Shown here: positions 1 through 64,000 of the stretch, piece by piece
Layout of the letters: the number at the start of each line of letters is the position of its first letter
Position numbering within the stretch: position 1 is the first letter of the stretch
Assembly (NCBI GenBank): GCA_046314355.1
Contig: JBKBWQ010000001.1
Span: forward strand, 928,001 to 992,000
Source: Candidatus Altimarinota bacterium
GTDB lineage: Bacteria > Patescibacteriota > Gracilibacteria > 1-14-2-50-48-13
Direction of reading: 5' to 3'
DNA length: 64,000 nt
The notes under the pieces: generated by a model
Database searches by the model: none
What the model saw: the letters and a program-made list of their open reading frames with translations, nothing else
What the model was told of the DNA's origin: nothing
Translations under genes and position numbers: made by a program

Positions 1-198
1 AATCTTTTAGGCAGTAAATCAACTACATCTTCAGTAACTCATTCTTCAGCAAAACCTCAGATCACATGTAAGGTGCCAGGATCAGTAAAAAGCTGCGCAC
101 CACTTACTCAAAATGGAAAAACTTGTAAAGCATATCAGGAATGCGGGACTGATCTTATACTTAGCGGCTGTAAGGTAAGTCCCGTGACATGTCAGTAG
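1..198 (+). CDS. 3' end of a gene entering the window; Ser/Thr-rich linker followed by a six-Cys C-terminal module
   Basis: Frame 1 is open from base 1 to TAG at 196-198 (NLLGSKSTTSS...CKVPGSVKSC...TCKAYQECG...GCKVSPVTCQ*). Not in the ORF track because no start codon is in the window. Confidence 0.6.
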   Translation, partial: NLLGSKSTTSSVTHSSAKPQITCKVPGSVKSCAPLTQNGKTCKAYQECGTDLILSGCKVSPVTCQ

Positions 199-3100
199 TC
201 TTTCACCTCCACAGCACTTCCCGTCTCATACACTACTCCAGTATCCATATCCTGAAATCTCAGAGGATATCTTCCCTTCTCAGCATTCTTTAGATCAAAG
301 ATACATCTAGCTTCAGCTACAGACACACCGCAAAGGCTACTTTGAATACTGGATCCAAGACTTGCTTTCATGGACTTTGGAAAATTTGTTCCAGAGATCA
401 TTAATGTATTTGCAGCAGCTGTAAGTACTGTCGGAGTGACCTTTGTAATCACAGGCTGTACAAAATTCAGTCTCTTTTTAATCTCAAAAGCATTTAAAAG
501 CGTAGTGTGCTTTCCTTCAGTATTTTCAACATCAATAGTATATAAGCCTTCTTTAAAATCACGAGGAATTACAAAGTATGCTTCTAGTTCATCTGCATTT
601 ATTATCTTGATACTTGATGAACTAAGAGTTCCTATCTTTACTTTCCTTATCGTATTCATTCCTTTTCCAAGAATTTTCACAGCAACAGTATCACCCTGAG
701 AAGCAAAGGAAGGAGCAAATCGCGAAATTACAACATTTCTCTGAAGTAGAGATCCAGTATTTATAACCATTGGCAGTGGATCAGATGCTATTTCTACACC
801 ATTCATATCCACAAGGTGAACAATATACGTCCCATTATCTGGAAGAAGAATACTTGAAGAAATATTGTTTCCAGAAATTGTAGTAGAGAAAAGAGCACTA
901 AAACTATCTGAGGAAATCTCCAGCTGGTAATTCCCAGACAATGTACCTCCCGAATATATATAATTTACAGTACTTATATTCCTTGCAGCTGGAAGCTTCC
1001 CTGTTCTGCTTATCGATGGTAGCGTCGCAGGATCAGCAATTCTGATTGTCCCTATTTCAAAGCTTCTTTCAGCTGTCCTGATTTCAACAATGTATTCTCC
1101 TAGTGCTGATATTACTGGGGACTTAACCGTGAGCGCAGTAATGTCAGCATTTAGATTTCTTCTAGTTTGGAAAATCTCAAGAGCGATAAGGATTTTTTCT
1201 TTTTTGAGATAGATCTTTGAGTTTTCAGGAATATTTTCTCCTGTAACCGTAATAAATCCACTTACTCCAGCAGGCAGCACAGAGCGTGAAAAATGTATGT
1301 TCTCAGGAGCGGTAATACTCTTTACCTCAATAGTACCAGGTATTTTCAGAAATGCTCCTTGTGAAAGATCTTCTAAGGTAGCGTTCATCATTCCAGCGGC
1401 AGAGAAAGTCACAGGAATATGCATCTCATTTGGACTGATGATTTCTATTCCGTCTCTAAAAATGTCATCTCCTACATGAAGAGCATACTCATGATACGGA
1501 CTAAATCCTGTGCCGTGGACTGTGAGAATAGTTTTTTTATTCTGCGTGAGAAGCATAGGACTTACATCTTTGACCGTTAGATTATCTATCCGCTGAATAT
1601 CTACACTAAAGAGGTCAGGCAAAGAATAGTATCCGGCGACATTGTCACCTATCTGCACTTCATAGATTCCTTCAGAAAAATACAGAGGAAGAGTAAATTC
1701 AAAGGATTTTATATCTTTTCTTAAGAGAGAGATCTCGTAAGGATCAGATACAGCAGTTCTAGAGATGAACCTTATCTTGGGACTCTCTTTAAAGTCTGGA
1801 AGATCTGAGTACTGTACGGTGAATATTCTTTGCTCATTTACAGTACGGTTTAATACGACTGCAGCTGTACCTTGCCCGCTTGCCTTCACCACTTTATTGA
1901 GAACTACAGGCAAAGCAATATTTGCATGAGCATTATTATTTCTATAAATATTGTATCCCGCGTATGGCTGAATACTTTTTATATTCGTAAGTCCTGTAAA
2001 TATTTTTGTACCTACTCCCGAAGAAGATTGGAAGATAACCGCAGGAGTACATCCTTCCGGAGCATCAATACATAGAGGAATATCCCTGTTTTCTATATCC
2101 TTCGCCTTTGGAAGACTTCCAAGAACAGTGGCACTTGTACTCCCGGAACTTATCATTAATGCCTGATCTTCATTTCTTACAAGTACCGATAAGCTCTTTT
2201 TAGAATCCATCAGACCGAGCATTGGTCCAAATGATGTATGACCAGTGGTATTAGATACCTGTGCAATAAATTTACCACTAGTTTCCAAGAACATGATCTT
2301 ACTCTGAATCTGCAAAGGACTGAATCCATTAATAGCAATAGCAAGCATACGTTCATCCAAAATTCTGAGCGCTCCACCCGCAGGGACAAGTCCGCTGAAT
2401 TCCTGATCTCCCTGTGCATATACAGTTCCAGCAGCATTCAAAAGATAGAGACCAATTTTTGGACTTTTATCCTCTCCTTGATACTGCGTTAGTACTAAGA
2501 TTTCAAGCTTACCATCTTTATTAAGATCACTCATTTGTAATTCCATTACCTTACCTCTTACCTGTCTTGGCCAGCCTGATATGGATTTTCCCTGCAGTGA
2601 GAACCCATAGATTATCCCGAGATCATCACCAAAGAATATTTCCTGACTCCCATCTCCATTAGTATCTCCGATCGCAGCACTACGGAGACCGTTATATGTA
2701 CTCGTATATGGCCATCCTGTAAGAAAGACACCTTGTGAATCAAACATTCCGATATTACCTCCAATATTTTTTGAAATCAGGAAAAACTCTGCATTTCCAT
2801 CATTATCCCTATCAAGCGCACTGAGGTAGCCACCACCTTTATTTACTTCTTTTCCATCTAAAGGCGATATAGTATTTCCATTTATGTCCCAAGCATGTAT
2901 TTTTCCCTGTTCATCTAAAAGCACAAATGCTGGTACCTTTTGTCCCTGAGTATTTTTTATAGATACAAAAAGCGGTGCCTGAGAAATATAATTTGTAATT
3001 TTTTTCGGCCATCCAGGAAGTTTTTCTCCCTTCGCATTCAGGAGATATACTTCAGAGTGATTCGCAAATACCATAATCTTTTCTTTTTGTATTCCATACT

Positions 3101-5906
3101 CAATAATATAGCCATTTTCTGGAACATTCTTACAAGAGAAGTTTACACTGCAGGATTTACTCCCATCCGAAAAAGTAAAAGCAGAATTCGTACCGCTGAC
3201 TTTTCGTTTTATTTCCTTCTTCATCAGTAAGCCTGAAGTAGTAGTAAAGTTAAGATGAAAAGTCACTGTATCCCCTATTTTTACTTTATTGCTCGCATCA
3301 AAATGTATTACAAATCCTTGAGTAGAGATTACAGTAGAAATGCCGTCATTTTTTTCTTCACTGCCCGTACTCCATGTGACATCTATCTTTGAGATAGGTA
3401 AAGCCGATGTGCCGCTCAGCATAGTTACCCCCGAAGAGGTCATGGCTGTATCGTTTTCTCTTAGAGCAATGTTTTCTATAGTATATGAAGCCTCACTCTT
3501 TAATATTGCTCCATCAGTCAGTGAAGCCTCAAGAGAAAGTTTTACAGGACCATCAAGTACTTTCTTTGTGTCAAATGAAGTAAGCTTCAATGTAGGTGAG
3601 ACAGCCTTCCCTTCTGCGAGTACAGAAGTCATCCCGCCCGCTGTAAGAAATAACCGCCATGAAGATACAGTACGTTCTGTTGCAAATGCAGCAGTGATAT
3701 CCTGTACACCCGAGAGTGTACTTTCTTTTTCAGGACTAACTAAACTTACAAACCCGCTCTGTTCAAGAATACCTGGAGCTATCTCAAGTGCCTTCCTTGC
3801 ATCAAGTCTTCCTGTACCGGTTTGAATATCAAATCCAGGTGTATCAATATCCTGAGCTGAGAGTCTTAGTATACTTCGTACAGTCTCGGGCTGAAGCGAA
3901 GGATACTTTGATAGGAGAAGTGATACCGTTCCTGTGACGTATCCTGCAGCCATCGATGTTCCTTGTAGGACCGCGTATTTTTTTCCCTCGAGGGTTGGAG
4001 TATATGGTGTAGACAAAAACACCTGAGACTGCATATTCCCAAGCTTTCCTAGATACCCGTCTGGGGCAAATGTAGACAAAATATCTGCACCTGGAGCGCT
4101 AATATCTATCTTCTTTCCAAAATTTGAAAAGATCTCAGCGGGAGTATCGTACGGCTCCGTCGCAGCAACCGCCATTGTATATGGATAATTCGCTGGCGAT
4201 ACATCTGTAATGTCTATAGCCTGATTTCCTGCTGCACTGATGATACTGACTCCTTTTTGATATGCGTAGAGTAGCATTTGCTCATCGTAGGACATTTTGC
4301 CTGAAGCAGACTTTGTACTTTCTCCAGCAAGACTTAAGTTTATTATTTTTGCACCGCTATCCGCTGCATACTTTATAGCTTTTGCTGTAGTAAGTGAATT
4401 TCCTGCCCCCTCTTCATCAAATACTTTCAGGATCATTAATTTAGACTTCGTATTTACACCTGCTATCCCCACAGCATTATCGCTTTCCGCACCAATGATT
4501 CCTGCAATATGTGTACCATGACCGTTTTCATCCTGAATATTATTATTGTTATCAATAAAGTTCCATCCGTCCACATCATCAATAAATCCGTTCTGATCAT
4601 CATCAATACCGTTATTTGGTATATCTTTTGTATTATGCCATATTCTGTTTTTAAGTTCAGGATGATTCTTTTCTATACCCGTATCAATAATGGCAACAAT
4701 TAGTTCCGGAGATCCAGTGGTGTTTTCCCATGCGGCAGGTGCATTGATTTTTTTCAGTCCCCACTGATCATCATATCCATTATAGCTCCACCATGTCCCC
4801 TTCGAATGGATATAGGGATCATTTGTAAGAACAAGAGGAGTCTGATTGGTATTTACAGAGGCATTTAAGACACTTGGAAGATTCAGGAGTTCAAATACAA
4901 ACGCACTTGTATCTGTACCGGCTGCAGCATGAATTTCAAACATTGTTCCAGAACCAAATCCTGAATTCTGAATAGAAGTTAGGCTTCGCACCTGATATTT
5001 TTGAAAAATCGTCAGCAGACTAGGATCCATTTTCTGTTTAAGATCTTCAAAGGATACTGTTTTTTTGATTGAAAAAGCAGCTGTTGAGATATTTCCTGAA
5101 GCAAGCTCAACAACGACTTTTTCTTCTACTGCAGGACCTTGTATCAGCGATGCACCTCCTAGAGTAAAAAGTGTATACGCGTCAGCAATAGGTCTAGATA
5201 CTGCAGATAGACTTGAAGGCAGCTGTCCGCTTCTTTGAGTAATCTTTACAGGCAGAAGTGCAAACTCTGTATTTGCAAACTGCAGCTGATATATAAGATA
5301 AGCTGCCTCTGCACGTGTAAGCGCCTGTCCTGGTAATGATTCTCTAGATGATGTAAGCAGCTGATCTATGATATGATATTTCATTGCAGCATTTATATAT
5401 GGACCATACCAGCTTTTTTCATCAGCATCTTTCACCTGCAGTGATCCTGTTGAATCAAAAGAGTATGCATCCATATCAAGCTTAAGACGAAGCAGCATCT
5501 TTAATGCCTCTGCTCTATTTACACTTGCTTCTGGTCTAAATTTTCCATCATCATATCCTCTCGCAATATTACTTACGACAGCGGTCTCCACATAAGGAGC
5601 ATACCAGGCATTTTTATCGGTATCAGGGAACGGAATACTTTTTCCATCTCCGAGTTTTAGATTAGTCGCCGCAACAAGCAGCTTTAGAAATTCAGCACGG
5701 TTCACCTCCTTATTAGGCTGAAATGTACCATCAGCATACCCTTTTATAATACCCTTGTCAGAAAGAGTATTGATATAATTTACTCCCCAGAAGTTGGAAG
5801 CCACATCCTTGTATGCCGCGAGACTCTGAAAAGTAGTAGGAAAACTTATACAGAAAAGAAGAGAAATAACAGCAATCGAAGCAACTTTAGGAAGGCGGAG
5901 GTTCAT
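192..5906 (-). CDS. Secreted SLH-anchored S8 (subtilisin-like) serine protease with FG-GAP-like repeats and C-terminal IPT/TIG-like domains
   Basis: Signal peptide and three SLH motifs (GYADGTFQPNKEVNRAEF). Catalytic motifs IIDTG, HGTHIAG, AAGN and GTSMAA. Repeats of the DxNxDGxxE type (GDTNGDGSQEI, DLNKDGKLEI). PVITKVTP...ISGTNF is IPT-like. Confidence 0.92.
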   Translation of the reverse strand: MNLRLPKVASIAVISLLFCISFPTTFQSLAAYKDVASNFWGVNYINTLSDKGIIKGYADGTFQPNKEVNRAEFLKLLVAATNLKLGDGKSIPFPDTDKNAWYAPYVETAVVSNIARGYDDGKFRPEASVNRAEALKMLLRLKLDMDAYSFDSTGSLQVKDADEKSWYGPYINAAMKYHIIDQLLTSSRESLPGQALTRAEAAYLIYQLQFANTEFALLPVKITQRSGQLPSSLSAVSRPIADAYTLFTLGGASLIQGPAVEEKVVVELASGNISTAAFSIKKTVSFEDLKQKMDPSLLTIFQKYQVRSLTSIQNSGFGSGTMFEIHAAAGTDTSAFVFELLNLPSVLNASVNTNQTPLVLTNDPYIHSKGTWWSYNGYDDQWGLKKINAPAAWENTTGSPELIVAIIDTGIEKNHPELKNRIWHNTKDIPNNGIDDDQNGFIDDVDGWNFIDNNNNIQDENGHGTHIAGIIGAESDNAVGIAGVNTKSKLMILKVFDEEGAGNSLTTAKAIKYAADSGAKIINLSLAGESTKSASGKMSYDEQMLLYAYQKGVSIISAAGNQAIDITDVSPANYPYTMAVAATEPYDTPAEIFSNFGKKIDISAPGADILSTFAPDGYLGKLGNMQSQVFLSTPYTPTLEGKKYAVLQGTSMAAGYVTGTVSLLLSKYPSLQPETVRSILRLSAQDIDTPGFDIQTGTGRLDARKALEIAPGILEQSGFVSLVSPEKESTLSGVQDITAAFATERTVSSWRLFLTAGGMTSVLAEGKAVSPTLKLTSFDTKKVLDGPVKLSLEASLTDGAILKSEASYTIENIALRENDTAMTSSGVTMLSGTSALPISKIDVTWSTGSEEKNDGISTVISTQGFVIHFDASNKVKIGDTVTFHLNFTTTSGLLMKKEIKRKVSGTNSAFTFSDGSKSCSVNFSCKNVPENGYIIEYGIQKEKIMVFANHSEVYLLNAKGEKLPGWPKKITNYISQAPLFVSIKNTQGQKVPAFVLLDEQGKIHAWDINGNTISPLDGKEVNKGGGYLSALDRDNDGNAEFFLISKNIGGNIGMFDSQGVFLTGWPYTSTYNGLRSAAIGDTNGDGSQEIFFGDDLGIIYGFSLQGKSISGWPRQVRGKVMELQMSDLNKDGKLEILVLTQYQGEDKSPKIGLYLLNAAGTVYAQGDQEFSGLVPAGGALRILDERMLAIAINGFSPLQIQSKIMFLETSGKFIAQVSNTTGHTSFGPMLGLMDSKKSLSVLVRNEDQALMISSGSTSATVLGSLPKAKDIENRDIPLCIDAPEGCTPAVIFQSSSGVGTKIFTGLTNIKSIQPYAGYNIYRNNNAHANIALPVVLNKVVKASGQGTAAVVLNRTVNEQRIFTVQYSDLPDFKESPKIRFISRTAVSDPYEISLLRKDIKSFEFTLPLYFSEGIYEVQIGDNVAGYYSLPDLFSVDIQRIDNLTVKDVSPMLLTQNKKTILTVHGTGFSPYHEYALHVGDDIFRDGIEIISPNEMHIPVTFSAAGMMNATLEDLSQGAFLKIPGTIEVKSITAPENIHFSRSVLPAGVSGFITVTGENIPENSKIYLKKEKILIALEIFQTRRNLNADITALTVKSPVISALGEYIVEIRTAERSFEIGTIRIADPATLPSISRTGKLPAARNISTVNYIYSGGTLSGNYQLEISSDSFSALFSTTISGNNISSSILLPDNGTYIVHLVDMNGVEIASDPLPMVINTGSLLQRNVVISRFAPSFASQGDTVAVKILGKGMNTIRKVKIGTLSSSSIKIINADELEAYFVIPRDFKEGLYTIDVENTEGKHTTLLNAFEIKKRLNFVQPVITKVTPTVLTAAANTLMISGTNFPKSMKASLGSSIQSSLCGVSVAEARCIFDLKNAEKGRYPLRFQDMDTGVVYETGSAVEVKDY

Positions 5907-6058
5907 ACCAAAAAAGTAACAGTAAAATTACTAACAGTATGCTCTTAATCCTTAAAAAATACAGGAAATAAACATGACAGAAACAGGAAGAATGAGAGAG
6001 TGACATCTAGTAGCTTGATACAGCACAAATATGTACGCTAATTACATAACACGTCTCG

Positions 6059-6086
6059 TTGACATATAACTATACACATATATAAT
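6059..6086 (+). promoter_or_regulatory. Sigma70-type promoter for the XRE regulator gene
   Basis: TTGACA-N16-TATAAT, 27 nt upstream of the ATG at 6114. Confidence 0.65.
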
Positions 6087-6113
6087 ATCAAAAAATATTA
6101 ACTTTTTTACATT

Positions 6114-6596
6114 ATGCCGTTTAGCTATAGTTCTTTTGGAGGGAATGATTCCTATTCTCCACTTAATTTAGAAAAATTTCTTTTAAACGAAAGTAATGCA
6201 GTAGAAGATTTGAAAGATAAGGAGGTCAATGTTCAATCAATTGAAAATCTCGCCTTTAATGAAATTATAAAAGCAGTAAGAAAAGCTAAGAAAATAACGC
6301 AACATGATTTAGCAATACAAGTGGATGTACATCAAAGTTTCATTGCTCATATAGAACAAGGTAAAAATTTTCCTAGTGATGATCTTACAATATTACTTGC
6401 TCAAACCTTGAAGATTCCACAAGATATACTTTTAGAAAAAGTTGAATATCAACGAGAGATCTTTGATGCGACACAGCTTGTAAGAAAATTATTAAAGAAG
6501 AAACATATTGATATTGACACATTATTAAATACTATTAAAAAAGAAATTAGTGAAGAAAAAACCCAGCAAGTAAGTACTAAGATTACTTTTAAATAG
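6114..6596 (+). CDS. XRE/Cro-C1 family helix-turn-helix protein
   Basis: IKAVRKAKKITQHDLAIQVDVHQSFIAHIEQGKNFPS matches the HTH_3 pattern. Confidence 0.85.
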   Translation: MPFSYSSFGGNDSYSPLNLEKFLLNESNAVEDLKDKEVNVQSIENLAFNEIIKAVRKAKKITQHDLAIQVDVHQSFIAHIEQGKNFPSDDLTILLAQTLKIPQDILLEKVEYQREIFDATQLVRKLLKKKHIDIDTLLNTIKKEISEEKTQQVSTKITFK

Positions 6597-6640
6597 TCTG
6601 ATGTGCTTTTAAAGATTTTTCAGATATTTCTTTAGCAAAA

Positions 6641-6703
6641 TCATCACTACAACTAAAAAGAATATAGTTAATAATACTATATTCTTTTTAGTTGTAGTGA
6701 TGA
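6641..6703. repeat. Perfect 28-bp inverted repeat with a 7-nt loop between convergent genes; possible bidirectional terminator or REP-like element
   Basis: TCATCACTACAACTAAAAAGAATATAGT-taataat-ACTATATTCTTTTTAGTTGTAGTGATGA. Confidence 0.85.
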
Positions 6704-6710
6704 CTTCCGA

Positions 6711-8312
6711 TTAATTCTTCTTCATTACCACCAATGTCACGTCATCTGCCTGTGGATATCCAGCCATAAATTTGTATACATCCTCGAGGATTCCATCATA
6801 GATTTCCTTTGCAGTTGCCTTATGAATATGCTTTTTCATAGACTCTTCAAGACGGTCAAAGCCGTACATCTGTCTTTCACTATTCCATGCCTCAGGGATT
6901 CCGTCTGTATACTGCACGATTACGTCACCATTATCGATCATGATACTTTCCTTTTTCAATATTTTATCTACGTGATCTACCATACCTAAAGCAATTCCTT
7001 CTTTTTTCAGCATTTGCACCACGTCCGCATTTTTCTTAAATACATAGGTAGGTTCGTGTCCGCATGGTGTATAGGTAAGCATATTTGTTTTCGCATCCCA
7101 GATGGCTATAAACATAGTGATGAACATGTCTGGTCTAGTCTTGGCACGAAGTACTTTATTAAGCGCGATAGACACCTCTCTCGGGTCATTCGAGTCCATC
7201 GTAAAAGACAGTGAATACACAAGGCTGTTCGCAATAGCCGTAATTAGTCCCGCTGACACTCCATGACCTGTTACGTCTCCTATATAAAACAGAAGCTTAT
7301 CGTCTGAGAGTTTAATAAAGTCATAACAGTCACCTCCTACTGCATCCGCCGGGATAACTCCCGCATGGATATCAAGATTACCCATATTCGGAATCACTTT
7401 TGGAAGGAATTCATCCTGGATTTTACTCGCAAGCTCTATCTCTTTCGCAAGTCGCTCTTTCTGGACTAGCTGATCAGTAGCAGCCTTCAGCTCCAAAGAC
7501 ATTTTATTAAAAGACTTAGCAAGTGTACCTACCTCATCCTTTGAGTTAATACTGATTACCTGTCCAAAACGTCCCTTTGAAATATTCAGTGCACTGGCTG
7601 TCAGTTTCTTGATCGGCTGTACAATTCTCGATGCGAAGAGAAATGCAATTAGGATACCAAGAAGGATATACGCTACCGTAAGAAATATCGTAGAAAGAGT
7701 CGTGTCTGCAATACGCTGATTGAGCGTATCATATGAAATCTCATAGAAAAGAGAGGTCGAGTCATTTTTTGGGAGCGGATACACGAGATTTTCTATCTGC
7801 TGACCTTCGTTATATCCTTCATTAAGTACTTTTCCATTTGCATCCTGGAATTTCAGTCTGCCATCATCGGCCTGCTCTATATAGACTACTTGTCCTGTAG
7901 TGGTCTGAATAGATGGGAGATTTGCCTGAATACGGTCAAAGAGAAGTTTGTTTTCTTTTACATCACGAGCTGCAGGTTCATTATATTTTTGGGTTTTTTC
8001 CTGCTGAAAATCATATGTGATTGTACCATCATAGCTTATAATCTTCACATTCTTAATATCTGAATTTAACTCTAGAAGACTTTTTATTTCTCCAGGTACC
8101 TTTAGAAAGGAATTCGCTTCATTTACCTGATATCTTTCAAGCAGCGCACTAGATTCAATACGTGCAAAACTCAATGCTCCACGGAATGTATCCTGATTCA
8201 ACTCCTGATATTTCTGCTTCAATACGATCATTGTATTCGTCGTAAGAACGAGAATGATAATAAGCGAGATAAGCAGTGTAAATTTTGTACGAAGTGATGT
8301 TATCTGAAACAT
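6711..8312 (-). CDS. Membrane sensor PP2C/SpoIIE (RsbU-like) phosphatase with HAMP domain
   Basis: Two TM segments flank an extracellular domain. HAMP (PIKKL...DEVGTLAKSFNKM). SpoIIE motifs GGDCYD, IGDVTGHG, YTDGIPEA and DDVT. Confidence 0.92.
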   Translation of the reverse strand: MFQITSLRTKFTLLISLIIILVLTTNTMIVLKQKYQELNQDTFRGALSFARIESSALLERYQVNEANSFLKVPGEIKSLLELNSDIKNVKIISYDGTITYDFQQEKTQKYNEPAARDVKENKLLFDRIQANLPSIQTTTGQVVYIEQADDGRLKFQDANGKVLNEGYNEGQQIENLVYPLPKNDSTSLFYEISYDTLNQRIADTTLSTIFLTVAYILLGILIAFLFASRIVQPIKKLTASALNISKGRFGQVISINSKDEVGTLAKSFNKMSLELKAATDQLVQKERLAKEIELASKIQDEFLPKVIPNMGNLDIHAGVIPADAVGGDCYDFIKLSDDKLLFYIGDVTGHGVSAGLITAIANSLVYSLSFTMDSNDPREVSIALNKVLRAKTRPDMFITMFIAIWDAKTNMLTYTPCGHEPTYVFKKNADVVQMLKKEGIALGMVDHVDKILKKESIMIDNGDVIVQYTDGIPEAWNSERQMYGFDRLEESMKKHIHKATAKEIYDGILEDVYKFMAGYPQADDVTLVVMKKN

Positions 8313-8315
8313 GGT

Positions 8316-9872
8316 TTAGTAAACTTCATTAAACAATATAAGACCATCCAGGCGTGGTTCCCACTGAACAGTTTTTTTCTTTACGAATAAATGTTCCGTT
8401 TCGAAAAGAGGAACACCTATACTATCTCTCTGAAGAATTGTCTGAATATTCTGAAGGATACGAAGACGAATACCGTCATCGAGCTCCTGTTCTGCATCCT
8501 CGATCAGTTTATCTACTTCAAGATTTTTATAATTATTGGCATTGTACTGACCATACTGTCCTACTGTGGAGTGAATATGCGTCTTAAAGAACTCCAGTGA
8601 ATCACCAAAGTCGAAACGCCATCCAAGAATATAAGACTGCATTTCTTTTTTCTCCAGCTTTTTCATAAATTCATCCTCTTCAAGCTGAGTATGCTCTACA
8701 TTCACCCCAAGCGGCTCTAGCTGTACACGAAGGTACTCTGCGATAATCTTAAAGTCCTTCGTGGTAAAAAGTTTAATAGTAAAACGTCTATCCCCAAATT
8801 CTTCCTTTGCTTGTGCTAAAGAGAATATTTTCTTTGGAAGCTCTCTATTATAACCAAAGATACCGCTTGCTATGTATTGATTGACTGGATTTGCAAATCC
8901 TTCACCAAAGGATACGATATCATCCTGGTTAAGCGCAAGAGATACTGCTTTTCGTACTACAGGTTCAGAGAGTGGATTAAAAGCACCAGCTACTTTTGCA
9001 TCTAGATGAAACATAAGATACACAAGCTCCAAACTTGGAAGAGACAAAAGATCCAGTGTAGGAGACGTCTTAAGCTCAGCTATATTCTCTGTAGATGCAG
9101 GTACTGCAGCTAGAATATCAATATTCCCTTTAACCACTTCAGTAAAACGGTCAAATTTATCAGGAAGCGCACGCAGGGCAATTTGCTGATGTACAGGAAG
9201 TTCTCCCCAGTATTCATCAAACCTTTCAAGATTTGCAGCACCCTCTGAGGTCTGTCCCATCTGATAAGGTCCTGTTCCTGCATAATAGCCCGTTTCAGGA
9301 TTTTTCTTTTCAGAGGTCACTGAAAGAAAACTTAGTTTCGTAAGCAACAACGGATCAGGAAGCTTCGTTTTTATTCTTAGCGTATAGTCATCTACAATAT
9401 CCACAGAAACAATATTCTCGATGATACCAATAAGTTCAGGATCTCCCTTCTCTTTTGCACGCTGGAATGAACTCGTAATATTTTTTGTAGTCAGTTCCTC
9501 GCCATTATGAAACTTTACCTGCTTTCTCAGCTTAAACTCCCACGTATTTTCATTAATATTTCCCCATGAAAGTGCGAGAGCTGATTTTGGTCTATAGAGA
9601 CGATCAATCTGCGTCAGACCATCAAAGATATTTGCTGTAATCTGTCTTCTTTGTACATTTAGTGTATATGGGTCGATATCCTTTGGGATAACATCATACA
9701 CTACGAGCAATTTCTCCCGCCCAATGCTTGAGGAAAAAGGAAGATTGAAAATATCCAAAGAGACATTGAGAGAAATATTGAGGTACTTCATAATTGCAAT
9801 TGCACTAAAAGCAAGCATTATGGTAACTACACTTATGATAGCCAGTTTTTTTCTGATCTGTCTTACTTGCAT
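8316..9872 (-). CDS. Family 5 (OppA/DppA-like) solute-binding protein with an N-terminal membrane anchor
   Basis: IFDGLT, ALALSW, WEFKLRKQVKFHNGE, GTGPY and VRKAVSLAL motifs. Confidence 0.9.
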   Translation of the reverse strand: MQVRQIRKKLAIISVVTIMLAFSAIAIMKYLNISLNVSLDIFNLPFSSSIGREKLLVVYDVIPKDIDPYTLNVQRRQITANIFDGLTQIDRLYRPKSALALSWGNINENTWEFKLRKQVKFHNGEELTTKNITSSFQRAKEKGDPELIGIIENIVSVDIVDDYTLRIKTKLPDPLLLTKLSFLSVTSEKKNPETGYYAGTGPYQMGQTSEGAANLERFDEYWGELPVHQQIALRALPDKFDRFTEVVKGNIDILAAVPASTENIAELKTSPTLDLLSLPSLELVYLMFHLDAKVAGAFNPLSEPVVRKAVSLALNQDDIVSFGEGFANPVNQYIASGIFGYNRELPKKIFSLAQAKEEFGDRRFTIKLFTTKDFKIIAEYLRVQLEPLGVNVEHTQLEEDEFMKKLEKKEMQSYILGWRFDFGDSLEFFKTHIHSTVGQYGQYNANNYKNLEVDKLIEDAEQELDDGIRLRILQNIQTILQRDSIGVPLFETEHLFVKKKTVQWEPRLDGLILFNEVY

Positions 9873-9906
9873 GGCACGAATAGAAATAAATTAAAGGTAG
9901 GAAGAT

Positions 9907-10863
9907 TTATGACTTCCTTTTTCTTCTGAAAATCTGGCGTACAACTATTGCTGCTACTCCCATACTTATGACAATCAGGATATAGTACTTGGCATCTCCT
10001 GTTGCGATCAATTCTTCCATTCTACTCATCTTGCCTGCTACGTCAGAGGATGGATAAAGACTTCCAGTATCTGGATAGAATACTATTTCTTTTACAACTT
10101 TGTTCGGCACTTTATTATTATCGCAGGCTTCAATTCTTACCTTTGTCTCTGCACCTATAGGATCTACAGGCTTATATGTGACTGTGTACTCCTTATCTGT
10201 ACCCGTAATAACCGGCACTACTTCCTTTCCATTTACAAACATTTTCAAACAATCTCTATTCAATCCTTTAATGGTTGGATCCCCTGTCTTCACAGTAAAC
10301 TGGATAGTCGGAAAAAGATTTTTTACCTTTGAATTTGGGATAGGAAAAATATCTGTTACTTCAGGAGGAGAAGTACATTCAGAACTAATAGATCCATCTG
10401 GATTTACAAATAATACTGAGTCGCCGCTTATATTCTGCGCCTGTGCATCATCGGAAGAGAGCATCGGCATGTTCGCAGAGATTGTCGGCATATTTACATA
10501 AAAGTATCCTCCGCTTCCATTCTGTCCGCCTGTCTGAGTCAAAACACTTTTCAAGTATCCGTCCATTTCTACTTCCAGACGGTATACTGCTGGATATACA
10601 GAAAAACTATAGCCGCCATCTGCACCAGTAGTCTGAGGATTTGATCCGTTCTGTACTTCTGCAAGCTGCTGATCAAGCGTATAAAGACTTACCTTTGCCC
10701 CAGCAAGAGGTGCACTCGTCCCCTGATCCATGACGGCACCTGTAATAATACGGACCGGAATAGTCTGGTCTGATGGAGTCTGTGCATCTGCGGGATTCAC
10801 TATAAAAAGCGACATTCCTAAGATAATTGCCGTAGCTGTAAAAAATCGTTCGATGAGTGACAT
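9907..10863 (-). CDS. Exported protein with carboxypeptidase-regulatory-like and Ig-like domains and a C-terminal membrane anchor
   Basis: Signal peptide; ITGAVMDQGTSAPLAGAKVSL...TGADGGYSF. The C-terminus has LIATG, a hydrophobic helix and RRKRK. Confidence 0.7.
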   Translation of the reverse strand: MSLIERFFTATAIILGMSLFIVNPADAQTPSDQTIPVRIITGAVMDQGTSAPLAGAKVSLYTLDQQLAEVQNGSNPQTTGADGGYSFSVYPAVYRLEVEMDGYLKSVLTQTGGQNGSGGYFYVNMPTISANMPMLSSDDAQAQNISGDSVLFVNPDGSISSECTSPPEVTDIFPIPNSKVKNLFPTIQFTVKTGDPTIKGLNRDCLKMFVNGKEVVPVITGTDKEYTVTYKPVDPIGAETKVRIEACDNNKVPNKVVKEIVFYPDTGSLYPSSDVAGKMSRMEELIATGDAKYYILIVISMGVAAIVVRQIFRRKRKS

Positions 10864-10945
10864 AGTTTTTGTGTAATTGTGTTTTTGTATTTCATATAGT
10901 ATTATACCGCATACTTACCGTTTCTTACAACTATCCGGCAAAGAG

Positions 10946-11644
10946 ATGCTCTTCCCAAAACCTCTAATTGAGGGTGTACTACAAAAACGTTATAAACGCT
11001 TTTTGGGTGATCTTCTCTTAAATAATGAGACAGTTGTAGGAGTACATTGTACCAATACTGGTAGTATGAAAGGAATACTCGCAACTCCTCAAAGAGCCTG
11101 GGTACTTAAAAGTGACAATCTCAAACGTAAACTTCCCTATACTCTCGAGATACTAGAAATCCCTCAAGGAAACATAGGAGTCAATACTCACCGGACAAAT
11201 TATTTAGCTCTTGAAGCATTACAAAATAAACTTATTCCAGAACTAGCGGACATAAACATTTTTCAAACGGAGAAAAAATACGGAACAAATTCAAGAATAG
11301 ACATTCTGGGAATTACCGAAGACAATCAGGAAGTATACATTGAAGTAAAGAATGTGAGTCTCGCAGAAGGAAGAAAAGCACTTTTCCCAGATAGTGTTAC
11401 AGAACGCGGCACAAAACATCTCGAAGAACTCATAAAGATTATTCATGCTGGGAAACGGGCAGTGATGCTTTTTATTGCACAGAGAGAAGATGTCGAGAAC
11501 TTTTCACCTGAATCAGAGATAGATCCTCTTTATGCTGCTACTTTAAAGAAAGCCTTTGATGCAGGCGTAGAAGTCTACGCATATAATTGTAAAGTGACCC
11601 CTTTGGAGATTGTAGTCAGTAAGAGACTCCAAGTGATACTCTAA
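10946..11644 (+). CDS. sfsA: Sugar fermentation stimulation protein SfsA (PD-(D/E)xK fold)
   Basis: RYKRFL, HCTNTGSM, SRID, YIEVKNV and FPDSVTERGTKHLEEL motifs. The ATG at 10946 is preferred over the upstream TTG. Confidence 0.93.
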   Translation: MLFPKPLIEGVLQKRYKRFLGDLLLNNETVVGVHCTNTGSMKGILATPQRAWVLKSDNLKRKLPYTLEILEIPQGNIGVNTHRTNYLALEALQNKLIPELADINIFQTEKKYGTNSRIDILGITEDNQEVYIEVKNVSLAEGRKALFPDSVTERGTKHLEELIKIIHAGKRAVMLFIAQREDVENFSPESEIDPLYAATLKKAFDAGVEVYAYNCKVTPLEIVVSKRLQVIL

Positions 11645-11651
11645 GCTATTC

Positions 11652-12182
11652 CTACCCAAGAAATATTCTCATAGTGGACTGCACAACTTGTAATAGAGTA
11701 AATAGCTTCTGATAGAGTTTGTGATACATAGTAGTCTGTACCGGATTTTCAGCTAAATACTCCTCAGCCTTCCTAGTTATATAATTACTTAGCTCAGCGC
11801 ACTCTTTTTCGCTAGCCTGCTTCGCATAACGAGAGAGCTCCCTTGCCTTCCAGTCGTAATATCCTTCTTCATTCATAAACTCACTATCTCCATCTGGGTA
11901 CAATGTCACTGTAGATGCCTCAATCATGTCAGCTATGTCCTGATATGTTCTATCATGGTCTTTGTGCTTAAACGTACTGTTTATGACTGCTAGAGCAATT
12001 CTTATCTCATTCTTAGTTTCATTGCAGGTCATGAATATCTCTGCATGACCATTATCTCCTCCCATAACGTATTCCTCAAAGTATGCGTGCCCAACGGCAG
12101 ACGTAAGATACCCCTGATGCATATCATAAATATCATCTGAGCTTAGCGCTCTATGTGACTGAATGTTTCCTCTTGGATCCAT
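11652..12182 (-). CDS. Hypothetical protein
   Basis: 176-aa ORF with ATG filling an intergenic gap; no motif recognised. Confidence 0.6.
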   Translation of the reverse strand: MDPRGNIQSHRALSSDDIYDMHQGYLTSAVGHAYFEEYVMGGDNGHAEIFMTCNETKNEIRIALAVINSTFKHKDHDRTYQDIADMIEASTVTLYPDGDSEFMNEEGYYDWKARELSRYAKQASEKECAELSNYITRKAEEYLAENPVQTTMYHKLYQKLFTLLQVVQSTMRIFLG

Positions 12183-12326
12183 AATAAAACTTAAAATTTT
12201 AGTATGTATATAACTTCCAAGCAGCTACGTCAATATCTCTTTATTTTTCATTTATGAAATTTACTGACAACTCTTGCAAAATTTATAATAAATTATATTA
12301 TACGCAAAACAATTTATTATAAAAAA

Positions 12327-14048
12327 ATGATTTTTAATAAAGTCTATCGTGGAAAATTCTTTAGAATTCTCATCCTACTTGTAAGTTTATTTTGTGTACA
12401 AGTCATTTCAGAATCCTATCCTAAAGTGCATGCGCAATCTATAGTTACTTCTGATCAAATACAGTCATTTTACGCAAATGGTATTCTTAGCTATGAAAAT
12501 GTAGCATTCAAATTTATTCCTGAGGATGCAAGAAAAATACAACGACCCGATATTCTTATACAGAGAGTTCAAAGATTCTACAGTGCTTATAAGGATATGA
12601 TGGGAGACACTCCCTTTAACGGACAGCAGATTTCTTTTGTGGAGAGATGTGACGCAAAGGAAGGAAAAAATGATAATAGCATTACCAATGAATGCCCTTA
12701 CGGCTACGCTATAGGATATTGGGGATATTTTGTAGGTACACCTGACATTACTATTACAAAAGGCGGTATACAGAATGTCATCGAAGATGCCAATAATGAT
12801 GCTGTGACATTTGGAATCGCACATGAACTCTCGCACGCTTTTGACTTCTGGGATAACGCACAATACGTCTACAATTCTACATCCGCGGAAGCATTAGCAA
12901 ATATCAAGCTTGTACACGCCATAGATCAGACTGGTATAAAGATCCGCCTCGGAAGTACGACATATGCTTCTACCGGAGAGTTTCTGAATAATTTCTATAT
13001 GCCTTTTTTTGATAAATATACAAATAACCGCTATTCCTATTCAGATCTAGATGATGATAATCCAGTTGTGGGAAATAAGGCGGATATGTATCTGGCTCTT
13101 TTAGAAAAAGGTATTCAAAAAACCTCTTCCACATGTTTTTTTGATACTTTAAAAAGATATCCTGAAAACAGCAATCTCGAAGAGTATAGCTCCACAAATA
13201 AACTCGCAAAATTAAATCAATTCCTCTCTCTTTGGTCTGAGCAATGCCAAAGCAGTGCGATCATAGATGTTTTTGTAAACGCCAATTTTCTCATTGATGA
13301 TACACTCAAAGATCAAGTGGCAAGATTTAGACAGCCTACTGTGATAGTCTCAAATCCTGCTCCTATAGTACCTATACCAGTAGTAATTCCTGAAAAAATC
13401 CCTGAAGTACCTCCAGTAATTACTACTCCTGAAGCAGTACCAACAATACAGGATATTCCCGCTTTAATTGTTATACCTTTTACGGATATTAGAAATCATT
13501 TTGCCGAAAACGCCATTCTGAGCCTTACCTATAGAGGAATTGTCTCAGGAAAATCTGCATCTACATTTGCGCCGGATGCTCCGCTTACTCGAGCAGAAGC
13601 CTCAAAAATTATAGCAAAAGCATTTATTACATCTGAGTCTGCAGACTCTTTTGTCACTGCACTTCGTGCACAGTATCCAAATTATACGTATGTATTTTTT
13701 AAAGATGTTGATATTAGGTCATGGTTTTCCGGCTATGTAGGCATTATGCAGACTCATGGCATCATTCAGAAAAGCACAGGAGACACATTTAGACCCAATC
13801 AGGCAATAACTAGAGCCGAGTTCCTTAAGATGATTCTACGGGCACGCGGAGATAATATTGAGAACCTAAGTACCCAATACCTATCAGAGTCCAATAGAAA
13901 GTTCTCAGATGTATCTGAAAATGCATGGTACTACCCTATCGTCTATGCCGGAGCAAGACTGCATATTATAGATACTCAAAACTCTTTTGCGCCTAATAGA
14001 GCAATCACGAGAGGAGAGGCGGCCATCATGCTTCAAAGAAGTTTATAA
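12327..14048 (+). CDS. Secreted zincin-like metallopeptidase domain protein with Pro-rich linker and C-terminal SLH domains
   Basis: Signal peptide; HELSH followed by EALAN; P/V/I-rich linker; three SLH repeats (FAPDAPLTRAEA, FRPNQAITRAEF, FAPNRAITRGEA). Confidence 0.8.
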   Translation: MIFNKVYRGKFFRILILLVSLFCVQVISESYPKVHAQSIVTSDQIQSFYANGILSYENVAFKFIPEDARKIQRPDILIQRVQRFYSAYKDMMGDTPFNGQQISFVERCDAKEGKNDNSITNECPYGYAIGYWGYFVGTPDITITKGGIQNVIEDANNDAVTFGIAHELSHAFDFWDNAQYVYNSTSAEALANIKLVHAIDQTGIKIRLGSTTYASTGEFLNNFYMPFFDKYTNNRYSYSDLDDDNPVVGNKADMYLALLEKGIQKTSSTCFFDTLKRYPENSNLEEYSSTNKLAKLNQFLSLWSEQCQSSAIIDVFVNANFLIDDTLKDQVARFRQPTVIVSNPAPIVPIPVVIPEKIPEVPPVITTPEAVPTIQDIPALIVIPFTDIRNHFAENAILSLTYRGIVSGKSASTFAPDAPLTRAEASKIIAKAFITSESADSFVTALRAQYPNYTYVFFKDVDIRSWFSGYVGIMQTHGIIQKSTGDTFRPNQAITRAEFLKMILRARGDNIENLSTQYLSESNRKFSDVSENAWYYPIVYAGARLHIIDTQNSFAPNRAITRGEAAIMLQRSL

Positions 14049-14112
14049 ATTTCTTTTACCTAAAAGAACAGTATTAAAAATATACTGAGGATATATTTTT
14101 AATACTGTTCTT

Positions 14113-14553
14113 ATGCGTGCCCCCCATCTCTTTGGAGCTGTCTATATTATTCTTTTACAAGATAAGAAAGTCCTCCTTGCCCGAAGATTCAATACAGGTT
14201 TTGAAGATGGAAAGTATTCATTGCCTTCAGGTCATATAGAACCAGGGGAGTCTTATAAAGATGCCGTCATCCATGAGGCTAAAGAAGAGTTAGGTATTGA
14301 GATTCTGCCGGAAGACTTAGAAATCACCCACTTGTACCACAACAATAATAAAGATGATAAGAGAGAATACATGGCTCTTTACTTTAAAATAAAAAAATGG
14401 AAGGGCGAACCGCGCAATGCTGAACCGGAAAAATGTGACGATATATGCTGGTTTCCACTAGATGCCATTCCTGAGAATACGATATCTACTGTAAAAGATG
14501 TATTAAAAAACGTCTCCTCTAAATTTTGCATTGGAGAGATTGGATATAAATAA
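14113..14553 (+). CDS. NUDIX hydrolase
   Basis: Nudix box variant GHIEPGESYKDAVIHEAKEELGI; EPEKC motif. Confidence 0.9.
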   Translation: MRAPHLFGAVYIILLQDKKVLLARRFNTGFEDGKYSLPSGHIEPGESYKDAVIHEAKEELGIEILPEDLEITHLYHNNNKDDKREYMALYFKIKKWKGEPRNAEPEKCDDICWFPLDAIPENTISTVKDVLKNVSSKFCIGEIGYK

Positions 14554-14560
14554 AAACTTC

Positions 14561-14597
14561 TTGAAGGATAAAGGTATGTACATTATAATGTACATAC
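14561..14597 (+). promoter_or_regulatory. TA operon promoter with an overlapping palindromic operator
   Basis: TTGAAG-N17-TATAAT. The -10 lies inside the perfect 24-bp palindrome GTATGTACATTATAATGTACATAC (14574-14597). Confidence 0.75.
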
Positions 14598-14612
14598 ATT
14601 TACACCAAATTT

Positions 14613-14978
14613 ATGAAAACTATAGCTGTATCAATCACAGAAGGCAGAAAAAGAATATTTGAACTTGCTGATGAAGTACAAACTCCAGGAAACTTTGTCA
14701 TACTTACTCAAAATGGTGCTCCTAAGGCAGTGCTATTAGGTATAGATGAATTTGAATCATTAGTTGAGACCATTGAAGTTCTGCAACAAGATCCAAACAT
14801 TATTTCACGTATTGAAAAAATCGATGAAGATATGACACAAAATAAATATGATACTTATATCCCTTTTGAAGAGATGCTCTCAGGTGCCCTACTAGTTTCT
14901 GAACCTAAAAAAACTTATGAAGTTTCAAATACTCTTCGAAGCAAAAAGCCAAAAATATCTAAAAAGCCTTCGAAGTAA
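14613..14978 (+). CDS. Phd/YefM family antitoxin
   Basis: SITEGRKRIFELADEV...VILTQNGAPKAVLLGIDEFESLVET; lies upstream of and overlaps the toxin gene. Confidence 0.9.
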   Translation: MKTIAVSITEGRKRIFELADEVQTPGNFVILTQNGAPKAVLLGIDEFESLVETIEVLQQDPNIISRIEKIDEDMTQNKYDTYIPFEEMLSGALLVSEPKKTYEVSNTLRSKKPKISKKPSK

Positions 14979-15171
14979 GGATCAGCAAAGAATTTTACAG
15001 GCCATTGGAGACCTTCTCAATTCCCCTTTTAGCGGTAAGGCTCTTCAGGGAACATTAAAAGGCACATATTCATTAAGAATATGGCCATATCGTGTGCTCT
15101 ATAAAATATATAAAGCAAAACTTATCATTATTATCATTGATATTGGTCATAGGCAGAGCATCTACAAGTGA
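14917..15171 (+). CDS. RelE/ParE family toxin
   Basis: Basic 84-aa protein with GKALQGTLKGTYSLRIWPYRVLY...IGHR. Confidence 0.9.
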   Translation: MKFQILFEAKSQKYLKSLRSKDQQRILQAIGDLLNSPFSGKALQGTLKGTYSLRIWPYRVLYKIYKAKLIIIIIDIGHRQSIYK

Positions 15172-15187
15172 ACCTACTCTCAAAACA

Positions 15188-17026
15188 TTACTCCTTCTTC
15201 AAAATACTCAAGAACGCCTCCTGCGGGATACTCACCTTCCCCATCAACTTCATTCGCTTCTTACCTTCCTTCTGTTTCTTCAAAAGCTTCATCTTTCGTG
15301 AAATATCTCCACCATACAGTTTTGCAGTTACGTCTTTTCTCATGGCTGAGATATCTTCTCGTGCGAGAATCTTTGCGCCAACCGCAGCCTGAATCGCAAT
15401 AGTAAACTGAGCTTTTGGGATGATATCCTTGAGCTTCTTACACACTACCCGTCCCTGACTCTCCGCATTCATTTTATGTACGATAGTCGCGAGTGGATCA
15501 ATGATATCTCCAGCTACCATCACATCAAGCTTCACGAGATCTCCTTCTCTATAATCTATAAACTCGTAGTTCATAGAAGCATAGCCAGCAGTGAGACTCT
15601 TTAGCTTATCATAAAACTCTATCACGATTTCCATCAAAGGAATTTCGTATAATAGAAGCACGCGGTCAGCATTTAAGTACGTCATATTTTTCTGTATACC
15701 TCTATTCTTCTGACACAGATCCATGATTGGACCTACGTATTCCTTAGGAGTCACGAGTTCCATTTTTACATATGGCTCAAGGATCGTATCTATAAACTCC
15801 CGAGGTGGAAGTTCTGACGGACTTGCTACAAGCATCACTCCATTCTCATCAATCTTTGTTTCATCAAGTCCTTTTCTAGAAGAAAGCTTCACTTTAAAGG
15901 AAACACTTGGTGAAGATACGATAATATCTGCATTATATTCTCTCTCTAGTCTCTCCTGTACGATATCCATATGCAAAAGACCAAGGAATCCGCATCTGAA
16001 CCCCTGCCCCAGAGCACTAGAACTTTCCGCTTCGTATACTAATGATGAATCATTAAGCGTTAATTTTTCTAATGAATCACGAAGCTCAGGATAATCCTCT
16101 GCATCTATTGGAAATATCGAAGCAAACACTACCGGTTTTACCTTTGCATATCCCTGTAGCGCTTCAGGCTGCGCAGAGTCAGGCTGCTGACCTCTCATGT
16201 TTTTCCAAAGAGTATCTCCCACTCTCGCTTCAGAGGTAGTCTTGAGACCAGTGATCACATATCCGATCTCTCCAGCTAGCAACTCTTTATCAGCTATATA
16301 CTTAGGTGAAAAATGCCCCACTTCGAGCACATCCATGTCTTTTTTTGCATTCAAAAGATAGAGTTTATCTCCTCTTTTGATAGATCCTTCCATGACTTTT
16401 ACATAAGTTACTACTCCGCGATAAGAATCAAATACTGAGTCAAATATCAATGCTCTCGTCTGATCTGCCACTTCCATAGCCTTCGGTGCATGCATTTTTT
16501 CAATAATAGCATCCAGGACCTTTTCTACATTTGTTCCATCTTTCGCAGACACCGCGATGATCTCATCACGTCCGATACCGATCACATTTTCTATCTCTTC
16601 AGCTACCTTCTCAGGATCAGCCGCAGGAAGATCTATTTTATTCAACACAGGAATAATCGTAAGATCATGCTCTAGGGCAAAATAGAGATTCGTAAGGGTC
16701 TGAGCCTCGATTCCCTGAGATGCATCGACTACGAGAATAGCTCCCTCTACCGCAGCAAGAGAACGAGATACTTCATAAGAAAAGTCCACATGTCCCGGAG
16801 TATCGATGAGATTGAGCTGATATCCCTTCCATTCCATTCGTACAGGCTGAAGTTTGATAGTGATACCTCTCTCCTGCTCCAGCTCCATAGTATCGAGCAT
16901 CTGCTGATTCTTCATCTCACGCTTCTGGAGCGTACCGGTAATCTCAATAAAACGATCAGCCAGCGTAGATTTGCCGTGATCAATATGCGCAATAATACAA
17001 AAATTTCTTATTTTTTCTCTATCCAT
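15188..17026 (-). CDS. lepA: Translation elongation factor 4 (LepA)
   Basis: IRNFCIIAHIDHGKSTLADR, DTPGHVDF, NKID, GFLGLLHM and KQKEGKKRMK. Confidence 0.98.
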   Translation of the reverse strand: MDREKIRNFCIIAHIDHGKSTLADRFIEITGTLQKREMKNQQMLDTMELEQERGITIKLQPVRMEWKGYQLNLIDTPGHVDFSYEVSRSLAAVEGAILVVDASQGIEAQTLTNLYFALEHDLTIIPVLNKIDLPAADPEKVAEEIENVIGIGRDEIIAVSAKDGTNVEKVLDAIIEKMHAPKAMEVADQTRALIFDSVFDSYRGVVTYVKVMEGSIKRGDKLYLLNAKKDMDVLEVGHFSPKYIADKELLAGEIGYVITGLKTTSEARVGDTLWKNMRGQQPDSAQPEALQGYAKVKPVVFASIFPIDAEDYPELRDSLEKLTLNDSSLVYEAESSSALGQGFRCGFLGLLHMDIVQERLEREYNADIIVSSPSVSFKVKLSSRKGLDETKIDENGVMLVASPSELPPREFIDTILEPYVKMELVTPKEYVGPIMDLCQKNRGIQKNMTYLNADRVLLLYEIPLMEIVIEFYDKLKSLTAGYASMNYEFIDYREGDLVKLDVMVAGDIIDPLATIVHKMNAESQGRVVCKKLKDIIPKAQFTIAIQAAVGAKILAREDISAMRKDVTAKLYGGDISRKMKLLKKQKEGKKRMKLMGKVSIPQEAFLSILKKE

Positions 17027-17114
17027 TGAAAAGATGTGTTTTTACAAGTGCAAAAGTATCAGAAAGGTACACTGGAAAAGGGGAAAATGCAAGGGCTCGA
17101 GGAATAAGATCATT

Positions 17115-18179
17115 CTATAAGCTTTCTTGGGTTTCTTCTTCAGGTAAATTTAAAGTATTCATCACCTTTTCAAATATAAGAAGCATTAATTCTTCTTCAT
17201 TTTCTTCAAACTCATTCATTTTTTCCTGAAAGATTGTATCTTTTTCTTTCATATTTGCATGAAGCATTTCAGTAATCAGATACTTAAGGTGTCTCACATC
17301 CTCTATATTAGTTTTTTTAATAAGTTCTTGGGAAGAAATATTATAAAACGTACGAAGTGTATGAGCGATACTCTGTCTAATCTGAGATATTTTAATGTCG
17401 GGATAGAGCTTATCAAATATCTTCTCAAATACTTCTCTTTTTTGTACTGAAAAAGTTTGTATATCAAAAAGAAAGTGACATAGGTCCTCAGCAAAACTCT
17501 CTTTAAAGTAGAGAAGATATTTACTTTCATCAATAAGCTGTTCGAGAAGTAGAGAATCTTTTAATTGATCTCTAAGATACTTCTCTCGTTCCTCATCGCT
17601 TTTATATGCGACTGCATAAGATGAATGAGTTGGTTCATAGAGATAATTTCTTAAAATATATTCATCCAGATAAGCGGTCCCTTCCTCAGACTCACCTAGA
17701 TGCTTTTCTATTGCGTGTGCCAGTTCATGAAATAAAAGAACTATCTTTTCAGCTTTTTCTTCATTAGTTGTATTTCCTTCTTCAACATATATGGTTAATA
17801 CACCGGTATCAGGAACAAAGCTGCCTTGTTCAAATACTGCCCCATTCTTCTTTATTTCAATTTCATCTATTACTCCTGCTGTTAAGACAGAAAAAAGTGT
17901 GGATTGAAATATATCAATGAATTCTTGTTTTTCTCGAACAGATAGTTGATCATCAATAGAAAGCTTAGATATATTACTATCATTTCTTTCAATATGTATC
18001 GTATAGTCTTTAAATGGTGAGTGCGTCACACGGTAAAGCTTTTTAAGTTCCTTTACTTGATCAGAATCCTCCAGAATTTTTTTAAAATCCACCCCAGAGA
18101 CTTTCGTCAAAGTTTTCAGAAATTCAGGAGAAAACTCAGATTCTAAATTTATTCTTTCTGCAGAAGGTATTATATTCAT
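17115..18179 (-). CDS. Acidic hypothetical protein with a zincin-like HExxH motif
   Basis: FHELAHAIE and a downstream ESFAE. Confidence 0.6.
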   Translation of the reverse strand: MNIIPSAERINLESEFSPEFLKTLTKVSGVDFKKILEDSDQVKELKKLYRVTHSPFKDYTIHIERNDSNISKLSIDDQLSVREKQEFIDIFQSTLFSVLTAGVIDEIEIKKNGAVFEQGSFVPDTGVLTIYVEEGNTTNEEKAEKIVLLFHELAHAIEKHLGESEEGTAYLDEYILRNYLYEPTHSSYAVAYKSDEEREKYLRDQLKDSLLLEQLIDESKYLLYFKESFAEDLCHFLFDIQTFSVQKREVFEKIFDKLYPDIKISQIRQSIAHTLRTFYNISSQELIKKTNIEDVRHLKYLITEMLHANMKEKDTIFQEKMNEFEENEEELMLLIFEKVMNTLNLPEEETQESL

Positions 18180-18187
18180 ATTATTTA

Positions 18188-21100
18188 TTATTGATTCTTC
18201 ACCTTCATACTTCGAGCAAGCATAAAGATAATCTCAGACTTCAACGCCTTATCATTCGGTCTAAAAAGCTTAGATTCAGATACGGTTACGATTCCCTTTT
18301 CAACCGCATAAGAAAGATATCCTTTGTACCAAGTATTCTCATCTTTCCAGCTTACATCCGTGAAAGGTTCAGCGCTGCCTGAGAAAGTAAATTTACCATC
18401 ACTCAGCGTCATCTCAAGGATTATCTTCAAAGCTTCGGCTCTTGTAATAGAATTATCAGGCTTGAAAGTACCATCATGGATATAACCCCGTACAATACTT
18501 CGAAGTTTTGCGAGATAAATAAAGAGTGCATCCTGATGAGTAATTGCTACATCTGAGAACGGTGCAGGAAATTCGGAATAGTTTCTAAAATCTTCACAGT
18601 TTCCCTGGATAATATAGCGAAGCATCTCAGATCTATTCACAGAAGCAGCTGGATCAAACACTTCTCCCTGTCTCTGGAAGGCTACTCCTTTTTTCAAAAG
18701 ATTTTCTATAAATATTTTCAGATCTTCCTGTGAAATACTCTCTGCAATCGCAGGATCCTGTGACTTCATCGGAGCACAGATAGTATCTTTGAACGGAATA
18801 TTAAATCTTCCCACTGGAGTATTTGGATTTACTACTTCAGGAGCGCTTGGTCTTGTAGGTGCAGTATTTCCATTTGTATTTCTTCCAGGAACAGAAGAAT
18901 TAGTATTAGCATTTTCACCTCTAGGTTCTACATTGGAATTCTGATTAGTAGTCGGCTGAATATTTGTATTCACATTCAGCTGCGCTACAGGAGTATATCC
19001 TCCACCTCCGCCGCCTGTCGTAGGTGCAGGACCAGCAGGAGGTACTGGAATAACAGTGTCTTCAATAGTAACCGTCAGATCCGGAATGCTCACTGTTGCA
19101 TATCCTTCATCCGTAGTAGTCAGCACATGTGAAATAGTCGCAGTACGGTTTCCATTCGCAGTATTATCATTTGTTATATTTAGAGTGACTATCTGCGGAA
19201 CATTCCAGTTACTTGAAGTAAAGGTAAGAGTTGCAGTATCTGCAATAATACCACCAGTAGTATTGATAGCTACTTCTACATCCGCAGTAGGAGCTTCAGT
19301 AAGAACAATACTATACGTATCTGTTCCCCCATCCTCTGTGATCAGAGTTGTACCTGATGTTTCAGTTATAACTGCATTAAGGTTATAAATAGCAGAAGTA
19401 GTCCATTGCTCTGTGCTTAGTCTTGAACTCTGGAGTGAAGATGGAAATGTTCCATACTCCTGCATCCAGACAAGTCCATCTCCTAATGATCCTGATGTAA
19501 GACTTGGCGCAGAGGCTGTAGAATCAGTCTGATATGCAATCCAGTAATCACCCGCTGGAAGTGAAGTTAGCGTCGTAGGGCTTCCATTAGCAACCGGTAC
19601 TGTTACCCATCCATTAGTTTTATTATTTGGTACTGATCCGCTTTCCCATAAAAGCTGCTTCTGATCGTCATAGAGTGCAAGTTCAATATTTCCGGCAGCA
19701 CTATGAGAATAAAATCGCAACGCATTTACAATACTTGCCGGTTGTGAAAGCGTCATTTTAGTAGCATGCACCATTCCCTTCTGAGAAAGTCCTATTCGAG
19801 TCACAAAAGCCGGATACGTATATGTACCTCCATAGATAAATCCACGCTCAGTATCTAACTGTAGATTATCAAGGGACTCAAGTTTAGGATCAAAGGAGAG
19901 TTCATTGATCTGCGTAAAATCACTAGTTTGTACTGTATGTAATTTTGCGGGCCAACCGGCTGCAAAATAAAGAAGTCCTTTCGCCGCATCTAAGGCTCCC
20001 ATGTATACAGGATTCTGAGGTTCACTGAGACGAATACTTGCGACCTTCGTAAAAGTTGCGAGGTCAATCTTGGCAACTTCACTTCCCAGATTTGTCCAGT
20101 GCTCTCCGGAAATGTATGCAATATTATTTGCCTCATCTATGACTACCGTATTTGTAGACTCCGTCGCTGCAGACAGAGTATCATCTATTTGTAGGGTATC
20201 TGCATCTACCTGGATAAAATCTCCTGAATCCTCATCTCCAAAATAGAGTTTCCCCGTTGTATTATTAATTCCTCCTCCGGTCCATCCCCATTGAGGTGTA
20301 TCTACAGTATCTACAACCGTAAATGTCTGAAGATCAATTTTTCCAATCCGTCCTACACTCTGATTCCATACATTATCTCTCGTTGCTCCATAGAGATAAG
20401 AGGTAGTACTGTCAAAGACAAGTCCATTTGTAAAGGCAGCATCTCCTGTATCCAAAACGGCTTCCTCCGTCATTGTCGCAGCATCTATTTTCAGCATCAC
20501 ATTCGGATATCCTGACCCATTAAAATTACGTCCCGCGATGTAAAGCTTATTTCTTATCGGATCAAAGATAATATTTGCATCAGAAGATGATCCAGGTGTT
20601 GTTCCGATAAACTGGTCAACATATTCAAAGGTCTTAGCATCGACCTTCATAATAGTAATATCCGAATCATTGTGATTGGTTTCTGTCACCACATAAAGAA
20701 ATCCTCCAACAGGATCATATGTACTAAATTTAGCAGCACCATCAGAAAGACCTATTTCATAGTGATCTTCGACAATAAGAGTATCAAGATCGATTATATC
20801 GAGATTATTACCTAATTGTACGTCTCCAGCAGTAAACATATGAATTGTCTTTGCTTGAGGTGCTTGAAAATATGAAATAAGACTCTGATCAAGTAATTCG
20901 ACATTCCCTATTGCATTCATGGCATCCACATCGATACCATATATTGCTGTCTCTTCAGGACTATTAAAAAACTGGGCAGTAACCAGATATATATTTTTGT
21001 CATCTTCTCCCTTAATAAAACTATTATAATAATGATCCGGAAGAGGATTAAAGTTAATTGTTCCTGCTTCTGTAAAGCTTCCAAGATCAATGACAGTGAC

Positions 21101-22216
21101 TTCACTAAAAAGACTACCTGTAGCGTATACGATACTCTGGTTATTATTTGCTAATGTAAAGATACCACTCGTGAACGCTTGGTAGTCTTGTGTAAGAGTG
21201 AGCGTATCTAGCACACTCATTGTATCAAGATCTATTGATTCCAGTTTTGTAGGAGCTGATCCACTCATGATGTATGCTTTTCCCTGCGTAAAATCAAATT
21301 CTGAATCTGCGTATGCACCATAGATATTTACACTTTGATCGACCGTCATTGTTGCAAGGTCCAGCTTCATCATGACAGGAACAGCATCATCAACCACAAT
21401 ATACATTTTCTGATCAGCAATATCGAAATCATAGGTTGTTGTAGCAGCAAATGCTGGACCAATAGGTAGAGTGGCAGTTACAGTAAAGTCAGAAAGACGA
21501 ATCTGCTTTAAGTAGACCTGATTACCCCAGGTAAAGTTTGCCGCATAGGCATATCCATTTGCTTCATCAAGAGTGTACTGTGAAAAACTGTTGCTGCCGT
21601 TGGGTACAGCTACTTGAGACTCAATAACCATGTCTGATAAACGTATTTTTAAAAATCTTCCTGTTGAGTTATTCACAGCAACATACGCATAAAGACCGTC
21701 TGCACTTATAGATGACTTTGAACTATATGAGGCAGCATTACTTATAGTAATGTTTGATACAAGCTCTAGATCAGAGAGTCGAATTTTTATAAAAGTTGTT
21801 TTACTGTTATTACCACCTACATAATATGCATACTCTTTCGCACTATCCATGAATCCAGAAATAAAATTTGACTCCGCATTATTATAATCATAGCTTTGTC
21901 TCTGGAGAATTTTTCCATCACTAATACGCATCTTAAGAATAGATGCAGGATTTGAGCCTGTAGCATAGTAGGCGGTATCATTATTTTCATCAAACAGTGC
22001 ACCTTCCATCTCTTCCCAGTATCCATTACTACTCATATAGTCAGTCTGACGAATACCTAAATTAGGATAGGTGTTCACACCGGGACTGAGCAATCCCTCT
22101 TCACTCGCTTGGACTAAAGAAAATGAACTGGGAGATATCATCAAAACAAGCAGTACCATACTGATGATCTTTTTTGCTTTCCCTAGAAAAAAGCTATGCG
22201 TGTTGGAGTTGTGCAT
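18188..22216 (-). CDS. Large secreted beta-propeller repeat surface protein with a Calx-beta/Ig-like domain and C-terminal SLH domains
   Basis: Signal peptide; about 40-aa repeats (D....yaY......l.KIDL.T); TLTFTSSNWNVPQIVT; P/G/N/T linker; SLH motifs (FKPDNSITRAEALK). Confidence 0.8.
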   Translation of the reverse strand: MHNSNTHSFFLGKAKKIISMVLLVLMISPSSFSLVQASEEGLLSPGVNTYPNLGIRQTDYMSSNGYWEEMEGALFDENNDTAYYATGSNPASILKMRISDGKILQRQSYDYNNAESNFISGFMDSAKEYAYYVGGNNSKTTFIKIRLSDLELVSNITISNAASYSSKSSISADGLYAYVAVNNSTGRFLKIRLSDMVIESQVAVPNGSNSFSQYTLDEANGYAYAANFTWGNQVYLKQIRLSDFTVTATLPIGPAFAATTTYDFDIADQKMYIVVDDAVPVMMKLDLATMTVDQSVNIYGAYADSEFDFTQGKAYIMSGSAPTKLESIDLDTMSVLDTLTLTQDYQAFTSGIFTLANNNQSIVYATGSLFSEVTVIDLGSFTEAGTINFNPLPDHYYNSFIKGEDDKNIYLVTAQFFNSPEETAIYGIDVDAMNAIGNVELLDQSLISYFQAPQAKTIHMFTAGDVQLGNNLDIIDLDTLIVEDHYEIGLSDGAAKFSTYDPVGGFLYVVTETNHNDSDITIMKVDAKTFEYVDQFIGTTPGSSSDANIIFDPIRNKLYIAGRNFNGSGYPNVMLKIDAATMTEEAVLDTGDAAFTNGLVFDSTTSYLYGATRDNVWNQSVGRIGKIDLQTFTVVDTVDTPQWGWTGGGINNTTGKLYFGDEDSGDFIQVDADTLQIDDTLSAATESTNTVVIDEANNIAYISGEHWTNLGSEVAKIDLATFTKVASIRLSEPQNPVYMGALDAAKGLLYFAAGWPAKLHTVQTSDFTQINELSFDPKLESLDNLQLDTERGFIYGGTYTYPAFVTRIGLSQKGMVHATKMTLSQPASIVNALRFYSHSAAGNIELALYDDQKQLLWESGSVPNNKTNGWVTVPVANGSPTTLTSLPAGDYWIAYQTDSTASAPSLTSGSLGDGLVWMQEYGTFPSSLQSSRLSTEQWTTSAIYNLNAVITETSGTTLITEDGGTDTYSIVLTEAPTADVEVAINTTGGIIADTATLTFTSSNWNVPQIVTLNITNDNTANGNRTATISHVLTTTDEGYATVSIPDLTVTIEDTVIPVPPAGPAPTTGGGGGGYTPVAQLNVNTNIQPTTNQNSNVEPRGENANTNSSVPGRNTNGNTAPTRPSAPEVVNPNTPVGRFNIPFKDTICAPMKSQDPAIAESISQEDLKIFIENLLKKGVAFQRQGEVFDPAASVNRSEMLRYIIQGNCEDFRNYSEFPAPFSDVAITHQDALFIYLAKLRSIVRGYIHDGTFKPDNSITRAEALKIILEMTLSDGKFTFSGSAEPFTDVSWKDENTWYKGYLSYAVEKGIVTVSESKLFRPNDKALKSEIIFMLARSMKVKNQ

Positions 22217-22301
22217 GTGGTATTTTTATTTTTGTATAAGCGGCTAACTTGCCTAATTAATATTTAACGTTTTAATTATACTTCAAATAACCAAATAATA
22301 C

Positions 22302-22337
22302 AAAAAAAGCACCTACCGTTTGATAGATGCTTTTTTT
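22302..22337 (-). terminator. Intrinsic terminator after rpsO
   Basis: Minus strand GCATCTATC-aaac-GGTAGGTGC (with G-U pairs) followed by T7. Confidence 0.8.
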
Positions 22338-22340
22338 ACT

Positions 22341-22610
22341 TTATGCAGATGCTCTTAGTCCAAGCTCCTCTACAAGTTTCTTGTATGCCTCAACATCATT
22401 ATTCTTAAGATAGTTGAGAAGTCTTCGTCTCTTACCTACAAGCATATACAATCCTCTTCGAGAATGATTATCCTTCTTATGCATCTTAAGATGCTCAGTA
22501 AGGTGAGAAATTCGGTGGCTGATAATAGCTACCTGTACTTCAGCAGACCCGGTATCCTTCGCGTGCTGCTGATGCTTTTCAATAATAGATTTTTTCTGTG
22601 GCCTCTTCAT
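22341..22610 (-). CDS. rpsO: 30S ribosomal protein S15
   Basis: [21 protein letters not shown] and [10 protein letters not shown]. Confidence 0.98.
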
Positions 22611-22653
22611 AGGGCTGACAAATTTAAAAAATAGAGATACGGGAATCGCAAGA

Positions 22654-22681
22654 ATCTTACAGGAGAAAGCGTGAATTGCAA
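22654..22681 (-). promoter_or_regulatory. Putative rpsO promoter
   Basis: Minus strand TTGCAA-N16-TAAGAT, about 45 nt upstream of the start. Confidence 0.45.
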
Positions 22682-22893
22682 GATGAAGTAATAGAGAGTA
22701 ATTGAGTAAATAAGTAATTAGTAATTAAGCGAGGGCTCATGACCGAGTTCCCTATTTCCTATTTCTCATGTCCTAATCCTATTTCCTCTTTAATTCTCCA
22801 TACCTACCCCCAATTACTAGTTACTCTCTTACTTATCACTTGAGCCCCTTCTCTTTTTTCACTATACTCTCTTCGTTCTCTTAAAAATCGTGC

Positions 22894-23841
22894 ATGAAAC
22901 AAAGAAACAGCATTTTCAAAAAAGCATGGGAAATCACTACTGATGAGCATAATGCCCGTCTTTTCTGGTACGGTTTTATTCCTGCACTTCTTACTACAAT
23001 AATAAGCTCTCTCACTTATTCTTTCCAAGGATATAGATATTGGACTGAATTTGTCGTCCAGGGAGATGTCCGGTCAGCAGTCCTCAACCTCTTTGGGTCA
23101 TTTTTCGGATATCTTGGAGCAAATCTTGGAATGGGGATTATCCTGATTTTTCTTGGCATCATATTTTTTCTTGCATACTATTTTCTGCCTATCATATTTC
23201 ACGGAGGGCTTATAAAGATCCTGCCAAAAGTACTAGATAGAGAGGCAGTGAAATTTCGAATGGGATTAGTCTATGGAGGAAGATACTTTTTCAAATTATT
23301 TGAATACAAGACTCTCTTCTCTCCCTTTAAAATTACATGGGTACTGCTTACCTACAGTATACTTAAAATATTCAGCCCGGAACTTTTAGGTCCCATGGCT
23401 ATTCCCCTTATCGTCTGGTTTATTATCAATGTTCTGATAAACCTGCTCTTTGTGTTTGTAGAATACTTTATCGTATTAAAGGATAAGCTTGTTCTAGACT
23501 CCATAAGAGCAAGTATGAAAATGGTATTTCTGCACATGGAAGATGTACTTCTCATGATCGGACTGATTCTACTTATGGAAGTCCGAATACTCATAAATGT
23601 TCTCTTCCTTGTAGGTATCCCACTTCTTTTCTTCTTCCTATTAAGCTTTATTACAAACACTCTTCTGATTAGTATTGGAACAGGATTCATTGTCATTCTA
23701 GCCATCGCACTTCTCCTCTTCATTTCGTATTTAAACGCTCACATCACAGTATTTATTACAAGCGCCTGGCTTCTCACATTCATGTACTTTCAAAATGAGC
23801 TTCCTGTTGAAAATGAAACTATAGAGCCAGTTACCTCATAA
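22894..23841 (+). CDS. Polytopic membrane protein of unknown function
   Basis: About 6-7 hydrophobic helices; SIFKKAW and DSIRASMKMV patterns. Confidence 0.8.
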   Translation: MKQRNSIFKKAWEITTDEHNARLFWYGFIPALLTTIISSLTYSFQGYRYWTEFVVQGDVRSAVLNLFGSFFGYLGANLGMGIILIFLGIIFFLAYYFLPIIFHGGLIKILPKVLDREAVKFRMGLVYGGRYFFKLFEYKTLFSPFKITWVLLTYSILKIFSPELLGPMAIPLIVWFIINVLINLLFVFVEYFIVLKDKLVLDSIRASMKMVFLHMEDVLLMIGLILLMEVRILINVLFLVGIPLLFFFLLSFITNTLLISIGTGFIVILAIALLLFISYLNAHITVFITSAWLLTFMYFQNELPVENETIEPVTS

Positions 23842-23917
23842 AATAGGACTTTTTCGAAAAATTCCCTTGTGATTTAGCGAAAATCTCGTACATTATACAC
23901 TGTCCATAGAAAACTAT

Positions 23918-23992
23918 GGCCCCATCATCTAATGGTTAGGATAGAGCCCTCTCACGGCTCAAATCGGGGTTCGAATCCCCGTGGGGTCACCA
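23918..23992 (+). tRNA. tRNA-Glu (anticodon CTC) with encoded CCA; integration target
   Basis: GGCCCCA/TGGGGTC acceptor stem, anticodon arm GAGCC-CTCTCAC-GGCTC, T arm CGGGG-TTCGAAT-CCCCG, 3' ACCA. Confidence 0.96.
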
Positions 23993-25640
23993 ACTGTGAC
24001 ACATTAGAACTAGAAATGTCCTTAAGCCTGAAGTATGGCTTTATTTTTGGTGTTCGAAACTGTATTTCCTGATATGTGGGAGGTGATGAAAACAAAACCT
24101 TAAATAATGGACCGTAGAGAGGCGCATTTTCTTTTTGGGCAAAGATATTAGGAAGGTGTTCGAAGAATTTGTTAGAGAAAGAAATAAGCTCATCTAATTC
24201 CCTCTCACTTAAGTGATCTTCCTCTTTTTGTTTGATAAGGGATTTTTTTTGATTATCTATCTCTTCTATTTTATCTTCAATCATCTTTAGTACAGTAGGA
24301 TTTGAAAGATTCATAAGTTTATTAAATAAACTAACCCGAGTAAGTTCTAACTCCTGTTGGGTATTCTCATAATATTCTTTACTCTTACGTGAGTCTTCAG
24401 TCTTACGTTTCCATACCTTACGCAGTGAGTAATTAAGTACCATAAAATCTATCTTAGTAAAGTTAAGAGATTCAAAGTACTTAAGGATTTCTTTTTCAAA
24501 TGTATCTTTAGAAATACGGAGGAGTTTATGATTTCTATTACAATGATATGCTGGATACCTTGTTCCTGATTTACCTGTTGATGCACTTGCATGAAAAGGT
24601 TTCTGGCACTCAGGACATAAAACTATATTCTTATAGGGATATAGCTCATTTTCTCGCGTCTTTTTCTTAGGAAAGAATTTTGGATCAGTGATAAGTTCAA
24701 TAGTCTTATCTTCATGTAATACTAATATTCTTTTTCCATCCTGTGCAGTATTCCATTGCTCTATACTAATTAGTCCTTCAAATTGAGCTAATACAGGTTT
24801 GTACCATGTCCATTGCTCACATATAATTCCTGCATAAATAGGACGAGAAAGGTATCTTTGAAGTTGTTTAACTTTTAGTTTTGCACCCCCTCTTTGTCCT
24901 TTAATAGTACCTGTTTGCTTATCTCTCACATAGAAGATTCTGCTCTTGTATCCAAGATTATTTACTATTTCTACAATTTGCTTATCCGTATTAATTCCCG
25001 TAGTTTTTAAGTCAAAAATTTTTTTGATGTAATAAGCTTCTGATTCAAGTGGAATAAGTATTGTAACCTTCTGTCCATATTCGTTATATTTTTTTGTAGA
25101 TGCTAAACCATAAGGAGGATTTCTCATCCATAAACCTGATTTTGTTGCAGCAATTTCCGCACCAATAGTACGACATAGTATATTTTTTCTTTCATTTTCA
25201 CTTTCAATAGCTTTTTGTACCTCAGCAGTTTGGCTTGGAGAAATAAGACTCCACGAATAAGACGTACCCAAATGAGCTAGTGCATTTACTTCAGGTTGAA
25301 CAATACTAGTGACGTCAATAATAACTATACCCATTTCTTTGAGCTGATCTTTTATCCTTGTATATCCTCCAACCCCCTCTCTACTCAATCTATCTATAGC
25401 TCTTACAAAAACAGCACTAATATTGTTTTCTTTATTTTTACAAAAAGTTAAAAGATCATTTAGTCGTGGGCGGTCTGATATAGTACCTGTAATAACATCT
25501 GCAAATATAGACTTTATTTCGTATTCTAATTCTTTTGCCTTATAATTACATGCGTTTATTTGATCATTAGTAGAATTCCCTTCCTGATTCTGCTTATCTG
25601 TAGAAACCCGTGCATAGATAACAGCATTTTTCATACTCAA
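23952..25640 (-). CDS. Large serine recombinase (integrase) whose 3' end overlaps the tRNA antisense
   Basis: YARVSTDKQ nucleophile motif, DRLSR, PPYG recombinase domain, CPEC...YHC zinc ribbon and coiled coil. The last codons (VTPRGFEPRFEP*) are the reverse complement of the tRNA 3' half. The ATG at 25634 is an alternative start. Confidence 0.95.
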   Translation of the reverse strand: MSMKNAVIYARVSTDKQNQEGNSTNDQINACNYKAKELEYEIKSIFADVITGTISDRPRLNDLLTFCKNKENNISAVFVRAIDRLSREGVGGYTRIKDQLKEMGIVIIDVTSIVQPEVNALAHLGTSYSWSLISPSQTAEVQKAIESENERKNILCRTIGAEIAATKSGLWMRNPPYGLASTKKYNEYGQKVTILIPLESEAYYIKKIFDLKTTGINTDKQIVEIVNNLGYKSRIFYVRDKQTGTIKGQRGGAKLKVKQLQRYLSRPIYAGIICEQWTWYKPVLAQFEGLISIEQWNTAQDGKRILVLHEDKTIELITDPKFFPKKKTRENELYPYKNIVLCPECQKPFHASASTGKSGTRYPAYHCNRNHKLLRISKDTFEKEILKYFESLNFTKIDFMVLNYSLRKVWKRKTEDSRKSKEYYENTQQELELTRVSLFNKLMNLSNPTVLKMIEDKIEEIDNQKKSLIKQKEEDHLSERELDELISFSNKFFEHLPNIFAQKENAPLYGPLFKVLFSSPPTYQEIQFRTPKIKPYFRLKDISSSNVSQLVTPRGFEPRFEP

Positions 25641-25649
25641 AGTACAATA

Positions 25650-25787
25650 TTATGATTTCTTAAAAGCCTCATAAACAATTTCAGCCAATACTTCAAAATC
25701 ACTTAGCATAAGTGAAATTTGTTCCTCTGTAAGTCCCTTCTTTGTTAAATAATCCTTTATAAGGATTTCTTCATTCATGTGTTCCAT
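25650..25787 (-). CDS. 45-aa acidic protein directly upstream of the integrase; candidate accessory or directionality factor
   Basis: Hand-translated MEHMNEEILIKDYLTKKGLTEEQISLMLSDFEVLAEIVYEAFKKS*; its stop is 9 nt before the integrase start. Below the ORF track cutoff. Confidence 0.65.
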   Translation of the reverse strand: MEHMNEEILIKDYLTKKGLTEEQISLMLSDFEVLAEIVYEAFKKS

Positions 25788-25814
25788 AGTTCAGGTAAGA
25801 TTCACCTGAACTAT
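25786..25814. promoter_or_regulatory. 11-bp inverted repeat overlapping the start of the small ORF-integrase unit
   Basis: ATAGTTCAGGT-aagattc-ACCTGAACTAT. Confidence 0.6.
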
Positions 25815-25869
25815 AGAGAAGACTTTTACAGAAGTTTCAGAACTTTAGATTTAATCTAAAAAATAATAA

Positions 25870-26553
25870 CTACATTAACTTCTTATTAACGAGCGTTGAA
25901 TAAAGCCTAATACTGTTAATCTGTTTCTCAATTTCCTTCACTTCTTTATAAATTATTGTTTCAATACTTGAATAATTCTTTTTAATTTCAAACTCCTTAT
26001 AAATATATTCCAATGCAGTCTTCATAGTCATTCCACCATTCTTTAATTGATATGCACGCAATGCAATATCAAAGCTTCTTCCTTTATCCCATATACGAGT
26101 ATCAAAGAAAAAATGCTGTATGAGTTTTTTCTGCTCATCAATCTCTTTCCACATTTTCCTAAATTCTACACTTGTAATATCGTATGGTACTTGAAGTGTC
26201 ACATAAGGGACCATAGAGGCTACAGGGGCAATAGAAGCTGTACCATTGCCATTGTAACTTGTAGTAGTGAGATGAGTTACAGTATTCAGCACTATTCTTT
26301 CTGGATATTCAGCAATCCTTTTACTCAATAGAGAATAAAAGAACTTGGGTATGTAAAACTCTTTAGCTAACTCAAGAAAAGCTGAAGAAGTTTGATCTAT
26401 CATAAGAGCCTGATCTACTAACCTAAAGTTATACAGTTCCCTATTTTTGAAGCACTTATTCATAGCACTCTCAAAGAGCTTACTCTTATAGAAGAGAGTT
26501 TTGAGATAGATGAATGCACTTCCTCGGGAAACAGATACTATTTTCTTAGACAT
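25870..26553 (-). CDS. Island hypothetical protein with a possible C-terminal HTH
   Basis: 227 aa; ALRAYQLKNGGMTMKTALEYIYKEF is HTH-like (weak match). Confidence 0.6.
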   Translation of the reverse strand: MSKKIVSVSRGSAFIYLKTLFYKSKLFESAMNKCFKNRELYNFRLVDQALMIDQTSSAFLELAKEFYIPKFFYSLLSKRIAEYPERIVLNTVTHLTTTSYNGNGTASIAPVASMVPYVTLQVPYDITSVEFRKMWKEIDEQKKLIQHFFFDTRIWDKGRSFDIALRAYQLKNGGMTMKTALEYIYKEFEIKKNYSSIETIIYKEVKEIEKQINSIRLYSTLVNKKLM

Positions 26554-26598
26554 AAAGATAAGTCAAATGAAGCTGTATTAAATAATTATACATTATTA

Positions 26599-26907
26599 CT
26601 AAAATTTACATTGATAAACCTTTGCATCTTTAGGTTTCTCACAAGAAAAAGAATTTGATTTTTCTATTCCTAAATCAGTCTTGGAATAAAAATTACCTTT
26701 TCTTATTTCAGTATCACCTGACTTTGATGAAGAACAAGCACCCATTCTAAGAGTACTAGGATTTTTTACGACCATATTTATTTGAAACATTACTGGCTCA
26801 CAAGGATTCCCTAGTTTATTTGGTAGGAAGAAAATACCCAGTGATACACAAAGAAATAAGGCAAGAATACCCATACCCACTAATGGGTCCGCAAAGTTGA
26901 TTTTCAT
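26599..26907 (-). CDS. Small membrane-anchored protein with a four-Cys soluble domain
   Basis: ATG at 26907 (MKINFADP), one TM helix, then four Cys residues. Confidence 0.6.
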   Translation of the reverse strand: MKINFADPLVGMGILALFLCVSLGIFFLPNKLGNPCEPVMFQINMVVKNPSTLRMGACSSSKSGDTEIRKGNFYSKTDLGIEKSNSFSCEKPKDAKVYQCKF

Positions 26908-26942
26908 GTTAGAGAATGTAACATAAATAAATAGAGAACTGC

Positions 26943-27090
26943 AAAAAGGGACAACCCTCAACAGATTCTCCCAACTCTAGGTCCCATTTCGGGCTATGAT
27001 GCTGGCTGATGAGAGGTGCCCCTCAGTGTTCAGCATGCACAGCCAATAACTACAAAAGTAGTATTTTAATGGTTTCCTAGTTGGGAGAAT
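26943..27090 (-). ncRNA. Putative structured leader or small RNA in the island
   Basis: 12-bp closing stem ATTCTCCCAACT/AGTTGGGAGAAT with internal hairpins. Minus-strand TTGATC-N16-TATACT immediately upstream and AGGG-ttgt-CCCT-TTTT immediately downstream. Confidence 0.5.
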
Positions 27091-27224
27091 ACTTGGAGTA
27101 TATAGAAAAACCTATCAAGATCAAGCCTAGAGTCAATCACTATAATTCTAAGGAATTTGATAGTCTTTTTTCTGTCACACGTTACAATTCAAATATTATC
27201 TATGATTCATATTAAAAATTATCT

Positions 27225-28172
27225 ATGAAACTTACAGCAAAACTACCTATTAATTTATCTATTCTCGAAGGAAGTACTTATAAAAAAGATATCTACATGG
27301 ATTTTATAAATAGAAAAGTTTTGGTAACGACTACCATAAATTTTGAGCTTAATAAAGAACATACTCAGGAAGCATATAATGTAGGCTTCTTTAATGATGA
27401 TAAAAGCCTAATGGGACAAACAATATTTGAGATAGATGTCGACTTAACAGAAGAGGAAGAAAAATTATTTGAAACTGAGAGATTCAATAAGATAGGATTT
27501 GATGCAAAAATATTTACTTCAGTAGTGAATGAATTAATTGATTTATATAGGTATAAATCTAAACATTGGTGGATTGAACGTATTTATGAAGATCATATAA
27601 AAGATATATTAGTATCATATAAATATAGTAACTTTATGACCGAGGGAGGTTTTGAAGGAGTATACTCTTCAGACCCTAAAGAAAGAGATAGACTTAAAAA
27701 TAGTATCTCTAATGCCTACCTTCAGAATCAGGAAATTCCTATATTCCTTGAATATCTATTACTTGCTAATAAATATCTCCATTACAAACGGTATGACTTA
27801 GTATCTGTTAATATAAATATTGCACTGGAGAGCTTAATTTACTTAATTTCAAAAGAAGTATTAGGTGATGAACGACATGAAAAATTAGTAGAAGGAGAGC
27901 TATGTAAATGCTGTGAAAGACGAATATACCCAAACTTAAATAAGATTACATCAGAAATAGATACGATACTTCATTATGATCACGATGTTAATAAAGATTT
28001 ATTAAAGAAGATTCAACGACCAAAGGATAGTACACTTAGAAATGATATTACACACGGGCATGTAGTATTTTTAAGCAGGAGTCTGAAGTATGAAGAACAT
28101 GCAAATTTACAGTATGACTCTTTTATAAAGCTTATGAAAATTTACAAGATACAAATAAGTGAATACCTCTAA
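27225..28172 (+). CDS. HEPN-domain protein (ApeA-like architecture); candidate defence RNase
   Basis: C-terminal RNDITHG (RxxxxH) preceded by the IALESLI helix typical of HEPN domains. Confidence 0.65.
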   Translation: MKLTAKLPINLSILEGSTYKKDIYMDFINRKVLVTTTINFELNKEHTQEAYNVGFFNDDKSLMGQTIFEIDVDLTEEEEKLFETERFNKIGFDAKIFTSVVNELIDLYRYKSKHWWIERIYEDHIKDILVSYKYSNFMTEGGFEGVYSSDPKERDRLKNSISNAYLQNQEIPIFLEYLLLANKYLHYKRYDLVSVNINIALESLIYLISKEVLGDERHEKLVEGELCKCCERRIYPNLNKITSEIDTILHYDHDVNKDLLKKIQRPKDSTLRNDITHGHVVFLSRSLKYEEHANLQYDSFIKLMKIYKIQISEYL

Positions 28173-28240
28173 TTATTCAAATATAGAATTCAGTACTTAA
28201 ATTTCTTTCTATCATTGATGTAGTATGTTTATATAAAACA

Positions 28241-29020
28241 TTATTCATTAAGCTTATACTTAGTTTGAAGCCGAAAAGTACCAAAAAATTTAATAAATTC
28301 TTCTTTATTTGTATCTATTAATGTGAATAGAGATATTTTCTCATCACTTTTGCATGTTAGTACCTGAATAGTATTTTCTAACATATTTAGAAGAAATACT
28401 GATTTTTGCATTATTCTTTCCCAATTAAAATAAATATAATTTTGAATAATCAGATTTTTTTTGAAATCCTTAGAATAGTACGAAAAAGATGAATTAAAAT
28501 TATTTAACTGAAATGATTCACCCTTATCAGATTGTAGATTTATCACTCCTCCTTGTGAACTTACCATCCTAAATCCATGCTTAAATGCATTGAGTAATTC
28601 AAAGTCTTTTAAATAATCATGAGATATTTCTGATAAGATTGAAAAGTATAAACTTTTCTTTCGATCAAAGTTTTCAATTAGACTTTTATCATTTACACCA
28701 AACACCCAGTTATTAAAGAAATATTTTGTAAATTTATAATAGTTCTTTCTTTCAAGTACTAAATTCAATCTCTTTCTTAGTTGGTTATTACTTAAAAAAA
28801 GATTATTCCACAAATCATTTTCAGTAATAGTAAAAATGTTAATCCAAAAGACTTCTACTAGCTGTAGATGCGTAGTATAAAGTCTTACAGTCCATATCTT
28901 ACGATCTTTTTCGGAGCATGTTTGGAGCTTTTCACTATATAAGTCTAGTGATTCATTCCAACTGGAGAGATCAAAATGTTCGTAATACTCCTTAATACTC
29001 ATTGGAAGCAATTCATCCAT
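28241..29020 (-). CDS. Island hypothetical protein with a HEPN-like NxxKHG motif
   Basis: LLNAFKHG in a helical context. Confidence 0.55.
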   Translation of the reverse strand: MDELLPMSIKEYYEHFDLSSWNESLDLYSEKLQTCSEKDRKIWTVRLYTTHLQLVEVFWINIFTITENDLWNNLFLSNNQLRKRLNLVLERKNYYKFTKYFFNNWVFGVNDKSLIENFDRKKSLYFSILSEISHDYLKDFELLNAFKHGFRMVSSQGGVINLQSDKGESFQLNNFNSSFSYYSKDFKKNLIIQNYIYFNWERIMQKSVFLLNMLENTIQVLTCKSDEKISLFTLIDTNKEEFIKFFGTFRLQTKYKLNE

Positions 29021-29028
29021 AATTTTCG

Positions 29029-29832
29029 TTAGTTTGTCTGAAGTAATATCTGTCCTGAACCATTTAGTTGAGTATTCATTAATAGACTCTTTATCTTTAT
29101 TTGCTCTTGTTTCAGAGCCTCATTCTCTACTTTTAGTTCGTTCATTTCTAAACTAGTAGAATTTTTCATTTGTTCTAATGTCTTAATTCTATTTTGTTGT
29201 TCAATAAATGAAGCGTTATTCTCAATAACAGCTGGATTATTTTTATCTCCAAATGCTAATATAACTGCCCCTAGTAGGATTAACAACAGAGCACCAAATA
29301 AAAATTTAATAATTTCTTCAGGTATCTTAGCCAGTTTCTTACCTTTAATCCAAAACTCAGTTATTAATAGCGATAGTAATACTAGAAAAACTATCCCCCC
29401 AAGCATGATAATAGTTAATCCTCCAATACGCCAAAAATCTGTTACTGCTTTCAGTATCTGAACTTCTATGGAAAAAAATGTAAAGATTGCTACAAAAATA
29501 CCAAGCAGTTCAATCACTCGAATTTTATCATTTTCAATACTATCTTTTTGCTTTTTTAATTCTTGCTTAAATTTTTTATCTTGTATTATTAGAGCTTTGT
29601 CTAATTCAGCTTTAACTTCATTTAGTCTATCTTCTAAATCTCTAATTGCTTTAAGTTTTTCCTGAGTAAGTTGACCAAAAACTGCTTCAATCTTTAATAA
29701 GCTATCTCTCTCAGTTGTAGAAAGAAGAACTCCTGAAGCAATCAGCGTAGGATTTGCAGAATTACCAGAAATCAAGCGATTAGGAGAATTAGGAGATGTG
29801 CCTGCACCAATTATAGGATTGAGCTGAGTCAT
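29029..29832 (-). CDS. Coiled-coil / 3-TM / coiled-coil membrane protein
   Basis: Heptad regions flank three hydrophobic helices (IELLGIFVAIFTFFSIEVQI...). Confidence 0.75.
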   Translation of the reverse strand: MTQLNPIIGAGTSPNSPNRLISGNSANPTLIASGVLLSTTERDSLLKIEAVFGQLTQEKLKAIRDLEDRLNEVKAELDKALIIQDKKFKQELKKQKDSIENDKIRVIELLGIFVAIFTFFSIEVQILKAVTDFWRIGGLTIIMLGGIVFLVLLSLLITEFWIKGKKLAKIPEEIIKFLFGALLLILLGAVILAFGDKNNPAVIENNASFIEQQNRIKTLEQMKNSTSLEMNELKVENEALKQEQIKIKSLLMNTQLNGSGQILLQTN

Positions 29833-29837
29833 AATTG

Positions 29838-30635
29838 CTATACTGTTAAATCAGAAGCTGACACTTTATCGGCGGTCTCGGTAGTTGTAGAAGAGTTTTG
29901 AATTGCTTTAACAAAATCAATACTTTCTTTATCTGTATTATCTAGGAAAGTTAAAAATTCTTTTTCTAAAGTAAGCTTTAGATCATCAGTTGGGAAAGTA
30001 TTTATATCAGTAGATAACAACATCAATCTTTTATTATCAGTTGCTGATACAATCCCAGTATTAACTAAATGAGATTTATTAATAAGAACTTCTTTATCAC
30101 CCCAATTAGTTTTACTCTTAGTTAGAAAGTTTAAGGAAATCTCAGAGTCATCATCAAAAGTTATTGGAAGGTTACTATCGTTAAAGATAAATTTTATTCT
30201 TTCATTTCTATTTTGTATATTATGAGAAATATAAGATGAAATGTAACCTAAATTTTTTATACTTAATTCTTGTTTATTTATAAAATTGAACAGTAACGTA
30301 ACTTTATCACGAAAGTCTTTTTTATAATTTGTTTCATTATCAGGTTGATCTTTTACTGTACTGATATTTTCTTCTAACTCTAGTTTATTACTACTATAAG
30401 TAAAAAAATAATTTATATCTAATCTATCCCTTGTTACCTTAAATTCAAAAGTATTTGGTTTGCTAATTATTAACCGAGGAACTTCAGGTGCAACATCATC
30501 AGGTAGAGGTAATAATAATGGTTTCATCTCATCAAATATAGAGATAAAGTCTGATATATATCTGTCAATTGGAAGAGAGTATATATCTAAAAAGAAAATT
30601 AGTTGTAATGAGGCTAGTCGAAATTCTTCCTTCAT
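29838..30635 (-). CDS. Island hypothetical protein, possibly TIGR04255-like
   Basis: LPLPDDVAPEVPRLII...RDRLDI and LSTDINT patterns; first gene of a tight three-gene unit. Family call is from recollection only. Confidence 0.55.
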   Translation of the reverse strand: MKEEFRLASLQLIFFLDIYSLPIDRYISDFISIFDEMKPLLLPLPDDVAPEVPRLIISKPNTFEFKVTRDRLDINYFFTYSSNKLELEENISTVKDQPDNETNYKKDFRDKVTLLFNFINKQELSIKNLGYISSYISHNIQNRNERIKFIFNDSNLPITFDDDSEISLNFLTKSKTNWGDKEVLINKSHLVNTGIVSATDNKRLMLLSTDINTFPTDDLKLTLEKEFLTFLDNTDKESIDFVKAIQNSSTTTETADKVSASDLTV

Positions 30636-30727
30636 AATATATAGCTTTATATAATTGCATTTATTGAGAACACCCTAGCATAAGAATATATAAATTCATA
30701 CAGAATTTTAGCTATGAGAATGTAAAT

Positions 30728-30805
30728 CTATACATATCTAATATGACCTATTGCTCTCATATCCTCAACAAAAGAGTTCCAACTTACATCCAGTTGGCTC
30801 ACCAT
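30728..30805 (-). CDS. Displaced C-terminal fragment of the serine recombinase at the right junction
   Basis: In frame with the integrase across the TCACCA core: (M/L)VSQLDVSWNSFVEDMRAIGHIRYV*. Confidence 0.7.
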   Translation of the reverse strand: MVSQLDVSWNSFVEDMRAIGHIRYV

Positions 30806-30904
30806 TCTTCGCTTCTCACGAAGCTACGAATGGCACGGCCAGAATGGAATGAATCTTCGCAAGCGAAGATTTTATAATATATAGCGAAGAATGTCCCTCG
30901 TAGC
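30803..30904. repeat. Nested palindromic element, probably the original trailer of tRNA-Glu
   Basis: CATTCTTCGCT/AGCGAAGAATG, GCTTC-tcac-GAAGC, AATCTTCGC-aa-GCGAAGATT and GCTACGA/TCGTAGC. Confidence 0.6.
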
Positions 30905-31215
30905 CTACTCAAAACTGTAAGTTGCTTGTTCATTGTGGCGTAGAGGGATGCCCAATCATAAAGCATTGATGTATTTTTGTACCCTGATGAGTCTATCACA
31001 GTTCTTTTTATAATATACACCGTAAAAAAATTTATCCCTAACTACTAAGTACCCCCACTATCACTCACACTCTGAGCCCTCAGAACACTACTCCCCACAC
31101 GTCCCCTCTTTTAAAAACTCCTTTGTTTTTAATCTGGCTATGCTATACTTCCCCTGTCAAGATACAAACAAATGGTAGAGAAATACCCTCTTACGTTCTC
31201 ACGCCATACTACTAC

Positions 31216-31443
31216 ATGATAGATATCCTCGTTCTATTCATTGCATGGATTGCAGCTATTATCGGCTGTGTTTTTTCACTGCATCGCGTCAACCAATACA
31301 TCACAAAATACCGTTTGTTGGAGACTCAAAGGTCTCTTCTTTTTGGTAAAGTGCATCTTAGACATATTAAAAAAATTTATGTAGGCTTTCTGATACTTAT
31401 TGGCATATTCATCTGTCTTTATTTCATCCTCTTTTTGTTTTAA
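31216..31443 (+). CDS. Small 2-TM membrane protein
   Basis: ATG at 31216 (MIDILVLFIAW); ends 2 nt before the next gene. Confidence 0.65.
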   Translation: MIDILVLFIAWIAAIIGCVFSLHRVNQYITKYRLLETQRSLLFGKVHLRHIKKIYVGFLILIGIFICLYFILFLF

Positions 31444-31445
31444 TT

Positions 31446-32018
31446 ATGTCTGAAAATATTACGTACCCTATAAAGCATTTTAGAGGTCAGACCCAGGATG
31501 AGAGGGTTATTCTTTTTTTTAGAAAACACTGGATTGTACTCCTGAAGTACTTCTTTTACGGATTACTTGCGGTATTTGTCTTCATAGCAAATGTAGTCAT
31601 AGTCTTTGTAACTATAAGTAATGCAAATCTTGAGACCGCATATCCTATCCGTATCTATCTGACCATCTCGACACTTCTTCTTTTAATCTTTGCTGCATAT
31701 ATTTTTACAAATCTTATCAACTATTATCTCGATATTGTCATTATTACAAATATGCGGGTAGTGGAAGTACATAAGACTATTTTCTTTCAGAATAAGGTCT
31801 CCGGCGTAGATCTGAGTAATATTCATGATATTAGAGCAGAAAAAGAAGGCTTTATCTCAAATAGTCTTAGTTTTGGAAATATCATCCTCTCCTCTCACAC
31901 TACCAATTTTGAGAAAACACTTACAGCGATACCCACTCCCCATTATTATGCGGATATTCTTTCAAAACTAAAACATGGGAATATTGTCATAGATAGTATA
32001 AAAAAAGATGTACTCTAA
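31446..32018 (+). CDS. Membrane protein with a bacterial PH (bPH_2-like) domain
   Basis: ERVILFFRKHW, two TMs, IITNMRVV and FGNIIL. Confidence 0.8.
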   Translation: MSENITYPIKHFRGQTQDERVILFFRKHWIVLLKYFFYGLLAVFVFIANVVIVFVTISNANLETAYPIRIYLTISTLLLLIFAAYIFTNLINYYLDIVIITNMRVVEVHKTIFFQNKVSGVDLSNIHDIRAEKEGFISNSLSFGNIILSSHTTNFEKTLTAIPTPHYYADILSKLKHGNIVIDSIKKDVL

Positions 32019-32088
32019 AGCAGTAACCTTGCGCTTTATTTTCAAGAGAGTATAAGCTTTTCAAAGAAAAGCATTATTTTCTTAATCT

Positions 32089-32319
32089 ATGATTATGAAG
32101 AACTCAGAAAATTATTTCTCACATAAAGACCTCGATAAAAATTTTAAGGCTGCACAAAATGTATTAGTTGAGTTAAGGGAAATTGCAGAAAGTGAAGTCT
32201 ATATTCCTGAGAATTCCAAAAGCTACGAAAATATTTCTAGTGTCCCAGGAGTAGACAGAGTTCTACAGGAGATACACTCACTTGTAATGGAGGAAGTTTA
32301 CACACCAAAAAGCATCTAA
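32089..32319 (+). CDS. Small hypothetical protein
   Basis: 76-aa ORF co-oriented with its neighbours. Confidence 0.5.
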   Translation: MIMKNSENYFSHKDLDKNFKAAQNVLVELREIAESEVYIPENSKSYENISSVPGVDRVLQEIHSLVMEEVYTPKSI

Positions 32320-32360
32320 CCTTATAAGCTAAGAATACTTTTAACTACATATCTGTTCGT

Positions 32361-32873
32361 ATGAAAAATTATCTTAAACTCTCAGCACTATACTTCCTCG
32401 CATTCTATGTAAGTGCATCACTCTTCTTTTTCATCGCAACACTTCTCGTTACAGGTAATACTCAGACCTGTATTTTCAGTACTTTTCAAGGCAGTTCGAG
32501 CTATCACTGCATGTTTCCATATCAATATATTGCAGCTCTCTGTCTTGCTGCAGCTCTTGTTATTCCGCTTTGGATTAAATATTTTTATCAGACAAACTGG
32601 GTAAAAAAATACGGCACACTTCTTCTTTCTTTTCTGCTTATTATTTTTATCTCCAGTATCTTCGGTGGCATTCTCTGGGCAACTCATGAGATAATCGTCG
32701 TAGGAGATCATAGAGGTATGGGCTGGCCATTATTTTATTGGTTTGAAATAAAGAATACACTTGGGTACGGATGGATAGTTCTTGCTAGATCCTTTCCATA
32801 TAATTTAGTCATACTCATCTTAGGAGGAATATTTATAAATTATTCTGCAAAATACGCTCTCAGAAGCATTTAA
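32361..32873 (+). CDS. 4-TM membrane protein
   Basis: Four hydrophobic segments. Confidence 0.7.
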   Translation: MKNYLKLSALYFLAFYVSASLFFFIATLLVTGNTQTCIFSTFQGSSSYHCMFPYQYIAALCLAAALVIPLWIKYFYQTNWVKKYGTLLLSFLLIIFISSIFGGILWATHEIIVVGDHRGMGWPLFYWFEIKNTLGYGWIVLARSFPYNLVILILGGIFINYSAKYALRSI

Positions 32874-32973
32874 AGGATGTTAGAAAAGCTTTTTACTGTT
32901 AAATTTTTCGTTTTCCTATAGAATAGAAATTATCTCAAAGGATAGGTACCAGATCTCCTAACCCTCCCCTTTC

Positions 32974-34329
32974 ATGTCTACAAATCTCAAAATAGGATTA
33001 CTAGCTTTTACACTATTTTTCTCACTCCAGTCTGTCTCTGCACAGCAGTCATCTTTCAATGATACTTCCAATTACCCTTGGAAAGCATCTATTAACTACC
33101 TCTCTTCCAGAGGTATTATTCAAGGTTACGCTGATGGCTCTTTCCAGCCTATCAATAAAATTAATCGTGCAGAATTTACAAAGATTATCATTGGAGCTCT
33201 GTATCCGGAGGAAATAAAAACCTTTTCCAAAGACTCCTGTTTTCCTGACGTACCTGCAAATGAATGGTTTACTCCCTACATATGTTTAGGAAAGACTAAG
33301 GGAATCATCAAAGGCAATCCTGACGGCAAATTCCATCCAGCAAATCTCATCAATCAAGCAGAATCATTAAAGATACTTCTGACAGGATTTGGACTTTCTC
33401 AAGAAAGCACCTCTGGGACATGGTATCAGCCTTTTTTTGATACCGCTTCAGCACTAAAAATGTATTATTTTACAAAAGAAGATGCTCCAGCCTATGAGAT
33501 TAGCCGAGGTGAGATGGCTTACTTTACAGCCTGGCTTCTGAGTAGAAAAGAAGGACAAAAGGTAGACCAGCTTCCTGGCATTACTGAGAGATTTAGTTAT
33601 TCCAAAAATGGAGATACCTATACAGTCAAAATAAATGCAAGTCAGGTACAAATGCGGATCATGTCAGGCAATGAATCCCTGAGGCATAAGGAGCTCTCAC
33701 CGCCTGATAACTGCAACTACCCGCATCATTGTATTGCAGAGGCTCAAGCAGAAACTTTCTCAAGTTTTATTAATAGATCTCACAAAAAACTTGTGGTAAA
33801 CGGAAGCTTCTTTGATGCCTATTCAAAGGCACTTGATGGCAAGAATTTTCATCAAATATCATCAGATATTATTATCAACGGCGCAATGAAATCCATGTAC
33901 GGATGGGATAATGCCTTTGGTGACGGAGGTATGCTTGCGCAGCTTTCAGATGGATCTTTCAAACTTTTCTACCCTATTCGTGAATGGTTATCGAGCACTA
34001 TTTCAGTACAAAACGCTCTTTCAAATTATCCGCTGATTCTCAAGAACGGAGTCGTTCGGGAAAAGAATGATATTCCTATGTATGATGAAAATGATGTTAA
34101 ATTCTGGAGTTCTGGAAGAAGAGGTGGATTCGCACTCTCACAGGATAAGCAAACTATCATCTATGTCAGTACACTTGGAACTGTCTCAGATCTTGGAAGA
34201 AAGCTCAAGGAGGCTGGAGGATATCTAGGATTTGCACTGGATGCCGGGTCTTCAAACGGATTTTACTTTAATGGAACTACTTTTATTAATCCTGGGAGAA
34301 AGCTCACGACGGTTGTGGAGATTTACTAG
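32974..34329 (+). CDS. SLH-domain protein with a C-terminal phosphodiester glycosidase (NAGPA-like) domain
   Basis: Signal peptide and SLH repeats; VVNGSFF, PLILKNG, RRGGFAL and ALDAGSS motifs. Confidence 0.8.
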   Translation: MSTNLKIGLLAFTLFFSLQSVSAQQSSFNDTSNYPWKASINYLSSRGIIQGYADGSFQPINKINRAEFTKIIIGALYPEEIKTFSKDSCFPDVPANEWFTPYICLGKTKGIIKGNPDGKFHPANLINQAESLKILLTGFGLSQESTSGTWYQPFFDTASALKMYYFTKEDAPAYEISRGEMAYFTAWLLSRKEGQKVDQLPGITERFSYSKNGDTYTVKINASQVQMRIMSGNESLRHKELSPPDNCNYPHHCIAEAQAETFSSFINRSHKKLVVNGSFFDAYSKALDGKNFHQISSDIIINGAMKSMYGWDNAFGDGGMLAQLSDGSFKLFYPIREWLSSTISVQNALSNYPLILKNGVVREKNDIPMYDENDVKFWSSGRRGGFALSQDKQTIIYVSTLGTVSDLGRKLKEAGGYLGFALDAGSSNGFYFNGTTFINPGRKLTTVVEIY

Positions 34330-34368
34330 TTCTTATGTATATCTCAGCCACATATGCTACCCCTCTTT

Positions 34369-34890
34369 TTATTCTTCAAAATGAGAAAATATAATCTTTG
34401 AATCAAGCTGATGCAAAAATAATGCATTCACATTTTTTCCTGCAAGAACTTTAGGTATCCAAAATTGGTATGCTTCCCACATGCGCTCAAAAGGTAATTC
34501 ATCTTTATGAAACCAAATGGGTTTTATTACATCTGTCTCTACTGGTTCGCCCTCCCACTCCTCTATAAGAAAAACGGTAATATCCATATTGTAATGTGAT
34601 TTCTCAGGAACATTAATATGCCTTATCCGTCCAATTTGAGTCATACCTGTAATCTTGATTCCAATCTCTTCCTCAGCTTCCCGTATCATTGCTTCCTCAT
34701 GAGTTTCATTTTTAAATGCTTCTTCATCACCCACCTTTCCTCCTATTCCAGCAATAAGATTTTCTCCCAAATTCATAGATACTTTTTTACGAAGTCCCAT
34801 AAGTATCTGATCTTCTTTTAAACAAAATCCCACAACTGCAGGTACAAAACGAGCATTCAGTTCCAGTACTTTTTTATCTATCGCATTCAT
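34369..34890 (-). CDS. NUDIX hydrolase (MutT/MTH1-like)
   Basis: GIGGKV...EEAMIREAEEEIGI; GEPVETDVIKPIWF; LPFERMW. Confidence 0.88.
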   Translation of the reverse strand: MNAIDKKVLELNARFVPAVVGFCLKEDQILMGLRKKVSMNLGENLIAGIGGKVGDEEAFKNETHEEAMIREAEEEIGIKITGMTQIGRIRHINVPEKSHYNMDITVFLIEEWEGEPVETDVIKPIWFHKDELPFERMWEAYQFWIPKVLAGKNVNALFLHQLDSKIIFSHFEE

Positions 34891-34914
34891 AAGTCACTAT
34901 AAGTAATAATATGC

Positions 34915-34973
34915 TTGCATAGTATTCTCTTTTTTCCTACTGTATATGCACATTATGCACATTTTTTGCACAT
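34915..34973 (+). promoter_or_regulatory. Promoter followed by three TGCACAT direct repeats (putative operator)
   Basis: TTGCAT-N17-TACTGT; TGCACAT at 34947, 34956 and 34967. Confidence 0.55.
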
Positions 34974-34980
34974 ACATTTT

Positions 34981-35598
34981 ATGAAAATTTACTTTACCTG
35001 TTCCACCGCTGATTTCTTTACACATAAGAATGAATACTTTGCGATAAGAGAGACTCTTTTAAAACACAATCATATTCTTACTCGTGACTGGCTGATTGAG
35101 ACTGAAGAGGCATTGATGAATTACAAAAAAGACATATGTAATGTCAAAGATACCTATTCAAAATGTGTCCAAGCTCTTCGGGATGCTGATCTCGTCATCA
35201 TAGAAGATACGGTTTCAAACTTCAGTACTGGTCATCAAATTACTCTCGCTCTTCAATATAAACGCCCTACTCTTGTTCTCTGGAAGAAAGAAAAACCAAA
35301 ACATTTTAAACAAATGTTCATTCATGGAGTAGAGTCAGAGTTTCTTGAAATAGCAGAATATGATCTAGATACCTTGGAACAAAATATTCTTACTTTTATT
35401 TCTAAGTATGCTCACGCTGAAGAGAAAAACAGGTTTCACCTGGTACTGAATGGTGTTGAAAGACAGTATTTAGACTGGTCACAATTCAATAAAAGTAAAA
35501 GCCGCACTACGCTTATTCGAGAGGCATTGAAAAATATGATGAATAACGATCAAGAATATTCAAGATACCTCTATAAAGGTGAACAAACTCTTCTTTAG
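34981..35598 (+). CDS. Nucleoside 2-deoxyribosyltransferase-like domain fused to a C-terminal ribbon-helix-helix-like domain
   Basis: MKIYFTCS...ADLVIIEDTVSNFSTGHQITLALQYKRPTLVL, then RFHLVLNGVERQYLDW...SRTTLIREAL. ATG at 34981 is preferred. Confidence 0.7.
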   Translation: MKIYFTCSTADFFTHKNEYFAIRETLLKHNHILTRDWLIETEEALMNYKKDICNVKDTYSKCVQALRDADLVIIEDTVSNFSTGHQITLALQYKRPTLVLWKKEKPKHFKQMFIHGVESEFLEIAEYDLDTLEQNILTFISKYAHAEEKNRFHLVLNGVERQYLDWSQFNKSKSRTTLIREALKNMMNNDQEYSRYLYKGEQTLL

Positions 35599-35648
35599 AA
35601 ATTTATAAAAAAGTGCTATACTATCCCATTATACCGTTATTCTAATAT

Positions 35649-36035
35649 ATGTTTAAAAATGCACATACCTTCAGCAGCTTCTCTACAGATAATATAGAAA
35701 AAGCTAAAGAATTTTATGGAGATATACTTGGTCTTGAGATCAAAGAAGACAAAGAAATGGGACTTCTTGGTATACATCTAAAAAATGGAGGAGAAATAAT
35801 GATCTATCCAAAGAATGATCATACGCCTGCCACATTTACAGTGCTAAACTTTAATGTAGATGATATTGAAAAAAGCGTAGATGAGCTTACCTCAAAAGGT
35901 GTGAAGTTTGAGCAGTATCACCAAGAAGGACTTACTACTAATGAAAAAGGTATCAGCCGCAGCGAATACGGTCCTACGGCAGTTGCATGGTTCAAAGATA
36001 ATGCAGGTAATATCATCTCAGTGATTCAGGAGTAG
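35649..36035 (+). CDS. VOC/glyoxalase family protein
   Basis: DNIEKAKEFYGDILGL, LNFNVDDIE and AWFKDNAGNII. Confidence 0.9.
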   Translation: MFKNAHTFSSFSTDNIEKAKEFYGDILGLEIKEDKEMGLLGIHLKNGGEIMIYPKNDHTPATFTVLNFNVDDIEKSVDELTSKGVKFEQYHQEGLTTNEKGISRSEYGPTAVAWFKDNAGNIISVIQE

Positions 36036-36043
36036 CCAAGAGA

Positions 36044-36466
36044 CTAGAGAACGTCACCTGAAAAATTTTTGATAAATTCTTCGCAGGTGTTCATTTCATG
36101 TATCTCAATAAGATTACCACACGTATCTTCAAAAATTGCCACAATTCCCCACTCTGTATGTTTCGGAGGCTGTCTGAATACAATACCCAGATCTTTGAGT
36201 TTTTGATACTCTCTCTGAACATTTGCAATTCCAAGTACAATAATCGGGATTCGTTTTTCTAAAATTATTTTTTGGTATGTTTCCACATGAGGAGCATTAT
36301 TCGGCTCCAATAAAAGTGCAGTTCCTTCAGGATCTTCAGGCGAGACTACAACTGCAAGATTCATCTCAGGCATATAAATCTTTTCCTTAAATCCAAGGAT
36401 CTCTGTATAAAATTTAAATGCTTTAGGCACATCATCGACAAAAACATTTGTAAGCAGTATTTTCAT
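36044..36466 (-). CDS. VOC/glyoxalase family protein
   Basis: VFVDDVPKAFKFYTEILGF and FEDTCGNLIEI. Confidence 0.9.
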   Translation of the reverse strand: MKILLTNVFVDDVPKAFKFYTEILGFKEKIYMPEMNLAVVVSPEDPEGTALLLEPNNAPHVETYQKIILEKRIPIIVLGIANVQREYQKLKDLGIVFRQPPKHTEWGIVAIFEDTCGNLIEIHEMNTCEEFIKNFSGDVL

Positions 36467-36627
36467 AATCGTAATATTCAGTAGTAGTACACAATGACCT
36501 ATACTATCAAAATAAAAAAGTAGCGCTAGGTTATTTTATATGAAAAGAATATAAAAATTATTCTTCTCTTTTTATGAATATTCACTACAATCAAAATGCA
36601 GTTATCAATAATAATTATTAGTAATAT

Positions 36628-38271
36628 ATGAATGCTTCCGAATTATTTGTAAAATGTCTGGAACAGGAAGGTGTCGAATATATCTTCGGTGTCCCTGGTG
36701 AAGAGAATCTAGCATTTCTAGAAGCTCTAAGAACTTCAAAAATCAAAATGATCGTAACTCGACACGAGCAAGCTGCAGCCTTTATGGCAGCTACATATGG
36801 ACGTTTGACTGGTCGGACTGGTGTTGCTTTATCTACTCTCGGACCTGGAGCCACGAATTTTGTGACTGCAGTTGCATATGCACAGCTTGGAGGGATGCCT
36901 CTTCTGATCATTACAGGACAAAAACCTATCAAGAAGAGTAAGCAGGGACGCTTTCAGATCATCGATGTAGTACAGATGATGAAACCCATTACAAAAATGG
37001 CTGAGAGAATAGTAAGCAGTGACCGAATCCCCTCTCTCGTGAGAGAGGCTTTCAAGATCGCCGAAGATGAACGTCCAGGGGCAGTGCATCTCGAACTCCC
37101 TGAAGACATCGCAGATGAAACCGTTGAAGATCTTTCTCCTTTAGAGAGGATCAAAGTACGGCGTCCGGGACCTGATCCTAAAGCCATTACAGAAGCTGTT
37201 GCAATGATTGAAAAAGCAAAACATCCACTTCTTGTCATCGCAGCCGGTGCAAATAGAAAGCTGATATCCCGGAGACTCTCTGAATTTGTAGAGAAAACTG
37301 GCATTCCATTTGTTACCACACAGATGGGTAAAGGTGTAGTCGACGAAAGAAATGATTTATATATGGGAACAACAGCGCTTACGGCGGATGATTACGTTCA
37401 CTGTATTGTGGAAAAAGCCGACCTGATTATCACAGTCGGTCATGATGTCTATGAGAAACCGCCTGCTCTTTTGGGACAGGGAAAGAAAAAAGTACTCCAT
37501 ATTCATTTTTATCCAGCAGCTATAGACGATGTCTACTTCCCAAATTATGAAGTAGTAGGAGATATTGCCCATACTATGTGGGCACTTTCAGAGGCAGTCA
37601 CACCACAGTCACATTGGGATTTTAGTACATTTATCAAGAATAAGTCTCAAGGTGAAAAATTCATTCATACAAAAGATGACGTCTCTTCATTTCCTATCAT
37701 TCCACAGCGTTTTGTAGCAGATTTGAGAAAAGTTATCCCTGAGGACGGAATAATAGCTCTCGACAACGGTGTATACAAACTCTGGGTAGCAAGAAATTAT
37801 CCGGCAATCGGACAGAATACTGTACTGCTCGATAACGCACTTGCTACGATGGGAGCAGGTCTGCCATCAGCAATGGGAGCAAAAATGATTTATCCTGAAA
37901 AAGTAGTAGTGGCTATCTGCGGAGACGGAGGATTTATGATGAATTCTCAGGAGATCGAAACAGCGGTACGGTTGAAACTCGATCTTGTAGTGATTATCCT
38001 AAATGACAATGGCTACGGCATGATCAAATGGAAGCAGAAAGGTATGGGGCTTCCTGACTTTGCACTCGACTACGGTAATCCCGACTTTGTAAAATATGCG
38101 GAGAGTTATGGCGCATACGGACATCGTCTAGACAAGACAGAAAACTTCGAGAAACTTCTCTCTGACTGCATCCGGTCAAAAGGCGTACATATTATAGAAG
38201 TCCCTGTAGACTATTCAGAAAATCACACAGTCTTCTATGAAGAATTAAAATCAAAACAGTGTGAAGTATAA
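36628..38271 (+). CDS. ThDP-dependent acetolactate-synthase-like enzyme
   Basis: FGVPGEEN, RHEQAAAFMA, TLGPGATN and the ThDP motif GDGGFMM...NDN. Confidence 0.92.
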   Translation: MNASELFVKCLEQEGVEYIFGVPGEENLAFLEALRTSKIKMIVTRHEQAAAFMAATYGRLTGRTGVALSTLGPGATNFVTAVAYAQLGGMPLLIITGQKPIKKSKQGRFQIIDVVQMMKPITKMAERIVSSDRIPSLVREAFKIAEDERPGAVHLELPEDIADETVEDLSPLERIKVRRPGPDPKAITEAVAMIEKAKHPLLVIAAGANRKLISRRLSEFVEKTGIPFVTTQMGKGVVDERNDLYMGTTALTADDYVHCIVEKADLIITVGHDVYEKPPALLGQGKKKVLHIHFYPAAIDDVYFPNYEVVGDIAHTMWALSEAVTPQSHWDFSTFIKNKSQGEKFIHTKDDVSSFPIIPQRFVADLRKVIPEDGIIALDNGVYKLWVARNYPAIGQNTVLLDNALATMGAGLPSAMGAKMIYPEKVVVAICGDGGFMMNSQEIETAVRLKLDLVVIILNDNGYGMIKWKQKGMGLPDFALDYGNPDFVKYAESYGAYGHRLDKTENFEKLLSDCIRSKGVHIIEVPVDYSENHTVFYEELKSKQCEV

Positions 38272-38276
38272 ATGTC

Positions 38277-38333
38277 GTCATCCTGCAGAGTGACGCACTG
38301 TCTTTAGCAACTAATAGCAGAACTGCAGGACCC
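38277..38333 (+). repeat. GTCATCC-type palindromic repeat, copy 1
   Basis: GTCATCCTGCAGAGTGA-N7-TCTTTAG-N12-GAACTGCAGGACC. Confidence 0.75.
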
Positions 38334-38416
38334 AAATAACACAGTATCTTGAAGTCTCTTACTCCTGATGATGATACTTTAGTCCACTCGCAATTCCTAT
38401 CCTTAACTCTTTCACC

Positions 38417-39841
38417 ATGAACTCTTTCTCTCTCTTTATAAAAGATGCAAAAAGCACAGGAACAATAGTAGAAATCAAAAGCCCTTACGACGGAGCACTT
38501 GTCGGAAAAGTAGAAAAAGCAGATAGTGCGGCTCTCGAAAAAGCTTTAAAAAATGCAGCAGACAGCTTTGAAAACATCATGAAAACCATGCCTGCATGGA
38601 AAAGAGCGGAGATTCTCTACAAGGTAGCTGATCTTATGAAAGAGCATCACGAAGATCTCTCACAGACCATCGCGCAGGAGGGAGGAAAACCTTTGAAAGA
38701 TGCCAAAGTAGAAATAACTCGTGCAATCAATACTGTACGTATGTCAGGAAATGAAGCTCTACAGATGAATGGAGAACAGCTCACGATGGACCGTGCAGCA
38801 GGCACCGAGAATCATCTTGCCTTTACGATACGTGAACCTATTGGACCCGTTCTCGCGATATCTGCTTTCAATCACCCCGTAAATCTTATCTGCCATCAAG
38901 TAGCCACTGCTTTTGCAGCAGGAAATTCTGTGATCGTAAAACCAGCAAGCCAGACTCCTTTATCATGTCTCAAACTTGCAAAATTATTTCAGGAAGCAGG
39001 ACTTCCAGATGGAGTACTCAATGTTGCTATCGTCGGAGGAGCAGATACAGAGCAGCTAGTAAAAGACTCACGTATTCGCTTTATAACCTTTATCGGAAGC
39101 GGAAAAGTAGGATGGGAGATTGAGAAAACAAAGCATGAAGGAACTAGACTCTCTCTTGAGCATGGAGGAACAGCATGTGCGATAGTAGACAGCTCCGCAG
39201 ACATTGAAAAGATACTTCCAGGATTAGTGAGAGGAAGCTTCTATCACGCAGGACAGGTATGTGTGTCTACTCAGAATATTTATGTTCATGAAAGTAAATA
39301 TGAGGAGGTACTTTCAAAGATGGTTGAGAAGGCAAAGCTTTTGAAAGTAGGCGCTGCTACAGATGAAGACACCGATATTGGACCAATTATTAGTAAAAAA
39401 GAACAGGAAAGAATCCTCTCCTGGATTCAGGAAGCAAAGGCACAGGGAGCTAGAATTGAGCTTGGCGGAAATGCGGTAGGTGATAGCTGTATCGATGCAA
39501 CTATTTTGACTAGTACCTCTATGAAGATGAAAGTAATGAATGCAGAAGTCTTCGGACCGGTCGTAAATATTATTCCTTTTTCAGATATTGAAGCTGTTAT
39601 CAAAGAAATCAATGCAACTCCTTTCTCTTTCCAGGCTGCAGTGTATGCACAGGACATCAATACCGCTCTAAACACAGCAAAAAAGATCGATGCAAAAGCC
39701 TGCATAATCAATGATCCCTCTACCTTTAGAGTAGACTGGATGCCGTTTGGAGGAGCAAAAGAGTCAGGACTTGGAGTAGGAGGAGTGAGAAGCAGTATGC
39801 ATGAGATGAGTCAGGAGAAGCTGATTATTGTGAAGTTATAA
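38417..39841 (+). CDS. NAD(P)-dependent aldehyde dehydrogenase
   Basis: SAFNHP, KPASQTP, FIGS, LEHGG, catalytic GQVCVS, EVFGP and PFGGAKESG. Confidence 0.93.
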   Translation: MNSFSLFIKDAKSTGTIVEIKSPYDGALVGKVEKADSAALEKALKNAADSFENIMKTMPAWKRAEILYKVADLMKEHHEDLSQTIAQEGGKPLKDAKVEITRAINTVRMSGNEALQMNGEQLTMDRAAGTENHLAFTIREPIGPVLAISAFNHPVNLICHQVATAFAAGNSVIVKPASQTPLSCLKLAKLFQEAGLPDGVLNVAIVGGADTEQLVKDSRIRFITFIGSGKVGWEIEKTKHEGTRLSLEHGGTACAIVDSSADIEKILPGLVRGSFYHAGQVCVSTQNIYVHESKYEEVLSKMVEKAKLLKVGAATDEDTDIGPIISKKEQERILSWIQEAKAQGARIELGGNAVGDSCIDATILTSTSMKMKVMNAEVFGPVVNIIPFSDIEAVIKEINATPFSFQAAVYAQDINTALNTAKKIDAKACIINDPSTFRVDWMPFGGAKESGLGVGGVRSSMHEMSQEKLIIVKL

Positions 39842-39892
39842 TCTGTTACTATTAGTTAGAAAATATAAGTGCTTTTACTACTAAAAAAGAAA

Positions 39893-40297
39893 ATGAGCCT
39901 AGATATTTTTATAAAAAGTTTACAAAAACTCTCTATTGTTTGTGGGGTAGTAGTTCTAATCTACGGAATTTGTTTTATAGGTTATCTTTTTATTCCCAGC
40001 AAATGGATGTTACTTCATCAAGTAACGACATGGGAACAGATCCCTTTCGACAGAGATCTATGGTTAAAATCAGCTAAAGAAGAGAGAGGAACAATGATTA
40101 AATCTCTCGTGGAAAATCAAAAATTTGATAATATGAAAAGAGATAATATAGAAGAAACACTTGGTAAAAGTAATTTATATTGTGGCAATGATGTCATGGC
40201 ATGTTATGAAGTATCACACAAAAATATTTCTTACGAATTAGGGTTTTTTCCTAAAGATTCTGGGCAAGTAGATATATTTTTGAATAAAATTGATTAA
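39893..40297 (+). CDS. Membrane-anchored hypothetical protein
   Basis: One TM then FDRDLW...RGTMIKSL...IEETLGK; ATG at 39893 is preferred. Confidence 0.65.
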   Translation: MSLDIFIKSLQKLSIVCGVVVLIYGICFIGYLFIPSKWMLLHQVTTWEQIPFDRDLWLKSAKEERGTMIKSLVENQKFDNMKRDNIEETLGKSNLYCGNDVMACYEVSHKNISYELGFFPKDSGQVDIFLNKID

Positions 40298-40565
40298 ATC
40301 TTATCTCCTGCCCTGTAGCATTTTTCTATCAAGCAGACAAGTCTCCACAACAAAATACAGTAACTAATTCATAATTCTCTCTGAAACTTTTGATTTCACT
40401 CGGAACATTAATGAAGTAGCAGAGAGCATTGCAGAAAAGTTCAACTTCCCTTACTTAGTACTCGATTTCTTCTATATTGTAAACGAACAGCAGAATAACT
40501 TTGATTACATTGCAGAAATCCCGCAAGGCGTAGAACTAATGCAGAAAACTATAATAGCATTCAAC

Positions 40566-40598
40566 AAAAAAGCACCGCGTTTGAGCCGGTGCTTTTTT
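40566..40598. terminator. Bidirectional intrinsic terminator
   Basis: A6-GCACCG-N9-CGGTGC-T6. Confidence 0.8.
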
Positions 40599-40639
40599 CT
40601 ATTGTACTAGTTCGTCGTCGCTGGAGCAGTAATCTGAGT

Positions 40640-41230
40640 CTACTTTGCAGCTCTATCCGCACTCATCTTCGCCTTCATCAAATCCTTTAATGTACCGTCA
40701 GTCTTTGCCTTAGCTAAAGCCTCAGCAGTAATACCAAGCTTTGTTGCAAGTTCTGCATCACTAAGTTTAGCACCTCTCATCATTTTACCTTTTCCTTCTG
40801 GTCTAGCAGGAGGCATAAGTAGTTCACTTACTTTTTTATCCTTCATCTCTAAATATCTTTTGTCAAACTCCGTACCGAAGTTCTCAGTAATTTTAGCGAG
40901 TTCCTTCGCCTTTAACTGTTCCTGAGTAACACCCTTTTCAGCGAGAAGCTGCGTAAGAGTTTTACCGGAAGTATCACTTTTTAGAGCTGTTATTTCTGCA
41001 TCAGTAAGACCAAGTGCTTCTATAAGAGGATGCTTCCCCATCATAGCTCCACCATGCATTTTACCGAAACCACCTTCACGGGGAATGACAGCCTGAGTTG
41101 TAGCCGCAGCATTTGTATTCTGCACGTCAGCTGCATGTACAGCGGATGAGAGAAGGACGCCTGCTCCAAGACTTACCGTAAGTAAACCAGCACCCACTCC
41201 ATAAAGAGTGTGTTTCATTGATACGTTCAT
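40640..41230 (-). CDS. Secreted helical low-complexity protein
   Basis: Signal peptide ending VHA; ALGLTDAE...GKTLTQLLAEKGV and LATKLGITAEAL repeats; G/M-rich segments. Confidence 0.75.
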   Translation of the reverse strand: MNVSMKHTLYGVGAGLLTVSLGAGVLLSSAVHAADVQNTNAAATTQAVIPREGGFGKMHGGAMMGKHPLIEALGLTDAEITALKSDTSGKTLTQLLAEKGVTQEQLKAKELAKITENFGTEFDKRYLEMKDKKVSELLMPPARPEGKGKMMRGAKLSDAELATKLGITAEALAKAKTDGTLKDLMKAKMSADRAAK

Positions 41231-41298
41231 AAAGTTGAAATTATTTGTAGAATGTAAGCTTACCCTACTGACACAACCCACAAAGAAAAAGGTTTCAA

Positions 41299-42168
41299 TT
41301 ATGTGGAAAATTTAATCTCACCTTTGATCATTCCCTGATCTTTCCAGGCTTTTATCCAGTCTAAAATATCTTTATCTATCTCAGGATGAATATAGATATT
41401 ACCTCCAATTTCAACTTTTTTAGGTAAAGAAGCAAATGTACACCCCATAAGAGCTGCATCTCCCTTTACTAAAAGACCTTCAGGTAAAGTAGTAATAGGA
41501 TTTTTTGTCTTCAAATATAGTCCTCCACCAATTTTCAACTCGGAAGGAAGTGTAGTAAGCTTTGGACAATTTTCTATTTCAAGATCATGAGTTAGCGATA
41601 GTTTTGTCGGTAATTTTTCTAGAGATAGACAATCACGTACCTCAAGATCTCCTTCTATCTTTCCATTCATAAAGCCTTCAGGGATTTCTTTAAGTAATGG
41701 ACATGAATCAAAGAGTACCGAACAACTAGAATATTCAAGAAGTGGTATCTCTTCTAATAAAAGAGCACGTGAGATTTTCAAAAAATTATCTACCTTAAGA
41801 TCTGTAGATATCTTTTCCAGCATAGGGACATTTGTCATCTCAATTCCTCCTCGTGCATTTACTCTCATTCCTATCTCCACAAAGTTGTCACAACTTTCAA
41901 TATAAATATGATTCCCCTCAACTGTTATATACTCAAGTATTTTATAATTATGACATCTAATAATCTCTAAAGCAGGCATGGCACCATACCAGAACTGAAG
42001 CTCAAGATCTTTTGGAAGATGTGTAAAAGTACTATCATCTATAAAATTCAAATCTTGTCCATCCAGCACAAGATGACCATCTTTTATAGTGGTACATTCA
42101 CGCATTCTATCGTCGTTTTCAAAATCAATGAGCTTAAGAAAATCATCAAGCTGTTTTTTCTCATTCAT
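41299..42168 (-). CDS. Leucine-rich repeat protein
   Basis: Repeats LEVRDCLSLEKLP, LEIENCPKLTTLP, FDSCPLLKEIP and ITTLPEGLLVKGD. Confidence 0.8.
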   Translation of the reverse strand: MNEKKQLDDFLKLIDFENDDRMRECTTIKDGHLVLDGQDLNFIDDSTFTHLPKDLELQFWYGAMPALEIIRCHNYKILEYITVEGNHIYIESCDNFVEIGMRVNARGGIEMTNVPMLEKISTDLKVDNFLKISRALLLEEIPLLEYSSCSVLFDSCPLLKEIPEGFMNGKIEGDLEVRDCLSLEKLPTKLSLTHDLEIENCPKLTTLPSELKIGGGLYLKTKNPITTLPEGLLVKGDAALMGCTFASLPKKVEIGGNIYIHPEIDKDILDWIKAWKDQGMIKGEIKFST

Positions 42169-42177
42169 AATAATATT

Positions 42178-42300
42178 TTATAATATCCAGCCCTCTGCTT
42201 TTACCTTAAGGCGCATCATAATTTTAAAAGGATCTCTTCCTCCTTGAAAGCGGTTATCGAGACCTTCATTAATTTTATATAACAAAGTCAGATTATCCAT
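42178..42300 (-). pseudogene. 40-codon ORF; possibly an internally deleted MazG-like gene
   Basis: Hand-translated MDNLTLLYKINEGLDNRFQGGRDPFKIMMRLKVKAEGWIL*. From recollection it resembles the termini of a MazG-like family without the EExGE core. Confidence 0.4.
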
Positions 42301-42389
42301 TTATAAAGTTATGATTTTATACTGCGATAATATCATCTATCCTTTTTTATTAACAGATCATATCCTGATATTCTGACATACTATCTAAT

Positions 42390-43157
42390 CTATCTTATCA
42401 ATGATTCACCCTTTTCACGTGTAACAAAATACATCTGCTCAATAGTAGCAATATGGCCTGGAATACTTATACCATTCGCACAATTTTTTATCCAATTATT
42501 AAGCGTGCTCAGCGCATTTCCAAAATCAACAATATTGATTTCATGATTGTCAGTAACAATTAAATTTGCGAGCTTAAAATCATGGATTACTTCTAGACCG
42601 TAAAGAAAGCATCTTATCCCTTCCTTTGCCCCCATAAGATCAAGACAAATAGGCATATGAGTTTCTTTCAGTAGCAAATAGAACACTTTTCTCAGATCTT
42701 TTATCTGAGAAAAAAGCGCTCTATTATAACAATCAGACATCATCATGGTCTGACCTATGACCTGCTCTGATACAATCGCGTATGCACCTTCCACAGTTTC
42801 AGAAGGGATAATCTCGGTCTGAGGAAAGTGAAACTGCAGTTCAGGATATTGTTCTTTTATACTTCGAAAAGCAGCTAACTGCATCTGCATATCCGCATAA
42901 GTATCTCCTATAATTCGAGGTTTATTGAATTTCAGCACAAGTTCTCTCTCAGGCAATATAATAACAGTATGCATACTTCCCCCAGATATAACTGTACCTT
43001 TTTTTATTTCATTTAAAGTAAATTCGTGATTACCTAAGGAAACTTTTCCATCTTTATCTAGTGGAAATGCCCTCAAAATAGTCGTCAAAATACCACCCGG
43101 CACTACCTCAGTTTCAGTATTGTCCCTTCTCTCTAAGCTCTTTAAATTACTTGCCAT
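42390..43157 (-). CDS. Protein-kinase-like fold protein
   Basis: GGSMHTV...LVLKF and HDFKLANLIV...IVDFG. Confidence 0.6.
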   Translation of the reverse strand: MASNLKSLERRDNTETEVVPGGILTTILRAFPLDKDGKVSLGNHEFTLNEIKKGTVISGGSMHTVIILPERELVLKFNKPRIIGDTYADMQMQLAAFRSIKEQYPELQFHFPQTEIIPSETVEGAYAIVSEQVIGQTMMMSDCYNRALFSQIKDLRKVFYLLLKETHMPICLDLMGAKEGIRCFLYGLEVIHDFKLANLIVTDNHEINIVDFGNALSTLNNWIKNCANGISIPGHIATIEQMYFVTREKGESLIR

Positions 43158-43277
43158 AAACTATTCTCCATATAAATTTTGTACATAACTATCCTACTAT
43201 TTACCTAAAAATCAAGTCCATTGACAATATTCAGCGATCTTGTACCCTAAATCTACCTATAATTTACCACTTCCTTT

Positions 43278-44048
43278 ATGTCTTTCAAAACAAGAGCAGC
43301 TGGAATAGCAGTACTCATTATTGTACTAATGATATTTTTATCCTCCACATTTACAGTGATCAATCCAGGTGAACGTGGATTAAAGATCAGACTTGGAAAT
43401 ATCAATTCTAATATCCTGACTGAGGGACTACACTGGCATTTACCTTTCATTGAACGTATTGTAAAAATTAATACTCGTACTCAAAAAGCGGAATATAAAA
43501 GTGCATCTGCATCAAAGGACCTTCAAACTGTTACAACTGCAGTTGCCCTCAATTACCATCCTGACCAGATGAAGGTAAATACGCTTTATCAAAATATCGG
43601 TATATATTACGAAGAGACAATCATCCAGCCTGCAATTCAGGAAAGCATTAAGTCTGTAACAGCACAGTTTACAGCAGAGGAACTCATCACAAAACGTTCT
43701 GATGTAAAAAATAAACTCCTCCTCCAGCTCGCAGATAATCTCAAAAGATCATGGATTACTGTGGAAGATGTAAATATAGTAGACTTCGATTTCTCACCAG
43801 AGTTTAATACTGCCATCGAAGAAAAGCAGGTAGCAGAACAAAGAACTATCAAAGCTACAAACGACCTTGCCCGAATCAAAGTAGAAGCACAGCAGAAGAT
43901 CGAACAGGCAAAAGCAGAAGCAGAATCCCTCAGACTTCAGAAACAAGAACTCACACCTGAGCTAGTACAACTCCGTGCAATCGAAAAGTGGAACGGTGTC
44001 ATGCCGCAGGTAACCGGTGGAAATACTCCACTCATCAATATAAAGTAA
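43278..44048 (+). CDS. Prohibitin/SPFH (band 7) family protein
   Basis: INPGERG...EGLHW, SKDLQTV, AEELITKR, AIEEKQVAEQ and IEKWNG. Confidence 0.93.
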   Translation: MSFKTRAAGIAVLIIVLMIFLSSTFTVINPGERGLKIRLGNINSNILTEGLHWHLPFIERIVKINTRTQKAEYKSASASKDLQTVTTAVALNYHPDQMKVNTLYQNIGIYYEETIIQPAIQESIKSVTAQFTAEELITKRSDVKNKLLLQLADNLKRSWITVEDVNIVDFDFSPEFNTAIEEKQVAEQRTIKATNDLARIKVEAQQKIEQAKAEAESLRLQKQELTPELVQLRAIEKWNGVMPQVTGGNTPLINIK

Positions 44049-44058
44049 TATTTGCATC

Positions 44059-44113
44059 GTCATCCCGTTTGATAAATCTTTCTTTAGCTACAGAAGATTA
44101 CTCAACGGGATCT
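44059..44113 (+). repeat. GTCATCC-type palindromic repeat, copy 2 (different stem)
   Basis: GTCATCCCGTTTGA-N8-TCTTTAG-...-CAACGGGATCT. Confidence 0.65.
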
Positions 44114-44151
44114 AAGAAAAAGCTCTAGTCAAAGACTAGAGCTTTTTCTTA
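44113..44151. terminator. Bidirectional terminator between convergent genes
   Basis: TAAGAAAAAGCTCTAGTC-aaa-GACTAGAGCTTTTTCTTA. Confidence 0.85.
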
Positions 44152-44463
44152 CTATTCATTTTCAGATCCAGCGCCTCCCTTTTTTAATCGTTTTTCGTAC
44201 TTCTGCATAGCCTTTTCAAGAGCTACTTCTAAATCTACATCAAAAGTATTTGCAACCGTAATAAGTGAATAAAATAAATCCCCAAGTTCAGAGGCAAACT
44301 CCTCTCTGTAAGTATGCTCATGTTTTCCATAATCACTCATTTTAATGACTTCCTTTGAAACCTCTCCAAACTCAGAAATCAAATCTAACATTTTAATTTC
44401 AATAGGAGCATCAAGATGATTTTCAAGACAAAATTTTTTCACTTTAAGCTGTAGATTTTTCAT
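44152..44463 (-). CDS. MazG-like nucleotide pyrophosphohydrolase
   Basis: SEFGEVSKE...ELGDLFYSL...VDLEVAL. Confidence 0.88.
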   Translation of the reverse strand: MKNLQLKVKKFCLENHLDAPIEIKMLDLISEFGEVSKEVIKMSDYGKHEHTYREEFASELGDLFYSLITVANTFDVDLEVALEKAMQKYEKRLKKGGAGSENE

Positions 44464-44495
44464 ATTAAGAGAATTAATTATAAAGATTTGAAATA

Positions 44496-44840
44496 TTAAT
44501 ATCCTCTCGCATCATTCTTACCTATTTTTTTTATAATAAACTCATCTAGAGAATCAGCAGGAAATTTTCGAAGAAGCAAAAGTGTGCAGATCAAAACATC
44601 AATACCTTCCAGATACACATCTTCAAGCTCTGCAGCATCTACCTTCTTTTGATTAAAACTTAACTTCAGCTGCTTTCTCACCTCACCACCCAATTCCCCT
44701 ACCTCTTCAATAAGCGAAGCCAAATCAGACAGAACTAATTCAGTATCAGTTACATCTTTCTTAATAAGCTTATCTCTTTCTCTATCATGAATATCTTTTG
44801 TATACTGCAGCAATGTTTGAAAAGCCTCAGATGAAATCAT
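44496..44840 (-). CDS. MazG-like nucleotide pyrophosphohydrolase
   Basis: EEVGELGGEV...EGIDVLI...KIGKNDARGY. Confidence 0.82.
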   Translation of the reverse strand: MISSEAFQTLLQYTKDIHDRERDKLIKKDVTDTELVLSDLASLIEEVGELGGEVRKQLKLSFNQKKVDAAELEDVYLEGIDVLICTLLLLRKFPADSLDEFIIKKIGKNDARGY

Positions 44841-44900
44841 AAATGAAGATAATAATGTATTAGATATACTCTAATAGTTCAGCGTTTTATTTCAAAGTAT

Positions 44901-45236
44901 TTATAAGATTTTCTGACCACTTACAACATGAATATGCAGGTGCTTAGAGTCCTGATAATCCCCGGAATTTGAAATAATTCTAAAAGTCTCTAACTTGCAT
45001 TCTTTCACTACGCCTTGTACACCTTTCAGCAATTCAATCCAAAGTCCTTTTCCATCTACAGAATCACTCTCAATACTCACAATATTCAATATATGTTTCC
45101 TAGGAATTACAACAACATGGAATTCATAACTCGGTTTCGTATGATGAAAAGCCAAAACATCTTCAGATTCATAGATTTTTTTGACCACAATTTTTTCATT
45201 CAAAACAAAGTCACAGTAAAAATCATTAGTTTCCAT
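44901..45236 (-). CDS. HIT family hydrolase
   Basis: AFHHTKP, HVVVIPRKHI and the HLHIH triad. Confidence 0.92.
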   Translation of the reverse strand: METNDFYCDFVLNEKIVVKKIYESEDVLAFHHTKPSYEFHVVVIPRKHILNIVSIESDSVDGKGLWIELLKGVQGVVKECKLETFRIISNSGDYQDSKHLHIHVVSGQKIL

Positions 45237-45327
45237 AACCTTTCATTAATACTTAAATATATATCGAAATTATTATGCCTAATTCCTCTAAGACGCAAGT
45301 GATAGTAGATCCTACACTTACGTGTTT

Positions 45328-45384
45328 AGATCCTGCAGTTCCGATTTGAGAGACTAAAGATAAAGAATCACTCTGCAGGATGAC
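45328..45384 (-). repeat. GTCATCC-type palindromic repeat, copy 3
   Basis: Minus strand GTCATCCTGCAGAGTGA-N7-TCTTTAG-N12-GAACTGCAGGATCT; arms nearly identical to copy 1. Confidence 0.75.
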
Positions 45385-45680
45385 GCGTCTGTGTCTCCCC
45401 CCGCACACCACTCCCCCCACCATGAGCCCTGACATGTACCGCAGGTACATCGCCCAAAGAGCCCTGCAGCCCCCGAGCCATGAGCTCGAGCCACGTATAG
45501 ACCGCACCGTCCCTGGGGGTTTGGGGGAGGAGAAGCGTCTGATTACTTTTAGAAAGCAACCCCTCTGCCAGACGCTTTTCTCCTCCCCCAAAACTTTTGT
45601 TTCTTTTGGTTACAAAAGAAAAGCCCCCACCGGCAGGTGAAAGGACCATCGACTTTTGCTCCCCTTTTCCTAAAAGCCAC
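45385..45680. other. GC-rich, highly structured non-coding insert downstream of argS
   Basis: 22-bp stem 45520-45541/45569-45592 with a 2-nt bulge; TTTCTTTTG-gtta-CAAAAGAAA; ATGTACC-gca-GGTACAT; enclosing GGGGG/CCCCC. Confidence 0.6.
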
Positions 45681-45681
45681 C

Positions 45682-47406
45682 CTACATTTTCTCCGGCGCC
45701 TCAATATCCAGCAACTCCAACCCCTTCTTCATCACATCTTTAGTACGAGCCACCAGCTGAAGTCTAAACTTCATACTCACATCACTCTCAGCATTCAGAA
45801 CAGAGAGCTCATTATAAAACCCATTAAAATCGCCGCAGAGCTCATAGAGATACTGCGCAAGGAAGTTTGGACGATAATCCACCGTCGTACTCTCTATGAC
45901 CTCATTAAACTGCAGGAGCTTGATCAAAAGAGTACGTTCTGCTTCCTGAAGTTCTTGTATATCAAAAACCTCGCTCGTCTCTACTTCTACTCCTTTATCA
46001 TCTTTTGCTTTTCTAAGCATGGAAGCAGCTCTCGCATATACATATTGCAGGTATGGAGCGCTATTTCCTTCAAAAGATAACACCTTATCCCAGTCAAAGA
46101 GCTGAGAAGTATTTCTATTCTGAGAGAGATTCGCATAAAAGACAGCTCCGTATCCAAGACTTTTCGCAAGCTTCTTCTTTGCTGTCTCATCATCTGCAAA
46201 TACACCTCGTTCATTCAAGATCGCAAGTGCCCTTTCTTCTGCTTCATCTAAAACCTCTTCCGCATAGATCACTCTTCCTTTTCTCGTGGACATCTTTCCT
46301 TCCTTCATCGTGAAAAGACCATAATTCATATGATAGAACTCTACTCCGTCTCCCCATCCCAAAAGTCCCGCAATAGCAAAGAGCTGTCTAAAATGCAAAG
46401 ACTGTTCATCCCCTACGACATATACTATCTTTTTCGGATTATATTCTTTTAAACGAAAATCAATAGTTGCTACATCTCTTGTATGATAGAGCGTAGACCC
46501 GTCTTTTTTCTGCATTAGACATGAAGGAAGATTAATTCCCTTCTCCTCAAAGTTCATAGCGATAGAACCATCCTCATTTTTTGTGAGGATCCCTTTGGAT
46601 AGCATCTCATCCATCACTTTTGGAACAATAGGCATATAAAATGCTTCACCGTGTTCCGTATCAAACTTCACATGAAGTTTTTCAAAGATCTTATGATTCT
46701 CCACCATGTTCACCTCCACTATCCATTCCCAAAGCTTTACAAGCTCAGGATCTCCTTGTTCAAGAGCAGTAAATGTATCGCGCGCTAGGTCCTCTAATGT
46801 TGGATCCTTATCAGCCTCATCATGGAATTTAATATAGAGTTCCACCAGCTTCTTATTCGGCTCTTTTTTCACCTCTTCCATATCCCCCCATTTCTTGAGA
46901 GCAACTAGAAGCTTTCCAAACTGTGTTCCCCAGTCTCCGATATGATTATCAGATATGACATTGTATCCATACCATCTAAGAAGCCTATTCATGGCCTCCC
47001 CATAAATAGTATTCAAAAGATGACCGATATTCATAGGCTTTCCTACGTTCAGAGAGCAGTATTCAAGAATCACAGTTTCATTATTTCCTTTCTTCATAGG
47101 TGAAAAATAACTCTCATTGAGAGCTTCCTTTTTCAAATACTCCGCGTCAAATTTTACATTTATAAATCCTGGAGCTGCCACTTCCACTGAGGCATAGTGA
47201 GAAGCATCTATATTGTTTTTAATGCTCTCAGCAATTTCCATAGGAGACTTTCCTAAAAGCTTTGCAAGCTGCATAGCAATACTGCAGGCATAATCTCCAT
47301 GAGACTTCTGTTTTGCAGGAGTAATATGTATTTGTGATAGTTCAATGCTTGGGGCTACTTTCTTTGCAGCCTCATAGACATCCTGTATGACAAGATCCTT
47401 TAACAT
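45682..47406 (-). CDS. argS: Arginine--tRNA ligase
   Basis: HGDYA, PGFIN, HIGH-like NVGKPMNIGH, NHIGDWGTQFG, KMSTRKG, GNSAPYLQYVYAR and the C-terminal PEKM. Confidence 0.97.
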   Translation of the reverse strand: MLKDLVIQDVYEAAKKVAPSIELSQIHITPAKQKSHGDYACSIAMQLAKLLGKSPMEIAESIKNNIDASHYASVEVAAPGFINVKFDAEYLKKEALNESYFSPMKKGNNETVILEYCSLNVGKPMNIGHLLNTIYGEAMNRLLRWYGYNVISDNHIGDWGTQFGKLLVALKKWGDMEEVKKEPNKKLVELYIKFHDEADKDPTLEDLARDTFTALEQGDPELVKLWEWIVEVNMVENHKIFEKLHVKFDTEHGEAFYMPIVPKVMDEMLSKGILTKNEDGSIAMNFEEKGINLPSCLMQKKDGSTLYHTRDVATIDFRLKEYNPKKIVYVVGDEQSLHFRQLFAIAGLLGWGDGVEFYHMNYGLFTMKEGKMSTRKGRVIYAEEVLDEAEERALAILNERGVFADDETAKKKLAKSLGYGAVFYANLSQNRNTSQLFDWDKVLSFEGNSAPYLQYVYARAASMLRKAKDDKGVEVETSEVFDIQELQEAERTLLIKLLQFNEVIESTTVDYRPNFLAQYLYELCGDFNGFYNELSVLNAESDVSMKFRLQLVARTKDVMKKGLELLDIEAPEKM

Positions 47407-47411
47407 AAATT

Positions 47412-50400
47412 TTACAGTAGTTTATAGACTAAGATAGCATCAGATGAGATTCCAGTACCTACGATAAGATCAAGATCCTTATTCTTTACAGCCAGATCTC
47501 TAAAGTTTTTAAAAAGTTCCACTTTCTTTGTAAGTGTTTTCTGCGGAGTTTTATCAATAGTTTCTGTTTTATTATCATAGACAATATAGCCTATGCCAGA
47601 GTCTTTCAGAGTTTTGATAAATGCTTTCTCGTCCATCTCTGGGAGATAGTACTGCATGAAGACATCCAACTGATTGTCCGTGAGCATACGCCGGTCATTC
47701 TGAGGTGTATAATAAGGCATAAACGTTCCTATACGGTAGATTTTTACTGAAGGATCAACTTTCCGTATTTCACTAATAGCATTTGCGTATGGGACATTCA
47801 TCTGAGCCATAGCATCTTCCTCGTTATTGAGAATACCCGCCTTATAAAGGATAAAAGTAAGAGAGTCCGGCATCCCGTATTGTTTTCCCACTATTTCTGC
47901 TACCCCAGCCTGAGCAGCATTTTCAAAATCAGCCTTTGATATAGCTCTATCCATATAAAGACTACATGCTTTTGCCACAGCAGTCTGATCCTCTTCTCTT
48001 GTAATGAGAGACTGGATTGTGTTAGCAAGAATTTGTGCATTTGCAGGGTTATTTTTTGCTGTCTCACACTTTTCAACTATGGCTTTCCAGCTGCTTCCAA
48101 GCACTGGCACTTGTACATCATTTACAGTCATCTTATACGCATACATTGGTGTGATCCAGAACAACAGAATAAGCAGCACAATTGGTGCAAACCATTCTCT
48201 CTCAGCTGCATAGAGTTTTTCCAATCCTCTTTTAGCCAAAAGCAGTAAAGGAAGAAAACCAAGAATACCATACCAGATAACTCCATTGGCAAGATATGTC
48301 CATGTAAACCAGTATAGTAGAGTTGCAGCTACAAGTGCTTTTACATGCACAGGGTCCTCCTCATTGCTAGATAATCTCCATAGACCATACACTCCCGCAT
48401 ACATCAATCCTGTAATGACAAATATGATACCCTGACTATAGTCACCGAAAGCAGCAGGCAACGCCAATTTTGTACCTGAGACCGAGAACGCAAACAGCAT
48501 CAAAGCAAGTACTATTCCAATACCGAAATATATCTTTTCTAAACGGTTCTTTTTTCTGAGATCATTCAATACACCTGCCATAAATGCAAATGGAAGCAAC
48601 GCTAAGAATACCCATCCAATCGTAATATAGTCTCCTCTTTCATTCGTTCCCATAGTAGCATCAACTGGAAGAGTAGCATAAGAAAACACTCCCTTATCAA
48701 ACCCTCTATATCTTTGAAGTTCCTCTACCTGACTTCCTCCAGACTCTTCAAGTATCTTTTTAAGCTCTACAGCATCAGGATTGATAGGATTTTCAGTAGC
48801 TACAGAAACCTCCTTTGGAACAAGAGTAGGAGCTTTTAGTTTACCATAAAGCATACTGTTTAGCCCCTGAAACTTACACTGCTCTTTTACATCGCAATAG
48901 GAAGATGCATTGTATGCCATCCATGGAGCAAACATAAGGAAACTTATGATACCCATGAGCAGAAGCGCTTTTAGACTTTTCAAAATATCCTTTGATTTAC
49001 TAAATGCAAAGAATAGTACTCCAATACCAGATATGATTAATATCACTGCCGTCGGAGTTACCCATTCCTTTGGATAGACAATACCTCCAAGGCTAATAAT
49101 ATTTGCAGCAAAAAGAAATGCCGTAAAGAAGAGTGATATTGCTAATGCAAGTAAAGCTTTTCCATATTTCCATCCTATAAATACTGCAGCAAAAAAGAAG
49201 AAAATAAGTGCTGTAAATTTAATACCTAGCATACATCCAAGCAATACGCCGAGAAGTACAAGAATTCCTTTCTCTCTCTTTGACGTCTCCGCTTGAAAGT
49301 ATTCCATCATCAATATCAAAGATCCGCTTCCAAAGGCAGTCAGAGCAAGATCCACTTTCATGTCTTCAGAGAACTGAAACTGGAAGAATGGCGCGGCAGC
49401 AAAAACAGTAGTGAGAATAAGGGCTAAAGGCACCTGTGTTCCTTCAGATTCCTTGTATGAAAAAAGAAGATATATTCCCCAAATAGCAAGTAGTCCTCCT
49501 GCAAATGAATACAGCATTCCAAATGTTGCACTCCCAAATAATGAGAATCCAAGTGCCATGATAAGTCCCCAGCTATATGTTCCAAAACCGCTGACTAAAT
49601 GATGATACTGTGCAGTAAGATTTGGGAGATTCATATAAAGGGTAATATCATCCCACCCTATCGGCATTGGACGCAGCACATGCATAAATGATAAAGCGGC
49701 GAGCACCGCAATCAGTACCCCGCATGTCCAAAAGCTCACAGCTCCCAAAAGTGAATATACTTTTACTGTTTTAGTCGTCAGACTGTTCCATATACTTTTC
49801 CCTTCAAATATTATTCCTAGTAAAGCAGCAACTGCTATTAGTAGTTGTAAGACAGTTGTATGAAAGAGACCTGCCCATCCTATGAAAATCAACACTGTAC
49901 AAAGTACTGCGAAACCTCCAAGTATCTGAAGAAAGAATCTTTCAGCATTTCTAAATGATCCAAGTAATTTCCTGAAAACCAATCCAGCGCCTAATGCACT
50001 TAAGAAGAGTATTATAATGGAAAAAACTCCCATAATATATTTCTCCATGAATTTCACAAATACACTTCCCGCAGCAAACAAAGATACATCACTTACGCCA
50101 AGCTGCTGTCCTAACTGCGCAGGGATATCTTTTGCTGCTAATCCCAACTGCTCAAATATTCCACTGAAATATCCGAGCACATGGCTATACTCTAAGAAGA
50201 ATAGAATAGGTACCGCTACTAAAAAGATTGATAAAAAGGTAATTGGACGTACTCCAACAGTAATCTCTTTAACTCTTCTAAAAAATATGGTATACACAAT
50301 AAGACCAATAAGTCCTACTATCAAAAGGCATACCCAGAGCGGAGACATGCTTAAAAATTTTGAGCCCATATCCGAGAAGCGTACCCAAAAAGTACACATG

Positions 50401-50450
50401 CACAAAAATGCCCAGAAAAAGCACACAGTCGAAAATACAGATTTATTCAT
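47412..50450 (-). CDS. Large polytopic membrane protein, probable GT-C-fold glycosyltransferase
   Basis: About 20 TM segments; loop motif PIGWDDITLYMNLP, MKVDL, GIKFT and PWMAYN. Confidence 0.65.
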   Translation of the reverse strand: MNKSVFSTVCFFWAFLCMCTFWVRFSDMGSKFLSMSPLWVCLLIVGLIGLIVYTIFFRRVKEITVGVRPITFLSIFLVAVPILFFLEYSHVLGYFSGIFEQLGLAAKDIPAQLGQQLGVSDVSLFAAGSVFVKFMEKYIMGVFSIIILFLSALGAGLVFRKLLGSFRNAERFFLQILGGFAVLCTVLIFIGWAGLFHTTVLQLLIAVAALLGIIFEGKSIWNSLTTKTVKVYSLLGAVSFWTCGVLIAVLAALSFMHVLRPMPIGWDDITLYMNLPNLTAQYHHLVSGFGTYSWGLIMALGFSLFGSATFGMLYSFAGGLLAIWGIYLLFSYKESEGTQVPLALILTTVFAAAPFFQFQFSEDMKVDLALTAFGSGSLILMMEYFQAETSKREKGILVLLGVLLGCMLGIKFTALIFFFFAAVFIGWKYGKALLALAISLFFTAFLFAANIISLGGIVYPKEWVTPTAVILIISGIGVLFFAFSKSKDILKSLKALLLMGIISFLMFAPWMAYNASSYCDVKEQCKFQGLNSMLYGKLKAPTLVPKEVSVATENPINPDAVELKKILEESGGSQVEELQRYRGFDKGVFSYATLPVDATMGTNERGDYITIGWVFLALLPFAFMAGVLNDLRKKNRLEKIYFGIGIVLALMLFAFSVSGTKLALPAAFGDYSQGIIFVITGLMYAGVYGLWRLSSNEEDPVHVKALVAATLLYWFTWTYLANGVIWYGILGFLPLLLLAKRGLEKLYAAEREWFAPIVLLILLFWITPMYAYKMTVNDVQVPVLGSSWKAIVEKCETAKNNPANAQILANTIQSLITREEDQTAVAKACSLYMDRAISKADFENAAQAGVAEIVGKQYGMPDSLTFILYKAGILNNEEDAMAQMNVPYANAISEIRKVDPSVKIYRIGTFMPYYTPQNDRRMLTDNQLDVFMQYYLPEMDEKAFIKTLKDSGIGYIVYDNKTETIDKTPQKTLTKKVELFKNFRDLAVKNKDLDLIVGTGISSDAILVYKLL

Positions 50451-50517
50451 AGAAAATGGAAAATAACGTACATGTAGTATAGAAAATATTTTTCACCTAG
50501 TAAACGAGAAATCAATT

Positions 50518-51297
50518 ATGCAAGCTACCTCCGAAGAAAATATAGTCTCCTCTTCTTCATCTAAACAGGAAGTTTTTCAGAAGACAACTCACGTAAAAGA
50601 TATTACATCTGAAAAACGAGAAGGTAAAATAGTATATATTATTATTCCCATGTTCAATGAAGCACGCAATATCATACCTGTAGTTGAGAACTGCAGACGT
50701 GCAGGATTTGCACATCTCCTCATTGTAGATGACGGATCTTATGATAATACTAGAGCTCTCGCAGAGAAATGCGGTGTAGAGATCATCTCTCATATTATCA
50801 ATCGTGGACAAGGTGCCGCAGTTCAGACAGGTATACTTGCCGCTCTAGAGAGAGGTGCAGAGATTATCGTCACAATGGATGGAGACCAGCAGTTCAACCC
50901 CTCTAATATTCCAGGCATCATTAATCCTCTCCTTAAGAAAGAGGCAGACATAGTCATCGGCAGCAGATTTAAGCAGAAAAATAACATCCCTTTCACAAGA
51001 AGATTCTTCAATTATATTGCAAACATCATCACTTTTTTCTTATCAGGAATTTGGCTATCTGACTCTCAGTCAGGATTCAAAGGATTCTCTAAAAAAGCCG
51101 CTGAACAGATCGATATCCATACAAGCGGATATGAATTTTGTACTGAGATTGTAAGAGAAATAGCATCATTAAAACTCAAACATATAGAAGTGCCTGTTGA
51201 TGTGTACTATACTGAAGAGAGTCTACGTAAAGGACAAAACTTCGCTCAAGGTATCAAAACTGCAGCAAAACTTTTAGTACGTAGCCTCATGTATTAA
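50518..51297 (+). CDS. GT2 glycosyltransferase (polyprenyl-phosphate sugar synthase-like)
   Basis: IIPMFNE, VDDGSYD, NRGQGAA, MDGDQQ, GSRF and DSQSGFK. Confidence 0.92.
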   Translation: MQATSEENIVSSSSSKQEVFQKTTHVKDITSEKREGKIVYIIIPMFNEARNIIPVVENCRRAGFAHLLIVDDGSYDNTRALAEKCGVEIISHIINRGQGAAVQTGILAALERGAEIIVTMDGDQQFNPSNIPGIINPLLKKEADIVIGSRFKQKNNIPFTRRFFNYIANIITFFLSGIWLSDSQSGFKGFSKKAAEQIDIHTSGYEFCTEIVREIASLKLKHIEVPVDVYYTEESLRKGQNFAQGIKTAAKLLVRSLMY

Positions 51298-51638
51298 TGG
51301 ACCTCGCCTTATACCAAATTATCGTCCCACTCCTTTGTCTCCTGCTTATAACAAAAGCATTCAGCAATTTTTTCCGCGGCAAAAAAACAATCCGTGAACT
51401 AATCGCACTCAGTATTTTCTGGCTGCTTGTAGCACTTATCGCAATCTTCCCTTCTCTTACAGAGAAGCTCGCCTTTGTGTTAGGTATTAAGAGTAACGTA
51501 AATGCCGTTGTGTTTACATTACTCGGTATGCTCTCTTATATCTGCTTTCGACTCCTTGTAGTATCTGAGAATCAGGAACAAGAGCTTACACGTCTTACAC
51601 GGGCATTGGCGCTTAGGGATTTCAAGGAGAAGAAGTAA
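51297..51638 (+). CDS. DUF2304-like small membrane protein
   Basis: 3 TM, AIFPSLTEKLAFVLGI and ELTRLTRALAL; translationally coupled to the GT2 gene. Confidence 0.8.
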   Translation: MDLALYQIIVPLLCLLLITKAFSNFFRGKKTIRELIALSIFWLLVALIAIFPSLTEKLAFVLGIKSNVNAVVFTLLGMLSYICFRLLVVSENQEQELTRLTRALALRDFKEKK

Positions 51639-51650
51639 CATTCCTTTAAG

Positions 51651-54600
51651 TTATACATCTTCAAGTGGTATTATGTATACGTCTCTATAAGTATAGGGAT
51701 GTGGATCATATGAAAACGCTATTTCTTTTTCTAGAGATCTTTTCTGATATTGTTTTTCTCTAATAATATCTATTATTTGTGTGCGATTTGAATGAATAGA
51801 ACTAGATTCTGGAATCCAAATGCTTTTACACCCGGCGATTTTTGCTATCTGTACCGCAAACTCTATAAATTTATCGTAAATATCCTTTGCTTTCGTGACT
51901 GAAAGTAAATCCAGTGATGGATTTATACCGGGAAGTGAAAGATATTTTTCTCCTTCATAGGTTACAAAATAAAAGTGCATTCCTCCCATAGCACGTTGCA
52001 TTTCTGTATCAAAACAGATTGCATTCATAAACTCAGGAGTATTCCAAAGCTTTTTGTCAGGAGCCACGCAAACTCCCATATTATACCCTGCAAGACTATG
52101 ACTTTTTCGTTTTGAAATAACAAAATGCAGTTCTCTTTCCTTCTCTTTGCCAGATGTTTCAAAATTAAATTTATTAAGCTCCTTTAGCATTTTATCATTT
52201 GTTTCCTGCACAAGTTTTACACCAATCATTCGTGGCAGTTCCTCAGAGATATCTTTTTTCATCCGGACAGATAATATCTCTTCAAGTTCTTCCTTGTTCT
52301 CTACAGCCAATACTTCATCCACCGTAAGAAGATATTTATCCTGCCAGATCTTCCTGAATTTTTGATCTATTTCTGTACTTGGTTTTGATACATATGTCTC
52401 TCTCATCTTCCATACGTGCATTGCAACATTTGTAATATCTTTGATACTTATTCGTGATTTTAACTGATCACAAAGTTCTGTATATTCTTTTGGAAATGAC
52501 TCTGTATAGGCCTGAATAGATTTTTTTACATAATCACTTTTGATTCGGTCACCTATAAATTCCTTATACTTCATTAGTTCAGTTATGGAAAATCCTGGAG
52601 TTTCAGACAAGCGCATACCTCCTATTACTTCATGCCGGTACATAAGTTTCCATAGTGCCTTTTGAGGTACTGGTTCCGGAGATCGATACCATTCAATCAA
52701 CTGCGTACCAATATTCGAAAGATCCTCTTCTAATACTCCTTCCTTTTCTTCCTTGTGGACTTCTCTAATTACTTCAGATAATTGATTCCATTGACGCATA
52801 TCTAGCTCAGCACCACTTTCAAGCACCATTTTACCCGTTGATACTGAGAAACTGCTTTTTGCTTCAATAAGCGGCATTTTTTCCTGAAAGATGTGATCAA
52901 CGTCACTTTGTCTATCTTCTCTACTTGCATAGAGCGAGAGCATCTCTTCTTTTTTTATACCTATTGCCGGAGGAAATACATCATATAATACAGCTTCCCA
53001 GATCTTCTTTTCTTCTTCATGAGAAACTGCATCTTCACCGTCAGCAATGTCTTTTCTAAAAGACTGAATAGTTTTTTTTAACCTCATTAAATCTTTTTCT
53101 TTTGTAAAACTTTCGTTCACAATATCTATATATTTTTCAAATATTTCAGGAGACACAAGCTCAACATCTTCTAAGTAGCCATAAAATATTTTCTGTTTCT
53201 CTACGGTATCCGGGATAAATTTCTGTTCTGTTATAAGGGGATAAAGCAGCTCAGAAAATACGCTCAGTGCTTTGACACCAGTACGTTTGCAAATACTTAC
53301 AAGAAACTGAATATCAAGATTCAAATCCTTCATCTCTTCAAGCACGGAAAAAATTCTGAATGCCCCATCTCCTTGCGAATTCAGAATAGAAGATACTTCT
53401 TTTTTATAGGTAATTTGAGGATATTGTTTGAAAAGTAAGGCAATACCATTTACAGTATATAGTCCTGTTTCAGGCATATTACATATTGATTCGATATGCT
53501 CTCGAGGAGTATCAACTGGTAAATAAGAATGATATATTTCTGAAAAATCCCTAGCTTCCAAAATAAATTTTTCTCTTTCTTCTATCAAAATTTTATTATT
53601 TCCAGTACGTAGCAACTTCATCGCAACAGGTTTATGTAGAAATTGCGGAAGCCAATCAATAAGTATTGTTAAACCCTTTGGTGTAGTATTTTGAACTAAA
53701 AGCGGACCAACTTCTTTATAATCAAGATTTGAAAGATATTTTAAATTATAGATAACTGTACTAGTATCACCTCCTGATTTCAGAAATCTCAATACAACTT
53801 CAGTTGCATTCTGAGCAGGAAAAAGCGAAAAATTTGAAATAATAACATCTTCCTGTGATGTTTCTGCGAGTCTTTTTGCTAATTTTTCAGGTTTAAGTGA
53901 TGGAAATTTTTTGATATTTTTAGTTAACTCTCCTAATAACTCTGGCTTAGTCAGCAGTAGATTAATAATTTTTTTAGAATCAATTGGTACAAATTTCTCG
54001 AAGTACCTTATCACCTCTTTCGCTGCATCTGCTTCAATGAGCCTTTCTGCAAATGTAGTAAAATTCGTTATGGAAAAATTTTCTAGAAATTGAGGTATTG
54101 CAAATGCTTTTCCATATTCAAAAAAGGCCTCAATGATTTTTTCTTTGTCTACTTTTAAAAGACTCCCTAAAGTTTTAGCTACCAATTCATAATGACCAGC
54201 ATGAATAAAAAGTATAACTGTCTCATCGGATAAGACTGAGAGTTTATCTTCCCTTTTAAAAATTATACTTCCCTTGTTGATCAGAAGAGCTTCACGGGCA
54301 ATTTCTTCATAGTCAATGTCACTAAATGAATCAAGAAACTCTATTACTTTTTCAATATATCCTTTTTGAATAAGGAGAATAGCAATCTCCATATTAAGGT
54401 TTTTATAATTCATAAGATTTTCTGCCAAAGCTTTTTCATTACCTTGGGATATCAAATCTCGAGCTATCTCATTCGGAGAAATTTCTGAAAAAAGACTAAA
54501 ACATTCGGCTAAATATTTCCCTTTTCCATTTCCTAGTAAAGTCTTTGCTAATTGCCTTTGGTCAATACTTGGGAAGTTCTCTAAACAAGCGGCAATATAT

Positions 54601-55538
54601 TCTTCCTTCTTTGCTGCAAATAAATATTGAGCAAAATCCATAGGATCAGTATCAGTAAAATTCTTGATATACTGAGCTACAACGAATTCTAGATTTAATG
54701 ATATTAGTCTATCCAGAATCCTTTTTTGATCCACACCCGGAAATAAATAAAGATATTTAGCTATATTCATAGGTGTTTCAAAACGTTCCAAATGACCTTT
54801 TTCCAAAATTTCATTCAATACTTCTTGATCAAAAGGAGCAAAAGGAATCAACCTCTCCCAGAGGAGACAGTTTGCACTGAGGCTAAACAAAAATCTATCT
54901 ATGATATCTAAAGCAATACGCTTACGGGCATTGTCACTGATGTATGGAATAATATCCAAAAGCTCCTGTTTACTTAGTGTTTTTACTAACCACTCCTCAA
55001 CCTTTTCATTGAGTGGAGCTAATATTTTGATGTTATATCGAATATAACTACCCAAACCCATTTCAATCAATTTTTCAGGTATCTCATCTAGCGTTATAAA
55101 TGGAAATTTCTTTATATTTTTTACGGCAAAGCTGATATTTCCAATTTGTAGTAGCCTCTCAAAGAGATTTTCATAGTTAATACCTGTAAACTTTTTTGCA
55201 TGATTTACTACTATTTTATATCCCCAAAATTTAAACAACAAATCCACTACTTCATTATCCAGCCCAATAAACTTTTTAATATTCTTAGTAAAGACAGTCA
55301 TTTTTCTCGATCTGATAAGCATCATGGCTTCTTTTTTGCCAAAAACTCTTCCGTTTTCCAGACCGGATATAATCTCATCTAATGTATATTCTTTATTTTC
55401 AAGTACTGTTTTTATAGCCTCATTAGTAGTGTTTACAGTCTCTTGGTCTATTTCCTTATTAACTTTCTTAGATTCCAAAACTCGATCTTCAGCTGAAGAG
55501 TCTTCTCGTTCTGATTGATTTAAAGCTTTTTTTGGCAT
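51651..55538 (-). CDS. Large helical-repeat hypothetical protein
   Basis: About 25-aa repeats (ia..Li..G....va..l..F); distinct C-terminal alpha/beta region (MGVCVA...LPGINPS). Confidence 0.75.
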   Translation of the reverse strand: MPKKALNQSEREDSSAEDRVLESKKVNKEIDQETVNTTNEAIKTVLENKEYTLDEIISGLENGRVFGKKEAMMLIRSRKMTVFTKNIKKFIGLDNEVVDLLFKFWGYKIVVNHAKKFTGINYENLFERLLQIGNISFAVKNIKKFPFITLDEIPEKLIEMGLGSYIRYNIKILAPLNEKVEEWLVKTLSKQELLDIIPYISDNARKRIALDIIDRFLFSLSANCLLWERLIPFAPFDQEVLNEILEKGHLERFETPMNIAKYLYLFPGVDQKRILDRLISLNLEFVVAQYIKNFTDTDPMDFAQYLFAAKKEEYIAACLENFPSIDQRQLAKTLLGNGKGKYLAECFSLFSEISPNEIARDLISQGNEKALAENLMNYKNLNMEIAILLIQKGYIEKVIEFLDSFSDIDYEEIAREALLINKGSIIFKREDKLSVLSDETVILFIHAGHYELVAKTLGSLLKVDKEKIIEAFFEYGKAFAIPQFLENFSITNFTTFAERLIEADAAKEVIRYFEKFVPIDSKKIINLLLTKPELLGELTKNIKKFPSLKPEKLAKRLAETSQEDVIISNFSLFPAQNATEVVLRFLKSGGDTSTVIYNLKYLSNLDYKEVGPLLVQNTTPKGLTILIDWLPQFLHKPVAMKLLRTGNNKILIEEREKFILEARDFSEIYHSYLPVDTPREHIESICNMPETGLYTVNGIALLFKQYPQITYKKEVSSILNSQGDGAFRIFSVLEEMKDLNLDIQFLVSICKRTGVKALSVFSELLYPLITEQKFIPDTVEKQKIFYGYLEDVELVSPEIFEKYIDIVNESFTKEKDLMRLKKTIQSFRKDIADGEDAVSHEEEKKIWEAVLYDVFPPAIGIKKEEMLSLYASREDRQSDVDHIFQEKMPLIEAKSSFSVSTGKMVLESGAELDMRQWNQLSEVIREVHKEEKEGVLEEDLSNIGTQLIEWYRSPEPVPQKALWKLMYRHEVIGGMRLSETPGFSITELMKYKEFIGDRIKSDYVKKSIQAYTESFPKEYTELCDQLKSRISIKDITNVAMHVWKMRETYVSKPSTEIDQKFRKIWQDKYLLTVDEVLAVENKEELEEILSVRMKKDISEELPRMIGVKLVQETNDKMLKELNKFNFETSGKEKERELHFVISKRKSHSLAGYNMGVCVAPDKKLWNTPEFMNAICFDTEMQRAMGGMHFYFVTYEGEKYLSLPGINPSLDLLSVTKAKDIYDKFIEFAVQIAKIAGCKSIWIPESSSIHSNRTQIIDIIREKQYQKRSLEKEIAFSYDPHPYTYRDVYIIPLEDV

Positions 55539-55640
55539 GCTGAAAAATAGTATCTACTACTTATAGTATATCATTTTTTTCAAGATAGTGTTCCTTTTAC
55601 AGCCTCACAAAAAGGAGGCATTACAAAATTATTTTCAAAT

Positions 55641-55672
55641 AAAAAAAGCACCCCAATCGGAGTGCTTTTTTT
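55641..55672 (-). terminator. Terminator of the ribosomal operon after rpsI
   Basis: Minus strand GCACTCC-gatt-GGGGTGC followed by T7. Confidence 0.8.
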
Positions 55673-55700
55673 GACCTGAGCCAAATCGCGTTTGAGGCGA

Positions 55701-56105
55701 TTAACGCTTTGCCCACTGTGGAGCTCTTCGTGCTTTTCTTAAGCCCGGTTTCTTTCGCTCAACCACTCGGGCATCACGGGAGAGAAGACCTGCTTCCTTA
55801 AGCATTGGCTTAAGAGTCTCATCGTTCATAAGGAGAGTCTTAGCAATACCATATCGGCATGCTTCAGCCTGTCCGCTCTTACCTCCTCCAAGTACCTTGA
55901 TACTGAAGCTGAATTTCTTTTTGCTTTCAGTAAGCTTAAGAGGAAAAGTTACAACGTCGATAAGAAAAGGATCTGTAACGAAGTCTTTAATATCTTTTCC
56001 GTTGATCACGATTTCTCCATCACCTTCATAGAGACGTACCTGTGCTGTAGAAGTCTTTCTCTTTCCAACAGCGTAAACATATTTCTTGGAAGTATCCATA
56101 TTCAT
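55701..56105 (-). CDS. rpsI: 30S ribosomal protein S9
   Basis: GKRKTS, GGGKSGQA and ERKKPGLRKARRAPQWAKR. Confidence 0.98.
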   Translation of the reverse strand: MNMDTSKKYVYAVGKRKTSTAQVRLYEGDGEIVINGKDIKDFVTDPFLIDVVTFPLKLTESKKKFSFSIKVLGGGKSGQAEACRYGIAKTLLMNDETLKPMLKEAGLLSRDARVVERKKPGLRKARRAPQWAKR

Positions 56106-56112
56106 TCAACAA

Positions 56113-56544
56113 TTATACAAGTAAAGGCTCTGGGTTCTGGCCACTATGCGTATGCTCAGTTCCTAAAAATAATTTAAGTCTCGCAAGCTTATCTTTTCGA
56201 AGCTTGTTCTTTGGAAGCATTCCAGATACTGCATCTGAAAGGATTCTCTTTGGATCTCTCTCCTGAACTTCAGAGAAAGTCTGAGTCTTAAAGTGACCAA
56301 GGTATCCAGTATGGTTATAGTAGAGCTTTCCCTCTGACTTATTTCCAGTTACTTTTACTTTTCCTGCATTTAAGACGATAACATAATCGCCTGAATCCAC
56401 ATGATAGTTAAAAGCAGCCTTGTTCTTTCCATTAATCACTCGTGCAATTGCAGTTGCAAGTCGACCAAGTGTTTTTCCTTCAGCATCAACGACATACCAT
56501 TTTCGGTCTCGTGTTGTTAGAGGTTTAATTGCAGTGGTTTTCAT
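56113..56544 (-). CDS. rplM: 50S ribosomal protein L13
   Basis: WYVVDAEGKTLGRLA, GDYVIVLNA and GMLPKN. Confidence 0.98.
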   Translation of the reverse strand: MKTTAIKPLTTRDRKWYVVDAEGKTLGRLATAIARVINGKNKAAFNYHVDSGDYVIVLNAGKVKVTGNKSEGKLYYNHTGYLGHFKTQTFSEVQERDPKRILSDAVSGMLPKNKLRKDKLARLKLFLGTEHTHSGQNPEPLLV

Positions 56545-56549
56545 GAGTT

Positions 56550-56903
56550 TTAAACTAATTCAATTAAAACAAGAGAAGCTCCGTCTCCTTTTCGAAGACC
56601 TACTTTTACTCTTCGTGTGAATCCTGATGAACGATCCTTGAACCGCTCAAGAAGAACTTCTATTACTTTTCTAGATGAAGCTTCAGTATAAAGGAAGCTT
56701 TTAAGTTCTCTAATCTGATTAAAGAGCTCTTTTCCTTTAAGCGATGCGATCATGCTTTCAAAAGCATTCTGTAAAGCTTTCGCCTTAGCATCTGTAGTTA
56801 CAATTCTCTCATGCAGGATAAGAGATGCAACCTGGTTTCTGATAAGAGCATTTCTGTGAGAAGCTTCTCTTTTCAGCTTGGGTACGTTATTTCTGTGTCT
56901 CAT
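56550..56903 (-). CDS. rplQ: 50S ribosomal protein L17
   Basis: MRHR...HERIVTTDAKAK...SGFTR...RKGDGA. Confidence 0.97.
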   Translation of the reverse strand: MRHRNNVPKLKREASHRNALIRNQVASLILHERIVTTDAKAKALQNAFESMIASLKGKELFNQIRELKSFLYTEASSRKVIEVLLERFKDRSSGFTRRVKVGLRKGDGASLVLIELV

Positions 56904-56939
56904 ATGAAAATAAAAATCTAATAGTAAGTTGTGTGATAA

Positions 56940-57926
56940 TTAATCTTCTCCGAAGAGTTTTAATCCTTTTGTCTTAAGTGCTTCTTTAACTTCCGTCATA
57001 GCTTTCTTACCAAATCCGCGAAGATTAGTAAGTTTGCTCTCAGTACATTTAGTAAGCTGCTCAATAGAACCAATTCCTCCATTGATGAGCGCATTAAGCG
57101 TTCGAGGAGAAAGATTCAGGATTTCAATAGGAGTATATGTCTCCTTTGCCTTCTCAAGTGCCTTTTCCTTCTCTTCCTGCTCTTTTACCATGATCTCGTC
57201 TACGTTTGCTACGAAATCCTGCTCCACAAGGATACCATCCTTATTAAAGAGAGAGAAATAAGAAGTAAGAAGGTTTGAAGCAAACCGAAGTGCATCCTGA
57301 GCAGATATTGCATTGTCTGTCTCAATTTCGATATCTACCTTATCAAGATCAGTTCTTTGTCCTACTCGTGCACTTGTAACTTCATACTGTACTTTCATGA
57401 TTGGAGAGAAACTTGCGTCCACAAGTATAAGACCTGTATCTTCATTTTCTTTCTTTAACTCTGCAATAGATTTGTATCCTACACCCTTCTCAACACGAAT
57501 TTCCATGTCGAGTTCAGTACCTGTATCAAGCGCAGTAATGTAGAGATCCTTATTTAGTATTTCTACATCGTTACTTGCTGTAATATCAGCAGCAGTTACA
57601 GTTCCTTCTTTTTTCACTTTGAGTTTCAACATTGTTGGCTCAGAAGTATGTTTTTTTACACGAAGCTGTTTGAGATTCAAAAGGATATCTAGGATACTAT
57701 CCTGAATTCCTGGCACAGTAGTGAACTCATGTGCAACACCTTTGATCTTGACTCCTGTTACAGCTGCACCAGGAAGTGAAGATAAGAGAGCTCTGCGAAG
57801 TGCATTTCCAATAGTAGTTCCATATCCCGCAGGAAGCGGCTCCATTGTAAAAAGTGCATGCCAGTCACCGCTAAGTACCTTGTGAACAATTTTTGGAGTT
57901 CCAATTTCAGTATGTATCAAATGCAT
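56940..57926 (-). CDS. rpoA: RNA polymerase alpha subunit
   Basis: EPLPAGYGTTIGNALRRALLSS, DASFSPI, RVGQRTD and alpha-CTD LSPRTLNAL. Confidence 0.98.
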   Translation of the reverse strand: MHLIHTEIGTPKIVHKVLSGDWHALFTMEPLPAGYGTTIGNALRRALLSSLPGAAVTGVKIKGVAHEFTTVPGIQDSILDILLNLKQLRVKKHTSEPTMLKLKVKKEGTVTAADITASNDVEILNKDLYITALDTGTELDMEIRVEKGVGYKSIAELKKENEDTGLILVDASFSPIMKVQYEVTSARVGQRTDLDKVDIEIETDNAISAQDALRFASNLLTSYFSLFNKDGILVEQDFVANVDEIMVKEQEEKEKALEKAKETYTPIEILNLSPRTLNALINGGIGSIEQLTKCTESKLTNLRGFGKKAMTEVKEALKTKGLKLFGED

Positions 57927-57970
57927 AGAGAAGCGGTTTAAAAGTAAAGAAAATGTGAGGTGGAGGAGAA

Positions 57971-58591
57971 TTAGTTTCTTGTGTAGTACTCCACGATGTA
58001 TCTGCTTTCAATAATACTTTCGAAATCAGCAGTCTCAGGATTTGCAACAACTGTAAAGGACATATCCTTAGCGTTTACTTCCATCCACTTAGGAGAAAGA
58101 TCTTTACCAATCTTTTTTCCAGCAAATAGAGGAGAAGCTTTTGCAGTATCAGAAAGAGACACAACATCACCTACTCTCAACTGAATAGAAGGAGTCTTTA
58201 CTCTCTTTCCATTTACAAGCATAAGACCATGACCTACAAGCTGTCTTGAAGTATTTCTAGATGTTACAATACCAGATCTGTAGATCGCGCTATCAAGTCG
58301 AAGCTCAAGACTTCTCATGATATAAACGTCAGTTGCAGTTCCCTTTGTTGCAGAAGCCTGCTTAAAGAGATTGTAAAACTGTGTCTCATTGAGACCAAAA
58401 ATTCTCTTAGCTTTCTGCTTTTCTCGAAGCTGTCGTGCATACTCAGTAGGCTTTCCGCTTCTACCGTGCTGACCAGGGATAGTCTGTCTCTTGTTTAGAG
58501 TACATTTAGTACCTTCACACTTTTCTCCTTTTAGAAAAAGTTTAACTCCCTCTCTTCTACATAATCTACATTTAGGACCAGTATATCTCAT
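57971..58591 (-). CDS. rpsD: 30S ribosomal protein S4
   Basis: RYTGPKCRLCRREG, QLREKQK, LELRLD and VEYY. Confidence 0.98.
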   Translation of the reverse strand: MRYTGPKCRLCRREGVKLFLKGEKCEGTKCTLNKRQTIPGQHGRSGKPTEYARQLREKQKAKRIFGLNETQFYNLFKQASATKGTATDVYIMRSLELRLDSAIYRSGIVTSRNTSRQLVGHGLMLVNGKRVKTPSIQLRVGDVVSLSDTAKASPLFAGKKIGKDLSPKWMEVNAKDMSFTVVANPETADFESIIESRYIVEYYTRN

Positions 58592-58632
58592 ATTAATGAA
58601 ACCAAAGAAATAATAATATATATATAAAGCTA

Positions 58633-59037
58633 CTAAGGTCGTCTTACCTTTCTCTTTCTACATCCTCCGTGTGCCACAGGAGTAATATCGTTGATAGAAA
58701 GAATTTCAATTCCTGCACTTGCAATACCTCGAAGAGATTGATCTCGTCCAACTCCTACACCTTTCATAAATACATCTGCCTTTTCAATTCCGAAAGATAC
58801 AGCTGACTTCATTGCATTTTCTGCAGCTACCTGAGCTGCGTATGGAGTAGACTTTCGTGTTCCTCTAAATCCAGAAGCACCTGCACTTCCCTGCGCGAGA
58901 GCATTACCCTCAAGGTCAGCGATAGTAACAATAGTATTGTTCATGCTGCACTTAATGTGAATTACAGCATGTGGCACTGATCGTCGTGCCTTTTTAGTCT
59001 TTTTTACAGCGGCCTTAGCCTTTGTTGATTCTGCCAT
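58633..59037 (-). CDS. rpsK: 30S ribosomal protein S11
   Basis: NNTIVT, GFRGTRKSTPYAAQ and DITPVAHGGCR. Confidence 0.98.
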   Translation of the reverse strand: MAESTKAKAAVKKTKKARRSVPHAVIHIKCSMNNTIVTIADLEGNALAQGSAGASGFRGTRKSTPYAAQVAAENAMKSAVSFGIEKADVFMKGVGVGRDQSLRGIASAGIEILSINDITPVAHGGCRKRKVRRP

Positions 59038-59086
59038 TTGTAAATAATTGTAAAGTTAAGATAATATTCAAAAGTATTATGAGGGT

Positions 59087-59458
59087 TTATGACTCAGACT
59101 TCTTGTTTGCAACAGTCTGTCTCTTACCCTTTCTTGTTCTAGAGTTCGTCTTTGTTCTCTGACCTCTTACTGGAAGTCTCTTCTTATGTCGAAGACCTCG
59201 ATAACAGTTGATTTCCTGGAGTCGTTTAATATTGAATCCCACTTCTCGTCGAAGATCACCTTCAACCTTAATCTTCTTGATTTCATCTCGAATAAGATCA
59301 AGTACGTCCTCAGATAGCTCTTCAGTCTTTTTATCTCTGTCGATCTTGAGAGTACTCAAAATTTTATTACTAGTAGGTCGGCCAATACCAAATATGTAGG
59401 TAAGCGAGATTTCTACTCGTTTGTTTCTTGGGAGATTCACTCCAGCGATTCGTGCCAT
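59087..59458 (-). CDS. rpsM: 30S ribosomal protein S13
   Basis: [16 protein letters not shown] and [17 protein letters not shown]. Confidence 0.98.
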
Positions 59459-59487
59459 GTATCGAAGTTACATTAAATAAAATAAAA

Positions 59488-59601
59488 TTACCCCTGTCGT
59501 TGCTTATGTTTTGGTGTCTTACAGATCACCATTACTTTACCGTGACGTCGGATAACTTTGCAAAAGTTACAAATAGGTTTAACTGATGGTCGCACTTTCA
59601 T
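59488..59601 (-). CDS. rpmJ: 50S ribosomal protein L36 (zinc-binding type)
   Basis: Hand-translated [37 protein letters not shown]; below the ORF track cutoff. Confidence 0.97.
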
Positions 59602-59627
59602 TGTTACAAGCATTCAAAAGGTAAAAT

Positions 59628-59891
59628 TTATGCTGCATTCTTTAACGCTGTATTTGTTTCCCTGAAAATAATTCTTCCCTTTGTCAGATCGTAGATACTA
59701 AGCTCTACTTTTACCTTATCTCCAGGAATGATTTTGATGAAGTTCTTCTTCATCTTTCCAGACAAATATGCGATGACTGATCGTGTAGGAATACCGTTTG
59801 TATCGTCTCCAATCTGAACTCTGCACTGAGATGCAGGCAAGACCTCAAGAACTACTCCTTCAACGACTACTACATCATCTTTTTTTGCCAT
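59628..59891 (-). CDS. infA: Translation initiation factor IF-1
   Basis: EGVVLEVLP...SGKMKKNFIKIIPGDKVKVELSIYDLTKGRI. Confidence 0.97.
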   Translation of the reverse strand: MAKKDDVVVVEGVVLEVLPASQCRVQIGDDTNGIPTRSVIAYLSGKMKKNFIKIIPGDKVKVELSIYDLTKGRIIFRETNTALKNAA

Positions 59892-59929
59892 GGGAAAGGG
59901 TCAATCGGTACTTAAAAACACGTAACAAG

Positions 59930-59958
59930 AATTTACACTAAAAAAAAATTCTTGACAA
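59930..59958 (-). promoter_or_regulatory. Putative internal promoter for infA-rpmJ-rpsM and downstream genes
   Basis: Minus strand TTGTCA-N17-TAAATT in the map-infA gap. Confidence 0.5.
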
Positions 59959-59971
59959 GTTTTTTTTATTT

Positions 59972-60721
59972 TTATGTAAGTATTTCAGCACCCTGCTCTG
60001 TAATAAGCACAGTATGCTCAAAATGTGCAGAGTAAGAGCCGTCCATCGTATAAATTGTCCAGCCATCTTCTTTATCTATAAAGATCTCAGAAGTGCCAAG
60101 TCCGCTAATTGGTTCAATAGCGATGGTCATTCCTGCTTTTAACTTAGGTCCAAGGGTACTACTTCCCTCATTTGGAATGTACGGATCCTCATGAACCTTA
60201 GTTCCAATCCCATGTCCACCGAGATCTTCAATGACATGAAATGAATGTTGTGTAATATAATTTCCAATAGTATTAGAAATCTCTCCAACTAACACACCAT
60301 CCTTTAGAACCTTAATGGCCTCTTCAAGAGCTTTTTCGGTAGTCTCTACTAGCTTGACTACTTCAGGATCACAAGCTTCTTTTCCACCTACCATGACAGT
60401 GATAGCACTGTCAGTATTCCATCCATCAAGTTTTACTCCACAGTCTAGCCCAATAATATCTCCGGCTTCAAGTATTCGATCTTGAGGTAGTCCATGTACC
60501 ACCTGATCATTTACAGATATACAGATACTTGAAGGAAATCCTTGGTATCCTTTAAAAGCTGGAATTGCTCCATATTTTTTAAATAAGCTATCAACGAATG
60601 CCTCAACCTCTTTTACGTTTATGCCAGGTACAATAATTTCTTTTGTTTGCTGAAGAATTTTGTGAAGTACTTTTCCCGCACTTCTCATTTTCTTTATCTG
60701 ATCGTGAGTTCTAATCTGCAT
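59972..60721 (-). CDS. map: Methionine aminopeptidase type I
   Basis: CISVNDQVVHGLP, GHGIG..HEDP, AIEP and SAHFEHT. Confidence 0.97.
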   Translation of the reverse strand: MQIRTHDQIKKMRSAGKVLHKILQQTKEIIVPGINVKEVEAFVDSLFKKYGAIPAFKGYQGFPSSICISVNDQVVHGLPQDRILEAGDIIGLDCGVKLDGWNTDSAITVMVGGKEACDPEVVKLVETTEKALEEAIKVLKDGVLVGEISNTIGNYITQHSFHVIEDLGGHGIGTKVHEDPYIPNEGSSTLGPKLKAGMTIAIEPISGLGTSEIFIDKEDGWTIYTMDGSYSAHFEHTVLITEQGAEILT

Positions 60722-61367
60722 TCTGCTTATAATGATATTGTTGTAAAATGAGATCTAGCTGAGCAAATACCTGTTCAGGCTCTACCGTTGCATTAATCAT
60801 TGTAACTTTTTTCTTTTCTGAGAGCTTTGCTATGACAGGGAAAGTCTTATCAAAAAAAGTTTGAAAACGTTCCATTATTATACTTTCATTCTGATCGTCT
60901 GATCTAGTTATTAACTCTCCTGCGCATTTAGTACATTTATCTCCATCAGAGAAAACCTGTGGATGTCCGCACTCACTACATTCACGTCTACTCTTGATTC
61001 GTTTTAATGCTTCAAGAAGAGATATATCAAAGAATACTGCTACATATTCTCTCTTTTTCTGCTCCATAATATGAAGAAACATTTCCAGCTGTTCTATATT
61101 TCTTGGTAATCCGTCAAAGATAACCGGGAGATTTGCTGCTTTTTTAGATAGGTATTCCTCCAATATATCAAACACTATATGGTCTGATACAAGTCTTCCC
61201 TCCTGCATGATTTTTCTAATATGATCTGCTCTTTCATCCTTCCCGCTTCGTACAACTTCTCTGAGTTCATGTCCAGCTCCGAAACGGAGAAATTTGTACT
61301 TATCAAACAGATACCCTGCCTGTGTACCTTTTCCTGATCCTTGAATTCCAAACAGAAGAAGATCCAC
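60711..61367 (-). CDS. adk: Adenylate kinase (zinc lid)
   Basis: GIQGSGKGTQ, DGLPR, CSEC...CTKC and RSDD; located between secY and map. Confidence 0.93.
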   Translation of the reverse strand: MDLLLFGIQGSGKGTQAGYLFDKYKFLRFGAGHELREVVRSGKDERADHIRKIMQEGRLVSDHIVFDILEEYLSKKAANLPVIFDGLPRNIEQLEMFLHIMEQKKREYVAVFFDISLLEALKRIKSRRECSECGHPQVFSDGDKCTKCAGELITRSDDQNESIIMERFQTFFDKTFPVIAKLSEKKKVTMINATVEPEQVFAQLDLILQQYHYKQNAD

Positions 61368-61379
61368 TAATAGTATATT

Positions 61380-62690
61380 TTAATAAAATTTATCGTAATC
61401 CTGAGTAACCATTTCTACATTAATTTTTCTGAAAAGTTCAAGTACTACACCTACAACGATGATTACTCCTGCTCCACTGAGAAGCAATGGCACATTACCT
61501 GTAGCATTTCCTGAAACAATGTATCCAATGAGGTATGGCATGACTGCAATAAATGCAATGAATAGTCCTCCCCATAGATTTAATCTCATAGATACCTTAG
61601 AAAGATAATCTATAGTTTCCTGACCAGGTCTTACTCCTGGAATAAACCCACCTCTCTTCTGAAGATTCTCTGCCATTTGATTTGGCTGAAAAACTATACT
61701 TACATAGAAGAATGTAAAGAAGATAACAAAGAGGAAATAGAATGCAATATATGCTAAATTTGGATTCTGAGGGTTGAAATGAAGAGTAATAAATGCTCCG
61801 ATATTTCTAAGTGTAGGATTTGATGAGAGCTCCATAAGCTTCGCAGCAATACTTGGAAAAGTTACAATCGATACTGCAAAGATAATAGGTACCATTCCAG
61901 CTTGATTTACTCTCATTGGTAGAGCTGACTTATCAGTTCCTTTTGCACCGTGACCAGCATATGTTACAGGGATTTTTCTCAATGCCTCCGTAAACCAAAC
62001 TACAAATGCAATAAGAGCAACTGTTATAAGAGCAAATATAATCATTGTGAATACTCTTGATTCATCAACTGCAGCAAGAGAGAGCTCCTGTCCAAGTACC
62101 TGTGGGATACTTGAGACGATGGATACAAAGATAATAAGTGATATACCGTTTCCAATTCCTTTTTCAGTAATAAGTTCACCAAGCCACATAAGCAAGATAG
62201 TACCTCCAGTTACAGTACACATAGCAGTTATAAGTGGAAGTGCTGAGCTAGTATCAATAACAGTAAGTCCTGATCCTGATCCATTAAGATTGTTCAAAAG
62301 AAGAATCATTCCATAAGACTGAAGGAATGCCAACGGTAGCGCAAGCCATCGAGTATATTTATTAATTACTTTCTGTCCTCTCTGTCCATCTTTTGATATA
62401 GCTTCAAGTTTTGGAACTATTACCGTCAGAAGCTGTACAATGATTGACGCATTGATGTATGGGGAAAGTCCCATAAGCACAATGGAGAAGTTATTAAGAT
62501 TTCCTCCCATAAGTGCACTGAATGCCCCAAGAGCTTCAGATCGCGCAATAACACTGCTTAAAACAGCATAATTTGTACCAGGAACCGGTACATGAGAAAT
62601 AATCTTGTAAATAAGCAACATACCTATAGTAAATAGGATTTTGTTTCTAAGAGATTTGTTGTTCCAAATGGAACTAAGATAATTTCCCAC
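61380..62690 (-). CDS. secY: Preprotein translocase subunit SecY
   Basis: MGLSPYINASIIVQLL, GIGNGISLIIF, AGMVPIIFA and IPGVRPG. Confidence 0.98.
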   Translation of the reverse strand: MGNYLSSIWNNKSLRNKILFTIGMLLIYKIISHVPVPGTNYAVLSSVIARSEALGAFSALMGGNLNNFSIVLMGLSPYINASIIVQLLTVIVPKLEAISKDGQRGQKVINKYTRWLALPLAFLQSYGMILLLNNLNGSGSGLTVIDTSSALPLITAMCTVTGGTILLMWLGELITEKGIGNGISLIIFVSIVSSIPQVLGQELSLAAVDESRVFTMIIFALITVALIAFVVWFTEALRKIPVTYAGHGAKGTDKSALPMRVNQAGMVPIIFAVSIVTFPSIAAKLMELSSNPTLRNIGAFITLHFNPQNPNLAYIAFYFLFVIFFTFFYVSIVFQPNQMAENLQKRGGFIPGVRPGQETIDYLSKVSMRLNLWGGLFIAFIAVMPYLIGYIVSGNATGNVPLLLSGAGVIIVVGVVLELFRKINVEMVTQDYDKFY

Positions 62691-62731
62691 CGGTTTGATT
62701 AGATTAAAAAGTAGATCTACACAACTGATAG

Positions 62732-63184
62732 TTATGCGGTTACAACTTTGAGAGATCCTCCTGCCTTTTCTACTGCCTCTTTTGCTTTCGCAGATGCAGC
62801 ATCAACTTCTACAGTAAGTTTCTTAGTGATCTTTCCGTTAGCAAGAAGCTTAACAGGAAGAGATTTTTTTCGAATAAGATTTTTTTCAGCAAGAGAAACT
62901 AATGTCACCTCTGATCCTTCATCAAAGATTCTCTCAAGATCAGAGAGGTTAATTACCTGGAAAGCAATTCTGCTAGGATTTTTAAATCCTTTAAGTTTTG
63001 GAACCTTCTGTATGAAAGATGTCTGTCCTCCTTCAAACTGAGACTGGAAAGAAAATCCAGTTCGGCTCTTCTGACCTTTTTGTCCTCGGCCAGACTTACC
63101 TCCTCTTTTCGATCCATATCCTCGACCTACTCTTTTTGCCTTCTTCGCAGGAGAAATCTCTTGGTGAATTTGTGCAATTCTCAT
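62732..63184 (-). CDS. rplO: 50S ribosomal protein L15
   Basis: RVGRG, GRGQKGQKSR, FEGGQ and EKAGG. Confidence 0.98.
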   Translation of the reverse strand: MRIAQIHQEISPAKKAKRVGRGYGSKRGGKSGRGQKGQKSRTGFSFQSQFEGGQTSFIQKVPKLKGFKNPSRIAFQVINLSDLERIFDEGSEVTLVSLAEKNLIRKKSLPVKLLANGKITKKLTVEVDAASAKAKEAVEKAGGSLKVVTA

Positions 63185-63219
63185 GGGGTCTAAAATTATA
63201 AATGTATATGATATATAGA

Positions 63220-63798
63220 TTATTCAGCCTTTTTAGGCGCTGGGCTCTTAGCCACAGGCTTCTTAGCTTCAGTAGTTACTGGAGCAGCTTCATTTTTCTT
63301 CTTTTCTGGAGTCTCTCTTACATCTGCCTGAGAAATAGTAGCAAGAGCCTGAAGAGTTGCACGTGCAACACTAATCTTATTTGAAGTTCCAAATGACTTA
63401 CTAAGAATATTCTTAATACCAGCAAGCTCAACTACTTTTCGTACAGCTCCACCAGCAATAATACCAGTACCTTCTCCTGCAGGCATAAGCATAATTCGTG
63501 CACTTTTGAATTTATGCTTAAGACTATGAGTAATAGTATCGTTAGTAATTTTAACATTAATCATATTCTTCTTTGCTTGCTGAGTTGCCTTCTGAATTGC
63601 CACAATAACTTCTCCGGCTTTTCCGACCCCCATACCGATCTTTCCTTTCTTATTTCCCATTACAAGGGTCACTCGAAATCTAAGTCTTCGTCCTCCAGAT
63701 ACTACACGAGTAACTCGGTCAATCTGAAGTACCTCTTCAAAATACTCTTTAGGAGCATTTCTATTTCCATGTAAAACTGATGATGAACCTTTTGCCAC
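63220..63798 (-). CDS. rpsE: 30S ribosomal protein S5
   Basis: [14 protein letters not shown] and [12 protein letters not shown]. Confidence 0.98.
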
Positions 63799-63810
63799 GG
63801 TGAGTAACTG

Positions 63811-64000
63811 TTAAAATGTAAGACCTGATTCGCGGAGCGCTTCTGCAAATATCTGGATTTTACCATGATATTTATATCCGTTTCTATCAAAAACAACTTT
63901 TTCAATGCCCTTTTCCTTTAGCATTCCTCCGAATTCTTTTCCAAGAGTTGCTGCAGAATCTTTATTATTCTTAGCCCCCTTAGTTAGAAGAGTACTACCA
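63811..64000 (-). CDS. rplR: 50S ribosomal protein L18 (3' part; runs off the window)
   Basis: Hand-translated ...[29 protein letters not shown]. Confidence 0.95.

What the first reader, a model, noticed from the sequence alone, without database searches (positions are those of the whole stretch)
23952..30805. Serine integrase that rewrites its own C-terminus: attP lies inside the gene
Seen: the integrase ORF runs through the left junction and takes its last 11 residues and stop (TPRGFEPRFEP*) from the antisense strand of tRNA-Glu. Joining the two TCACCA cores (23987 and 30799) into a 6812-bp circle keeps the reading frame and gives ...SNVSQLV-SQLDVSWNSFVEDMRAIGHIRYV* (stop at 30728-30730), a 574-aa form with a 23-aa tail that looks amphipathic. 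Known precedents: the SSV1-type tyrosine integrases split by integration and the attP-in-repressor switch of mycobacteriophage BPs. I do not know a characterised large serine recombinase equivalent. Inference: the two tails could set directionality, stability or activity, acting as a DNA-encoded state switch.
Basis: partly seen in the sequence, partly recalled or inferred. Interest (0 to 1): 0.92.

Follow-up and report, generated by a model that had tools for sequence, protein, structure and literature searches.

The report
Serine integrase swaps its own tail
A small mobile element sits in a tRNA gene so that its own integrase gene is cut at the joining point, which swaps a conserved helical end of the enzyme for a scrap read off the tRNA; this may tell the enzyme whether it is inside or outside the chromosome.

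Summary
A 6,812-bp low-GC island lies in the 3' end of tRNA-Glu(CTC). Its large serine recombinase (LSR) gene runs through the left junction and takes its last 11 codons from the tRNA antisense strand. Joining the two TCACCA cores restores a 23-residue tail in frame.

The right boundary is fixed by paralogous empty sites in the same genome, where a tRNA is followed directly by the same ~280-bp repeat.

The trait is family-wide:
- In 72 of 80 genome loci and at least 64 of 80 metagenome loci (the two sets share some records), mostly from candidate-phyla-radiation bacteria, the integrase ORF ends in an antisense tRNA.
- About a fifth of family members instead carry a conserved amphipathic tail, roughly WNT[LI]E..[VI]L.W..VF.
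- The same integrase occurs in both states, 100% identical up to ...GTGA and then diverging.

Structure prediction puts the tail on a flexible linker as a confident helix. It is predicted to dock at the base of the coiled coil, the region that directionality factors use in SPbeta integrase.

The idea is not unprecedented. Mx8 (a tyrosine integrase) and streptococcal rumA ICEs (serine integrases, in silico only) have an att site inside int. I call this a new variant of a known kind. A functional switch is plausible but untested.

The parts
23918..23992 (+). tRNA-Glu(CTC), the integration target. It is intact after insertion because the element supplies ...TCACCA.
   Evidence: ARAGORN; Rfam RF00005 at 59.4 bits.
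23987..23992 (.). Left copy of the TCACCA core (attL). The likely crossover dinucleotide is TC at 23987-23988, the centre of the attP dyad CAGTTGG-CTCA-CCAACTG.
   Evidence: Sequence read; reconstruction. The choice of TC as crossover is an inference from the symmetry.
23952..25640 (-). Large serine recombinase gene in its integrated form. It has 562 aa from the TTG start, or 560 aa from the ATG at 25634. The catalytic Ser is S13 in the RVSTDKQ motif. Zinc-ribbon residues C342, C345 and C367 are conserved. Coiled-coil helices span about 396-474.
   Evidence: Pfam Resolvase E 2.9e-17 and a weak Zn_ribbon_recom match. PHROG 95 integrase E 1.2e-44. Invariant columns. AF2 model with pLDDT 92.2. 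The model of homologue P0002 matches SPbeta integrase chains at E about 5e-15.
23952..23987 (-). tRNA-antisense part of the ORF: 11 codons (TPRGFEPRFEP) plus the stop. It is predicted to be unstructured.
   Evidence: In the AF2 model the last ~25 residues are coil with pLDDT about 50.
23993..24018 (.). P' arm of attP, lying inside the int coding sequence (codons for ...SSSNVSQL). Its extent is inferred, taking an arm of about 25 bp.
   Evidence: The dyad is strong only next to the core.
25650..25787 (-). 45-aa ORF immediately upstream of int. Function unknown; a possible small regulator or directionality-factor candidate.
   Evidence: No significant family. No homologue in the 160 related loci.
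25870..30635 (.). Cargo: ORFs at 25870-26553 (-), 26599-26961 (-, doubtful), 27225-28172 (+), 28241-29020 (-), 29029-29832 (-, reads as a membrane protein by eye) and 29838-30635 (-). All are of unknown function.
   Evidence: No Pfam, PHROG or PADLOC family at E <= 0.01 apart from chance-level rows. No tblastn hit in 160 related loci or elsewhere in the genome.
30728..30799 (-). Orphan tail exon: 23 codons (SQLDVSWNSFVEDMRAIGHIRYV) plus a TAG stop. It is read in frame with int only in the circular (attP) form. It overlaps the P arm of attP.
   Evidence: Best tail-profile hit in the window. The W codon lies 7 codons after the GTG codon, as in all relatives examined.
30799..30804 (.). Right copy of the TCACCA core (attR).
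   Evidence: An independent contig of run X1 spans 27750-30828.
30802..31080 (+). tRNA-trailing repeat of about 280 bp, which includes a terminator-like hairpin. It is the original downstream neighbour of tRNA-Glu and marks the outer edge of the island.
   Evidence: Six further copies at 79-89% identity, each starting at the CCA of a tRNA, plus a copy after tRNA-Glu(TTC).

Best explanation
The island (window 23987-30804) is a small integrative element moved by a large serine recombinase (LSR).

The crossover site of its attP lies inside the recombinase gene, about 24 codons before the native stop. In the free or unrecombined form, the gene ends in a flexible linker followed by a conserved amphipathic helix. 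The family consensus of that helix is roughly WNT[LI]E..[VI]L.W..VF; in this element it reads SWNSFVEDMRAIGHI.

Recombination with the 3' end of tRNA-Glu keeps the tRNA intact and cuts the gene at ...GTG|A. The resident copy then ends in 11 unstructured residues read from the tRNA antisense strand. The helix-coding piece is left as an orphan at the far end of the element.

Shown here: the anatomy, its generality across a very large family found mainly in candidate-phyla-radiation bacteria, protein-level conservation of the tail, and natural pairs of one integrase in both states.

Inferred: the helix packs against the base of the coiled coil and the helices that follow it. In SPbeta integrase this is the hinge region where a helix of the directionality factor acts. 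Its presence or absence would therefore bias the coiled-coil trajectory. The two isoforms would then differ in which att pairs they recombine, or in how actively they do so. That would be a DNA-encoded record of state. Sequence cannot tell which isoform favours which direction.
For: **Anatomy**
- Coordinates and reading frames check out.
- The boundaries are set by paralogous 'tRNA + repeat' sites, including an unoccupied tRNA-Glu(TTC) site.

**LSR identity**
- Sequence and fold evidence agree.

**Family**
- A profile search gives 1,149 clusters at E <= 1e-30.
- Of 123 full-length representatives, 75 have tRNA-antisense tails, 26 have WN tails and 22 are other.
- In the 80 genome loci, 66 have an antisense tRNA under the ORF end. 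Four more are cut by a contig end and two have ORFs that run through the tRNA, giving 72 of 80. tRNA-Glu accounts for 49 of the 66.
- In the 80 metagenome loci, 64 have the tRNA overlap and 9 are unsplit.

**Orphan tails**
- The 12 best tail-profile hits in the six-frame translation of the 80 loci are all on the int strand and none on the other strand.
- The junctions read int ...GTG ACC versus far end ...GTG A[GA]C + 5 codons + TGG AAC, always in frame.
- The in-frame open length has a median of 35.5 codons, against 11 in frame +2 (n=12).

**Protein-level selection**
- Among 37 tails, hydrophobic residues make up 95% at W+7, 81% at +10, 72% at +13, 76% at +14 and 64% at +17.
- The codons at these positions differ synonymously between elements.

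**Natural pairs**
- L153 (unsplit) and L054 (split) are 100% identical over 570 aa and over 2,228 nt, ending exactly at ...ATGGTGA.
- L153 and L044 are 99.9% identical over 6,413 nt.
- Three more pairs lie at 97%, 89% and 78% amino-acid identity, with tRNA-Glu, tRNA-Gln and tRNA-Lys as targets.
- On the tree, the two tail states need at least 14 changes among 101 rows.

**Structure**
- In the AF2 model of P0002, the nearest unsplit relative, the linker 561-580 has pLDDT 53-64 and the helix 581-602 about 90.
- In the model of the window's resident form, the last ~25 residues are coil with pLDDT about 50.
- Complex prediction of the tail (570-603) against the body (1-566) scores 0.64, with the best of 3 controls at 0.05. 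That mark was reached by 58 of 80 solved complexes and 2 of 110 mismatched pairs; these counts hold only roughly because my own alignment was used. The runs agree in at least 50% of contacts and the partner pLDDT is at least 53. Contacts fall at residues 425-432, 500-516, 522-538 and 557.
- In SPbeta integrase the essential C-terminal helix of the directionality factor packs between DBD2 and the basal ('inter-hinge') coiled-coil segment (PMC11722253, section 4 read).
Against: - No functional data of any kind exist.
- In the only run that holds the island, which is probably its source and is held as contigs only, no circle junction or empty site was seen. The circle junction is also absent from the assembly.
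- No circular contig was found among the 80 metagenome loci.
- Unsplit genes also occur on very large contigs: 1.05 Mb and 1.16 Mb, a 5.9-Mb Flavobacteriales chromosome (L081) and a 2.17-Mb contig (L165). One clade of 9 representatives has no tRNA-type tail: 8 WN and one W-less variant. So 'WN tail' does not simply mean 'free circle', and in some lineages the gene may never be split.
- The first W-N pair is always TGG AAC (15 of 15). Part of the apparent conservation may therefore be a DNA-level constraint from attP.
- The window's own tail is a divergent member of the family (12 bits).
- The docking result comes from cutting one polypeptide in two and rests on a model's own confidence.
- By analogy with Int-RDF fusions, a helix at this place could favour excision. 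That would be the 'wrong' way round for a free circle, so the direction of any switch is open.
Confidence: 0.6

Rival explanations
1. Neutral overlap. attP happens to overlap the 3' end of int in a compact element. The tail is conserved for folding or stability, or because its DNA is the P arm that the enzyme binds. Both isoforms recombine alike, and direction is set by a separate factor such as one of the unknown island ORFs.
For: - The TGG AAC pair is invariant even at the synonymous site (15 of 15), which fits a DNA-level constraint.
- The replacement tails vary with the tRNA target (Glu, Arg, Lys, Gln, Trp, Leu, Phe, Gly, Val), so they carry no common signal.
- A 45-aa ORF of unknown function sits next to int.
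Against: - Conservation runs about 50 nt beyond the W codon, past what I take from the read introduction of PMC11722253 to be a half-site of about 25 bp in a ~50-bp attP.
- Across that stretch the residues show helical periodicity while the codons change synonymously.
- The TGGAAC motif is not mirrored in the P' arm.
- The helix is predicted with pLDDT about 90 and to dock at the coiled-coil base, a place where a bound helix matters in SPbeta integrase.
Confidence: 0.25
2. Integration disables the enzyme, an SSV1-like lock. Without the helix the resident protein is inactive or unstable. The element then stays put unless a full-length integrase is supplied from another copy.
For: - The helix is predicted to be part of a packed bundle.
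- No excised form was seen in the one run that holds the island.
- The Mx8 precedent: the modified integrase is reported as less active (passage in PMC4701971).
Against: - In the 12-sequence alignment A1, which includes tRNA-tailed members, the catalytic and zinc-ribbon residues are invariant. ORFs of about full length overlie the tRNA in 66 of 80 and 64 of 80 loci.
- The body of the resident form folds with pLDDT 92 without the helix.
- The same element, at 99.9-100% DNA identity, is found in both configurations in different data sets. That needs either recent excision or repeated integration.
Confidence: 0.12
3. Artefact or wrong boundary. The 6-bp repeat is a chance match, the assembly is chimeric, and the 'tail' is a chance open frame.
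For: - TCACCA is only 6 bp long.
- The right junction abuts a multi-copy repeat where assemblies tangle. Summed depth there rises to 55-131.
Against: - Paralogous empty sites fix the boundary to the base.
- An independent contig spans 27750-30828 across attR, and another spans attL.
- The tail-profile hit ranks first of 2,437 fragments.
- The same architecture is seen in more than 130 other loci.
Confidence: 0.02

Closest known systems
Myxococcus phage Mx8 integrase (intP to intX/intR)
   Same: - attP lies within the integrase coding sequence.
- Integration creates a recombinant gene with a new 3' end.
- The altered protein is still active but behaves differently (passage read in PMC6070905).
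- A 112-residue C-terminus is replaced by 13 residues, and the modified enzyme is less active (passage in PMC4701971).
   Different: - Mx8 Int is a tyrosine recombinase with a different mechanism and no coiled coil.
- A much larger segment is replaced.
- It is a single phage rather than a family-wide trait.
- The primary papers (Tojo 1996; Magrini 1999) were not held, so I saw only what the two reviews say about them.
Single serine integrases of streptococcal ICEs that integrate in rumA (Ambroset et al. 2016)
   Same: - It is a large serine integrase.
- One att site lies inside the integrase gene.
[quoted passage not shown]
- The authors themselves suggest the two forms may differ in function (passages read in PMC4701971).
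   Different: - The target is a protein-coding gene, rumA, with a reciprocal exchange of 3' parts and a change of frame.
- The report is in silico only. The passages I read mention no conserved tail motif, structure or natural pairs.
- The hosts are Firmicutes and the elements are conjugative.
- Here the target is the 3' end of tRNA genes, the frame is kept, the lost piece is a conserved helix, and the hosts are mostly CPR bacteria.
SPbeta integrase with its directionality factor
   Same: - Same enzyme class by fold: Foldseek E about 5e-15 to chains 9y66 and 9dxh.
- A short helix packed between DBD2 and the basal segment of the coiled coil decides direction (PMC11722253, section 4).
- The tail helix here is predicted to contact the equivalent region.
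   Different: - In SPbeta the helix belongs to a separate protein made on demand.
- Here it is part of the integrase itself and is removed or restored by the recombination event.
- The equivalence of the binding sites rests on secondary-structure position, not on a superposition.
Integration-dependent immunity of mycobacteriophage BPs, and SSV1-type split integrases
   Same: The crossover lies inside a gene of the element, so that integration changes the gene product. For BPs, attP lies within the repressor gene (start of the abstract of PMC4557955 seen in the listing). For SSV1, integration splits int (recalled; no call).
   Different: - In BPs the rewritten gene is the repressor, and the integrase is a tyrosine recombinase.
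- In SSV1 the gene is cut roughly in two rather than losing a short tail.

Membership tests
Large serine recombinase (serine integrase) | N-terminal resolvase-type catalytic domain with the serine nucleophile | tested here: met
   Pfam PF00239 at E 2.9e-17, residues 6-112. R11, S13 and Q17 are invariant in the 12-sequence alignment. That S13 of RVSTDKQ is the nucleophile rests on my knowledge of the family.
Large serine recombinase (serine integrase) | Recombinase domain (DBD1) after the long alpha-E helix | tested here: met
   PF07508 does not reach E 0.01 on the window protein, but it is precomputed on many homologues. PHROG 95 'integrase' matches residues 147-482 at E 1.2e-44. The P0002 model aligns over its full length to SPbeta integrase chains.
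Large serine recombinase (serine integrase) | Zinc-ribbon domain (DBD2) with an inserted coiled coil | tested here: met
   PF13408 gives E 3.2e-4 and 21.4 bits, below the curated cut-off of 25.3. C342, C345 and C367 are invariant and H366 is nearly so. AF2 predicts long helices at 396-444 and 448-474.
Large serine recombinase (serine integrase) | Short att sites with a 2-bp crossover, and an attP with dyad symmetry | tested here: inconclusive
   The reconstructed attP has the perfect dyad CAGTTGG-CTCA-CCAACTG centred on TC. Across 13 elements, however, arm symmetry is weak: 9.5 of 26 matches within an element against 8.1 of 26 between elements. The crossover dinucleotide has not been measured.
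Large serine recombinase (serine integrase) | Catalyses attP x attB integration | not testable with these tools
   Indirect evidence only: the same element at 99.9-100% identity in the split and the unsplit configuration.
Integrases whose att site lies inside their own gene (Mx8 type; streptococcal rumA ICE type) | Crossover inside the int ORF, so that the integrated and free forms encode different C-termini | tested here: met
Integrases whose att site lies inside their own gene (Mx8 type; streptococcal rumA ICE type) | The two isoforms differ in activity or specificity | not testable with these tools
   Predictions only.

The most novel reading that the evidence does not exclude
A self-editing serine integrase. 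The C-terminal helix acts as a built-in, cis-acting directionality module that occupies the hinge at the base of the coiled coil, the region used by directionality factors in other serine integrases. Because the crossover lies between the enzyme body and this helix, each recombination event removes or restores the module. The enzyme made from the chromosome and the enzyme made from the circle would then prefer opposite reactions without any separate directionality factor. This would be a family-wide solution in the tiny genomes of CPR bacteria.
Probability: 0.3. Interest if true: 0.9.

Novelty: new variant of a known kind. Interest (0 to 1): 0.75.

Why it matters
How serine integrases choose between integration and excision is a central question for the field. 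It is also a practical limit on their use as genome-writing tools, because direction normally needs a second protein that is hard to identify.

This family offers a natural experiment. The two isoforms differ only by one docked helix. Hundreds of natural variants exist, with known attB sites (tRNA 3' ends) and attP sites that can be reconstructed. A two-plasmid inversion assay could test directly whether a short cis element at the coiled-coil hinge sets direction.

The finding also describes a major and apparently unreported class of tRNA-targeting mobile elements in candidate-phyla-radiation bacteria, whose mobile elements are, to my recollection, little studied. That they are unreported rests, which found nothing on them. 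Supplementary files were not consulted.

Finally, it explains why integrase ORFs in these genomes are annotated with odd ...GxEP... ends.

Tried and rejected
**Reads.** The look-up of sequencing runs found one holder, X1, which is probably the source sample and is held only as Logan contigs, plus two runs without the island. Laying X1-X3 gave even depth of about 20-21 over the island and its flanks. It showed no joint for a circle or an empty site. Contigs drop rare variants, so this says nothing about excision.

**Circle junction.** The junction, computed by coordinates, is absent from the 28 contigs of the assembly, and no small contig matches the island.

**Circular contigs.**
- None of the 80 metagenome loci has a terminal overlap.
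- L093, L094 and L095 turned out to be overlapping linear pieces, not circular permutations.

**Viral collection.**
- No relative of the integrase was found.
- Two exact hits of the 18-nt junction motif (L178, L179) carry no integrase relative, and I take them to be chance matches.

**First method for finding far ends.** The 6-mer core plus dyad score did not separate true from false sites. A loose 'W[NK]' regex with a shared 6-mer hit the reverse-strand control about as often: 13 control loci against 14. I dropped both methods in favour of the tail profile.

**Dyad symmetry as a general mark of attP.** It is weak.

**Cargo function.** Nothing was found in Pfam, PHROGs or PADLOC. There is no homologue in the related loci or elsewhere in the genome.

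**Rfam.** Only the tRNA was found.

**Consensus fold of the tRNA-trailing repeat.** 42 pairs were predicted, of which 1 shows a double change. The copies are too alike to test a structure.

**Promoter and terminator scan.** Promoter-like sites are fewer than in shuffled sequence, and there are 5 terminator-like sites against 2.8 expected. I drew no conclusion.

**Unsplit genes on Mb-size contigs.** I did not resolve what state they are in.

**Literature.** Searches found no description of this family or of a tRNA-splitting serine integrase. Supplements are closed and were not seen. Large LSR catalogues may list such att sites there.

Full report
**1. The observation**

ARAGORN finds a single tRNA in the window, tRNA-Glu(CTC) at 23918-23992 on the plus strand. 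Rfam agrees at 59.4 bits.

On the minus strand an ORF runs from 25640 to 23952 (562 aa from a TTG start). The database copy has 560 aa, so translation probably begins at the ATG two codons in. The ORF ends ...SNVSQLVTPRGFEPRFEP*, and its last 11 codons and stop lie inside the tRNA gene.

TCACCA occurs at 23987-23992, where it forms the last six bases of the tRNA, and again at 30799-30804. A script joined the two ends by coordinates. Whatever position within the core was used, the result was a 6,812-bp circle in which the ORF continues in frame as ...SQLV-SQLDVSWNSFVEDMRAIGHIRYV, 574 aa, with the stop at 30728-30730.

The reconstructed attP holds a perfect dyad, CAGTTGG-CTCA-CCAACTG, whose centre is TC. 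GC content is 0.24-0.35 inside the island and 0.36-0.43 outside it.

**2. Are the boundaries real?**

A 6-bp repeat proves little on its own. The decisive evidence came from the genome itself.

The DNA that starts at the right-hand core (window 30802-31080) belongs to a ~280-bp repeat with six more copies at 79-89% identity. Each copy begins at the CCA of a tRNA gene. The tRNAs are Arg(CCT), Met (two genes), Leu(TAA), Ser(GGA) and Cys.

A further, shorter copy follows a tRNA-Glu(TTC) whose end reads ...CCGTGGGGTCACCA|TTCTTCGCTTCTCACGAAGC.... Base for base, that is the predicted empty site.

So 'tRNA followed by the repeat' is the ancestral layout, and the island sits exactly between the two parts. 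Contigs assembled independently from the one run that holds the island cover attL (23000-27777) and attR (27750-30828) at the same depth as the flanks.

**3. What the gene is**

- Pfam finds the resolvase catalytic domain (E 2.9e-17) and a weak zinc-ribbon match.
- PHROG 95 'integrase' matches at E 1.2e-44.
- The catalytic-motif residues R11, S13 and Q17 and the cysteines C342, C345 and C367 are invariant among homologues.
- An AlphaFold2 model of the window protein has mean pLDDT 92.2 and shows two long helices where the coiled coil is expected.
- The model of the nearest unsplit homologue matches full-length SPbeta integrase chains (E about 5e-15) and phiC31 integrase.

It is a large serine recombinase. 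It is present once in the genome.

**4. The family**

*Tail types among the first homologues.* The first search gave homologues at 28-39% identity that fall into two kinds. One kind ends in tRNA-antisense peptides, such as ...LVTSPGIAPEFQA or ...VTLPGIEPGLPA. The other ends in tails like the window's reconstructed one: P0002 ...LVDRNLQSWKIITNELRAIKSF..., P0004 ...LSLQWNTFESEIRQ..., P0012 ...GLGWNTFETIILQWNAVF....

*Size of the family.* A profile search of 1.84 billion representatives finds 1,149 clusters at E <= 1e-30. Of the 123 full-length proteins among the best 150 hits plus those of the first search, 75 have tRNA-antisense tails, 26 have WN tails and 22 are other. Several of the 'other' class are W-less variants or are cut short.

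*Genome loci.* In species-representative genomes 279 stretches encode a relative. The 80 best are almost all from Saccharibacteria and other candidate-phyla-radiation lineages.
- In 66 of the 80, an antisense tRNA lies under the end of the ORF. tRNA-Glu accounts for 49; the rest are Lys, Arg, Leu, Gln, Trp, Phe, Gly and Val.
- Four more are cut by the contig end inside what reads as a tRNA.
- In two the ORF runs right through the tRNA.
- That makes 72 of 80. Four carry the unsplit WN form.

*Metagenome loci.* Among the 80 best of 403 metagenome stretches, 64 overlap a tRNA and 9 are unsplit. Some records occur in both sets, so the two counts are not independent.

**5. The lost tail is kept at the far end and is a protein-coding feature**

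A profile built from 27 WN tails was run against the six-frame translation of the 80 genome loci. Its 12 best hits are all on the integrase strand and none is on the other strand. Besides the unsplit genes, these hits are orphan fragments 3.6-11 kb upstream of int, in L060, L040, L024, L090, L050, L079, L043, L088, L068 and L012. L019 and L064 had been found earlier.

At each of these loci the integrase reads ...GTG ACC(tRNA). The far end reads ...GTG A[GA]C, then five codons, then TGG AAC, in the same frame.

From that codon the frame stays open for a median of 35.5 codons, against 11 in the +2 frame (n=12).

Across 37 tails the hydrophobic positions follow a helical pattern:

| Position relative to W | Hydrophobic |
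|---|---|
| +7 | 95% |
| +10 | 81% |
| +13 | 72% |
| +14 | 76% |
| +17 | 64% |

Polar residues fall between these positions. Positions 0, +1 and +3 were fixed by my selection and do not count. The codons at the hydrophobic positions differ synonymously between elements. This is selection on a peptide.

The first W-N pair is always TGG AAC (15 of 15), so that part may also be constrained as DNA of the P arm. It is not mirrored in the P' arm, and arm symmetry is weak overall.

For the window itself, the same profile has its best hit among 2,437 fragments at 30731-30823 (-), at 12.0 bits, E 0.018, with the next best at 7.9 bits.

**6. The same enzyme in both states**

- The integrase on L153, a 6,531-bp metagenome contig, is unsplit. 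It is 100% identical over 570 residues to the split integrase of L054, a Saccharibacteria MAG.
- The DNA of these two is identical over 2,228 nt and parts company exactly after ...ATGGTGA. L153 goes on into ...SSASLSWNSLYPDLISL..., while L054 goes on into tRNA-Glu antisense.
- L153 also matches the integrated copy L044 at 99.9% over 6,413 nt, again up to that same base. Both contigs begin at the same position.
- Three more pairs behave the same way: L035/L097 with L014/L096 (96.7% aa, tRNA-Glu), L115/L130 with L111 (about 89%, tRNA-Gln) and L098 with L072 (78%, tRNA-Lys).
- On a tree of 123 proteins the two tail states need at least 14 changes. The window's own four-member clade holds both states.

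The state flips often, as expected for a reversible event.

**7. What does not fit so neatly**

- Unsplit genes are found on small contigs of 2.4-8 kb, the size of these elements. They are also found on contigs of 100 kb to over 1 Mb, in a complete 5.9-Mb Flavobacteriales chromosome (L081) and on a 2.17-Mb contig (L165).
- One clade of nine representatives has no tRNA-type tail: 8 WN and one W-less variant. In such lineages the crossover may lie elsewhere, or the gene may sit in a nested or tandem element. I did not resolve this.
- No circular contig was found.
- No excised form was seen for the window's island.

**8. How it may work**

In the AlphaFold2 model of P0002, the crossover-equivalent residues lie in a low-confidence linker (561-580, pLDDT 53-64). 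The tail forms a helix (581-602) with pLDDT about 90. In the window's resident form the last ~25 residues are coil at pLDDT about 50, and the rest of the protein is unaffected.

I cut P0002 into body (1-566) and tail (570-603), each supplied with an alignment of unsplit relatives only, and ran the complex prediction.
- The score is 0.64, against a best control of 0.05.
- That mark was reached by 58 of 80 solved complexes and by 2 of 110 mismatched pairs. These counts hold only roughly because my own alignment was used.
- The runs agree in at least 50% of contacts, and the partner pLDDT is at least 53.
- The contacts are with residues 425-432, 500-516, 522-538 and 557.

By the model's secondary structure these residues are the start of the outgoing coiled-coil helix, the end of the returning one, and the helices that follow. 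No solved structure shares sequence with this region, so the pass is unlikely to come from memory. Even so, it remains a model's opinion about two pieces of one chain.

In SPbeta integrase the essential C-terminal helix of the directionality factor packs between DBD2 and the basal, 'inter-hinge' segment of the coiled coil. Restraining that segment is what redirects the reaction (PMC11722253, section 4 read).

My reading is therefore that the tail helix is a built-in element at the same hinge, and that removing it by integration changes how the coiled coil is held. Whether the helix favours integration or excision cannot be told from sequence.

**9. What is known**

- *Mx8.* attP lies within int, integration gives a new 3' end, and the enzyme's behaviour changes (passage in PMC6070905). 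A 112-residue C-terminus is replaced by 13 residues, and the modified enzyme is less active (passage in PMC4701971). Mx8 Int is a tyrosine recombinase.
- *Serine integrases.* Ambroset et al. 2016 noted, from genome comparison alone, that streptococcal ICEs in rumA have an att site inside the single serine integrase gene. [quoted passage not shown]
- *Tycheposons.* A minority of these elements carry large serine recombinases. The three passages shown by my term search mention no gene splitting.
- *This family.* My searches found nothing on this family, on a serine integrase split by a tRNA gene, or on a conserved tail lost on integration. Supplements could not be opened.

**10. Verdict**

The claim that no serine equivalent exists is too strong. 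I file the finding as a new variant of a known kind. The functional switch is plausible, now has a concrete structural hypothesis, and is directly testable.

Noticed in passing
window 30802-31080; G000:C1 near 1170611, 403184, 726826, 206251, 366219 (-), 1483919 and 541137 (-): A ~280-bp repeat family starts at the CCA of tRNA genes (eight tRNAs in all). It begins with CCATTCTTCGCTTCTCACGAAGC and holds a terminator-like hairpin followed by a T-run. It has no Rfam match. The copies are too alike (79-89% identity) to test a structure. It may be a tRNA-trailing transcription unit or a small mobile repeat.
   Followed up: partly
G000:C1 about 541137 (-) and 1170610 (+): There are two unoccupied sites in the same genome with the exact 16-nt empty-site sequence. 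One follows tRNA-Glu(TTC), which shares the last 10 nt of the B arm with the occupied tRNA-Glu(CTC). The other follows tRNA-Arg(CCT). They are potential secondary attB sites.
   Followed up: partly
L153:1-6531 and L044:1-6407: The unsplit contig L153 and the integrated contig L044 start at the same base of the element, and L153 ends 19 nt after the tail's stop codon. This is what a circular unit of about 6.5 kb would give if assemblies break at one fixed spot. There is no terminal overlap to prove it.
   Followed up: partly
L059: 6434-6559, 9926-11740 and 19525-21096: One 21-kb stretch holds an orphan tail fragment, an unsplit integrase of this family, and a second, more distant serine recombinase whose end overlaps tRNA-Ala. 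It may be an array or a nested pair of elements.
   Followed up: no
L040:4499-4768: This far-end fragment carries about 17 extra int-like codons (...FFKVNADSDSDKSLNV) upstream of the crossover codon. It looks as if the 3' end of an earlier or tandem copy was left behind.
   Followed up: no
L081 and L074/L165; proteins P0034 and P0047: Unsplit family members lie on Mb-size contigs of non-CPR bacteria: a Flavobacteriales chromosome, an Alphaproteobacteria MAG, and a protein named by its source as Rhizomicrobium. How these elements are integrated without splitting the gene is unknown.
   Followed up: no
window 30779-30797 (-): The P arm of this element contains its own hairpin, CCAACT-GGATGTA-AGTTGG. 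The CAGTTGG-type motif therefore occurs three times in the reconstructed attP. The relatives I looked at do not show this.
   Followed up: no
window 25870-30635: The ORFs between int and the far end have no family in Pfam, PHROGs or PADLOC. They have no homologue in 160 related loci or elsewhere in the genome. Elements of this family seem to share only the integrase.
   Followed up: partly
many loci: Contigs often end at or within a few dozen bases of the int-tRNA junction, for example L016, L033, L043, L089, L105, L117, L133 and L135. This fits populations that are mixed for presence of the element.
   Followed up: no

Follow-up and report, generated by a model that had tools for sequence, protein, structure and literature searches.

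How does a mobile element come to lie directly against the extreme end of a tRNA gene that is still intact, and which enzyme and which sites would have placed it there? We addressed this question in a window of 64,000 nucleotides (the whole stretch of DNA that was analyzed) from a Candidatus Altimarinota bacterium. The explanation that we favor, and hold with considerable confidence, is that an island was inserted by its own large serine recombinase (LSR) between the tRNA-Glu(CTC) gene and the repeat downstream of it, with attP lying within the recombinase gene. The locus is most likely a 6.8-kb mobile island at the extreme tRNA-Glu end, placed by a serine integrase whose gene the insertion cuts. 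To judge from the related loci compared, the same island layout recurs in many small-genome bacteria, mostly Patescibacteria. Directly observed, and given below, are the sequence anatomy, the statistical results, the empty site in paralogous form and the pattern across the family.

Borders of the island and the unoccupied site

The borders are defined by the following features, in window coordinates:

23918..23992, + strand: intact tRNA-Glu(CTC) with encoded CCA (ARAGORN; Rfam RF00005 tRNA, 59.4 bits), the left half (B arm) of attB
23987..23992, + strand: TCACCA, attL copy of the 6-bp core, equal to tRNA positions 71-72, the discriminator and CCA
24024..24051, + strand: terminator-like hairpin and T-run on the tRNA strand, 32 nt past the CCA
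30799..30804, + strand: TCACCA, attR copy of the shared core (a run X1 contig spans 27750-30828)
30805..31085, + strand: B' side of attB, one copy of a structured repeat of about 270 bp

With one copy of the core counted, the island spans window positions 23993-30804 (6,812 bp), and the island and its LSR are present in one copy in the genome. The preliminary description had called both junctions readable, and TCACCA is indeed found at 23987-23992 and 30799-30804, with all the sequence features that it listed in their places. Its further claim, a short overlap that leaves the tRNA intact, holds as well: 6 bp are shared, and no longer piece of the tRNA occurs elsewhere in the window, where the best other matches are of 10 nt at most. 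The GC content drops within the predicted borders, to 0.24-0.35 in the island from 0.36-0.43 in the flanks. The right flank is a 13-copy repeat, and short-read contigs extend past the right junction for 24 nt only.

This repeat, also denoted TTCTTCGC, supplies the picture of an empty site. The right-flank DNA from 30805 starts with TTCTTCGCTTC, and each of the other 5'-complete copies of the repeat in the genome (12/12) follows a tRNA CCA with no base in between. In 40 relatives compared at the locus only the tRNA was in common; since none of them was close enough to show an empty site, the tRNA-repeat loci of the same genome were used as a stand-in. The unoccupied tRNA-Glu(UUC) locus with its repeat and the rebuilt attB agree in 57/60 positions. 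In the genomes and contigs searched, neither an empty tRNA-Glu(CTC) site nor an excised circle was found.

Insertion would proceed by a 2-bp exchange, most likely at the TC of tRNA positions 71-72, and the present discriminator and CCA of the tRNA would be derived from the element and the same as the originals. Because the element-borne discriminator and CCA are identical to those that they would replace, the tRNA would stay whole with a duplication of 6 bp only. While the island is integrated, transcription of the tRNA may stop at the hairpin past the CCA.

A recombinase gene that crosses attP

The island carries the recombinase gene, its detached end and five cargo ORFs:

23952..25634, - strand: large serine recombinase gene, integrated form (560 aa from ATG; 562 aa from the TTG at 25640)
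25870..26553, - strand: cargo ORF of 227 aa, without known family
27225..28172, + strand: cargo ORF of 315 aa, without known family, its look-alike clusters all being 'hypothetical protein'
28241-29020, 29029-29832 and 29838-30635, - strand: three cargo ORFs of 259, 267 and 265 aa, without known family
30728..30802, - strand: 23 codons and a stop that form the detached 3' end of the integrase ORF, with a W-N-S-F motif

The protein has the catalytic domain of a large serine recombinase. Pfam Resolvase (PF00239) matches residues 6-112 (E 2.9e-17) and the phrog_95 integrase family residues 147-482 (E 1.2e-44), while the best solved relative is the catalytic domain of TP901-1 integrase (E 2.1e-6; family profile, E 3.3e-14), catalytic domains being the only matches in the solved-structure profile search. 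In the alignment of homologues the Y-x-R-x-S-T and D-R-x-x-R motifs, with R9, S11, R82 and R85, are invariant. The window's own protein has no match to the Pfam Recombinase domain (PF07508) at E<=0.01; it aligns with its homologues over the full length, and PF07508 is found in 7/12 of the aligned members. The zinc ribbon PF13408 scores 21.4 bits at residues 336-372, under the cut-off of 25.3 bits, and is found in 3/12 members at E<=0.001; in this region C340, C343 and C365 are invariant and H364 is nearly so. A long charged stretch, read by eye, lies downstream of the Cys cluster.

In the integrated gene the final 13 codons and the stop are antisense tRNA. Only the joining of the island ends brings the detached tail into frame with the integrase, in a form of 574 aa, and the W-N motif of this restored C-terminus stands at the same distance as in uninterrupted homologues. 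All of the uninterrupted or rebuilt tails that were aligned (16/16), that of the window included, have the W, then N (K in 2) and an amphipathic pattern. Because attP sits inside the recombinase ORF, the C-terminus changes on integration, from 574 aa in the joined form to 562 aa in the integrated one. From the excised circle, with attP inside the 3' end of the gene, an enzyme of 574 aa with a helix-like W-N tail would be made, and from the integrated copy one of 562 aa ending in 13 antisense-tRNA residues; since the gene spans attP, only the circle would encode the full-length enzyme with the W-N helix.

This arrangement is shared. The integrase ORF overlaps an antisense tRNA gene in 67/80 related loci, mostly from Patescibacteria, with the stop within the tRNA in 57, and the best tblastn alignment continues into the antisense tRNA, to query residue at least 539 of 562, in 67/80. 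Most of the 67 overlapping tRNA genes (47) are tRNA-Glu, and the targets across the family are Glu, Lys, Arg, Leu, Gln, Trp, Gly, Phe and Val. Far ends were located in 12 of the 67 tRNA-type loci, 8 of which had formed part of the training set of the tail model; their shared cores are of 4-9 bp, and in these 12 delimited relatives attP also lies inside the recombinase ORF. One locus (L043) is a natural joined form. It follows its integrated relatives L024, L055, L056 and L045 up to TGGTGA (TCACCA read on the other strand) and diverges from them directly thereafter; at 416-544 nt beyond this point its DNA matches a segment lying 370-500 nt inward from the far end of a further locus (L078).

The attP dyad, motif spacing and competing explanations

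The arms and motifs that bear on recognition and on the point of exchange are:

23969..23974, + strand: GTTCGA, T-loop coding DNA (tRNA positions 53-58), predicted zinc-ribbon-domain (ZD) motif of the B arm, 13-18 bp from the center
23987-23988, + strand: TC, predicted crossover dinucleotide, tRNA positions 71-72
23993..24015, + strand: P' arm of attP, within the integrase 3' coding end; inner CCAACTG at 23990-23996, distal TTAGAACT (reverse complement of AGTTCTAA) at 24004-24011
30775..30798, + strand: P arm of attP; inner CAGTTGG at 30791-30797, distal AGTTCCAA at 30775-30782
30776-30781, + strand: GTTCCA (TGGAAC on the minus strand), predicted ZD motif of the P arm, 18-23 bp from the center

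Positions 30775-30804 joined to 23993-24015 give an attP of about 49 bp. When the ends were joined by script, a perfect inner run of 7 bp together with a 7/8 distal match was obtained for the center TC only, the remaining four dinucleotides of the 6-mer giving inner runs of 0-1. For comparison, 200,000 pseudo-attPs were built from identical 6-mer pairs 3-15 kb apart in the same genome: an inner run of at least 7 was seen in 270, a distal 8-mer match of at least 7/8 in 8,992, and both at one center in 3. The dyad is far beyond chance, and the earlier account of it, centered on TC with perfect 7-bp arms, stands. The same account had placed a distal motif on both arms; the motif is present, with its 7/8 match, whereas the copy on the integrase-side P' arm (AGTTCTAA) is not conserved in the family and a lone distal match of this quality has a chance of 4.5%. 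With a 6-bp core and an attP dyad of about 50 bp, the att sites are short ones of the serine-integrase type.

In 13/13 delimited elements the P-arm TGGAAC is more distant from the center than the TCGAAC of the tRNA T-loop, by exactly 5 bp. For the ZD motif, PMC3783163 (available text) reports positions 16-24 of attP and 11-19 of attB, ranges that include the distances seen in the window. The outer motif of attB is thus the closer one by 5 bp for the P and B arms; no clear outer motif was seen on the P' and B' arms. In the mechanism that we propose, which is in keeping with the LSR scheme in the literature, the recombinase domain would recognize the inner motif RCCAAYTG present on both P arms, and the zinc-ribbon domain the outer T(G/C)GAAC motif; the attB outer motif would be universal tRNA T-loop DNA, of which the P arm would carry a TGGAAC mimic 5 bp further out.

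The fixed 5-bp offset of TGGAAC relative to the T-loop motif is also what would be expected if the W-N 'tail' were only a by-product of this P-arm DNA binding motif, with no function for the peptide past the junction, a reading to which we give a little less than even weight. Codon usage points the same way, with AAC as the Asn codon at the W-N site in 12/12 cases against 101/338 across the same 13 recombinase ORFs. However, the hydrophobic i, i+4, i+7/8 pattern past W-N is kept though the residues vary between elements, the ORF remains open for 15-40 further codons in 16/16 tails, and three uninterrupted loci without a tRNA gene at the ORF end (L068, L084 and L090) retain the motif.

A different doubt concerns the state of the island, which might be a fixed relic whose integrated enzyme, without its natural tail and without a recognizable directionality factor, excises no longer. 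We consider this rather unlikely, since the recombinase ORF and every cargo ORF are open and the long alignments in 67/80 loci, which reach query residue 539 or beyond, make general decay improbable. The ending of the integrated ORF in tRNA-antisense residues would fit a relic, as would the island cargo, among which no directionality factor of an RDF-like family was identified. The run X1 contigs contain neither an empty site nor a circle joint, and depth is equal over island and flanks (20.4-21.2); these contigs, however, cannot show absence of either form, because contigs drop rare variants. We infer present-day mobility, and likewise the exact crossover dinucleotide, from the sequence.

As to that dinucleotide, the smallest core among the tRNA-Glu-targeting members is GTGA (TCAC on the tRNA strand), so that TC, CA and AC are all possible. 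Correct junctions with a crossover at CA or AC instead of TC are nevertheless improbable: in the window the dyad exists only for the center TC, identity ends directly on the tRNA-internal side of TC in 9/9 Glu-type elements (8 relatives and the window), and it is from TC that the ZD-like motifs of the P and B arms have the published distances. That the right boundary lies elsewhere, or that TCACCA recurs by chance and the recombinase is unconnected with the insertion, can practically be set aside, for although the 27 kb surrounding the site (14 to 41 kb of the window) contain 5 copies of the 6-mer, which is not significant by itself, the copies tried as right border at 35918 and 38412 lack the dyad, the restored tail and the repeat start, and the repeat paralogy (12/12), the dyad null (3/200,000), the frame-exact restored tail and the GC drop inside the predicted borders all speak for the boundary at 30804.

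The predicted junctions of an island inserted by its own LSR are in agreement with four independent in-silico lines, namely the paralogous empty site, the dyad, the restored reading frame and the natural joined form L043. The same lines bear out the proposal of a complete candidate LSR/attP/attB set and support its being a genuine one, a variant of the known kind, for which attP x attB recombination is predicted.

Relation to known systems

Serine integrases are the main tools for large-DNA insertion, and their natural targets are usually protein-coding genes. With the phage integrases of the A118/LI, Bxb1 and phiC31 type the system described here shares the Resolvase-type catalytic domain with a Ser nucleophile, upstream of a probable recombinase region and a probable Cys-rich zinc-ribbon region, the attP dyad of about 50 bp, the short attP/attB identity round a central dinucleotide, and, in the available text of PMC3783163, an attB outer motif 5 bp nearer the center than that of attP. 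It differs from them in having its attB at the very 3' terminus of a tRNA gene, with universal T-loop DNA as the predicted outer motif, and in that attP lies inside the recombinase ORF, the C-terminus of which is altered upon integration. The closest deposited phage integrases are 24.7% identical to the window recombinase, and plasmid records and IMG/VR contigs gave no match. A large LSR survey (PMC10083194) does not use the word tRNA in its main text.

The tRNA islands and prophages of tyrosine integrases likewise target the tRNA 3' end and leave the tRNA functional after insertion. Such an island was rejected for this locus, where no island ORF matches Pfam Phage_integrase and no tRNA fragment longer than 10 nt recurs. 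The common core that rebuilds the tRNA 3' end is 25-76 bp long in the M. abscessus set (PMC8092301, available text), in contrast to the 6 bp shared here. Island finders that rely on repeats will probably overlook these islands, because members of the family duplicate only 4-9 bp. Prochlorococcus tycheposons are, by description, also small cargo-bearing integrative elements linked with tRNA genes; tyrosine recombinases are found in 910/937, the remainder being a minority with a large serine recombinase, described in the available text without att-site anatomy (bioRxiv 10.1101/2020.12.28.424599).

A recombinase gene cut by its own reaction may reveal a new route to one-way integration. The SSV1-type archaeal integrases, as in the island, have attP inside the integrase gene, which is split upon integration; they differ in being tyrosine recombinases, with the gene in two large parts and archaeal-virus hosts. 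Integration-dependent immunity of mycobacteriophages (Broussard et al. 2013, following the account in PMC8092301) has, in the available text, attP within a gene, different C-termini in the episomal and integrated states, and an integrated stop at or near attL. There the split gene encodes a repressor, integration is by a tyrosine recombinase and the tail removed is an ssrA-like degradation tag, whereas in the island it is the serine recombinase that is split.

A wider reading, tentative and on balance doubtful, is that the island represents a large, apparently undescribed clade of serine integrases whose zinc ribbon reads universal T-loop DNA and which could thereby move between different tRNA genes, with an attP-spanning gene, a full-length enzyme made from the circle only, and a tail swap that switches directionality, activity or stability. 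Such a switch, if true, would be a serine-recombinase counterpart of integration-dependent immunity and possibly a control of directionality without a separate factor. The outer recognition motif appears to coincide with the most conserved part of all tRNAs, and it would offer a ready explanation of retargeting within the family; its mimic 5 bp further out in attP would put the 5-bp zinc-domain shift model to a natural test. These features bear on how serine integrases choose sites and directions.

The cargo of the 12 delimited relatives includes restriction-modification genes, a Shedu SduA domain and AbiEii-like ATPases; with such defense genes aboard, this recombinase family may be a main vehicle of defense genes in Patescibacteria-type genomes.

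Junctions of the island and the reconstructed attP

The island lies between tRNA-Glu(CTC), the single tRNA gene that ARAGORN finds in the window and that Rfam calls in the same way, and a repeat of 281 bases. The features concerned are the following.

23918-23992: tRNA-Glu(CTC) with encoded CCA (ARAGORN and Rfam)
23987-23992: TCACCA core, the last six tRNA bases
23952-25640, minus strand: open reading frame (ORF) of the large serine recombinase (LSR), integrated form, 562 aa, or 560 aa if translation starts at the ATG of 25634
30799-30804: TCACCA core, second copy
30805-31085: repeat copy right of the island, 281 bases, starting TTCTTCGCTTC

Across 23800-31400, an Rfam search at E<=1 gave this tRNA and nothing else. 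The 6-bp core TCACCA, which the preliminary description had read as shared by both junctions, is present at each of them. TCACCA by itself carries no information, and five copies occur between 14 and 41 kb of the window. Two further copies on the right were tried as the island end and rejected, having neither the dyad, nor the tail of the recombinase, nor the start of the repeat. GC content is 0.24-0.35 within the island as against 0.36-0.43 outside, and the island with its recombinase is present in a single copy in the 1.69-Mb genome.

We rebuilt attP by coordinates, joining 30804 to 23993, and each of the five dinucleotides within the 6-mer was scored as the centre. With TC at the centre, the joined ends form a perfect 7-bp inner inverted repeat, CAGTTGG/CCAACTG, together with a distal match of 7/8 that is one base off register; at the other centres the inner runs were 0-1. 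In a null set of 200,000 pseudo-junctions, built from this genome by pairing identical 6-mers at distances of 3-15 kb, the inner run was reached by 270, the distal match by 8,992, and both at one centre by 3. The dyad with 7-bp arms around TC, as first proposed from the sequence, is thus borne out, TC being the only centre that has both elements. For the accompanying proposal of a distal motif on both arms, the window shows the 7/8 match, and in the family the P' (integrase-side) arm is without a conserved outer motif; AGTTCTAA on this arm may be genuine for the window element or may be there by chance. The P arm, at the far end of the island (30779-30797, minus strand), folds upon itself as CCAACT-GGATGTA-AGTTGG followed by a T-rich run, so that its inner and outer motifs are inverted copies of one another.

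In the Glu-type elements of the family, identity always stops directly at the tRNA-internal side of TC. We therefore favour TC (tRNA positions 71-72) as the crossover dinucleotide predicted from these sequences, because the end of identity lies next to it, the dyad is centred on it and the motif distances suit it. CA or AC is also possible, since the smallest core in Glu-type elements, TCAC on the tRNA strand, contains both; however, the dyad centre, the identity boundary and the motif distances all favour TC over either of them.

Contigs from a sequencing run (X1), which contains the stretch and may come from the source sample, cover the junctions unequally. A 32,611-nt contig spans the left one, and a 3,079-nt contig corresponding to 27750-30828 extends just 24 nt beyond the right one, below the 31 nt set as the bridging threshold. 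No joint of an empty site or of a circle was present among these contigs, and, as contigs lose rare variants, this result is uninformative on excision; the sole joint among them, 30923 to 31036, lies inside the repeat. Metagenome scans gave 0 matches for a 27-nt query across the tRNA-Glu end and the repeat start, and 0 for a 26-nt query covering P arm and core. A terminator-like hairpin with a T-run is located at 24024-24051 on the plus strand, 32 nt past the tRNA CCA and within the 3' coding region of the recombinase, by which the island may supply a replacement terminator for the tRNA transcript.

The repeat and the empty site

Among the 40 nearest relatives, the left flank shares the tRNA and a short upstream stretch only and the right flank shares nothing; these genomes are too distant for an empty-site comparison. 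Within the own genome, BLAST gave 13 copies that start at the first base of the repeat (~270 bp), the window copy included. By ARAGORN coordinates, 12/12 other copies begin at the very base that follows a tRNA gene and its CCA, and what separates the thirteenth, in the window, from tRNA-Glu(CTC) is exactly the island. The 12 copies lie on contig C1 at 92113, 206254, 366495, 403188, 541142, 602116, 726831, 1107508, 1170620, 1312137, 1354443 and 1483922. The tRNAs preceding them, named here irrespective of position, are Leu-CAG, Leu-CAA, Leu-TAA, Leu-TAG, Met (twice), Ser-GGA, Glu-TTC, Arg-CCT, Ala-TGC, Tyr and Cys. Two of these loci were compared with the rebuilt attB, made of the tRNA-Glu 3' end and the repeat start.

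C1:541143-541217, minus strand: tRNA-Glu(UUC), unoccupied, with repeat
C1:1170544-1170619: tRNA-Arg(CCT) locus

The first matches attB at 27/30 bases on the left and 30/30 on the right (57/60 identical), so the predicted empty-site sequence is present in this genome as a real, uninterrupted paralogue. The second matches at 25 bases on the left and 29 on the right (54/60). Both loci are candidate secondary attachment sites.

RNAalifold over the 13 copies gave an invariant long-range stem (ATTCTTC/GAAGAAT), a hairpin GCTTC..GAAGC with compensatory changes in 3/13 copies, a terminator-like hairpin with a T-run and compensatory changes in 1-2/13 copies per pair, and one additional hairpin. Five shorter pieces of the 3' part of the repeat are located 55-80 nt past other tRNAs. 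The repeat had no match in Rfam or among the 40 relatives, and it may be either a tRNA trailer RNA or a tRNA-targeting miniature element.

A recombinase gene that runs across attP

The protein encoded at the left end of the island appears to be a divergent large serine recombinase, two of its domains being recognised via relatives only. This assignment is based on the Pfam and PHROG matches (Resolvase at residues 6-112, E 2.9e-17; PHROG 95, 'integrase', spanning residues 147-482, E 1.2e-44), on the catalytic domain of TP901-1 integrase as the closest solved chain, and on homologues of 28-39% identity that align across 95-100% of the length with invariant catalytic Arg/Ser/Arg and three invariant Cys. 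The Pfam recombinase zinc ribbon falls just below its cut-off in the window enzyme (21.4 bits vs 25.3), and Pfam Recombinase is found in 7/12 homologues. The Pfam tyrosine-integrase family had no match among the island ORFs. Deposited phages contributed three Streptococcus phage integrases with 24.7% identity, plasmid records contained no match, and in IMG/VR contigs the 1 pattern match yielded 0 confirmed relatives.

In the integrated form the stop codon lies within the tRNA gene, the last 13 codons being antisense of the tRNA 3' half. Across the attP join, the ORF instead gains 23 codons (30731-30799, minus strand; stop at 30728-30730), giving a joined form of 574 aa. The detached piece encodes W-N-S-F followed by spaced hydrophobic residues, and the same motif is found at the same distance from the junction in seven uninterrupted homologues (loci L043, L068, L084 and L090; proteins P0002, P0004 and P0012). 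An error of one base in the junction would destroy this reading frame. When 16 tails were aligned (7 natural, 8 rebuilt and that of the window), W was invariant and the next residue was N, or K in two. At the W-N site the Asn codon is AAC in 12/12 cases, compared with 101/338 in the same ORFs, which indicates that the motif is constrained as DNA and that W-N results from it at least in part; the residues past W-N look constrained as protein. In L068, L084 and L090 the uninterrupted W-N tail is present without a tRNA gene at the ORF end; L090 belongs to a Flavobacteriales chromosome of 5.9 Mb and L084 to a contig of 265 kb labelled Alphaproteobacteria.

Related loci, reading of the site, and cargo

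Scanning the prokaryotes, with one genome for each species, gave 279 confirmed relatives out of 312 pattern matches. The best 80 of these 279, nearly all labelled Patescibacteria MAGs, were classified by the end of the recombinase ORF.

Recombinase ORF ends in the best 80 of 279 related loci
Stop within antisense tRNA gene: 57/80
ORF overlapping antisense tRNA, stop at its edge or past it: 10/80
tRNA not called, ORF end <=35 nt from contig end: 4/80
ORF running off contig: 2/80
No tRNA present: 7/80

The 67 tRNA-type loci target Glu-TTC (27), Glu-CTC (20), Lys (6), Arg (6), Leu (3), and Gln, Trp, Gly, Phe and Val (one each). L043 is a joined form with four integrated relatives, L024 (92% identity over 3.8 kb), L055, L056 and L045; its identity to all four reaches TGGTGA and then ends, at the same point as in the window. 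Furthermore, its DNA 416-544 nt beyond the break matches that of L078 at 370-500 nt inside the far end, which agrees with the prediction of circular permutation.

Far ends were searched as a second copy of the tRNA-end 6-mer upstream of the recombinase. There were 128 candidates across 46/67 loci, and an in-frame W-N or W-K tail was restored by 8, one per locus, and not by the other 120. A tail profile adds four loci (L049, L065, L089 and L022), its remaining eight matches being its own training set. The 12 islands thus delimited (L072, L034, L098, L030, L069, L071, L101, L078, L089, L049, L065 and L022) measure 3.6-11.4 kb and have cores of 4-9 bp in common with the tRNA end. The 55 remaining loci had no far end within the upstream DNA searched (median 9,991 nt; 14 loci <3,000 nt). 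At least three copies of the recombinase family are present on one Saccharibacteria contig of 698,658 nt, two in L050 (about 17905-18069 and 11465-11583, ~6 kb apart in opposite orientation) and another in L047. In L080 (10001-11731) an in-frame stop precedes the junction with tRNA-Gly, the first of a three-tRNA cluster, by a few codons, and this recombinase may be a decaying copy.

In an alignment of the arms that starts at the core and extends outward, both P arms of Glu-type elements have inner parts similar to RCCAAYTG. Across the delimited elements, TGGAAC is found in the P arm (TGGAAA in one) and TCGAAC in the tRNA arm (TCGCAC in two, TTGAAC in one); TCGAAC is the T-loop GTTCGA in reverse complement. 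Measured from the core edge, the P-arm motif is exactly 5 bp farther out than the tRNA motif in 13/13 delimited elements, irrespective of which tRNA is targeted; in the window the two motifs stand 18-23 and 13-18 from TC, respectively. The same 5-bp shift is described for the Listeria integrase, in whose attP half-site the zinc-ribbon-domain motif occupies positions 16-24, the motif lying 5 bp nearer to the centre in attB (PMC3783163). By analogy, the zinc-ribbon domain of the window family would take T-loop DNA as its target in attB and a mimic of T-loop DNA in attP.

Judged from their sequences, enzyme and site type are those of a large serine recombinase system, which differs from described ones in targeting a tRNA 3' end, in the T-loop mimic of its attP, and in having attP inside the recombinase ORF. 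Searches of openly accessible main texts turned up no serine integrase with an attB at a tRNA 3' end or with a gene spanning its own attP, and 'tRNA' occurs 0 times in the main text of a large LSR survey (PMC10083194); both traits are apparently without prior description in the literature searched. The closest functional analogue of an attP inside a gene is integration-dependent immunity, in which attP lies within the repressor gene and a C-terminal tag is lost on integration (PMC8092301).

Besides the LSR, five solid ORFs and one doubtful one lie between the TCACCA copies. PADLOC matched none of the 7 island ORFs and PHROGs none of the 6 cargo ORFs; Pfam gave two weak sub-cut-off matches on the cargo, and tblastn of the cargo proteins gave no match in the 80 related loci, nor a second one in the own genome. 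For the 315-aa and the 227-aa protein, every Atlas look-alike is a 'hypothetical protein'. RNDITH in the former was considered as the mark of a HEPN domain and dropped, no analysis supporting it, and no directionality factor was identified among the island cargo. A Pfam survey of 77 ORFs from the 12 delimited islands of relatives gave a DpnII endonuclease, three DNA methylases, a Shedu SduA C-terminal (SduA_C) domain, two AbiEii-like AAA_21/AAA_15 ATPases, PLD and SNase nucleases, Fic, HerA, a primase-polymerase and one tyrosine integrase. From this gene content, the family looks like one of small cargo islands rich in defence genes rather than of prophages.
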